This document shows positions 1-32,000 of a stretch of 32,000 bases of DNA, one piece after another. The DNA comes from an uncultured Candidatus Saccharibacteria bacterium (GTDB taxonomy: Bacteria > Patescibacteriota > UBA1384 > XYA2-FULL-43-10 > 1-14-0-10-43-13). The stretch spans positions 450,001-482,000 of the forward strand of contig CAZIYE010000001.1 of assembly GCA_964543385.1 (NCBI GenBank), read 5' to 3'. The notes below the pieces were generated by a model. It saw nothing but the letters and a program-made list of their open reading frames with translations, was not told the DNA's origin and searched no databases. Each line of letters starts with the position of its first letter. Position 1 is the first letter of the stretch. The position numbers and the translations under genes are program-made.

Positions 1-1
1 C

Positions 2-1393
2 CCAGAAGATATTGAAGCAATAGAGATTGTGAAAAAGATTATCGGCAAAAAGGTTTTGCCAAAGCTGACAACTGAAACTGACCTAAACCACGTTTTGGAC
101 CAATACCAAGGTTTCGAAAGTGAGGTGAAGGAAGCGATTGAAGATGTTGAAGATAAAGATCATAAAAAAGAAGAAGATCAAAAATCTGCGTCGATAATAT
201 CAAGCTCCGCGCCAGCATCTAGGATTGTTAGTTCGCTATTAAAACGAGCCATTAGAGATAAGGCATCAGACATACATATAGAACCATATGAGGATGAAGT
301 GACTGTACGTTTTCGTATTGATGGCGTCCTACATAAGAAAGTATCTCTGCCAAAAGATATTCAGCAAGCAGTAGTTTCACGCATCAAAATTTTATCAAAC
401 CTAAAAATAGACGAGCAACGTCTACCACAAGATGGACGCTTTAGTATTATGGCAGACAACCGTAAAGTTGATTTTCGTGTCTCAACCATGCCAATTGCAA
501 ATGGCGAAAAAGTAGTTATGAGAATCTTGGATAAGCTCTCAGGGATAATTTCAATTGATGACCTAGGCTTTCGAGAAAGAGATTTTTCTCTTATCAATAA
601 TAGCTGCCAAAAATCTCATGGAATGATCTTAGTAACTGGCCCTACTGGATCGGGCAAGACAACAACTCTTTACGCCCTGATACAGAAAATATACAGCGAA
701 GGTATTAATATCATTACTTTAGAGGACCCTATCGAATACCAAATCCCCGGCATTAATCAGAGCCAGGTGAATGCGGAAATAGATTACACTTTTGCCTCCG
801 GCCTGCGCTCCATTTTACGTCAAGACCCGGATGTCGTTATGATTGGAGAGATAAGAGATAGAGAAACAGCTGAGATGGCCGTACACGCAGCCTTGACTGG
901 TCATGTTGTTCTTTCCACACTTCATACCAATGATTCTGCAGGCGCAATTCCTAGATTAGTAGATATGAATATAGAACCATTTCTATTAAATTCATCTCTA
1001 AATCTGATTCTAGCCCAAAGATTAGCGAGAAGAATTTGTGATTCCTGCAAAGAAGAAATAAATCCATCCCAAGACCAATTAAAACTAATTAAGAATGAAT
1101 TAGACAAAATGCCCCGTGAAGAAAAGGCAAAAATCGGTAATAAAATTAAATTTTACAAGGGCAAGGGCTGTAAAGATTGTTCCAATACTGGATATAAAGG
1201 CAGAATAGGAATTTATGAAGTGCTTGAAGTTGATAAGAAGATAAAAGATTTAGTCGCCAATAAAGCGTCGTCGAATGGGATTGAGGAGAGTGCTATTCAA
1301 AATGGCATGACGACAATGATACAAGATGGAATTTTAAAAGCAATCAGCGGTCTTACTACAATTGAAGAAGTATGGAGGGTCACCAAGGAATAA
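2..1393 (+). CDS. pilB: Type IV pilus assembly (extension) ATPase, GspE/PilB family; 5'-truncated by window edge
   Basis: The frame is open from nt 2 (PEDIEAIEIVKK...), so the GTG at 29 is probably internal. Walker A GPTGSGKTTT, Asp box DPDVVMIGEIRD and His box TGHVVLSTLHTN are present, as is the C-terminal tetracysteine CDSC...CKDC typical of PilB/GspE. It is followed by pilC-pilM-pilN-pilO. Confidence 0.9.
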   Translation, partial: PEDIEAIEIVKKIIGKKVLPKLTTETDLNHVLDQYQGFESEVKEAIEDVEDKDHKKEEDQKSASIISSSAPASRIVSSLLKRAIRDKASDIHIEPYEDEVTVRFRIDGVLHKKVSLPKDIQQAVVSRIKILSNLKIDEQRLPQDGRFSIMADNRKVDFRVSTMPIANGEKVVMRILDKLSGIISIDDLGFRERDFSLINNSCQKSHGMILVTGPTGSGKTTTLYALIQKIYSEGINIITLEDPIEYQIPGINQSQVNAEIDYTFASGLRSILRQDPDVVMIGEIRDRETAEMAVHAALTGHVVLSTLHTNDSAGAIPRLVDMNIEPFLLNSSLNLILAQRLARRICDSCKEEINPSQDQLKLIKNELDKMPREEKAKIGNKIKFYKGKGCKDCSNTGYKGRIGIYEVLEVDKKIKDLVANKASSNGIEESAIQNGMTTMIQDGILKAISGLTTIEEVWRVTKE

Positions 1394-1394
1394 A

Positions 1395-2597
1395 ATGCTT
1401 TTTTACTACCAAGCAAAAAACAGCAAAGGGGAAACAAAAAGCGATTACTTAGAGACAAACGACAAGGCGTCTGCTTTGGCATCCCTAAAACAAAATGGGC
1501 TTTATGTAGTAAAAATTATTGAAAAGGATAAGGAAGATAGAATATCTAAGATGTTTTCGAGAAATAAGATTCCCTTAAAAGATAAAATTATATTCACAAA
1601 GCAGCTTGGGATAATGATAAGGTCAGGTCTATCAATTTTAGATGCTCTGAAATCTCTCCAAGAGGAGTCTTCTAACAAGAAAATGGAGACGATAATACTC
1701 AATTTGATCTCCGAAATTGAAGGGGGATCCCCGCTTTCAAAGGCACTTGCAAACCACAGAGAGGTATTTGGTGACATTTATATCAGCATGGTCCAATCTG
1801 GCGAAAAATCAGGAAAAGTTGATACTGTTCTAGAACGCTTGAACACTCAATTAGAGAATGATTATGATCTTCAAAGAAAAATTAAAGGAGCCCTTTCCTA
1901 TCCAATCTTTATACTTGTGACTATGATTGCGGTCGTATCTTTAGTAATCGTCTTAATCATTCCACAATTGAAAGTAATCTTCGATGATGCAGGGATCAGT
2001 TTGCCGCTACTTACCAGAATGATGATAGGTCTCAGTATGCTTTTGAAACAATATGGTATCTTCGCAGTCGCTATAATAGGCCTTCTTGTTTTTCTGGCAG
2101 CAAGATGGCGCAAAACCAATACAGGCAAATATTTCTTTGATAAAATTATACTGTCTATTCCAATTTTTGGTTCGTTGATCAAAAAGGCTTATATGGCACG
2201 CTTTACCAGGACTTTTGCTGCCCTCACATCCTCAGGTCTACCATTATTAGAAGTTTTTAAATCATCAGGCCAAGTTATCGGCAACGTTTTGTATGAAGAT
2301 GAAATAAAGAAGATGTCGCGAAAAGTAGAGGATGGCGAGCAATTATCTTCAGTGTTTAAAAAAAGCAAAATGTTCCCAAGTATAATTGGTCAACTTTCAG
2401 CAGTAGGCGAAAAGTCTGGAAATATAGACGAGGTTTTCGATAGTATCGCCGACTTCTTTGATAGAGAAGTCGATGGAATTACAGGCAACCTATCTAGCCT
2501 TCTAGAGCCAATTCTAATGGTCGTTATAGGAGCAGGCATAGGCCTAGTAGTAATATCTGTTTTACAACCAATTTATAGTTTAGTTAACGCAATTTAA
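1395..2597 (+). CDS. pilC: Type IV pilus platform protein, GspF/PilC family
   Basis: The N-terminus MLFYYQAKNSKGE...LKQNGLYVVKI is typical of PilC. There are two GspF-like repeats, each followed by TM helices. The ATG at 1395 lies 1 nt after the pilB stop and is preferred over track start 1362, which overlaps pilB by 32 nt. Confidence 0.9.
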   Translation: MLFYYQAKNSKGETKSDYLETNDKASALASLKQNGLYVVKIIEKDKEDRISKMFSRNKIPLKDKIIFTKQLGIMIRSGLSILDALKSLQEESSNKKMETIILNLISEIEGGSPLSKALANHREVFGDIYISMVQSGEKSGKVDTVLERLNTQLENDYDLQRKIKGALSYPIFILVTMIAVVSLVIVLIIPQLKVIFDDAGISLPLLTRMMIGLSMLLKQYGIFAVAIIGLLVFLAARWRKTNTGKYFFDKIILSIPIFGSLIKKAYMARFTRTFAALTSSGLPLLEVFKSSGQVIGNVLYEDEIKKMSRKVEDGEQLSSVFKKSKMFPSIIGQLSAVGEKSGNIDEVFDSIADFFDREVDGITGNLSSLLEPILMVVIGAGIGLVVISVLQPIYSLVNAI

Positions 2598-3596
2598 ATG
2601 ATAAACTTTTCAATCAAAAATTCGAATCCGATACTTGGCCTAGACATCGGCTATCAGACCTTGAAACTTGTTCAGATTAAACAGACCAAGCATGGGTCAT
2701 CTTTAATTGGCGCTATAGAGATACCATTGGAACAAAAAATTTTAGACAAAGACAAATTTCGCAATAAAGCAGACACTGCTAATCTGATAAAAGAAGCAAT
2801 AAAAGAGGCTAAGCCAAATTCAATAACAGCAAGAAGAATCGTGTCAGCACTTCCAGAAACTTTTGTTTTCAGCAAAACTGTACAAATGCCCAAGATGACA
2901 CAACAGGAATATTTGGCGGCAATACCAAATGAAATTGCAGGTTTTCTTCCTATCCCAATCAATGATGTTTATTTTGACTATCAAGTCCTTGTCGCTCATC
3001 CTGATGAGCCCTTAAATGATATATTGGTTGTCGCAACGCCAAAGAGATTAGTCGATGATTACGTCGAGATGGCACAGCTCGCTGGCCTAGAACTTGTAGC
3101 TTTGGAAACCAAACCATTGGCGGTTGGCAGAGCAATAATTGGAGATGATGACAAGAGTGGATCACTTGTCATCCATATAGGGACTGAATACTCTAGAATC
3201 GCTATTTGGGATGACGGCAATTTGAAACTAACAACCACCGTTAACACTGGACAGAATCAACTTCTAGAAAGCCTGGGATATACAGGAAAGCTGGATAAAA
3301 AAGAGATTAAACTAAGCGAAGCAAGTGAAAAAGATATTGCTATACCTTTAAATAATATTATTGAAGAAGCAATAAATGCCATTAAATATCATCTCAACAG
3401 AGGATATAAACCAAAACCAATTAGCAAAATTATGCTTTGTGGATCTGGTATATTAATAAGCGGTCTTGATAATTTAGTAGAAAAAGAAATCAAGATTAAA
3501 ACTGAGATCGAGAAAATAAAATTGACAGGCAAGGAATCATTGCAGCCACAATATATTGCAGCTTATGGTTTGGCTCTAAGAAAAGAGGAGGAATAA
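2598..3596 (+). CDS. pilM: Type IV pilus assembly protein PilM (actin-like ATPase fold)
   Basis: ILGLDIGYQTLKLVQIK phosphate-1-like motif. About 330 aa. Starts immediately after the pilC stop (TAAATG). Position between pilC and pilN. Confidence 0.8.
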   Translation: MINFSIKNSNPILGLDIGYQTLKLVQIKQTKHGSSLIGAIEIPLEQKILDKDKFRNKADTANLIKEAIKEAKPNSITARRIVSALPETFVFSKTVQMPKMTQQEYLAAIPNEIAGFLPIPINDVYFDYQVLVAHPDEPLNDILVVATPKRLVDDYVEMAQLAGLELVALETKPLAVGRAIIGDDDKSGSLVIHIGTEYSRIAIWDDGNLKLTTTVNTGQNQLLESLGYTGKLDKKEIKLSEASEKDIAIPLNNIIEEAINAIKYHLNRGYKPKPISKIMLCGSGILISGLDNLVEKEIKIKTEIEKIKLTGKESLQPQYIAAYGLALRKEEE

Positions 3597-3597
3597 T

Positions 3598-4134
3598 ATG
3601 ACAATCAACCTAATCCCTCCAGCATTAAAAAAACAAAAAGAATTAGCTGCCATTTCTAATCAAATAATCTTTGGTTTGTGCGTCATTTTAATTATGCTGG
3701 GAATAATGTCTGGGGCTATATTTGTTTATAATTCGACTTTGACAAAAGACATCTCCAAGACCGATCAAGATATCTTAGAGCAAAGCAAAAGGCTAAAAAG
3801 CTTTAAGGATTTAGAAGCATTAATCAAGACGGCCAATCAAAAGCTCGATAAAATCGATGATATCTCAAAAGGGAGAATGATTTGGAGCAAAATCATTGTA
3901 GAAATTTCAAATTTTACTCCGAAAGGAGTACAAATTAAAACTATGGATTTAAATCAGGACACAAATAACGGTGTGCTTTCAGGAGTCGCCACAACGCGCA
4001 AAGATATTGCATTGTTTAAGGAAAAATTAGAGAAAGGTGGCTTTAAGAACGTCACATTTACATCTTCATCGTATAATCAAAATACAAACGATTATACTTT
4101 TTCTCTTTCGGTTGGATTGGAGGGAAAACAATGA
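3598..4134 (+). CDS. pilN: PilN-like bitopic pilus alignment protein
   Basis: N-terminal INLIPP motif followed by a single TM, then a coiled-coil and a small C-terminal domain. The SD GGAGGA lies upstream. ATGA overlap with the next gene. Confidence 0.65.
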   Translation: MTINLIPPALKKQKELAAISNQIIFGLCVILIMLGIMSGAIFVYNSTLTKDISKTDQDILEQSKRLKSFKDLEALIKTANQKLDKIDDISKGRMIWSKIIVEISNFTPKGVQIKTMDLNQDTNNGVLSGVATTRKDIALFKEKLEKGGFKNVTFTSSSYNQNTNDYTFSLSVGLEGKQ

Positions 4135-4679
4135 ACTCAATCAAAACGACAATATTTTATCTCCTTTTAATTTGTTCACTGGTTACGATACTCATCGTAT
4201 TTATATTGCTACCTACCGTTACAAATATAAACGAGAATAAAAAGATTCTTTCAAGCAAACAAACAGAGTTTATGGATAATGAAGAGAAAATATCTATTTT
4301 AAGAGGCCTACAGAAGAATCCTAGCGACCTTAAAATAAGGATTGATAAGATCAACAATCTTTGGCCTACAAACAGCGAGATAAGCGGTTTCATTGTAAAC
4401 TTGGAGAATATCGCTGTTGCGCAAGATATAAACTTAAAAAATATTTCCATGTCTGAACCAAAAGCTGTTTCTGATAGCAAAAAAGACTCAAAAAACAAGA
4501 AAAAGATGTCCATTCAATTCTCCTTTGACACTCAAGCTGCTTTCAATCAAAGCCTGACAATAGTTAAAGACATGGAGACACTTAGCCGTTTTAATTCTAT
4601 TAAACAGATCAATTTGACCAGAGGTGATGAAGGGTTGGTTTTCATGAAAGTAACAGGGAATGTCTACTATGGCGAATAA
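4131..4679 (+). CDS. pilO: PilO-like bitopic pilus alignment protein
   Basis: Single N-terminal TM, coiled-coil, then a ferredoxin-like C-terminal region (FSFDTQAAF...MKVTGNVYY). Synteny after pilM and pilN. Confidence 0.55.
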   Translation: MNSIKTTIFYLLLICSLVTILIVFILLPTVTNINENKKILSSKQTEFMDNEEKISILRGLQKNPSDLKIRIDKINNLWPTNSEISGFIVNLENIAVAQDINLKNISMSEPKAVSDSKKDSKNKKKMSIQFSFDTQAAFNQSLTIVKDMETLSRFNSIKQINLTRGDEGLVFMKVTGNVYYGE

Positions 4680-4923
4680 AACGAAAAACGATATCACCGC
4701 ATTGATTATAGTTACAATGGTTATAATAATCGGATTTTTTCTAATTTTTTGGTTTTATTCGATAGTATCAACACTAGGAGTACAATCGGAAGACATAAGC
4801 AAAACTTTAGAGATAAAGGATGCTATTGTAGAGCAAATAACTAGTCAAAATGCCCAAAACACTCCGCTATTGCTCGAAGGAAATGACTTTGGCAGAGAAA
4901 ATCCTTTTGGCAAAATAAATTAA
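4660..4923 (+). CDS. Small bitopic membrane protein, last gene of the pilus operon (function unknown)
   Basis: 87-aa ORF overlapping the pilO end (alternative ATG at 4669). One strong TM (ALIIVTMVIIIGFFLIFWFYSIV). Followed by a terminator. Occupies the slot where diderms have pilP/pilQ. Confidence 0.5.
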   Translation: MSTMANKTKNDITALIIVTMVIIIGFFLIFWFYSIVSTLGVQSEDISKTLEIKDAIVEQITSQNAQNTPLLLEGNDFGRENPFGKIN

Positions 4924-4925
4924 AT

Positions 4926-4968
4926 ATAAATAAAAAATACCCATATTTTCAGGGTATTTTTTATTTAT
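4926..4968. terminator. Bidirectional intrinsic terminator between the convergent pilus operon and the receiver gene
   Basis: Perfect inverted repeat ATAAATAAAAAATACCC (4926-4942) / GGGTATTTTTTATTTAT (4952-4968) with a 9-nt loop. A/T tracts lie on both sides. Confidence 0.75.
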
Positions 4969-4987
4969 ATAAAGAAGAGCTAAATGT

Positions 4988-5368
4988 TCACCTCAAAGAT
5001 AAAGACTTCTCAATAGCATCTATAACTTGAGCCGGCATTATTTCACTTTTGATAAGATATTGATCATACGGCTTCATCATATTTTTGATCTTATTTATTT
5101 CTTGTACAAGTGCTGTCAACAATATTACTGGGATATTAGCTGTTTTTTCATCCTCCCGAATCTTCTTCATGACATCAATACCATTAATCTTTGGCATCAT
5201 AATGTCTAACAAAATGACATCAGGCATATCTTTGTATACCTTCTCAATAGCCTCTTCGCCATCATAAGCAGAAACAATGCTATATCCCTCTGCTCTTAGC
5301 CTTTCAGCATACATCTCGTGCAAAGTCATATCGTCATCTACTAATAGAATTTTAGCGCTGGTTGCCAT
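4988..5368 (-). CDS. Stand-alone response-regulator receiver (CheY-like) protein
   Basis: ILLVDDD acidic pocket, phospho-acceptor LLDIMMP, LLTA and conserved K (YLIKS). 126 aa with no output domain. The AGGAGG SD overlaps the upstream gene's TAG stop. Confidence 0.85.
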   Translation of the reverse strand: MATSAKILLVDDDMTLHEMYAERLRAEGYSIVSAYDGEEAIEKVYKDMPDVILLDIMMPKINGIDVMKKIREDEKTANIPVILLTALVQEINKIKNMMKPYDQYLIKSEIMPAQVIDAIEKSLSLR

Positions 5369-5376
5369 TTTGCCTC

Positions 5377-6507
5377 CTAATCAGGTTTTTGATAAATTAC
5401 GTAGTCAAATAAATCATACAACGTACCGGATTGGCGGTCAATATTAGCACTGATAGTTCTCGTAGCACCGCTATAATAACCCGTTGAGATAATATTTGTA
5501 ACTGGACCAGGAATTACGTTGGTTTTTGTTTGGTTCAAGCAGGTTAAACTAGTAGCACACTGCATCGTAGATAACCCGATATAAGCGTCGTAAAATAAAG
5601 GTTTCATGGAGAGAGTTACTTTTGCAGGAGCAACTATGGGTTTTGTGCCAAATTGGGATTCAAATACAGAAATTAAATTATCCTTATGCCAAACAATATC
5701 ACCATTAGAAATACTGTTTGCTATTATTAGTTCATTTGGACAGCTAAGATCAGCTCCCCTGCCAAGGACTACGCAAGTGCTAGCTGCAGTCGCTGATGTT
5801 ATAATTGTTTTATATTCCCTGATATCCGTTCCTGTCCCAGTATAGTCAACTGTCAATTTTGCATACATTATAGCTTTCTTCTGGAAGTCAGGATCAGGAG
5901 ATGCAGGGCTCAAATATTTTGTCATTATTCTTATATCATTGTTTATGCCAGAATCAGCAAAATTGAGTTTACTTAAATCTATTTTGTAAGTTTCATCCCT
6001 CATCATTTTAAGAAATCCGTACTTGCCGCTACCATAGTTAGGGTCGAGAAGATCGATGGTGTTAAATGCTTCATCACCGTTAATATTATGACCATAAAGT
6101 GGAATAGATATGGTTCCGGCGAATCCCATCCTTAAATCATAAACCTGTTGATTTATATAAGTAGATGAGATTGTAGTGGTCTTGGCTATTCCACCATAAC
6201 CTGTGCCACGTGTAGTAATTGGTGATGGCACGTTAAGATATGATCTAAAAACCATATTTTCACCGACTTTCCAATCATAAGTAGCTGTGCCATCGCCATA
6301 AGGAATCTCTGCATTTCTATCATATCTGTATCTCAGGAAACCTTCCTCTATGCCGGACTCAGCTGCATAATAAGCACTAATACCATTTTCTGTAATACTG
6401 GCATTTCTGGATTCAATCAGAAATATACGGCCAAAAGAAAAAGCCAAACCGCCAATAGCTGCGACTAAGAATACTGCGATTACGATAGCTGAACCCCTCT
6501 GTTTCAT
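5377..6507 (-). CDS. PilX-N-like putative pilus-associated protein (large minor-pilin/tip-like)
   Basis: The start is chosen at the ATG at 6507 (SD AAGAGG upstream). The N-terminus MKQRGSAIVIAVFLVAAIGGLAFS...AYYAAESGIEEG resembles the PilX N-terminal domain (QRG + hydrophobic helix + AEAG helix). Two Cys pairs (CVVLGRGADLSC, CATSLTC) lie in the C-terminal part. The 38-aa extension in the track (to 6621) would overlap the kinase gene. Confidence 0.55.
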   Translation of the reverse strand: MKQRGSAIVIAVFLVAAIGGLAFSFGRIFLIESRNASITENGISAYYAAESGIEEGFLRYRYDRNAEIPYGDGTATYDWKVGENMVFRSYLNVPSPITTRGTGYGGIAKTTTISSTYINQQVYDLRMGFAGTISIPLYGHNINGDEAFNTIDLLDPNYGSGKYGFLKMMRDETYKIDLSKLNFADSGINNDIRIMTKYLSPASPDPDFQKKAIMYAKLTVDYTGTGTDIREYKTIITSATAASTCVVLGRGADLSCPNELIIANSISNGDIVWHKDNLISVFESQFGTKPIVAPAKVTLSMKPLFYDAYIGLSTMQCATSLTCLNQTKTNVIPGPVTNIISTGYYSGATRTISANIDRQSGTLYDLFDYVIYQKPD

Positions 6508-6562
6508 CTCGGCCTCTTTATTTAAGTAAATTATAATCGAAATAAGAAAAGTTTGCAAAAGG

Positions 6563-6591
6563 TTATCAATCCAAAAGAATTTGGGTATAAT
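6563..6591 (+). promoter_or_regulatory. Putative sigma70-type promoter of the histidine kinase operon
   Basis: TTATCA (6563-6568), 17 nt spacer, then TATAAT (6586-6591). The ATG at 6601 lies only 9 nt after the -10 and has no SD. Confidence 0.4.
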
Positions 6592-6600
6592 GTTGATACC

Positions 6601-7884
6601 ATGAGAAAAAATCAAAGCCACCTTACCTGGGAAGCTATCACTTGGATATTGATTATCGCTCTCACTCTAACCACAGTGATATTTTTTCCGTGGTATATAG
6701 CCGGCAATGTATTGAGTATTATTCTTGGGATAGCAGTTGCCGCTACAGTTTTTTGGTATTTCAAAAGCAGACAGCTGTATTTGGAAAGTCAAGATAAGAG
6801 TAAAAAAATCTTGGCAGATCAAAAAGAAATTAAAAACCACCAAAAGACAATTGATCTGATTTATGAAAACTCCGCCGATGGTATTCTGATATTGGACAAT
6901 GAACAAAGGATAGAAAGCTTTTCCCCAGGCATGGAAAATATTACGGGATATGAGTCTCGTGAAGTTATTGGACTATTAGCAAAACAGGTTCTAAAATTTC
7001 GTGCGGAAAAAGGAGAAAGTCTTTTGCCGGATCTAATGTTTTTGCCAAAAGACATCAGAAAAAGACCTTATTCAAAAAGCTATATCACAACAAAAGAAGG
7101 GCGAGAAATAACTGTTGAGGCAAGTTACACCTCTATAAAAACAAAGGACGAACACAAAGCGATGGCTATTATCCGTGATGTTACTTATGCTGAAGATTTA
7201 GTGACGCGCGACAAGGAATTTATTGCCATTACATCTCATCAAATGAACACCCCTCTTTCAATAATGCGTGGCTATCTTTCTATGCTAATTAATGGCAAGG
7301 CCGGTAAAATTTCTGAAAATCAAAAAAAATATTTACAGGAGGTATATGATTCTACCAAGAAGCTTATATCCCTCACTAATAATCTACTATCGATATCAAG
7401 AATTGAGCAGGAAAAAGTTGTAATCGAAAAATCAGAATTATCAACTAAAGATCTAGCTGCGCAACTCCGGAAGAATGCGAATACAGAGGCTATAAGCAAA
7501 GAAGTTTCTCTGGAAATAGAAATGCCCGAGCCAGACTTTATTTTCTATGCAGATGAAGCAAAACTAGTCCAAGCATTATCAAACCTCATCGATAACGCTA
7601 TAAAATATACAAAAAAAGGCAAAATAAAAGTTTCCTTCAGCAAGAAAAGTGATTCTGTCACTATTTGTATCAGTGACACTGGTATCGGTATCCCTGACGC
7701 CGACACCGAAAAGATTGGGGAGAAATTTTACAGATCTCAAAATGCTATTGATACTGACAATAAGGGTACTGGTTTAGGATTATTCATTGCAAGAACTATA
7801 ATTGAAAAACACAATGGACAAATACAACTCAGTAGCAAAATAAATTCAGGAACAAAAATAACAATAAACTTACCAGTGAGGTGA
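6601..7884 (+). CDS. Membrane sensor histidine kinase with PAS domain
   Basis: Two N-terminal TMs. PAS-like IYENSADGILILDNEQRIESFSPGMENITGY. H-box ITSHQMNTPLSIMRGY, N-box LSNLIDNAIKYT, G1 DTGIGI, G2 GTGLGL. The track start TTG at 6553 is an alternative. Confidence 0.85.
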   Translation: MRKNQSHLTWEAITWILIIALTLTTVIFFPWYIAGNVLSIILGIAVAATVFWYFKSRQLYLESQDKSKKILADQKEIKNHQKTIDLIYENSADGILILDNEQRIESFSPGMENITGYESREVIGLLAKQVLKFRAEKGESLLPDLMFLPKDIRKRPYSKSYITTKEGREITVEASYTSIKTKDEHKAMAIIRDVTYAEDLVTRDKEFIAITSHQMNTPLSIMRGYLSMLINGKAGKISENQKKYLQEVYDSTKKLISLTNNLLSISRIEQEKVVIEKSELSTKDLAAQLRKNANTEAISKEVSLEIEMPEPDFIFYADEAKLVQALSNLIDNAIKYTKKGKIKVSFSKKSDSVTICISDTGIGIPDADTEKIGEKFYRSQNAIDTDNKGTGLGLFIARTIIEKHNGQIQLSSKINSGTKITINLPVR

Positions 7885-8258
7885 ATATGAACATGAGAGA
7901 CAAAAATATTTTAATAATTGACGATGAAGAACCAATACTTAGAATGTATTCTGCTTCGTTAAGTGAATACAATATTTTGACTGCTTCAAACGGAGAAGAG
8001 GGATTGGCAGTCGCAAAATCCGAGAAACCAGATCTGATTTATCTTGATATTATCATGCCTAAGATAAACGGCTTGGATGTACTCAAAAAACTGAAAGATG
8101 ATGATCAGACAAAGGAAATCCCTGTCATTCTCCTAACAAACTTGCCAGAGGAAGCGTCAAAAGACAAAGCCGAGGCGCTCGGCGCATATGATTACTTCGT
8201 AAAGGTTAATTATGAACCAGAAGACCTCCTCGAAGCGACAAAGAAGATATTGAAATAA
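7881..8258 (+). CDS. Stand-alone response-regulator receiver protein
   Basis: ILIIDDEE, phospho-acceptor YLDIIMP, LLTN and FVKV. No output domain. GTGA overlap with the kinase stop (alternative ATGs at 7887 and 7893 after GAGGTG). Confidence 0.85.
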   Translation: MNMNMRDKNILIIDDEEPILRMYSASLSEYNILTASNGEEGLAVAKSEKPDLIYLDIIMPKINGLDVLKKLKDDDQTKEIPVILLTNLPEEASKDKAEALGAYDYFVKVNYEPEDLLEATKKILK

Positions 8259-8284
8259 ACTTCTTATTATTTATAAAAACAATC

Positions 8285-8320
8285 AAAAAATGTTCTGAAT
8301 TTTTATTCAGAACATTTTTT
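8285..8320. terminator. Bidirectional intrinsic terminator (receiver gene on +, tRNA-Glu on -)
   Basis: AAAAAATGTTCTGAAT (8285-8300) / ATTCAGAACATTTTTT (8305-8320) with a 4-nt loop. Confidence 0.8.
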
Positions 8321-8394
8321 GGTAGCGTCATGGGGAATCGAACCCCAATTACCGCCGTGAGAGGGCGGCGTACTAACCGTTATACGATGACGCC
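8320..8394 (-). tRNA. tRNA-Glu (anticodon CUC), CCA encoded
   Basis: The reverse complement GGCGTCATCGTATAACGGTTAGTACGCCGCCCTCTCACGGCGGTAATTGGGGTTCGATTCCCCATGACGCTACCA folds as a cloverleaf. Anticodon stem CCGCC/GGCGG, loop CUCUCAC. T-arm GGGGTTCGATTCCCC. Confidence 0.85.
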
Positions 8395-8407
8395 ATAAAT
8401 CTTACTG

Positions 8408-8436
8408 ATTCTAACACTTTTGAGTATTTTTTTCAA
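8408..8436 (-). promoter_or_regulatory. Putative promoter of tRNA-Glu
   Basis: On the minus strand: TTGAAA (8436-8431), 17 nt spacer, then TGtTAGAAT (-10 at 8413-8408). It lies 13 nt upstream of the tRNA 5' end. Confidence 0.5.
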
Positions 8437-8618
8437 GAAGCAACACTCTTCAAATGGAACAAAGAGCGTTTACCTCTACAATGTTTTTTCCGGCATATTT
8501 CGTTGACGAATAAGGATTTGTTAATACATCAGTAGAAAAGGCCGCTTAGAGCTTCTTAAGATTTTACAACGGTATAATATCCCCATAATATTAATGGTAA
8601 TTTCACATAGAACAAGCA

Positions 8619-8647
8619 TTGAGAACAGCCTGATAATATGGTATAAA
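8619..8647 (+). promoter_or_regulatory. Putative promoter of tRNA-Gln
   Basis: TTGAGA (8619-8624), 17 nt spacer, then TGgTATAAA (-10 at 8642-8647). It lies 17 nt upstream of the tRNA 5' end. Confidence 0.5.
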
Positions 8648-8664
8648 TTTAAGGACAATTATTC

Positions 8665-8738
8665 TCCGAGATCGTCTAGTGGCAGGACAGCAGATTCTGG
8701 ATCTGCTTACCTAGGTTCGAATCCTAGTCTCGGAACCA
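8665..8738 (+). tRNA. tRNA-Gln (anticodon CUG), CCA encoded
   Basis: TCCGAGATCGTCTAGTGGCAGGACAGCAGATTCTGGATCTGCTTACCTAGGTTCGAATCCTAGTCTCGGAACCA. U1-A72 acceptor. Anticodon stem GCAGA/TCTGC, loop UUCUGGA. Confidence 0.85.
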
Positions 8739-8742
8739 TAAT

Positions 8743-8768
8743 AAAAACACCAATTTCTTGGTGTTTTT
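8743..8768. terminator. Bidirectional intrinsic terminator (tRNA-Gln on +, helicase on -)
   Basis: AAAAACACCAA (8743-8753) / TTGGTGTTTTT (8758-8768) with a 4-nt loop. Confidence 0.75.
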
Positions 8769-8789
8769 ATTTATATATCTAGGTCTTTG

Positions 8790-10241
8790 TTATCTTGCTT
8801 CGACGAATGTCAGAGCTTTACCCTTTTTATCTCCGCGACCAGTTCGGCCAATACGGTGGATATAGTCGTCATATGTCTGAGGAACAGTGTAGTTGATGAC
8901 ATGTGAAATATCTTTGATATCAAGTCCTCTAGCTGCAACGTCAGTCGCAACAAGTATATTGATCGAATTATTTCTAAATTGAGTCAAAGCTTTTAGCCTT
9001 TGGTTTTGCTTCTTATCACCATGTATAGACTCTGCTCGGAAACCTTCTCCGATCAAATTCTGAGTCAATCTCTCCACTTCCATTTTGGTTTCGATAAAGA
9101 TAAGAACTTTTTTTAGCTCATCTTGTTTCAAAATTTCCTGGAGTTGGGTAAATTTAACTGCCCTATCTCGTACTCGAACAATATCCTGCTCAACATTTTG
9201 GGCCGTTTCGCCAGTTTTGATCTCCACAGTGACAGGATTGTTTAGGAATTTAGATACTAAATCTCTAATTTTTATAGGCATTGTCGCTGAAAAGAATAAA
9301 GACTGTCTATTTTCTGGTAAGACATTCAATATCTCTCTGATTTCATCAACGAAACCCATATCTAACATACGATCTACTTCGTCGAGAACAATATTGGTAA
9401 AGGATTCAAATTTTATTAGATTTCGTTCACTCAAATCTTTAAGTCTGCCGGGAGTACCAATAACAAAGTTTGGATTTCTTCGTAAGTTATTAATTTGCTT
9501 GAATATTGGTGATCCACCAACACAAATTGCTGAGAAAAGCTTCATTCCCCATGAGAATTCTCTGAATTCATTCTCTATCTGAATAGCCAATTCTCTAGTT
9601 GGAGCAATGATCAAAACTTTTTCAGATTTATCTTTGAAAACTTTATTAATCAAAGGCAGTAAAAAAGCACCAGTCTTGCCTGTACCTGTATTCGCTAATC
9701 CAACCATGTCTCTGCCTTCCATAATCGGCAAAATAGCCTGATCCTGAATAGGAGTAGGGGTTGTAAACATTTTTTTACGAAGGTTATTCTGTATCTCTTC
9801 ACAAAGTTGAAAATCAGCAAAAGAGTTTTTTATCTCTACTGGCTTATTTTGGACATTCTCAGTAGCGTTCTGAACAAATCGTGAAATATCAATCTTCTCT
9901 CCCCGTCTTTTTCCTGTTGGCCTTGAACTAAATCTTCTTGGCCCACTAGAAAAACTAGAACGAGATCTTTGACCATCTCTACTGCCAAAAGAACTTCTCT
10001 GACCAAAAGGCCTTGAAGAACTCTGGCTATCTCTATTAAATCCCCCTTGAGAGCCGAAAGAGCTACCACCGTCTCTATTGCCAGAAGCATTTCGCGCACC
10101 AAATGTTCTAGTTGCGCCCTGTCCTTCTCTGCTTCCAGAGGAACTACGTGAATTAAATGGTCTGGAGCTACTTTGACCTGTTCTGCTTCCAAAAGTGCTT
10201 CGTGCAGCAAAAGAGGCTCGCCCCGATGTGTTTCCTTGCAT
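8790..10241 (-). CDS. DEAD-box (DEVD variant) ATP-dependent RNA helicase with N-terminal S/R/G/F-rich low-complexity domain
   Basis: Q motif FTTPTPIQ, motif I ANTGTGKT, Ia PTRELA, II DEVD, III SAT, V TDVAARGLD, VI HRIGRTGRG. The ATG at 10241 is preferred over the TTG at 10283. Confidence 0.9.
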   Translation of the reverse strand: MQGNTSGRASFAARSTFGSRTGQSSSRPFNSRSSSGSREGQGATRTFGARNASGNRDGGSSFGSQGGFNRDSQSSSRPFGQRSSFGSRDGQRSRSSFSSGPRRFSSRPTGKRRGEKIDISRFVQNATENVQNKPVEIKNSFADFQLCEEIQNNLRKKMFTTPTPIQDQAILPIMEGRDMVGLANTGTGKTGAFLLPLINKVFKDKSEKVLIIAPTRELAIQIENEFREFSWGMKLFSAICVGGSPIFKQINNLRRNPNFVIGTPGRLKDLSERNLIKFESFTNIVLDEVDRMLDMGFVDEIREILNVLPENRQSLFFSATMPIKIRDLVSKFLNNPVTVEIKTGETAQNVEQDIVRVRDRAVKFTQLQEILKQDELKKVLIFIETKMEVERLTQNLIGEGFRAESIHGDKKQNQRLKALTQFRNNSINILVATDVAARGLDIKDISHVINYTVPQTYDDYIHRIGRTGRGDKKGKALTFVEAR

Positions 10242-10406
10242 AAAAATGCTTTCCAATGCACCAAAAAAATATGTTTGGTACAAATAATTATAAATTTCGA
10301 ATTGCTGTATAGAACTTCGAAATCTTAATTATTTCTTGGAAAATCTATAGAACAAATTCATATTTTTTATACTATAACACGTAAATTTAATTAATGCAAG
10401 TGTTAT

Positions 10407-11507
10407 TTAAATTTTATGGTAAAGATCCTCTAGTTTTTCGATAACAGATGGCCAGCAAAATTTAGGTAAATCTTTCAGAGCATTTTTGGCCAAATTTGCT
10501 GCCAAGGTAGGTTTACTCAGGAGTTCAACAATCGCTTTTGCTAGCAACTCTGGATTCTTCCTCTCAACCAGCAATCCATTCATTTTGTCTCTGACAATAT
10601 CAGTAACTCCGCCAGATTTAGTGACAACAACGGGGATATGATTGTTCATCGCTTCCAATATTGAGATACCAAAAGTTTCAGAAATTGATGACGATACAAA
10701 AACATCCCAATTTGATAAATATTTTGGCAAACCAATCTTGTGCCCAAGCAACGACACATTTTTTTGCAGATTTAGACGCCTTATCTCTGCTAGTATATTA
10801 TCTCTTTCACTTCCTTCTCCAATAATCTCAAGTTTTACTGTGGGATATTTTTTAATAATATAAGGCAATGCTCTAATTAAATATATGTGCCCTTTTTGCG
10901 GATTCAAGTTCCCTATCGTCCCTATGATCAAATCTCTACTTGTATTTTTAATAGCCAGTTTTTCGTTTAGGTCAATGCCATTATTAATCACTGATACCTT
11001 ATCAGCAGGAACCTTGATGCCTGATAGATATTCCTTCACGGAAGAAGAAACAGCAATTATATGATCGCTCCTCCTATACACAAAATTCATCATCTGGGCC
11101 TGGATAAAACCATCTAGTAAGCCAGGCAAACGATAGAATTTAGTATAATTATGCTCAGTAAAAATTATTGCTGCACTTTTGGGGGCTGCTATATTAGAAA
11201 AAAAGCCTGCTCTCGGCCCGTGAGAGTGAATAATCAATTTTGTGAATGGGTTATCCGAGGATTGGATCTTGCACAGCTCTTTTTTTAGATCCAAGATCGT
11301 TTTAAAATCAAATTTGCTTCTAAAAGGTAGATTCGCGACTTTCACCTCTTTAATACCCCTGGCATTTTTAGATAAGAAACCGGCAGGGCAGATAAGATAA
11401 CAATCGAATTTGTTTTTATCGATATTCTGAAGTATGCCCAAAACATGGGTAGAGCCACCGCCTATCTCAGAATCACTAATGATTTGAATTAGTTTTATCT
11501 TTTGCAT
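10407..11507 (-). CDS. Glycosyltransferase, family 4 (GT-B fold)
   Basis: N-terminal GGGSTHV-type motif. C-terminal EX7E region SETFGISILEAMNNHIPVVVTKSGG. About 366 aa. Confidence 0.8.
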   Translation of the reverse strand: MQKIKLIQIISDSEIGGGSTHVLGILQNIDKNKFDCYLICPAGFLSKNARGIKEVKVANLPFRSKFDFKTILDLKKELCKIQSSDNPFTKLIIHSHGPRAGFFSNIAAPKSAAIIFTEHNYTKFYRLPGLLDGFIQAQMMNFVYRRSDHIIAVSSSVKEYLSGIKVPADKVSVINNGIDLNEKLAIKNTSRDLIIGTIGNLNPQKGHIYLIRALPYIIKKYPTVKLEIIGEGSERDNILAEIRRLNLQKNVSLLGHKIGLPKYLSNWDVFVSSSISETFGISILEAMNNHIPVVVTKSGGVTDIVRDKMNGLLVERKNPELLAKAIVELLSKPTLAANLAKNALKDLPKFCWPSVIEKLEDLYHKI

Positions 11508-11514
11508 TATAAAT

Positions 11515-11523
11515 ATTGTACCA
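11515..11523 (-). promoter_or_regulatory. Extended -10 promoter element of the GT4 gene (leaderless configuration)
   Basis: The minus strand reads TGGTACAAT, then 7 nt (ATTTATA), then the ATG at 11507. There is no SD. The T of the TG is the last T of the gltX terminator T-tract. Confidence 0.45.
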
Positions 11524-11554
11524 AAAAAAGACTAAATCTCAATCTAGTCTTTTT
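11523..11554 (-). terminator. Intrinsic terminator of gltX
   Basis: Minus strand: AAAAAGACTA / TAGTCTTTTT stem with a 10-nt loop, followed by a T7 tract. It begins 10 nt after the gltX TAG. Confidence 0.75.
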
Positions 11555-11563
11555 ATTTCTCTA

Positions 11564-12967
11564 CTAAACCAACTTTTTTATTGCGTTTGAGATTCTTTTC
11601 AGAGTCTCTTCTTGCCCCAGCGCCACCATCAATTCAACTGGTGAAGGCGACTTTTCACTGCCAGAGAGAGCAACCCGAACCGGCCAAAAAACATCACCGT
11701 TGGTCATACCGTTTTCAGTAACTGTATATTCGAGAGCTTTTTGAACATTATTTGCACTCCATTCATCCTCAACAGTCAACTTTTCATTTACAATTTGCAA
11801 TGCGATTGTCGTATTCTTCTTATCAGACTTTTTAAATATTAGTATTTCGGCTTTATAATCTGGCTCTGCGCGCAAAACCATAATATACTCTGCCATTTCT
11901 TTTAGTGTCGCATAACCACCTCGAAGCAAAAGTGCTATCTCGCCATCAGTCATATCGTTAACATCAAAATTTTTAAGTTCAGCCTTCAGTCTTTTCGGCT
12001 CAAGTTTCATCAGATAATAAGAATTGATGCTATTTAGTTTCTCGAGATTAAATATTGCAGGCGCCTTATTTACCTCTTCAATCTTGAATTCATTTTTAAG
12101 TTCAGCGAGAGTAAAAAACTCCCGATCATCACCTGGATTCCAGCCCATCAAAACTAAGAAATTAATAACTGCCTCCGGTAAATAACCCAATTTCTTGTAT
12201 TCACTAATGCCTGTTGCCCCATGTCGCTTCGATAATTTTGTTTTATCAGATGCCAATATCATCGATAAATGAGCAAACTCTGGCGCTTGCCAACCGAACA
12301 TCCGATAAAGAGTTAAATGTTTTGGCGTCGAAGACAACCACTCTTCGCCACGAATGACGTGTGTGATTTCCATTTCATGATCATCTACAATAGCCGCTAA
12401 GTGATATGTTGGGAAACCATCAGATTTTATAATTACCTGATCATCAGAAAGCGACAAATCGAATTCAATATTCCCTCTTATCAGATCGTGAACAATTACT
12501 TTGCCACTCTTTGGCATCTTCATTCGAATGACATATTCTCCCTCTTTAACATCCTCAATTTTTATTCCAGCTTCTCGACAATGCCCCTCATAGCCAGTTG
12601 GTCTTTTTTCTGACTCCTGTCGTTTCCGATCCTCATCTAGTCTTTCGCGTGTACAAGTACATATGTAAGCTTTACCTTCTTTTAGAAGTTGCAGGGCATA
12701 AGATTTATATATACCAATTCTTTTTGTCTGGTAAACGATGTCATCAAGATTGTCAGGAACTAAATTCATCCACTTCAAAGCATCGATAATTTTTTCAATC
12801 GATCCTTCAACATAACGACCACGATCAGTATCTTCAATTCTTAAATAAAACTTGCCACCGGTACTTTTGGCTGCCAAATACTCAAAAAGAGCTGTCCTAA
12901 AGTTACCAATGTGTGGCTCTCCTGTCGGACTCGGCGCAAAACGTGTAATGATTTTTTCTTTATTCAT
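11564..12967 (-). CDS. gltX: Glutamyl-tRNA synthetase
   Basis: HIGH motif PTGEPHIGNFRTALF, KMSKS variant KLSKRHG and WLSSTPKH. 467 aa. Confidence 0.93.
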   Translation of the reverse strand: MNKEKIITRFAPSPTGEPHIGNFRTALFEYLAAKSTGGKFYLRIEDTDRGRYVEGSIEKIIDALKWMNLVPDNLDDIVYQTKRIGIYKSYALQLLKEGKAYICTCTRERLDEDRKRQESEKRPTGYEGHCREAGIKIEDVKEGEYVIRMKMPKSGKVIVHDLIRGNIEFDLSLSDDQVIIKSDGFPTYHLAAIVDDHEMEITHVIRGEEWLSSTPKHLTLYRMFGWQAPEFAHLSMILASDKTKLSKRHGATGISEYKKLGYLPEAVINFLVLMGWNPGDDREFFTLAELKNEFKIEEVNKAPAIFNLEKLNSINSYYLMKLEPKRLKAELKNFDVNDMTDGEIALLLRGGYATLKEMAEYIMVLRAEPDYKAEILIFKKSDKKNTTIALQIVNEKLTVEDEWSANNVQKALEYTVTENGMTNGDVFWPVRVALSGSEKSPSPVELMVALGQEETLKRISNAIKKLV

Positions 12968-13047
12968 AGGATTAAATTAACACAAAATTAATAGTTATTG
13001 AATAGGAGAAAACCAAATTACTCTTTCTACATTCCACATTCTACTTT

Positions 13048-13410
13048 CTATCCTTCCACTGCGCTCTCGATATGTTCGATCTTTGGTCCGCCCATACTTA
13101 TATCGACGCCGATAACGTCAATTCTTATTGTCCGATCTGGATATTTCTGAGAGATAGCCCGAGCTAACAAACGAAGCTTGTTCTGCTTGGCAAATCTAAC
13201 CAAGTCTTGCGCCAATCCGAAGCCACTGCCCCTTACAGTTTTAACCTCGGCTATTACAATAGTTCTTTTGTATTCTGCCAATATGTCAATCTCACCAAAA
13301 GAAAAATTAATATTACGGTCTATAATTTTATAGCCTTTATATTCAAGGTATTCAACGGCTAAATCCTCACCGAAGTTACCAACATTTCGGTTTTCTTGTT
13401 TATTAGACAT
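13048..13410 (-). CDS. yraN: YraN-family (UPF0102) putative endonuclease
   Basis: GEDLAVEYLEYKGYKIIDRN...GEIDILA...VIAEVKT is the characteristic YraN/PD-(D/E)xK core. 120 aa. Confidence 0.8.
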   Translation of the reverse strand: MSNKQENRNVGNFGEDLAVEYLEYKGYKIIDRNINFSFGEIDILAEYKRTIVIAEVKTVRGSGFGLAQDLVRFAKQNKLRLLARAISQKYPDRTIRIDVIGVDISMGGPKIEHIESAVEG

Positions 13411-13418
13411 TAAGTGAT

Positions 13419-13427
13419 ATTATAACA
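13419..13427 (-). promoter_or_regulatory. Extended -10 promoter element of yraN (leaderless configuration)
   Basis: The minus strand reads TGTTATAAT, then 8 nt (ATCACTTA), then the ATG at 13410. There is no SD. It lies directly after the rplS terminator T-tract. Confidence 0.45.
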
Positions 13428-13428
13428 G

Positions 13429-13455
13429 AAAAATGCCCCGATTGGGGGCATTTTT
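13429..13455 (-). terminator. Intrinsic terminator after rplS
   Basis: AAAAATGCCCC (13429-13439) / GGGGCATTTTT (13445-13455) with a 5-nt loop. The symmetric A/T tracts could act in both directions. Confidence 0.8.
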
Positions 13456-13486
13456 CATCAGAGCCATATATATAACTTGGTAGTTA

Positions 13487-14008
13487 TTATTTTGTTTCTT
13501 CTTCCTTTTTGTCTTCAACGATTCTGTCTCCAGCAAGTGCTTCTGCTTTTGCAGATAGTTCTGCTTCTTCGGCAGCTTTCTTAGCTGCGTCTGCTTCAGC
13601 CGCAGCAGCTGTTTCGGCTGCAATTTTCTCGAGCTCTTCTTCAGCGCCCTTCTCTTCCCAAACTTTATGATCACGATTTAAGTCTTTGAGTCTAGCATTT
13701 TTGCCGGAAAGATTTCTCATATAATAAAGCTTACTTCGTCTAACTTTAGATTGTTTTACTCTTTCGACTTTGACAACTCTAGGGCTATGTAATGGAAATA
13801 CTCTCTCAACACCGACGCCAAAGGATTCTTTGCGTACGGTAAAGGTACCGTCTAGACCAGCGCCGTGCTTAACAGCGATGACTAATCCTTCGAAGATCTG
13901 AACTCTTTCTTTAGCCCCTTCTTTGACCTTAAGATGAACTTTGACAGTGTCGCCGCTCTTAAGCTCAGGAGCATTTTTCTTCAAATATTTTTGTAAAACT
14001 TTTTCCAT
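13487..14008 (-). CDS. rplS: 50S ribosomal protein L19 with A/E/K-rich C-terminal extension
   Basis: KSGDTVKVHLKVKEGAKERVQIFEGLVIA...GTFTVRK...ERVFPLHSP is the L19 core. About 55 extra C-terminal residues. TAATG overlap with rpmA. Confidence 0.93.
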   Translation of the reverse strand: MEKVLQKYLKKNAPELKSGDTVKVHLKVKEGAKERVQIFEGLVIAVKHGAGLDGTFTVRKESFGVGVERVFPLHSPRVVKVERVKQSKVRRSKLYYMRNLSGKNARLKDLNRDHKVWEEKGAEEELEKIAAETAAAAEADAAKKAAEEAELSAKAEALAGDRIVEDKKEEETK

Positions 14009-14301
14009 TATTTACCTACCTTTGCGATTTCATCGACGTGAACAAATGTTCTTTTATCTTTATTGCCAGTAAAAGCAACTACCTTTTTCTCTTGGAAACG
14101 TACTGTTCCATCGATCTGAGAATAAAGAGTATAGTCATCACCCATCCCAACATTTTTGCCAGGATGAAACTTTGTACCGTGCTGACGAATGATAATTCCA
14201 CCGGCGGTGATTACTTGACCACCAAAAACTTTGACGCCCAATCTTTTACTTTGCGAATCTCTTCCTAGCCTGGTACTACCTGCGGCCTTCTTATGTGCCA
14301 T
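14008..14301 (-). CDS. rpmA: 50S ribosomal protein L27
   Basis: [29 protein letters not shown]...[12 protein letters not shown]. There is no Firmicute-type N-terminal propeptide. SD AGGGAG. Confidence 0.93.
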
Positions 14302-14341
14302 TGTAACTCCCTATTAATTAAACAAAACCCTACATTTTTCT

Positions 14342-15553
14342 TTATAGGGTTAGCAGCAAGATTTCTCTCTTGACTACTTGATAGTCTCTGCCATAAATTA
14401 GCGGCGACTGTTGCTCAGTATACCCAATTTTTTTGATTTCGTCAACACAATCACGATAAAGACTAAATCTCTTACCCTCTGTCGTTTCAACAAGTGGAAA
14501 TACAACGCAGAATACTGGTTTATAGGGCTTGAGGTCGGCCATATTGGCAAAAAATGAGATATAGAGATCTTTTACTTTGGCATATTCTCCTCTTGCCGCA
14601 CTTAGAGTGGGCATGAATTTTTTTGGTTCACCTAAATATGGCTCTGTCACAACTGCAAGATTAGCAGCAGATAAGGAACTGATAGCAGATAGGTATTGCC
14701 CAAAGTCAAACTTTGTCGCATCAGCCTGAATAATATTTAGTTTCTCTTCTCCTCTTTCCCCTCTCCTTTCCAAAAGCCAACTAGTATTATCCTGACTATC
14801 TCCTACTGCTTTTTCTGAAACATCAGCGCCAAAAGTATTATAACCAAGCATCAAAGATTCCATTAAAATATTTCCTGATCCACAAAAAGGATCAATGACA
14901 AGTATTTCATGCCGTGAATTTTTTTCAAGGGCGAGATTTATCATTATTCTTGCTAATTTAGGTGGTAGCATACCAGAATATTTGTCGCCAGCAGGCTTCT
15001 CATAATCACGCACGCTCCATTCGACGGGATTAGTCGTCGCTACAAGAACTCCGATTGACTCATTAAATAGGCCAAATTCAAAACCTTCTTCAACTAGCTT
15101 GCTCTTTAAAGACAAAATTGTTGAAACCTCTTTGCCTTCTCTGTTTTCCACAAAACGAGAAGAGATTTTGCCCTTAAAATTCTTCTTCATTTCGAGTCCA
15201 AGGCTATTTAGGCGTCTTTGATCAAATTTAATAGAATATGAAGACAATGCAAAATTGAATTTGCCATCTTTTTTTAAATTAGTTTGAATATATGTTTCTA
15301 AAACTGACTTAAATTTTTCATCCATCGGAGCGATGATCTTAAAAATTTTTATTGTTCCGCCTAGAACTGCCAAAAGATCCACCATATTTATTGGCGCCTT
15401 AGTAATATTGATGAAAGCAACATTGTCGGCTACACTAAAGTCACCAAAACAAAAACCAAATCTTAAAAATACCGCTTTCAGTTCGGCCAAACAAAGTTCT
15501 CTCTCTCGTCCGAGGACAAAAGCATATGTGTTTATTGTTGACAAATTATCCAT
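14342..15553 (-). CDS. Putative SAM-dependent RNA (or DNA) methyltransferase, UPF0020/Trm11-like
   Basis: LPPKLARIMINLA plus motif I DPFCGSGNILMES. The motif IV position reads TEPY (14647-14636) instead of D/NPPY. The ATG at 15553 is preferred over the track start 15652, which would overlap dnaE. Confidence 0.55.
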   Translation of the reverse strand: MDNLSTINTYAFVLGRERELCLAELKAVFLRFGFCFGDFSVADNVAFINITKAPINMVDLLAVLGGTIKIFKIIAPMDEKFKSVLETYIQTNLKKDGKFNFALSSYSIKFDQRRLNSLGLEMKKNFKGKISSRFVENREGKEVSTILSLKSKLVEEGFEFGLFNESIGVLVATTNPVEWSVRDYEKPAGDKYSGMLPPKLARIMINLALEKNSRHEILVIDPFCGSGNILMESLMLGYNTFGADVSEKAVGDSQDNTSWLLERRGERGEEKLNIIQADATKFDFGQYLSAISSLSAANLAVVTEPYLGEPKKFMPTLSAARGEYAKVKDLYISFFANMADLKPYKPVFCVVFPLVETTEGKRFSLYRDCVDEIKKIGYTEQQSPLIYGRDYQVVKREILLLTL

Positions 15554-15563
15554 ATTATTTTTA

Positions 15564-15572
15564 AGTATAACA
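15564..15572 (-). promoter_or_regulatory. Extended -10 element of the methyltransferase gene
   Basis: The minus strand reads TGTTATACT, then 10 nt (TAAAAATAAT), then the ATG at 15553. There is no SD. Confidence 0.4.
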
Positions 15573-15594
15573 TATATTAGGCTACAAATCAAAA

Positions 15595-18500
15595 ATGACT
15601 GAAAAAGAATTTCCACAATTTGTTCATCTCCATGTTCATAGCCACTATTCAATGTTGGATGGTATGGGCAAAATTTCTGATTTAGTTAAAAAAGCAAAAC
15701 AAGATGGTCAGCCTGCCTTGGCTCTCACTGATCATGGAGTGATGCATGGGGTAATTGAATTATATGAAGAATGTATCAAAGAAGGAATTAAACCAATAAT
15801 TGGAGTAGAGGCCTATGTTGCTCCCCGAACCCTGCACGACAAGCAACCCAGAATAGACTCTAGCTCCTACCATTTGATTCTGTTGGCCAAAAATGATGTT
15901 GGATATAAGAACCTTTTAAAACTCACTACGATAGCCCATCTGGAGGGTTATTACTACAAACCAAGAGTAGACAAGGAGACATTAAGAAAATATTCTGATG
16001 GATTAATAGCCTGTACCGCCTGTGTTCAAGGAGAAGTTCCACGAAAATCACTCGAAAGCATTGATCTAGGACGCGATACCGTCAAGGAATATATAGATAT
16101 ATTTGGCAAAGATAATTTATATCTAGAAGTTCAAAAACACAGCAAAGTAGAACAACAAGAAGCCGCAAATGAATTAATCTTCCAATTATCAAAGGAATTT
16201 GACCTAAAAGTAATTGCTACCAATGATCCTCATTATGTTAATTCTGATGACGACATTGCCCAAGACGCACTACTTTGCCTCCAGACAGGGCGAGTGGTAA
16301 GCGACGAAAAGAGGATGTCTATGGCTGGGGATGATTATTCCCTCCTGACCAGAGAACAGATGGCAAAAAACTTTCCCGATCGCCCTGAAGTTATGACAAA
16401 CACTCTAGAAATAGTTGAGAAGTGCAATTTGAAGCTTGATCTGGGCGGAATTATTATCCCTGACTTTCCTGTACCAGAAGGCCACACCTTGGAAAGCTAT
16501 TTTATGGAAAAAAGTTATCTCGGTTTAAACTGGAGATACGGCTCAGAAAGGATAACCAAAGCCGATCTTCCGAAAGACCGCGAACCAACACCAGAAGAAT
16601 TAAAGATCACTCCAGAAATTTGGGAACGTTATAAATATGAGTACAGCGTTATAGATCACATGGGATATCAAGGGTATCTGTTGATTGTCGCTGATTATGT
16701 TCAATGGGCCAAAGATCAGGGCATCGCTGTCGGCCCTGGCCGTGGCTCTGGCGCCGGATCTATCATTTGCTATTCATTCAATATTACCAATTTGAACCCC
16801 TTAGACTACGGATTGCTTTTCGAGCGCTTCTTAAATCCTGATAGAATTTCAATGCCTGATATAGATATGGACTTTGCCGACTCCCGTCGAAGTGAAGTTA
16901 TCGAATATGTGAGCCATAAATATGGAAAAGACCATGTTGCTCAGATTATTACTTTCGGAACCATGGCAGCCCGCATGGCAGTACGCGATGTTGGAAGAGT
17001 TCTCTCCATGACCTATTCAGAAGTCGACACTATCGCAAAATTGATTCCTGCTGGTATGGATTTAAAAGAAGCCCTAGAATCTATCTCTGAGCTACGAAGT
17101 CTTTACAATAGCGATGCCAAAGTTAAGCAATGTATTGATATAGCAAAAAGGTTAGAGGGTGTCGTCCGCCATGCATCCATGCATGCCGCTGGAGTAGTGA
17201 TCTCTAAAGAGCCATTAACGGAATATTGCCCATTGCAAGAAGCTCAAAAAGGTGACATATCTACCGTCACTCAGTACTCAATGGGACCGATTGAACACTT
17301 AGGTCTCTTAAAGATGGACTTTTTAGGTTTATCAAACTTATCAATCATTCAAGATGCACTTAAAATTATAAAGAAAACTAGAGATACCGTAATAGATATT
17401 GATAATTTGGTTCTTGACGACAAGGATACATATAGACTGCTATCGCACGGCGAAACAATCGGAGTGTTTCAGCTGGAAAGTGACGGCATGAAACGATACC
17501 TAAAGGAACTAAAACCTTCAGTATTTGAAGACATAATCGCGATGGTTGCCCTTTACCGTCCAGGACCAATGCAATGGATTGATAGCTTCATCGCCAGAAA
17601 ACATGGTCGGGAACCAATTGTTTATTTTCATGAAAAGTCTAAGGCGTCTCTGGAAAATACTTATGGCATTATTGTCTACCAGGAACAGGTTATGCAAATG
17701 GCGAAAGACATGGCAAACTTTACCGGCGGTCAAGCAGATACCCTAAGAAAAGCGATGGGTAAGAAAATCAAAGAACTTATGGAAAAAATCGGCAAAGAAT
17801 TTATCGAAGGCTGTACCAAAAATAATGTAGAAAAAGAAATAGCCGAAAATCTTTATCAGGCGATGCAAGACTTCGCCCAGTATGCCTTCAATAAGTCTCA
17901 CGCTGCTTGCTATGCCCTGATTGCCTACCAGACAGCTTATCTAAAGGCTCATTATCCTTCTGAGTTCATGGCCGCATTGATGACCTCTAATAAAGATGAT
18001 CTCGACAAACTAGCAATCGAGATTGATGAATGTAAACGCATGAATATAGAGGTTTTACCTCCATCAGTAAATGAATCATTTGTAGATTTCGGTGTGGTCA
18101 AAGAAACAGGCAACGTCCGCTTCGGTTTATCAGCCATAAAAAATGTTGGCACAGCAGTTGCCGAGGAAATTATTGAGGAAAGAAAGAATAATGGTAAATT
18201 CAATAATTTCACTGATTTTTTAACAAGATTAAGCGGTAAAGTAGCAAACAAAAAGTCACTTGAAGCCCTTGCAATGGCCGGAGCTTTTTCAGAAATGGCC
18301 GAAAGAAATGAGATTCTTTTTAACATGGAAAAAATACTGGCCTTTTCTACTAATTTGCAGAAAATAAAGAATGATTCACAAGATTCCTTATTCGGCGATA
18401 ATAGTGAGATTGAGGCTGCAAGATTGGATCTAGAAAAAGCCAAACCAGCTGATAAAAAGCAGATTCTATCATGGGAAAGAGAACTATTGGGGATGTATAT

Positions 18501-19200
18501 ATCAGAACATCCGCTTTCAGATATTGGACATATTATAGAAGCGAACCGAACTATTAAAATAAATGAAATTAGACATGACAAAGAAAACCACTTTGTCAGA
18601 ATTGCTGGGGTTATCACCTCCTTGCAAAAAATCCTCACTCGCAACAATCAGAATATGGTTTTTGCCAAGATTGAAGATCTACAAGCAAACGCCGAGGTTT
18701 TGGTTTTTCCAAAATTATTGGAGAATGTTAGCGATCTGCTTGTAAATGATAAGATAGTCGCTATCGACGGATTTGTGAGCTTTAAAGATGGTGCCTTAAA
18801 AATTTTGGCTGAGAACATCTATGAATTAAAAGATGATGTCCAAATACCGCGATTCGCCGTTCGTGATAGAAAAAGAGGATCGGGGCGCTTCAATAACAAC
18901 AAGAAAGATACTTTGATAGAAGTGAAAAGAAATAATACTTATGAGACAAAAACAGCCGATATTTATATGCCAAACAATTTAAGAATTTCCATACCTCCTT
19001 ACTTTACAAAGGAAGATCTTCTTGAGATTAAGGATGTTTTGTCCAATCACCCTGGAGATTGCTCAGTATCTTTAAAAATACTAGACCCCCATACTCAAGA
19101 ATATAAGGAAATTAAAATAAAGAATCAGATCAAGTCAGACCCTATATTGCTAAGAAAGATTAAGGATTTTGTTGGTAAGGATAATTGTGAGATTTTTTAG
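15595..19200 (+). CDS. dnaE: DNA polymerase III alpha subunit
   Basis: PHP domain FVHLHVHSHYSMLDG. Palm and fingers motifs GPGRGSGAGS, PDIDMDF and NKSHAACYA. C-terminal OB-fold region. 1201 aa. Confidence 0.95.
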   Translation: MTEKEFPQFVHLHVHSHYSMLDGMGKISDLVKKAKQDGQPALALTDHGVMHGVIELYEECIKEGIKPIIGVEAYVAPRTLHDKQPRIDSSSYHLILLAKNDVGYKNLLKLTTIAHLEGYYYKPRVDKETLRKYSDGLIACTACVQGEVPRKSLESIDLGRDTVKEYIDIFGKDNLYLEVQKHSKVEQQEAANELIFQLSKEFDLKVIATNDPHYVNSDDDIAQDALLCLQTGRVVSDEKRMSMAGDDYSLLTREQMAKNFPDRPEVMTNTLEIVEKCNLKLDLGGIIIPDFPVPEGHTLESYFMEKSYLGLNWRYGSERITKADLPKDREPTPEELKITPEIWERYKYEYSVIDHMGYQGYLLIVADYVQWAKDQGIAVGPGRGSGAGSIICYSFNITNLNPLDYGLLFERFLNPDRISMPDIDMDFADSRRSEVIEYVSHKYGKDHVAQIITFGTMAARMAVRDVGRVLSMTYSEVDTIAKLIPAGMDLKEALESISELRSLYNSDAKVKQCIDIAKRLEGVVRHASMHAAGVVISKEPLTEYCPLQEAQKGDISTVTQYSMGPIEHLGLLKMDFLGLSNLSIIQDALKIIKKTRDTVIDIDNLVLDDKDTYRLLSHGETIGVFQLESDGMKRYLKELKPSVFEDIIAMVALYRPGPMQWIDSFIARKHGREPIVYFHEKSKASLENTYGIIVYQEQVMQMAKDMANFTGGQADTLRKAMGKKIKELMEKIGKEFIEGCTKNNVEKEIAENLYQAMQDFAQYAFNKSHAACYALIAYQTAYLKAHYPSEFMAALMTSNKDDLDKLAIEIDECKRMNIEVLPPSVNESFVDFGVVKETGNVRFGLSAIKNVGTAVAEEIIEERKNNGKFNNFTDFLTRLSGKVANKKSLEALAMAGAFSEMAERNEILFNMEKILAFSTNLQKIKNDSQDSLFGDNSEIEAARLDLEKAKPADKKQILSWERELLGMYISEHPLSDIGHIIEANRTIKINEIRHDKENHFVRIAGVITSLQKILTRNNQNMVFAKIEDLQANAEVLVFPKLLENVSDLLVNDKIVAIDGFVSFKDGALKILAENIYELKDDVQIPRFAVRDRKRGSGRFNNNKKDTLIEVKRNNTYETKTADIYMPNNLRISIPPYFTKEDLLEIKDVLSNHPGDCSVSLKILDPHTQEYKEIKIKNQIKSDPILLRKIKDFVGKDNCEIF

Positions 19201-19693
19201 TACTATTTAGGACACTAGCTATTTTTTGTTGCACTGAATAAGGATTTGAGATATTCTCCACTACTATATCCCCACCTTCTCGCGCACCTGCAGTCCTTAT
19301 TATCAAATCACCATATTTTAACATTGTTTTAGTCATACCTTGCATATTGCTAGACATATCGACAATATTTACTAGTTCCGCTTCAGTAATTCTTCTTTTG
19401 AAAAAACCTTTTTGGTCGATCGAAAATACCCTCATATTTGTAACAATTAGCAGGGTCTCTTTGTAGCTATAAAAAGCATTGAAAAAATATAACAAGATTA
19501 ATAGAGATAGAATCGATCCGACCAGCCACATCTTAGGAAGAAAAAGGAATATCCCTATTGCTACCGACAATACCAATATCGTCCTAAAACCTGGCGAATA
19601 GAGAGTGTAAGGATGAGTAGGAATAACTTCCATCACCTTCTCTCCCTGTTTCTGACCGCTGAATGTATATTCCTCTTCCATAATTAATTCCAT
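19160..19693 (-). CDS. Membrane protein with bacterial PH (bPH_2/YdbS-like) domain
   Basis: Two TM helices followed by LLIVTNMRVFSIDQKGFF...YGDLIIRTAG, a pattern typical of membrane-tethered bPH domains. TAATG overlap with the upstream gene. The 3' end overlaps the dnaE 3' end by 41 nt. Confidence 0.55.
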   Translation of the reverse strand: MELIMEEEYTFSGQKQGEKVMEVIPTHPYTLYSPGFRTILVLSVAIGIFLFLPKMWLVGSILSLLILLYFFNAFYSYKETLLIVTNMRVFSIDQKGFFKRRITEAELVNIVDMSSNMQGMTKTMLKYGDLIIRTAGAREGGDIVVENISNPYSVQQKIASVLNSTKKSHNYPYQQNP

Positions 19694-20793
19694 TAAGATT
19701 TCAAACTATTTCTTCTTTTGATTATAGATAATATTATTATAAGCGCAATTACTAAAATAAATAAAGCCAGCCCTGCGACTATCTTCGACAATGTCGTTGA
19801 ACGTAGCGCCACCCAGGCGAAAGCAATCGCTATAATATAAATAAAAATTACCGCCTGTCTTTGTGAAAATCCTGCCGCCAAGAAACGGTGGTGAAGATGA
19901 GTCTTATCCGGAGATGTCATTGGATTCTTGCCTTTTAAGATACGACCGGTTGCAACCATTATTCCATCTACTATAGGAAAACCAAGAGCTAAGAAAACTG
20001 TTGCGAGCTTACCACCAGAAATTAGAGGCAAAACTCCCAGCATAAAGCCCAAAAACATACTTCCCGAATCCCCCATAAATATTTTAGCAGGAGGGAAATT
20101 TAATATAAGAAAGCCTGCCGAAGCACCAGCCATTGCTATTGCAATTGAAGCTGTTGCCGGTTGGCTCACTGCCAAAGAAATTGATAGAAGGAAAATTGTA
20201 ATAAATGCTATTGTCGCAAGTCCGCCAGCAAGTCCATCAACGCCATCGACAAAATTAATCGCATTCATCATTCCCACTATCCAAATTAAAGTTAATAAAT
20301 CTGACAATAAGGAAAAATGGTATACAACCCCTTGATAGGAAAACAATGGTATGTAAATTGTATTTAGATCCAGACGCTCACCAAATGGATTTGATAAATA
20401 ATCAATACCAATTCCTGATGCTATAACTACTAACGCAACAACTGTTTGCAATAATAGTTTCTTCCAAGCCTTAAGGCCCCTAATGTCATCGTAGAGCATA
20501 AAAGCCGTTATCATAAGACCACCGACCAATATTCCCAAAAATTTTTTATCTATAGACCAAATATGCCCAAAACCAAAACTGAGTTGCTGACGATCTAATA
20601 AAAAAATGGCTATTGAGATAACGAAAAATGACAAAAATATTGCAATGCCGCCAATCCTCGGTACTGGTTTTTTGTGTATATCTCTAGCTCGAGGTTTAGA
20701 AAGTAAATTCCATCTATAGCCTAATTTTCTCGCAACAAAACTAAAAGTTAGAGAGAGAGCGAGGCCCAATAAAAAAATGGAAAGATAATTCAT
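19693..20793 (-). CDS. Polyprenyl-phosphate N-acetylhexosamine-1-phosphate transferase (WecA/TagO-like, MraY superfamily)
   Basis: NAINFVDGVDGLAGG, MGDSGSMFLGF and KTHLHHRFL motifs. About 10-11 TM helices. 366 aa. Confidence 0.8.
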   Translation of the reverse strand: MNYLSIFLLGLALSLTFSFVARKLGYRWNLLSKPRARDIHKKPVPRIGGIAIFLSFFVISIAIFLLDRQQLSFGFGHIWSIDKKFLGILVGGLMITAFMLYDDIRGLKAWKKLLLQTVVALVVIASGIGIDYLSNPFGERLDLNTIYIPLFSYQGVVYHFSLLSDLLTLIWIVGMMNAINFVDGVDGLAGGLATIAFITIFLLSISLAVSQPATASIAIAMAGASAGFLILNFPPAKIFMGDSGSMFLGFMLGVLPLISGGKLATVFLALGFPIVDGIMVATGRILKGKNPMTSPDKTHLHHRFLAAGFSQRQAVIFIYIIAIAFAWVALRSTTLSKIVAGLALFILVIALIIILSIIKRRNSLKS

Positions 20794-20831
20794 ATTATGA
20801 TTATAACCAAACGTTACACAAAGTAGAAATT

Positions 20832-21437
20832 TTAAAACATTGCCGCATGGTCAACACGATCGTAGTCGTCATGAATTTCGCTCTCTGAAAACCAATGAGC
20901 AATTTCATGTTCTGCCTCTTCCTTATTCTCAGATATATGAATAACGTTCTTAATAGCGCGCTTACCCACATTGGCTGCAGCAGGAGAATCGGTGGAATAG
21001 TCACCCCTGATAGTTCCGATATCTGCCTTAGATGGTAATGTAACCCCAGCAATCTTTCTAGCCATATCTATAGCGTGAACTCCTTCTATTACCATCGCAA
21101 TCATTGGAGCTTCAGTAAGGTACTTTACAAGCCATTCTCTGACCTGTTTACCCGCCTCCAACTTATCTCGAGTACCCATAACATCTTGAGGATCAAGTCC
21201 AAGCTCATCAAAAACGGTAAACCCTTTTTGACCCAACCTGGCCACCCAAACATCATCCTTAGGATAATGCTCATTGGCTTGATCAATATTTGGTTTAACC
21301 ATTTTTAAGGCAACAATCTTCAGTCCCCTTTTTTCGAATCTGGTAATTATCTCTCCTATGATTCCACGCTGAGTACCGTCAGGTTTCACCATCGCAAATG
21401 TTCTCTCAATAGCTGGTCCTAGCTGTTTGTTAGCCAT
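20832..21437 (-). CDS. ndk: Nucleoside diphosphate kinase, long form with internal insertions
   Basis: ERTFAMVKPDG, TIRGDY and catalytic His in NVIHIS. 201 aa. Confidence 0.85.
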   Translation of the reverse strand: MANKQLGPAIERTFAMVKPDGTQRGIIGEIITRFEKRGLKIVALKMVKPNIDQANEHYPKDDVWVARLGQKGFTVFDELGLDPQDVMGTRDKLEAGKQVREWLVKYLTEAPMIAMVIEGVHAIDMARKIAGVTLPSKADIGTIRGDYSTDSPAAANVGKRAIKNVIHISENKEEAEHEIAHWFSESEIHDDYDRVDHAAMF

Positions 21438-21445
21438 ACAACTCC

Positions 21446-22720
21446 TTAAAAATTAAATATTTTTTCTAGATCTCCTTCAATAATATCAGGTCCAACTAAA
21501 CTTATAGCCATGCTCTCTTGCTTAAAATATTTATTGCCAACTGCTGTTAAGTCAGACGGCGTGATCTCTCTATATTTATCAATAATCTGAAGCGGACTTT
21601 TTATTTGTGATGAAAGTAATTCATTAGCACCGTATAAATTTGCTAATTCATTTGTATCCTCGAGACTTATTAGCATGCGACCAGATATTATTTCTTTTGC
21701 ACGGGCAAATTCTGCGTCTGTAAAACCATTCAGCATCTTCTTATATTCTCTCAAAATAGCAACCGCTGCTTCCTGCCATCGGTCATTATGAACTCCAGCG
21801 TAAGTGTCGATTGCTCCAGTATCCAGATAACTATCTGATGTTGTGCGGACAGCATAGGCTAAGCCAAGCTTCTCGCGAATTTCAGTAAACATCCTCGAGC
21901 TCATTGATCCGCCTAATATTATACCCAGAAGTTTTAATGCATATTTGTCATCATTGTCGCGCGCAGCCCCTCTAAAACCAATGCTAAGATGGGTTTGTTC
22001 TGTTTTTCTCTTGACAATGATGCTATTTTTCCTAGTCGGGAGAACAATTGCAGGATAATGATGTTTTTCGCCGCTATCAAAAGTGAATTTCTCCTCTATA
22101 AGGCTCAACAAATCATTTTCCGCCATAGAAGAAATGTTGCCGACAACTACAACGACAATATTTTGACTTTGGTAATAACCCTTCTTATATTTGAGTATAG
22201 CTTCCCTGCTGGTTTTACTTATGCTATCACGATAGCCGATGACATCACGTCCAAGAGAATTCTTACCAAATAATGCCTCTTCAAATTTACTTGAGCATAC
22301 CTCCATCGGTAGATCCGCATACATGTCATATTCCTGCAGAATAACCAGCTTTTCCTTGACCAAATCTTCTTTTTTGAATAGAGGATTGACTAATAAGTCA
22401 GAGAGAAAGTCAATTGACTTTGCCAAATGTTTAGTGGCAGTTTTAGTATAATAGCCGGTATACTCTTTGCCAGTAAATGCGTTGTGTTCCCCTCCAATAT
22501 CTTCAATAAACTCTGCAACTTTTAAAGGTGTTGATCTCTTTTCTGAGCCCTTATAGAACATGTGTTCTAGCACATGGGAGATACCTGCTATATTCTCATC
22601 CTCATAGCGACTACCAGCTCCGGCCATTACCATAGTAGTAACAACATCTTTAGAATTATCAGGAACCAAAATTACACGCAGCCCATCCTTTTGTATATGT
22701 TTTTTGTATATTGAATTCAT
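21446..22720 (-). CDS. M16-family (pitrilysin/insulinase-like) zinc peptidase
   Basis: Inverted zincin motif HVLEHMFYKGS with a downstream acidic ligand region. Two-domain length (424 aa). Confidence 0.85.
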   Translation of the reverse strand: MNSIYKKHIQKDGLRVILVPDNSKDVVTTMVMAGAGSRYEDENIAGISHVLEHMFYKGSEKRSTPLKVAEFIEDIGGEHNAFTGKEYTGYYTKTATKHLAKSIDFLSDLLVNPLFKKEDLVKEKLVILQEYDMYADLPMEVCSSKFEEALFGKNSLGRDVIGYRDSISKTSREAILKYKKGYYQSQNIVVVVVGNISSMAENDLLSLIEEKFTFDSGEKHHYPAIVLPTRKNSIIVKRKTEQTHLSIGFRGAARDNDDKYALKLLGIILGGSMSSRMFTEIREKLGLAYAVRTTSDSYLDTGAIDTYAGVHNDRWQEAAVAILREYKKMLNGFTDAEFARAKEIISGRMLISLEDTNELANLYGANELLSSQIKSPLQIIDKYREITPSDLTAVGNKYFKQESMAISLVGPDIIEGDLEKIFNF

Positions 22721-22776
22721 TTAAAATGTACAAATAATAAGATTGTAAAATAAGTAAACGATAAAATGTATTCAAA

Positions 22777-22852
22777 TGGTACCCGCGGAAGGAATCGGAC
22801 CTTCGGCCTCACGGACCGCAACCGTGCGCTCTATCCACTGAGCTACGCGGGC
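22777..22852 (-). tRNA. tRNA-Arg (anticodon GCG), CCA encoded; atypical T-loop
   Basis: Reverse complement GCCCGCGTAGCTCAGTGGATAGAGCGCACGGTTGCGGTCCGTGAGGCCGAAGGTCCGATTCCTTCCGCGGGTACCA. Anticodon stem CACGG/CCGTG, loop UUGCGGU. T-loop UCCGAUU (C at position 55). G1-U72 pair. Confidence 0.75.
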
Positions 22853-22871
22853 AAAAATTCTGGATTTGCGA

Positions 22872-23378
22872 TTAAAGCTTCAAAAAACGATTAACAATAT
22901 CTGAAAAGTCCTCTCCCTTATCCTCATCTTCAGGCAAATATCTCGACAGATAGAGTCTTATTTGTTCAGGATCAGTTTCAGCAAGAGGCATAGTCAAAAC
23001 TCCTGCTGCTATTCCATTCATTTGAAATCTTGCCTTGGGGATATCGGACAATGTCAACCAGAATGATTTGAAATCAGTATAACGATATACCTTATCATCA
23101 ACCACAACACCCTGATTATAAACTGCGCATTTTACAATCCTTGGCTTGCTCTGAGATAAAAGTATAAACATGGTCGCAGCAATAAGAACAAGGATCATTC
23201 CACTCCACAGCTGCTGATAGTAAAGAATTGCTGCGAGAGATAATGTTACACCCGCTACGGCAATATACCAAGATATATTTTTACCATAGACTATACGATC
23301 TGGTGACTCCCAAATAAATACAGGTTTATCTATTTTTTGGTCAATTTTATCAGCTCTGTCCTCGATATTTTTCGCCAT
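22872..23378 (-). CDS. Hypothetical membrane protein (two TM helices)
   Basis: ORF with TMs WYIAVAGVTLSLAAILYY and GMILVLIAATMFILL and a soluble C-terminal domain. The ATG at 23378 is preferred over the GTG at 23387. No recognisable motif. Confidence 0.5.
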   Translation of the reverse strand: MAKNIEDRADKIDQKIDKPVFIWESPDRIVYGKNISWYIAVAGVTLSLAAILYYQQLWSGMILVLIAATMFILLSQSKPRIVKCAVYNQGVVVDDKVYRYTDFKSFWLTLSDIPKARFQMNGIAAGVLTMPLAETDPEQIRLYLSRYLPEDEDKGEDFSDIVNRFLKL

Positions 23379-23472
23379 AAACCCCACTCGTTTATTTATG
23401 TCATCATTCTACAAAACTAACAATGTGACCTGCCATGTACCAGGTCTTAATCGTAGATTAAGCCGCGGTACA

Positions 23473-23562
23473 TGGCGGAGAGGGCGGGATTCGAACCCGC
23501 GAGAGGATTACTCCTCTACCTCGTTAGCAGTGAGGCGCTTTCGGCCACTCAGCCACCTCTCC
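23473..23562 (-). tRNA. tRNA-Ser (anticodon GCU), CCA encoded
   Basis: Reverse complement GGAGAGGTGGCTGAGTGGCCGAAAGCGCCTCACTGCTAACGAGGTAGAGGAGTAATCCTCTCGCGGGTTCGAATCCCGCCCTCTCCGCCA. Long variable arm, loop CUGCUAA. Confidence 0.85.
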
Positions 23563-23744
23563 AAAATATTTAATATATTGTTACAAAGCTTGAATCAATT
23601 GCAACAATAAACCTATTCTTTGCAAATCTTATCATACCGCACTAAAAAAATCCATGCTTATAGCTGTTGAAATAATCTTTTAAAAAAGCGATAATACAAC
23701 TGTATTCTGTAAACATAAATTAGACAAAGAAGTAGGAGATATTT

Positions 23745-24188
23745 ATGTGTGGAGTCTGTACTGCTGCAGCCTTAGCTGGCGTTGGTCTTTCAAGATGGCT
23801 AAAAATAGATGATACGATATCTGGCCTTTGGATTGGCGGAATGTTAATATCTATCAGCATCTGGACAGCTAAATGGCTTAGAGATAAATTTCCCAAAATA
23901 AGCTTTCCCGGTCTAACACCATTGGTCGGTCTTGCATACTATGCTTTAGTTATTATACCTTTTTATCAAAAAGGCATTATTGGGCACCCTAAGAATGTCT
24001 TATTTGAGATCGACAAACTTCTTCTGGGCCTAATCGCTGGCAGCATCTTTTTTTATCTTGGCGGCGAGCTTTATAAAATTATAAAAGCCAAAAATGGCGG
24101 GCACGCTCAATTTCCTTTTCAAAAAGTTGTAATTCCAGTAGCAGTGTTAGCAATCTTAAGTGGAATATTTTATTTAATAACAAAGTAA
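23745..24188 (+). CDS. Hypothetical polytopic membrane protein with N-terminal CxxC
   Basis: SD TAGGAG 7 nt upstream. Begins MCGVCTAAALAG. About 4 TM helices. No family recognised. Confidence 0.5.
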   Translation: MCGVCTAAALAGVGLSRWLKIDDTISGLWIGGMLISISIWTAKWLRDKFPKISFPGLTPLVGLAYYALVIIPFYQKGIIGHPKNVLFEIDKLLLGLIAGSIFFYLGGELYKIIKAKNGGHAQFPFQKVVIPVAVLAILSGIFYLITK

Positions 24189-24197
24189 GGATAATTT

Positions 24198-24722
24198 ATG
24201 ATCACTAAAAGCGTCGACGATTTTATTCAAAAAATAAACAATTCAAAAAAAGATAATAAGTTTGACCTTTCCACAGAGGAAGATTTATCTATTGCAATTA
24301 TGAATTTAATATCAGTAGAGGAACATTTTTTCTTCAGCGCGAAGAAGACAGGTGATAATAAATATTTTGATCTACTTAAAGAAGTTCGAGAGATGCGCAA
24401 AGACCTGATGAAGAAAATGATAAAAGAATACGAAGGAGAAGTTTGGTGTATTTCTAAACATCTATTAGCGTCGTCAATGAGATTAATGGAGGTGGGGACA
24501 AAACTATTAGGAAAAGGCCAGACCAAAGATTCCGAAGAAATGTTTGAAAAATCTTACAATCTTTATTCTCTTTTTTGGGGCCTCAACCTTAACGTAATAA
24601 AAACAGATGAGATAAAAAAGATCGACGACGGCAAGCTTGATAAAACCGATAAAAAACAGAATACTGTTTTTAATAAGCTCGGAGTACTAGTTCAAAAGGC
24701 AATCGATTGCTGTAGAGAATAG
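24198..24722 (+). CDS. Hypothetical soluble helical protein ending in a CC motif
   Basis: SD AAGGA. Lies 9 nt after the previous gene. K/E-rich helical sequence ending AIDCCRE. No family recognised. Confidence 0.5.
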   Translation: MITKSVDDFIQKINNSKKDNKFDLSTEEDLSIAIMNLISVEEHFFFSAKKTGDNKYFDLLKEVREMRKDLMKKMIKEYEGEVWCISKHLLASSMRLMEVGTKLLGKGQTKDSEEMFEKSYNLYSLFWGLNLNVIKTDEIKKIDDGKLDKTDKKQNTVFNKLGVLVQKAIDCCRE

Positions 24723-24809
24723 CGACCATAGAGTGACAAGTTGACGTTGACTCGACGACTATTTCTGTGATTAAATTAACTCATTAGTATTAGATTTTAA
24801 AGAGGGAAC

Positions 24810-25403
24810 ATGACTGAGTGGATAACAACCAAGGAAGCTGGAGAGATCTTAGGCGTCAGCATTAGGACTATTCAAAGATATGTGGAAAAAGGTAAATTAA
24901 AGACCAAAGTTATATCTGGCAAAAATTCAGTAAAAAAAGATGCTATTGTTAAACTCAAGCCTGAAAGCCAAACCCCTGGTACAACAAATCAAGAGACTAA
25001 TAATGGACAGAAGGTTCAGTCAAATCATAGCTGGCAGATACCAGATGGATACTTATTAATTGATAAATCGACCCTTGAGAGCTTAAGAGAACAGATAAAA
25101 AAACTGACAGACAGCGTCGGAGAAATGCAACTAACGCAAAAACTTCTAATTGAAAAGGGGTTAAACTTAAAAGAAAACAATAGCGAAGAGCTATCTCTAG
25201 GAGAGTCAACACCGCTATCCTCAATACAGCCCGAATCTTCATTAATTGACACACCCATTGAGAGTGTAGCAAAAGCCCACGAGGACTTTTTTGGCAAAAA
25301 GAAAAACAACGGGTTAAATTTACTTTGGATTATTCCCTCTGTAATAGTGGGCTTAATAATAGTAATATTGATTATCAATTCATTTGCCGGCATATCACTT
25401 TAG
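24810..25403 (+). CDS. Excisionase/MerR-type HTH DNA-binding protein with C-terminal transmembrane anchor
   Basis: The N-terminus ITTKEAGEILGVSIRTIQRYVEKGKL matches the HTH_17/excisionase pattern. Central low-complexity and coiled-coil region. C-terminal TM LLWIIPSVIVGLIIVILIINSF. SD AGAGGGA. Confidence 0.65.
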   Translation: MTEWITTKEAGEILGVSIRTIQRYVEKGKLKTKVISGKNSVKKDAIVKLKPESQTPGTTNQETNNGQKVQSNHSWQIPDGYLLIDKSTLESLREQIKKLTDSVGEMQLTQKLLIEKGLNLKENNSEELSLGESTPLSSIQPESSLIDTPIESVAKAHEDFFGKKKNNGLNLLWIIPSVIVGLIIVILIINSFAGISL

Positions 25404-25418
25404 CCAACAGTTCTAGAG

Positions 25419-26021
25419 CTAATACTGCTCCAAACGCTCGTTAACCTTTGGCCAATTTACCACTTGCCAGAAATTATTAGCGTATGACTTTTTATCATTC
25501 TTGTAGTCTATATAATAAGCGTGTTCCCACATATCTAAAACTAATAGTATTTTTTGTTCAGGGGATAAATTTAAGTTATGATTACCTATCTGAAAAATTA
25601 GTAGGCGACGCGTCAGGACATCGTACGTCAATATTGCCCAACCCGAACCCTCGATTGTCGTGGCGCATTCAGTAAATTCTGAAATGAATCTCTCCAGATC
25701 ACCAAATTCAGAGTCAAGCATATCTATGATCTTATTCTTTGGCTTTTCAAATTGAGAAATTGGTATTAAATTTTCCCAGAATAGATTATGCAGGACACTA
25801 CCACCTATATTAAAAGATAGTTTCTTAGCGACAACACCAACATCTATCTCATCACCATCGGCTCTAGAGTCGTCAACTTTTTTTAATAATTCGTTACTTT
25901 TTTCTATGTATACTCTATGATGCTTGTTATAGTGAACGTCTGTTTGTTGCCTAGACAAGACAGGCTCCAAGGCATCTAAATCATAGTGTAACACTGGTAA
26001 ATTATAAAATTTATTATTCAT
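25419..26021 (-). CDS. Fe/Mn-family superoxide dismutase
   Basis: LPVLHYDLDALEP, VHYNKHH and DMWEHAYYIDY metal-ligand motifs. The ATG at 26021 (SD GAGGA) is preferred over 26042. Metal specificity is not determinable by eye. Confidence 0.9.
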   Translation of the reverse strand: MNNKFYNLPVLHYDLDALEPVLSRQQTDVHYNKHHRVYIEKSNELLKKVDDSRADGDEIDVGVVAKKLSFNIGGSVLHNLFWENLIPISQFEKPKNKIIDMLDSEFGDLERFISEFTECATTIEGSGWAILTYDVLTRRLLIFQIGNHNLNLSPEQKILLVLDMWEHAYYIDYKNDKKSYANNFWQVVNWPKVNERLEQY

Positions 26022-26173
26022 AAATATCCTCATATTATCCATAAAAGAAGATACAATCTTACAATAATAATTTATATGGTCAATATAACAACAGAGGGGA
26101 ACTAGCGACGATTACGTATTTTAAAATTTGAAAAGCGCTGGCAAATTTTAGATATACAAACATCCAGCGAAAG

Positions 26174-26202
26174 TTGAATTTATCAATAAAAAATGTTATT
26201 AT
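26174..26202 (+). promoter_or_regulatory. Putative promoter upstream of tRNA-Ser(UGA)
   Basis: TTGAAT (26174-26179), 17 nt spacer, then TGtTATTAT (-10 at 26197-26202). It implies a leader of roughly 65 nt before the tRNA. Confidence 0.4.
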
Positions 26203-26273
26203 CTTTAAAGATTAAGCACGGATAATTAATTGCCAAGATATCGCAATCTATTATCTACACGATTCAGCTACCT

Positions 26274-26361
26274 GGAGAGGTCGCATAGTGGTCTAGTGCG
26301 GCGGTCTTGAAAACCGCTGAGCCGCAAGGTTCCGTGGGTTCGAATCCCACCCTCTCCGCCA
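26274..26361 (+). tRNA. tRNA-Ser (anticodon UGA), CCA encoded
   Basis: GGAGAGGTCGCATAGTGGTCTAGTGCGGCGGTCTTGAAAACCGCTGAGCCGCAAGGTTCCGTGGGTTCGAATCCCACCCTCTCCGCCA. Anticodon stem GCGGT/ACCGC, loop CUUGAAA. Long variable arm. Confidence 0.85.
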
Positions 26362-26396
26362 AAAACAAGTTACTCGTTTCGAGTGACTTGTTTTTG
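26362..26396 (+). terminator. Intrinsic terminator after tRNA-Ser(UGA)
   Basis: ACAAGTTACTCG / CGAGTGACTTGT stem (one G-U pair) with a small loop, followed by T5. Confidence 0.7.
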
Positions 26397-26414
26397 TGGT
26401 TAGAATTTGGACAG

Positions 26415-26444
26415 AAAAATGACAGTCTTTTAACGTCATTTTTT
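26415..26444 (+). terminator. Second terminator-like hairpin
   Basis: AAAAATGAC (26415-26423) / GTCATTTTT (26435-26443) with an 11-nt loop and a T-tract. Confidence 0.45.
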
Positions 26445-26496
26445 AGTTAAGGCTATATACAAAACACTTTGTTGTTTTGATACCTTACTACAGAAT

Positions 26497-26570
26497 GGGG
26501 GAGAAAGCTAATTTTGAAAGCGAAACTTCTAGCATAGAAGTTGAAGGTGAAAACCCTTCCTCCTCCGCCA
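26497..26570 (+). ncRNA. tRNA-shaped element (non-canonical; possible tRNA-like RNA or decayed tRNA)
   Basis: The 74-nt sequence GGGGGAGAAAGCTAATTTTGAAAGCGAAACTTCTAGCATAGAAGTTGAAGGTGAAAACCCTTCCTCCTCCGCCA has a 7-bp acceptor stem (GGGGGAG/CTCCTCC, one G-U), a 5-bp anticodon-like stem (ACTTC/GAAGT, loop TAGCATA) and a 5-bp T-like stem (GAAGG/CCTTC, loop TGAAAAC). It ends in G73-CCA. The D-loop GG and the T-loop TTC are both missing. Confidence 0.3.
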
Positions 26571-26597
26571 TCCTAAAATACTGTTTCAAAATAAGCA

Positions 26598-27305
26598 CTA
26601 AATATTTCTCGTCACCACAGCTCCATATATCCTCTTAGCCCCTGCTTGTTTTAAAATCCTGGCACATTCGCTAAGAGTAGCTCCTGTTGTAAAAACATCA
26701 TCAATCAACAATATATTCTTACCAAAAACAAATTCATTATCATCACATTTGAAGGCGTCTATCATATTATTATATCTACCACTTCTTTGTAATTTTACTT
26801 GATTCTTAGTATTTTTAATTCTTATTAACGCATCAGCACCAGATATGCATAGCCTTTTAGATAAATACCTTGCAATTAATTCAGATTGGTTGAACCCACG
26901 TATGTTATATTTTAGGCGATGCAAAGGAACGGGAACTATCACTATATCGGTTGGAATATCCATATTTTTAATACGCTGATAGATTAGTTCTCCACATATG
27001 TCAGATAGACCGGTAAGCCCATGATATTTAAAGCTTTTTATCAGCTGCTTAACTATGAGCGAATGATAGCTAGTCGCAACATATACCGAGAAAAGATGAC
27101 TGTTATTTTTATTCCTGCAACGAGGACAAAACCTTGAATTTACCGATATTCTTCCACACCCAGGACAGGTTGAAGTGGCTGTTTTTTCTACGTTAGAAAG
27201 GCAATTGCAACATAAGAGATACCCATATTCTCCACAAAATATACACTTGTTTGGAAAGAATAAATTTATAATATTTTCGTAGGTTTTATTTAGCCAAAGG
27301 TGCAT
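26598..27305 (-). CDS. comFC: ComF-family phosphoribosyltransferase-domain protein (ComFC-like)
   Basis: N-terminal zinc-ribbon cysteines CIFC...CCNC...CPGC...CPRC. C-terminal PRTase motif ILLIDDVFTTGATL. Confidence 0.8.
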   Translation of the reverse strand: MHLWLNKTYENIINLFFPNKCIFCGEYGYLLCCNCLSNVEKTATSTCPGCGRISVNSRFCPRCRNKNNSHLFSVYVATSYHSLIVKQLIKSFKYHGLTGLSDICGELIYQRIKNMDIPTDIVIVPVPLHRLKYNIRGFNQSELIARYLSKRLCISGADALIRIKNTKNQVKLQRSGRYNNMIDAFKCDDNEFVFGKNILLIDDVFTTGATLSECARILKQAGAKRIYGAVVTRNI

Positions 27306-27313
27306 TTGAGGTC

Positions 27314-27319
27314 ATTTTA
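27314..27319 (-). promoter_or_regulatory. Candidate -10 box of comFC (leaderless configuration)
   Basis: The minus strand reads TAAAAT, then 8 nt (GACCTCAA), then the ATG at 27305. There is no SD. Confidence 0.3.
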
Positions 27320-27363
27320 CCGTTAAAAAATTTTATGCGCAATTATCCACTACTTTTATGTAG

Positions 27364-27391
27364 TTGACTATTTTCTCCATTAATTTATAAT
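27364..27391 (+). promoter_or_regulatory. Putative promoter of the hsp20 gene
   Basis: TTGACT (27364-27369), 16 nt spacer, then TATAAT (27386-27391). Strong SD AAGGAGGG before the ATG. Confidence 0.5.
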
Positions 27392-27444
27392 TAGAATATG
27401 TTATTGTGATATTTGCTTATTTTTCCTAGTTCCTAAAGGAGGGA

Positions 27445-27819
27445 ATGATGAAAGATGGGGGCCAAGATTGGCTTTCAGATGAAACCGAGGGACAGCTTTC
27501 TGTAGATGTTTACCATGATGAGCATAGCATCTATATCTTAGCCCCTATTGCTGGCGTCAAAGCATCTGACGTCGATATTTCTATTACTGACGAAGTTGTT
27601 ACAGTAAAAGGCAATAGGACCCCTGGCCATGAGTTCGATGATGATAAACATTTCACACAAGAATGTTATTGGGGCCCATTTTCCCGCTCTTATGTATTAC
27701 CTATCGCTGTAAACTCCGAAAGCGCTAAGGCAACACTAAAAGATGGTTTGCTTCGGATTGAAATACCAAAAGACGAAAAAGTTAAAACTAAAGTTATAAA
27801 GATTAATGAGTCGAAATAA
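27445..27819 (+). CDS. Small heat-shock protein, Hsp20/alpha-crystallin family
   Basis: Alpha-crystallin domain LSVDVYHDEHSIYILAPIAGVKASDVDISI...VTVKG...GLLRIEIPK. 124 aa. Confidence 0.88.
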   Translation: MMKDGGQDWLSDETEGQLSVDVYHDEHSIYILAPIAGVKASDVDISITDEVVTVKGNRTPGHEFDDDKHFTQECYWGPFSRSYVLPIAVNSESAKATLKDGLLRIEIPKDEKVKTKVIKINESK

Positions 27820-27836
27820 TTATCCGTTGATTTTTT

Positions 27837-27868
27837 AAGGGCTATTACTTTAAACTAGCTCTTTTTTT
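27837..27868 (+). terminator. Intrinsic terminator after hsp20
   Basis: AAGGGCTA (27837-27844) / TAGCTCTT (27856-27863), an 8-bp stem with one G-U pair and an 11-nt loop, followed by a T7 tract. Confidence 0.5.
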
Positions 27869-27869
27869 A

Positions 27870-27878
27870 TGTTATAAT
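27870..27878 (+). promoter_or_regulatory. Extended -10 promoter upstream of galU
   Basis: TGTTATAAT lies immediately after the hsp20 terminator T-tract. About a 64-nt leader with SD AGAGAGG before the ATG at 27943. Confidence 0.5.
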
Positions 27879-27942
27879 TATTTCACATAAGCAATGATTA
27901 CTATTTTGCTTAGAAAATCTAGACAAAGTTAAGAGAGGTACC

Positions 27943-28827
27943 ATGAGAAAAATTAGAAAAGCAGTAATTCCAGCTGCCGGCTACGGCACACGTTTTTTGC
28001 CAGTTACCAAGGCAATGCCAAAAGAAATGTTGCCCATCGTAGATAAGCCCGTTATTCAATATGTTGTCGAGGAACTAGTGGAAGCGGGGATTGAACAAAT
28101 TATAATTGTAACCGGCTGGCACAAGAGAGCTATCGAGGATCATTTTGACAGGCACCTTGAACTCGAATATAAGCTCAAAGAGAGTGGTAAACTAGAACAA
28201 TTAGAAGAAATAAAAAAGCTATCTGAGATGGCCGAATTTGTATATGTAAGACAAAGACAACAAAGGGGGAATGGCGATGCAATCCTAACAGCAAAGAATA
28301 TAGTAGGGGACGAACCATTTATTGTTTTTTGGGGAGACGATTTTATTTCAGCAGAACCAAGTAGGGCTAGACAACTTATTAGCGCTTACGATAAATATCA
28401 AACCACAATACTAGGAGGAGTCAGGACCAATGACCCTGCAGACGCTAAAAAATATGGTTTTGCTAAAGGGATAGAAATGGCTGATGGAGCTATAAAAATA
28501 GAAGAACTTATTGAAAAGCCCGGTATGGATAAAATGCCTTCAAACCTTGCCATAGTTTCTGGACAAGTTTATTCTCCGGACATTTTTAGCGCACTAGAGA
28601 GTATTAATGTCAGAGAAGGGGAAGAATTAGTCTACATCGACGGGGTCAATAAATTAAGAGAAGAAGGAAAAGATGCTTACGCCGTTGAAATAAAGAACGG
28701 TAAATATTATGATTGTGGTAATGTTGATCAATATTTAAAGACCAATATAGAAATTGCCCTTAAAAGACGGGGTAAAGACAGTGATCTTGCAGATTTTATA
28801 AGAAAAATTGCACAAGAAATTGAATGA
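27943..28827 (+). CDS. galU: UTP--glucose-1-phosphate uridylyltransferase
   Basis: KAVIPAAGYGTRFLPVTKAMPKEMLPIVDKP signature, VEKP-like EKPG. 294 aa. Confidence 0.9.
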   Translation: MRKIRKAVIPAAGYGTRFLPVTKAMPKEMLPIVDKPVIQYVVEELVEAGIEQIIIVTGWHKRAIEDHFDRHLELEYKLKESGKLEQLEEIKKLSEMAEFVYVRQRQQRGNGDAILTAKNIVGDEPFIVFWGDDFISAEPSRARQLISAYDKYQTTILGGVRTNDPADAKKYGFAKGIEMADGAIKIEELIEKPGMDKMPSNLAIVSGQVYSPDIFSALESINVREGEELVYIDGVNKLREEGKDAYAVEIKNGKYYDCGNVDQYLKTNIEIALKRRGKDSDLADFIRKIAQEIE

Positions 28828-28864
28828 TAATATAATGCGTCTCAGAAATGAGGCTGGAGGGTAG

Positions 28865-30241
28865 ATGAAACACTTTTTCAAAATTTCTAGCTATATCCTA
28901 ATAGCAATATTTTTTTCTATTGCGCTTTCCGGCTGTACAAAGAAGGACAAAGAAGATCCAAAAGCTAAAGAGATTATCGTTTGGAGTTTTGAAGACGAAG
29001 ATATTTGGAAGCCTGTAGCCAAGACATTTGCTACAAAGTACAAAGGCTATAAACTGATCTATCAGAAACAAACATTTGACTCTGATTATGAGAATCGTGT
29101 ATTAAATTCTATTTTATCTAATCAAGGTCCAGACGTCTGGAATATGCCCAGTGACTGGGTTTACAGACACAAAGACAAGTTAGCTTCTATCTCTAAGAAG
29201 GGGATTGGCATAGATAAATATATCCAATCTATCAATCAATCGGTGACATTTGATGAAAAAGTTTACGCTCTTTCTCCATATGCAGAACCATTGATGGTAT
29301 ATTACAACCCAAAAATATTTGAGAATGCCCTCCGTGAATATAACGATGCAAATACAGGATCTGAGAACATCGAAAACCGCAAAGAAGCAAGCAGACTCCT
29401 GAGAGAGGTTCCTCAAACATGGACCGATTTTATAAAAACAGTCAATTTAATAACAAAGATAGATCAAGACAACCAATTTGAAATTTCTGGGGTAGCAATG
29501 GGAACAGATAAAATATCAAATTCTGCTGACATCCTTTACCTTTTAATGCTAGAAAATGAGACCAAAATATTGTCAGATAATTTAAAACAAGCAAATTTTA
29601 ATCTGCCGGTAGACACCGCACAAGAAACAAAAGATATACCAGGACTTAGAGCATTAGAGTTTTATACCTCATTTTCTGATCCATCCAGTGAGAATTATTC
29701 TTGGGATGACTCCTTGGGAAATGATATTGAGGCTTTTGTAGAAGGCAAAACGGCAATGATTTTTGGCTATAGTTCACTTCAGAATCACCTCTCGCAGAAA
29801 TACCCAAATTTTAGATATAAAAGAGCTTTTACTCCGCAGCTAACTGCAGAATCATCCAAGGTAGTAGACTATGCTAAAAGTAATGTCTTCGCTGTAACTG
29901 CCTTAACCTCTAAATATGCCGAGAAGCCAAAGGCATGTTGGAATCTTCTTAATATATTATCTAGTGAATCCCCCGCAGATAGCTTTAATTCTGCGCTCAA
30001 AGTTCATACATCAATAAAAGCTTCTGGTGATGTAGATTTTGGAGACAGAAATACCAATAGCCCTGAAAAAGTTTCTCTTGCCACTGCAAAATCTCTGGTT
30101 AAAGGAAGGGACCCGGTAGAATTTGATAGGATCATAAGACAGAGCATAGCCGCAGTCAATCAAGGGGATCAAGATCTACAATCAGCGCTAGACACAGCAG
30201 CAAGAGACATTACAGATATTCTTCGTAAAGAAAATTGGTAA
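28865..30241 (+). CDS. Lipoprotein, extracellular solute-binding protein family 1-like (orphan)
   Basis: Signal peptide with lipobox LSGC (Cys24). Sugar-type SBP features (IIVWSFEDEDIW, GPDVWNMPSDW). SD GGAGGG. No permease or ATPase genes adjacent. Confidence 0.7.
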   Translation: MKHFFKISSYILIAIFFSIALSGCTKKDKEDPKAKEIIVWSFEDEDIWKPVAKTFATKYKGYKLIYQKQTFDSDYENRVLNSILSNQGPDVWNMPSDWVYRHKDKLASISKKGIGIDKYIQSINQSVTFDEKVYALSPYAEPLMVYYNPKIFENALREYNDANTGSENIENRKEASRLLREVPQTWTDFIKTVNLITKIDQDNQFEISGVAMGTDKISNSADILYLLMLENETKILSDNLKQANFNLPVDTAQETKDIPGLRALEFYTSFSDPSSENYSWDDSLGNDIEAFVEGKTAMIFGYSSLQNHLSQKYPNFRYKRAFTPQLTAESSKVVDYAKSNVFAVTALTSKYAEKPKACWNLLNILSSESPADSFNSALKVHTSIKASGDVDFGDRNTNSPEKVSLATAKSLVKGRDPVEFDRIIRQSIAAVNQGDQDLQSALDTAARDITDILRKENW

Positions 30242-30247
30242 AAACTG

Positions 30248-30658
30248 ATGGGTAAAGAAATGTCAAAAAATAAAAAGACGAATCATCGCCTTAAAATTAT
30301 AACCATGTTTATAATTGCGGCTTTCTTAATTTCGATAGCTCTTGTCTTTTTATTTCCTGAGTTTGAAGCGAGTAGCAGTGATGTTTTACCTTCTGGGATT
30401 GATCTGGGTGCTCCTATTCCAGGCTCTGGAGCAACTAGCAATTTCTTTGAATATGTTACTGCTATAGTTGCATTCTGTACTAATATTCTTGGGCCAGTAC
30501 TCGCGATAGCAATGATTATTTATGGAGGATATCGATACATCTTCTCCCAAGGAGATAGCACCGCCTTGACAGAAGGAAAAGACATTATCTTCGGCGCTAT
30601 TATTGGCTATGCGATTCTTTTTCTGACAAAACTCATAATAAATATTATTGGGGTTTAA
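30248..30658 (+). CDS. TrbC/VirB2-like (T4SS-pilin-like) small membrane protein, paralogue 1
   Basis: N-terminal signal/anchor (IITMFIIAAFLISIALVFLF...FEA/SSS), then a helix, the loop IIYGGYRYIFSQGDSTALTEGKD, then a helix. Lies 6 nt after the SBP gene. Confidence 0.6.
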   Translation: MGKEMSKNKKTNHRLKIITMFIIAAFLISIALVFLFPEFEASSSDVLPSGIDLGAPIPGSGATSNFFEYVTAIVAFCTNILGPVLAIAMIIYGGYRYIFSQGDSTALTEGKDIIFGAIIGYAILFLTKLIINIIGV

Positions 30659-30666
30659 CTATATTA

Positions 30667-31029
30667 ATGAAAAAAGTTATTATTGAAAAAATATACTATG
30701 CCTCGTTACTAACAATAGTAATACTAGCGTCTTTTTCAACTGCAAAGGCTGCCACAGGCATCGAGATTAATAGTGGATCGAGCATGGATAGCCTGCCCGC
30801 TATATTAGAATGGCTTATAAATGTATTTTTAGTTGGAATTTTAGGAATAATTGCCTTTGTTGCATTCCTTGTTGGAGGATTTATGTATCTTCTAGCTGGT
30901 TCAGACGCTGCTAAAGCCGAAAAAGGGAAGAAGACTTTAGCTTATGCTGTCACAGGCATGATTTTAGCAATTTTCTCTTATTCTTTCACTTCCATAATAG
31001 TAGATATTTTGAATAATATTTTCCAATGA
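30667..31029 (+). CDS. TrbC/VirB2-like small membrane protein, paralogue 2
   Basis: Sec signal peptide ending AKA/ATG. Helix, loop FLVGGFMYLLAGSDAAKAEKGKK, helix. Confidence 0.6.
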   Translation: MKKVIIEKIYYASLLTIVILASFSTAKAATGIEINSGSSMDSLPAILEWLINVFLVGILGIIAFVAFLVGGFMYLLAGSDAAKAEKGKKTLAYAVTGMILAIFSYSFTSIIVDILNNIFQ

Positions 31030-31364
31030 TCAAATTAATAGAAAAAGTAAGTGCAGAAGTAAAAGTTAATTCCGATCCCATGCCAGATGGGATACTTGGT
31101 TTTGTCCGTCAATTTGGTGGTACAGAGGCAAGCTTGGGTTCCGTAGTAGCAATGATAGAGAAAGCGATTGAAGTAGGGCTCACTTTTGCCGGTGTCTTTG
31201 CTTTAATAATGTTTTTGTGGGGAGCATTCGACTATATGTTTTCTTTAGGTGATGACGAAAAAGTTAAAAAATCTAGCCAAACCATGCTTTGGTCATTCAT
31301 AGGTCTTGTAATTATTGCTGCTGCGCGTACAATATTAAATAGAGTAATTGATTTATTAAAATGA
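31026..31364 (+). CDS. TrbC/VirB2-like small membrane protein, paralogue 3
   Basis: ATGA overlap with paralogue 2. Helix, loop FLWGAFDYMFSLGDDEKVKKSSQ, helix. No obvious signal peptide. Confidence 0.55.
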   Translation: MIKLIEKVSAEVKVNSDPMPDGILGFVRQFGGTEASLGSVVAMIEKAIEVGLTFAGVFALIMFLWGAFDYMFSLGDDEKVKKSSQTMLWSFIGLVIIAAARTILNRVIDLLK

Positions 31365-31374
31365 GGAGGTGTTA

Positions 31375-31695
31375 ATGAGTTTTATTATCAAAGCATTGGC
31401 AGCCAATGATGATGTGAATACTGACAATCTTGGCCTTCAGCTCGTTGGTGGTGCTAGTGATATCCAGGGGTTGATAACGGCAGTTTTGCCATGGGTAAGT
31501 TTAGCAGCAGGTGTAATTGCATTTGCTTATCTAATTTATTCAGGCTTCCTTTATCTTTCAGCCGGTGGTAATGCCGAGTCTGCAAAGAAGGGCCAACAAG
31601 GAATTCTAAATGCAATTATTGGTTTGATTATTATTGCATTGGCCTACACTATCACCACTGCTCTGGTTGGAACATTCAATAATACCACCAGTTAA
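31375..31695 (+). CDS. TrbC/VirB2-like small membrane protein, paralogue 4
   Basis: The ATG at 31375 lies 5 nt after AGGAGG (the track start GTG 31369 sits inside the SD). Helix, loop LIYSGFLYLSAGGNAESAKKGQQ, helix. Confidence 0.6.
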   Translation: MSFIIKALAANDDVNTDNLGLQLVGGASDIQGLITAVLPWVSLAAGVIAFAYLIYSGFLYLSAGGNAESAKKGQQGILNAIIGLIIIALAYTITTALVGTFNNTTS

Positions 31696-31715
31696 TTCTA
31701 GCCATAAAGTCTTAC

Positions 31716-31752
31716 AAAAAGCCCTTAAGTAGTGATGCTAAGGGGCTTTTTT
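31716..31752 (+). terminator. Intrinsic terminator after paralogue 4
   Basis: AAAAAGCCCTTAAG / CTAAGGGGCTTTTTT imperfect hairpin with a GC core and a T6 tract. Confidence 0.65.
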
Positions 31753-31815
31753 AGTAGAAGTTGGCAATATAGCTAATGAATAAATAGTCAGGAGTTTTAA
31801 AATAAAAACAAACAT

Positions 31816-32000
31816 ATGATCACTGCCGAAAATATAAAAAATTTGTTTGTCCCAATAATAAATCAGACTGTGACCGCGGAACAGCTTGTAGCTTCAATAG
31901 CCAATATTGCTGCTTCTGTTGCTGGTATAATAGCCTTCTTTTATCTTTTATATGCCGGACTATTATATATAACTTCTGGTAATAATCCAGATCAAGCAAA
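31816..32000 (+). CDS. TrbC/VirB2-like small membrane protein, paralogue 5 (3'-truncated by window edge; not in ORF track)
   Basis: The ATG at 31816 follows an in-frame TAA at 31798. It translates to MITAENIKNLFVPIINQTVTAEQLVASIANIAASVAGIIAFFYLLYAGLLYITSGNNPDQA..., which has the same helix and G-x-L-Y-I-x-S-G-N loop as paralogues 1-4. Confidence 0.55.
   Translation, partial: MITAENIKNLFVPIINQTVTAEQLVASIANIAASVAGIIAFFYLLYAGLLYITSGNNPDQA

Follow-up and report, generated by a model that had tools for sequence, protein, structure and literature searches.

Arrays of VirB2-like genes are a known feature of Patescibacteria: 441 of them, of 2–11 genes each, have been described in 383 assemblies, with a mean identity of 25% and a maximum of 54%, and virB4 often lies near dnaA (Quinonero-Coronel, 2025; PMC12102498). 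An array in that survey is at least two genes, in tandem or with a single gene between them, of the Pfam families PF18895 (T4SS_pilin) or PF04956 (TrbC/VirB2) with low identity, in a Patescibacterial host and with a pilin within about 20 coding sequences of virB4, often near dnaA, dnaN and rnpA. The pilin array sets the Patescibacterial type IV secretion system (T4SS) apart from other Gram-positive-type systems. Pili are normally absent from Gram-positive-type systems, none built by a T4SS has so far been seen in a Patescibacterium, and the literature calls the function of the Patescibacterial T4SS 'completely unknown'.

The array of Southlakia epibionticum ML1 (SEML1_0014-0019) is essential and lies inside a T4SS cluster by Hsp20 (Wang, 2023; PMC10633639). 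In Nanosynbacter lyticus TM7x a 'secreted protein array' has been described, with an analogy to pertussis toxin (McLean, 2020; PMC7427843). Outside the phylum, Anaplasma phagocytophilum, Bartonella and Rickettsiales have several tandem, diverged virB2 copies per T4SS, for which a link to host interaction is proposed; antigenic or host-range variation, put forward to explain the VirB2 copies in Bartonella and Anaplasma, has been suggested for Patescibacteria too (PMC12102498).

Here we analyse five tandem genes at the end of a 32,000-nucleotide stretch of DNA (the window). They are an ordinary further example of a feature known from hundreds of Patescibacteria genomes, and one more array leaves the published picture of the Patescibacterial T4SS unchanged. 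What this locus adds is a linkage to an upstream lipoprotein gene and a view of how array positions are kept between relatives.

Organization of the array

Reading of the ORFs confirmed the five + strand genes that an earlier note, made from the letters of the window, had listed. All five share one architecture, in which a variable N-terminal part precedes two helices, the first of them hydrophobic, that are joined by a short basic loop. In window coordinates, the array and the two genes that precede it are as follows.

27943–28827, + strand: GalU-like UTP-glucose-1-phosphate uridylyltransferase gene (Pfam NTP_transferase)
28865–30241, + strand: SBP_bac_1-family solute-binding lipoprotein, 458 aa, lipobox LSGC read from the translation
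30248–30658, + strand: pilin copy 1, 136 aa, with a long basic N-region, an N-terminal hydrophobic segment (residues 17–35) and a two-helix hairpin
30667–31029, + strand: pilin copy 2, 120 aa, whose N-terminus reads as a canonical Sec-type signal peptide (..STAKA/AT)
31026–31364, + strand: pilin copy 3, 112 aa, without an N-terminal hydrophobic segment by hydropathy
31375–31695, + strand: pilin copy 4, 106 aa, the best-conserved copy, with the short, conserved N-terminal motif M-x-[LF]-I-x-K-A-L-A-A
31716–31753, + strand: intrinsic terminator after copy 4, a GC-rich hairpin between an A-run and a U-run
31816–32000 and onward, + strand: window part of pilin copy 5, 99 aa in full, nearest paralogue copy 4 (37% identity)

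The genes are packed as the earlier note had described: 8 nt separate copies 1 and 2, the stop of copy 2 and the start of copy 3 overlap in ATGA, and a GGAGG Shine–Dalgarno sequence lies 6 nt 5' of the ATG of copy 4. Two of its statements needed correction. It had counted at least five copies; a Logan contig identical to the window across a 5667-nt overlap shows the end of the array, with copy 5 terminating at window-equivalent position 32115 and a convergent gene for a PilB-like ATPase beginning 2 nt further on, so that the array holds exactly five. It had also called the copies almost unalignable outside the loop, but both helices align and the paralogues are 21–37% identical overall.

The terminator proposed after copy 4 is real. 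Its hairpin, at approximately 31716–31751, is followed by a U-run, and the 66-nt stretch that contains it folds with −24.2 kcal/mol (z = −3.8), a stability reached by none of 200 shuffled sequences; a simple scanner missed it because its loop limit was too small. Consensus matches, and these only, mark two promoter-like sites, one before copy 5 (31761–31788) and one before galU (TTTAAA-18-TATAAT with TG, 27849–27878). On this layout, galU is probably the first gene of an operon that runs into the array; galU, the SBP gene and pilins 1–4 look like one operon closed by the terminator, and copy 5 looks like a separate transcription unit.

Family assignment

Each of the five ORFs independently matches PF18895, so the family signal is not due to chance. 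Copies 1–4 score 31–40 bits (31.3, 33.1, 36.9 and 40.5 bits in array order; E 2e-7 to 3e-10) and lie above the gathering cut-off of 26.6 bits. The window fragment of copy 5 gives 21.9 bits (E 1.8e-4), and its full-length product is recorded as PF18895 with E at most 1e-5. The profile search proposed in the earlier note thus came out in favour of T4SS_pilin.

Similarity to PF04956 is weaker. In the Pfam search none of copies 1–5 reached its cut-off of 27.9 bits: copy 2 matches across nearly the whole profile with 20.8 bits (E 4.5e-4), copy 1 scores 16.6 bits (E 0.009) and copy 3 16.3 bits, and copies 4 and 5 have no TrbC match. In a sample of the family, 115 of 115 proteins match PF18895 (full-length copy 5 included) and 38 of them also match PF04956 at E of 0.01 or better, the best E being 2.2e-7. 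Judged from these scores, the PF04956 matches indicate relatedness at the level of the superfamily and not membership. The assignment to TrbC/VirB2-like pilins of the T4SS_pilin type that the earlier note had made is supported.

NCBIfam searches likewise returned matches below the cut-off, both to TrbC and to a 'pilin-like conjugal transfer protein' known from mycoplasma ICEs. This protein, Mbov_0395/MMCAP2_0565 (NF045849), is the best NCBIfam match of copies 2–5, which cover almost all 80 residues of its model (20.4, 34.7, 28.6 and 23.7 bits; E 1e-8 to 3e-4); at 20–35 bits none of these four reaches its 40-bit cut-off. Mbov_0395/MMCAP2_0565, too, belongs to a wall-less or monoderm host, one that has an MPF-FATA-type T4SS. 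It is, however, a single-copy gene on a mobile element and is not known as a chromosomal multi-gene array. For copy 4, 35 homologues were found, all with precomputed PF18895 assignments, and 28 of them were aligned; where the source name of a homologue is informative, it reads Candidatus Berkelbacteria.

Predicted fold and topology

Hydropathy gives two hairpin helices in all five copies, and only copies 1 and 2 have a further hydrophobic stretch at the N-terminus. This agrees with the earlier note, which had assigned signal peptides to these two copies alone; they remain predictions, with an AKA/A site in copy 2. An AlphaFold2 model of copy 4 has helices at residues 30–62 and 67–104 joined by a four-residue turn (pLDDT 80–92 in the helices), so that hydropathy and model both predict the suggested hairpin. 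By a charge script the loop is net positive in copies 2, 4 and 5 and net −1 in copy 1, and the N-terminal parts of copies 3–5 are net acidic. From the charge distribution and the model we predict a hairpin of membrane helices for each protein, its N- and C-termini lying outside and the basic loop on the cytoplasmic side.

The array proteins share with VirB2 (T-pilus), TraA (F-pilus) and TrbC (RP4) their small size, two hydrophobic helices, a short basic loop and, by prediction, outer termini. Copies 1 and 2 further resemble these proteins in their long predicted leaders, and the profile matches, although below threshold, are near full length. Unlike VirB2, TraA and TrbC, the array proteins fall below the PF04956 cut-off, copies 3–5 have no predicted cleavable leader, no cyclisation or processing enzyme was identified and the host, a monoderm, has no outer membrane. 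A Foldseek search against the PDB found no pilin and no match below E 0.5, only generic helical hairpins, and a profile search of PDB sequences gave nothing meaningful.

A two-TM hairpin is generic, as the Foldseek result illustrates, and the copies could in principle be unrelated small membrane proteins of a holin-like or immunity type, an alternative that the earlier note had named, or Sec-secreted toxin subunits exported by the T4SS, in line with the published secreted-array idea and its pertussis-toxin analogy (McLean, 2020; PMC7427843). Profile similarity nevertheless points consistently to pilin families, and holin, immunity and toxin families are not matched. A soluble secreted subunit could not carry two long hydrophobic helices, the locus has no phage or bacteriocin context, and throughout the phylum the array is kept near the origin as a conserved core locus of the chromosome. 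We regard both versions of this alternative as very improbable.

Genomic neighbourhood and the type IV secretion system

The array lies ∼ 4 kb from dnaA, with rnpA and dnaN alongside and an Hsp20 gene nearby. The identical contig runs on through dnaA-dnaN-recF-dciA to a gene for a 2806-aa protein and an M23 peptidase gene. No T4SS domain occurs among the genes annotated in the window (likely genes among ORFs of at least 90 aa, with DnaE as the sole ORF longer than 500 aa), and VirB4, VirB6 and VirD4 are absent from the window, as the earlier note had stated, and from the 18 kb downstream of it in this genome. In a relative, orthologues of the 2806-aa and M23 genes are contiguous with genes for a VirB4-like ATPase (617 aa; P-loop_TraG 104 bits, AAA_10) and a PrgI/VirB3-like protein; its M23 protein is 65% identical to the one here, and two of its contigs overlap with 100% identity over 5280 nt. 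Synteny with this relative suggests that VirB4 lies about 21 kb, or about 13 genes, from the array. The earlier note had held that a genome free of any T4SS ATPase would speak against pilins; by the same synteny, this genome would have one.

The locus shares several features with published Patescibacterial arrays: tandem, same-strand, small PF18895 genes, here five, with low identity (21–37% against a published mean of 25%), a position near dnaA and Hsp20 close by. PrgI and VirB4, which such arrays have in their neighbourhood, are here predicted from synteny. It differs from ML1, where the pilins abut the T4SS genes, in that PilB, yidC, rnpA, dnaA-dnaN-recF-dciA and the 2806-aa and M23 genes intervene and, by synteny, two further genes also stand between the array and the putative T4SS. 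Essentiality is known for the ML1 array only.

The gene immediately past copy 5 raises the question of type IV pili. A homologue of this PilB/GspE-type gene occupies the same place in 20 of 80 related loci, and a second type IV pilus cluster (PilB, PilC, PilM, PilN, PilO) is found at window positions 29–4679, as might be expected if the copies were T4P/T2SS-type subunits assembled by the adjacent ATPase. On inspection, all five sequences lack a class III prepilin leader (G/[FM]xxxE), and their fold is a two-TM hairpin instead of a single N-terminal hydrophobic helix. Moreover, the PilB gene is convergent and not co-oriented, FtsH takes its place downstream of the array in other lineages, and every family assignment points to T4SS pilins. 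Type IV pilus subunits are for these reasons a highly unlikely identity.

Proposed role of the array proteins

We favour, with a probability of roughly 65%, the reading that the products of the five genes are pilin-like membrane proteins of the VirB2/TrbC superfamily, differentiated from one another, and belong to an origin-proximal Gram-positive-type (MPF-FATA-like) T4SS of a Patescibacterium, which is probably a member of the Berkelbacteria lineage. Copies 1 and 2 would enter the membrane with their predicted Sec-type leaders, and copies 3–5 would insert without a cleavable leader, plausibly via YidC. If VirB2, TraA and TrbC are a guide, an ATPase of the VirB4 family could then pull the hairpins from the membrane and stack them into a filament or conduit whose lumen would be lined by the basic loops, leaving the variable N-terminal segments on the outside, where they could contact a host cell. 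The orthology described below suggests that copies 4 and 5 represent a conserved core type and copies 1–3 accessory or adaptor types.

Linkage to GalU and an orphan solute-binding lipoprotein

The genes that are tightly and widely linked to the array are the GalU–SBP pair and not T4SS genes. The SBP lipoprotein scores 34 bits against SBP_bac_1 (cut-off 26), its homologues in related loci up to 119 bits, and its stop codon lies 6 nt 5' of copy 1. Of the 61 related loci with enough upstream sequence, 45 have a co-directional SBP gene immediately before the array, a figure that describes one subfamily, since the 80 loci were chosen by similarity to copy 4. The junction is often a gap of less than 50 nt or an overlap, and 38 of the 45 SBP-bearing loci have a co-directional GalU homologue upstream. 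No ABC permease or ATPase gene adjoins the SBP gene, which is therefore an orphan. The pair precedes the array here and in most related loci, unlike in ML1, whose gene table has no SBP in the cluster, and the linkage is unmentioned in the T4SS survey paper. None of the 80 loci has a VirB4 or PrgI homologue less than 10 kb from the array.

These observations invite a reading in which the hairpins and the co-transcribed SBP_bac_1 lipoprotein, perhaps with GalU, form a surface capture or uptake module that is largely independent of VirB4, the hairpin anchoring variable N-terminal domains and tethering the lipoprotein at the host interface. The recurrent upstream SBP and GalU genes, the orphan state of the SBP, the lack of VirB4 and PrgI within 10 kb, the silence of the survey on the linkage and the large extracellular domains that many family hairpins carry would all fit. 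The family is, however, homologous to conjugative pilins; the Southlakia array lies within a T4SS cluster without an adjacent SBP, and array and T4SS are both essential there. The putative T4SS cluster of the present genome is only about 13 genes off, a modest separation, gene order in reduced genomes can persist without a functional link, and the 80 loci sample a single subfamily. We consider such a VirB4-independent module unlikely.

A variant that keeps the T4SS would treat galU, the orphan SBP_bac_1 gene and the ordered VirB2-like hairpins, a deeply conserved arrangement, as one unit, in which a conjugative-pilin scaffold has been turned into an import or capture device on a T4SS-built conduit, with the SBP lipoprotein and the variable or domain-bearing N-termini taking up sugars or other molecules from the host cell. 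This is a speculative proposal, and we think it quite unlikely to be correct; if it were, the T4SS would work mainly in uptake. Whichever reading holds, an orphan SBP lipoprotein gene is bound to the array across several Patescibacterial lineages, which could guide uptake experiments.

Array positions across relatives

Best matches in 22 related loci gave position-specific orthologues for each copy. Copy 1 finds its best match at array position 1 in most of these loci, copy 3 has its counterpart at position 3, and copy 4 at the last position of related arrays, with 41–66% identity. Copy 5 is missing from the array of the closest relative (L090) and present in another (L091), so that copy number varies between close relatives, with four in L090 and five here. 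Within the block, copy 2 evolves fastest (58% identical in the closest relative), and its positional orthologues are long pilin-domain proteins of roughly 400–1000 aa: in many related loci the best match is a position-2 protein of 404–1044 aa with the pilin hairpin at the C-terminus, preceded by an N-terminal domain of 300–900 aa that copy 2 lacks. Even between close relatives, a large outward-facing domain is thus gained or lost at position 2, which marks this subunit as a candidate for contact with the host. Large predicted extracellular domains, some of them IPT/TIG and Ig-like, sit on the hairpin in many family members. N-terminal parts diverge much faster than hairpins among relatives; for copy 4 and its L091 counterpart the identities are 21% and 83% respectively.

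Position-specific orthology speaks more for differentiated subunits that build one assembly than for subunit switching. Both had been among the functional ideas of the earlier note, and it is the former that gains from the comparison. The likeliest reading of the sequence comparisons is that the copies serve as non-redundant subunits in a single assembly and are not interchangeable.

The opposite case, which has been stated for Patescibacteria (PMC12102498), makes the copies interchangeable forms of a single major pilin; the cell would express one or a few of them at a time and so vary its antigens or host range. It would account for the high divergence within the array, the fast evolution of the presumably surface-exposed N-terminal parts, the difference in copy number between L090 and the present array, and the location of copy 5 behind a terminator with a promoter-like site of its own. 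Yet positional orthologues in distantly related genomes imply old, stably kept and non-redundant paralogues, and the packing of copies 1–4 in one apparent operon argues for co-expression. Family proteins in which 2–15 hairpins are fused in one chain also speak against it, as does ML1, where SEML1_0017 to 0019 each scored as essential in the part of the Tn-seq data that covers them and are therefore not redundant (PMC10633639). We judge variant pilins decidedly unlikely. The diderm intracellular pathogens in which antigenic variation is thought to operate share the tandem, diverged copies; in contrast, the copies here have positional orthologues across genera, which points to fixed, distinct roles, and fixed array positions argue for distinct, non-redundant subunits as against antigenic variation.

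For differentiated subunits, the minor-pilin operons of type IV pili offer a functional analogy, with ordered, diverged paralogues at fixed positions, some bearing large adhesive domains. They have an unrelated fold and assembly machine, however, and prepilin leaders are absent here. As a side observation on the fused family proteins, chains of 2–15 hairpins per polypeptide would, if the array served import or capture, fit a structure of fixed stoichiometry better than an open-ended pilus.

A five-gene pilin array near the replication origin

The array consists of five tandem genes, all on the + strand and at the positions that the earlier note had read from the sequence.

Genes of the pilin array
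30248-30658, +, pilin copy 1 (ORF)
30667-31029, +, pilin copy 2 (ORF)
31026-31364, +, pilin copy 3 (ORF)
31375-31695, +, pilin copy 4 (ORF)
31816 to the window end, +, pilin copy 5 (ORF; full length 99 aa on an identical public contig)

The packing is operon-like, as described before: 8 nt lie between copies 1 and 2, an ATGA overlap joins copies 2 and 3, and GGAGG precedes the ATG of copy 4 by 6 nt. The terminator proposed 3' of copy 4 was also found, as a strong hairpin with a U-run at ∼ 31716-31753; the 66-nt stretch containing it folds with -24.2 kcal/mol (z = -3.8). A contig of a public assembly is identical to the window across an overlap of 5667 nt and continues past copy 5 without further copies. 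The array, previously given as at least five copies, thus has exactly five, and ∼ 4 kb separate it from the gene set of the replication origin. Beyond copy 5 the public contig carries a convergent PilB/GspE-type ATPase gene, yidC, yidD and rnpA, then dnaA, dnaN, recF and dciA.

Gene facing copy 5
L001 (the identical public contig) 5785-7431, window-equivalent 32118-33764, outside the window: PilB/GspE-type ATPase, convergent with copy 5, stop codons 2 nt apart

The same place is taken by a homologue of this ATPase in 20 of 80 related loci and by FtsH in other lineages.

Family membership and architecture

Each copy independently matches PF18895 (T4SS_pilin) in Pfam. Copies 1-4 score 31-40 bits, above the 26.6-bit cut-off; copy 5 gives 21.9 bits for its window-truncated part and is recorded as PF18895 at full length. 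PF04956 (TrbC/VirB2) is matched by copies 1-3 alone, always below cut-off. NCBIfam matches copy 1 to TrbC and copies 2-5 to a mycoplasma-ICE 'pilin-like conjugal transfer protein', again sub-cutoff. Among 115 members sampled from related loci, all match PF18895 and 38 also TrbC/VirB2 (best E 2.2e-7). The assignment to TrbC/VirB2-like T4SS pilins is therefore upheld at family level by the PF18895 matches and agrees with the published picture; that the hairpins are holins or immunity proteins, secreted toxins or type IV pilus components is unlikely. The family is very large: a search with a profile built from copy 4 orthologues gives 63,587 representatives at 50% identity (E <= 1e-3). The Pam pili described in CPR bacteria (bioRxiv 10.64898/2026.03.03.709456), considered as a relative, are built from Ig-fold, donor-strand-exchange pilins unrelated to the PF18895 family. 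The five copies share 21-37% pairwise identity, copies 4 and 5 being the nearest pair; contrary to the view that they are almost unalignable outside the loop, the helices do align.

By hydropathy, every copy has the two hairpin helices, and copies 1 and 2 alone have an extra N-terminal hydrophobic segment, in agreement with the earlier assignment of signal peptides to these two. That of copy 2 is of textbook type and ends AKA/A. Copies 3-5 begin with a short amphipathic motif followed by an acidic variable stretch. In leaderless copy 4 orthologues the motif is a conserved 10-residue sequence, M-x-[LF]-I-x-K-A-L-A-A (alignment A2 of copy 4 orthologues; window 31375-31404). Its length is insufficient for a Sec signal peptide; targeting, processing or packing are each possible roles.

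In an AlphaFold2 model of copy 4, for which 28 orthologues were used, a short N-terminal helix precedes a disordered stretch (residues 10-29), and helices 30-62 and 67-104 form a hairpin (pLDDT 80-92). Foldseek comparison of the model with the PDB matched generic hairpins (best E 0.53), which speaks neither for nor against a pilin fold, and searching the PDB with a sequence profile yielded chance-level matches only. The loop carries a basic net charge in copies 2, 4 and 5 and the N-terminal parts are acidic in copies 3-5; this charge pattern predicts that both ends lie outside and the loop inside, the topology of membrane-embedded VirB2-type pilins.

Among the top-ranking family representatives it is common to find single polypeptides with 2-15 tandem pilin hairpins that lack internal signal peptides. 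They may be true fusions or the product of stop-codon read-through in genomes with reassigned UGA.

Multi-hairpin proteins
P0044: 820 aa, 8 hairpins
P0058: 262 aa, 3 hairpins
P0074: 1775 aa, 15 matched stretches

Conserved gene order and fast-evolving N-terminal parts

Arrays of this kind have been published, and the present one is a further example of a known feature. Saccharibacteria and other CPR bacteria were described as having 4-6 small proteins encoded in a conserved array next to the T4SS (McLean et al., 2020; PMC7427843), and these proteins were later named predicted pilins (Wang et al., 2023; PMC10633639). In a recent survey 441 arrays of 2-11 pilin genes were counted across 383 assemblies, and identity averaged 25% (Quinonero-Coronel et al., 2025; PMC12102498). 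A 2025 review calls the arrays the distinguishing feature of the Patescibacterial T4SS, with no pilus yet shown.

With a copy 4 orthologue profile we retrieved 80 loci from species-representative genomes; because they were picked by similarity to copy 4, the figures describe that subfamily. Where close homologues have an informative source name, it is that of a Candidatus Berkelbacteria MAG. Tandem same-strand arrays are usual, mostly with 3-7 hairpin genes. Copies 1, 2 and 3 find their best matches at positions 1, 2 and 3 of related arrays and copy 4 at the last position, copy 5 behaving as an additional copy 4-type gene. Judged from these matches, the array genes are old, ordered paralogues. 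The closest relative found, L090, whose copy 4 is 83% identical, has an array of four: PilB comes directly after copy 4, and copy 5 is missing. A more distant relative has five; copy 5 would thus be a presence/absence polymorphism within the lineage.

The N-terminal parts diverge much faster than the hairpins: copy 4 and its counterpart in L091, a more distant relative, share 83% identity in the hairpin and 21% in the N-terminal part. Within the whole block, copy 2 evolves fastest. The position-2 protein of most Berkelbacteria-like relatives has ∼ 400-1000 aa, with a C-terminal hairpin behind an N-terminal domain of ∼ 300-950 aa that has no Pfam match. In the window and the closest relative it has just 118-120 aa (in the window, signal peptide and hairpin only).

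Long position-2 pilins of related loci
L007, 5109-7247
L008, 1530-4277
L019, 6322-9456
L058, 7458-9815
L091, 8372-9613

A CARDB-like adhesin-type domain in the long protein of L091, guessed from its sequence, found no support in Pfam. Five loci from MAGs labelled Uhrbacteria, Falkowbacteria and others (L032, L047, L048, L056 and L071) have a different architecture, in which the gene for a 636-916-aa pilin-domain protein precedes that for a giant protein (1946-3375 aa). The one giant inspected, that of L048, starts with a pilin hairpin and continues with IPT/TIG and Ig-like domains. These pairs lie 3' of hisS, with no SBP_bac_1 gene.

A GalU gene and a solute-binding lipoprotein gene precede the array

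Genes 5' of the array
27943-30241, same strand as the array and directly 5' of it: GalU-like nucleotidyltransferase and SBP_bac_1 solute-binding lipoprotein (SBP) genes
26598-27305, -, before galU: ComFC-like gene (double zinc ribbon and phosphoribosyltransferase domains) and HSP20 gene

Directly 5' of the array, 45 of the 61 loci with enough upstream sequence have the SBP gene (e.g. L007, L011, L020, L040, L091); in 38 of these 45, galU comes before it. Gaps are often < 50 nt. MAG labels at the related loci include Berkelbacteria, Doudnabacteria, Parcubacteria and generic Patescibacteria, among others, and the GalU-SBP-array linkage spans several Patescibacterial lineages. The lipoprotein is an orphan, with no ABC permease or ATPase genes near it. 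SBP, GalU and PilB are unmentioned in the T4SS survey (PMC12102498), and our literature search for Patescibacteria, VirB2 and substrate-binding protein found no paper combining them. The conserved linkage leaves room for the main rival reading, in which the hairpins would act chiefly with the co-operonic lipoprotein as a module for capture or uptake at the cell surface; we regard this as a live but less likely alternative. The array bears on the question of what Patescibacterial T4SSs and their pilins do, and the SBP linkage and the positional orthology are its points of interest.

The ComFC-like and HSP20 genes precede galU in Berkelbacteria-like loci, and a ComM/Mg-chelatase-like gene takes their place in Doudnabacteria-labelled and several other loci, so that competence-type genes recur beside the array.

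Probable T4SS genes across the origin

Domain annotation found no T4SS genes in the window other than the array, in line with the earlier statement that VirB4, VirB6 and VirD4 are missing there. Homologues of VirB4 or PrgI were likewise absent within 10 kb of any of the 80 related arrays (phmmer). A Walker-A screen for VirB4 in these loci (G....GK[ST]) was set aside in favour of phmmer because the pattern misses the VirB4 motif, AKSGSGKS.

Genes beyond dciA on the window's contig
L086 (the window's contig downstream) 10289-20276, 3' of dciA, opposite strand: 2806-aa protein, then 572-aa M23 peptidase

The peptidase gene overlaps the start of the 2806-aa gene. The 2806-aa protein has no Pfam match, and a homologue search with its C-terminal 501 aa found nothing. 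A threshold scan gave one N-terminal hydrophobic segment and one C-terminal segment near residue 2620, where two neighbouring stretches can be seen by eye. An extended VirB6, considered for this protein, is unsupported, given the lack of a Pfam match and just these N-terminal and C-terminal segments.

A metagenome scan with a single M23 sequence gave no match; one with a three-sequence M23 alignment led to a relative's contig with VirB4 and PrgI (L096). The relative's two contigs overlap with 100% identity over 5280 nt, and its DciA and M23 proteins are 75% and 65% identical to those of the window genome. Its gene order is dnaN-recF-dciA, giant protein, M23 peptidase, beta-propeller protein, M74-like peptidase, 617-aa VirB4-like ATPase (P-loop_TraG 104 bits, AAA_10, DUF87; Pfam), 322-aa protein, PrgI (VirB3-like) and 272-aa protein. 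The run from the giant protein to PrgI is probably a T4SS operon with two cell-wall hydrolases. Synteny would place VirB4 of the window genome across the origin from the array, at a distance of ∼ 21 kb or ∼ 13 genes. The survey reports that virB4 is frequently near dnaA, dnaN and rnpA (PMC12102498). In Southlakia epibionticum ML1, close to where the chromosome numbering starts, pilin genes SEML1_0014-0019 adjoin an Hsp20 gene and T4SS genes 0006-0013, and both pilins and T4SS are essential by Tn-seq (PMC10633639).

A proposed model of differentiated subunits

The best-supported reading is that the five genes encode differentiated VirB2-superfamily hairpin subunits of a Patescibacterial T4SS. 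We infer that the hairpins span the membrane in the predicted both-ends-out topology, the leaderless copies being inserted in a YidC-type manner. VirB4 would then extract and polymerise the subunits in an arrangement whose loops line the lumen and whose N-terminal parts point outward, and the five subunit types may co-assemble. The copies could instead be switching subunits; we favour one heteromeric assembly because of the positional orthology, the tight co-translation of copies 1-4 and the gene-by-gene scoring of Southlakia pilin genes SEML1_0017-0019 as essential by Tn-seq (PMC10633639), each of which weighs against switching.

Other genes of the window

Remaining gene groups
29-4679: type IV pilus cluster with T2SSE ATPase/PilB (454-aa ORF from position 29), PilC (T2SSF), PilM, PilN and PilO (Pfam)
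4988-8258: two stand-alone response-regulator receiver genes, a PAS histidine kinase gene and a 414-aa ORF without Pfam match

The type IV pilus cluster and the pilin array are separate loci, the second PilB-type ATPase being that just past the window end. The window otherwise holds a two-component system and housekeeping genes, the 4988-8258 group being flanked by the type IV pilus cluster on one side and two tRNA genes on the other.
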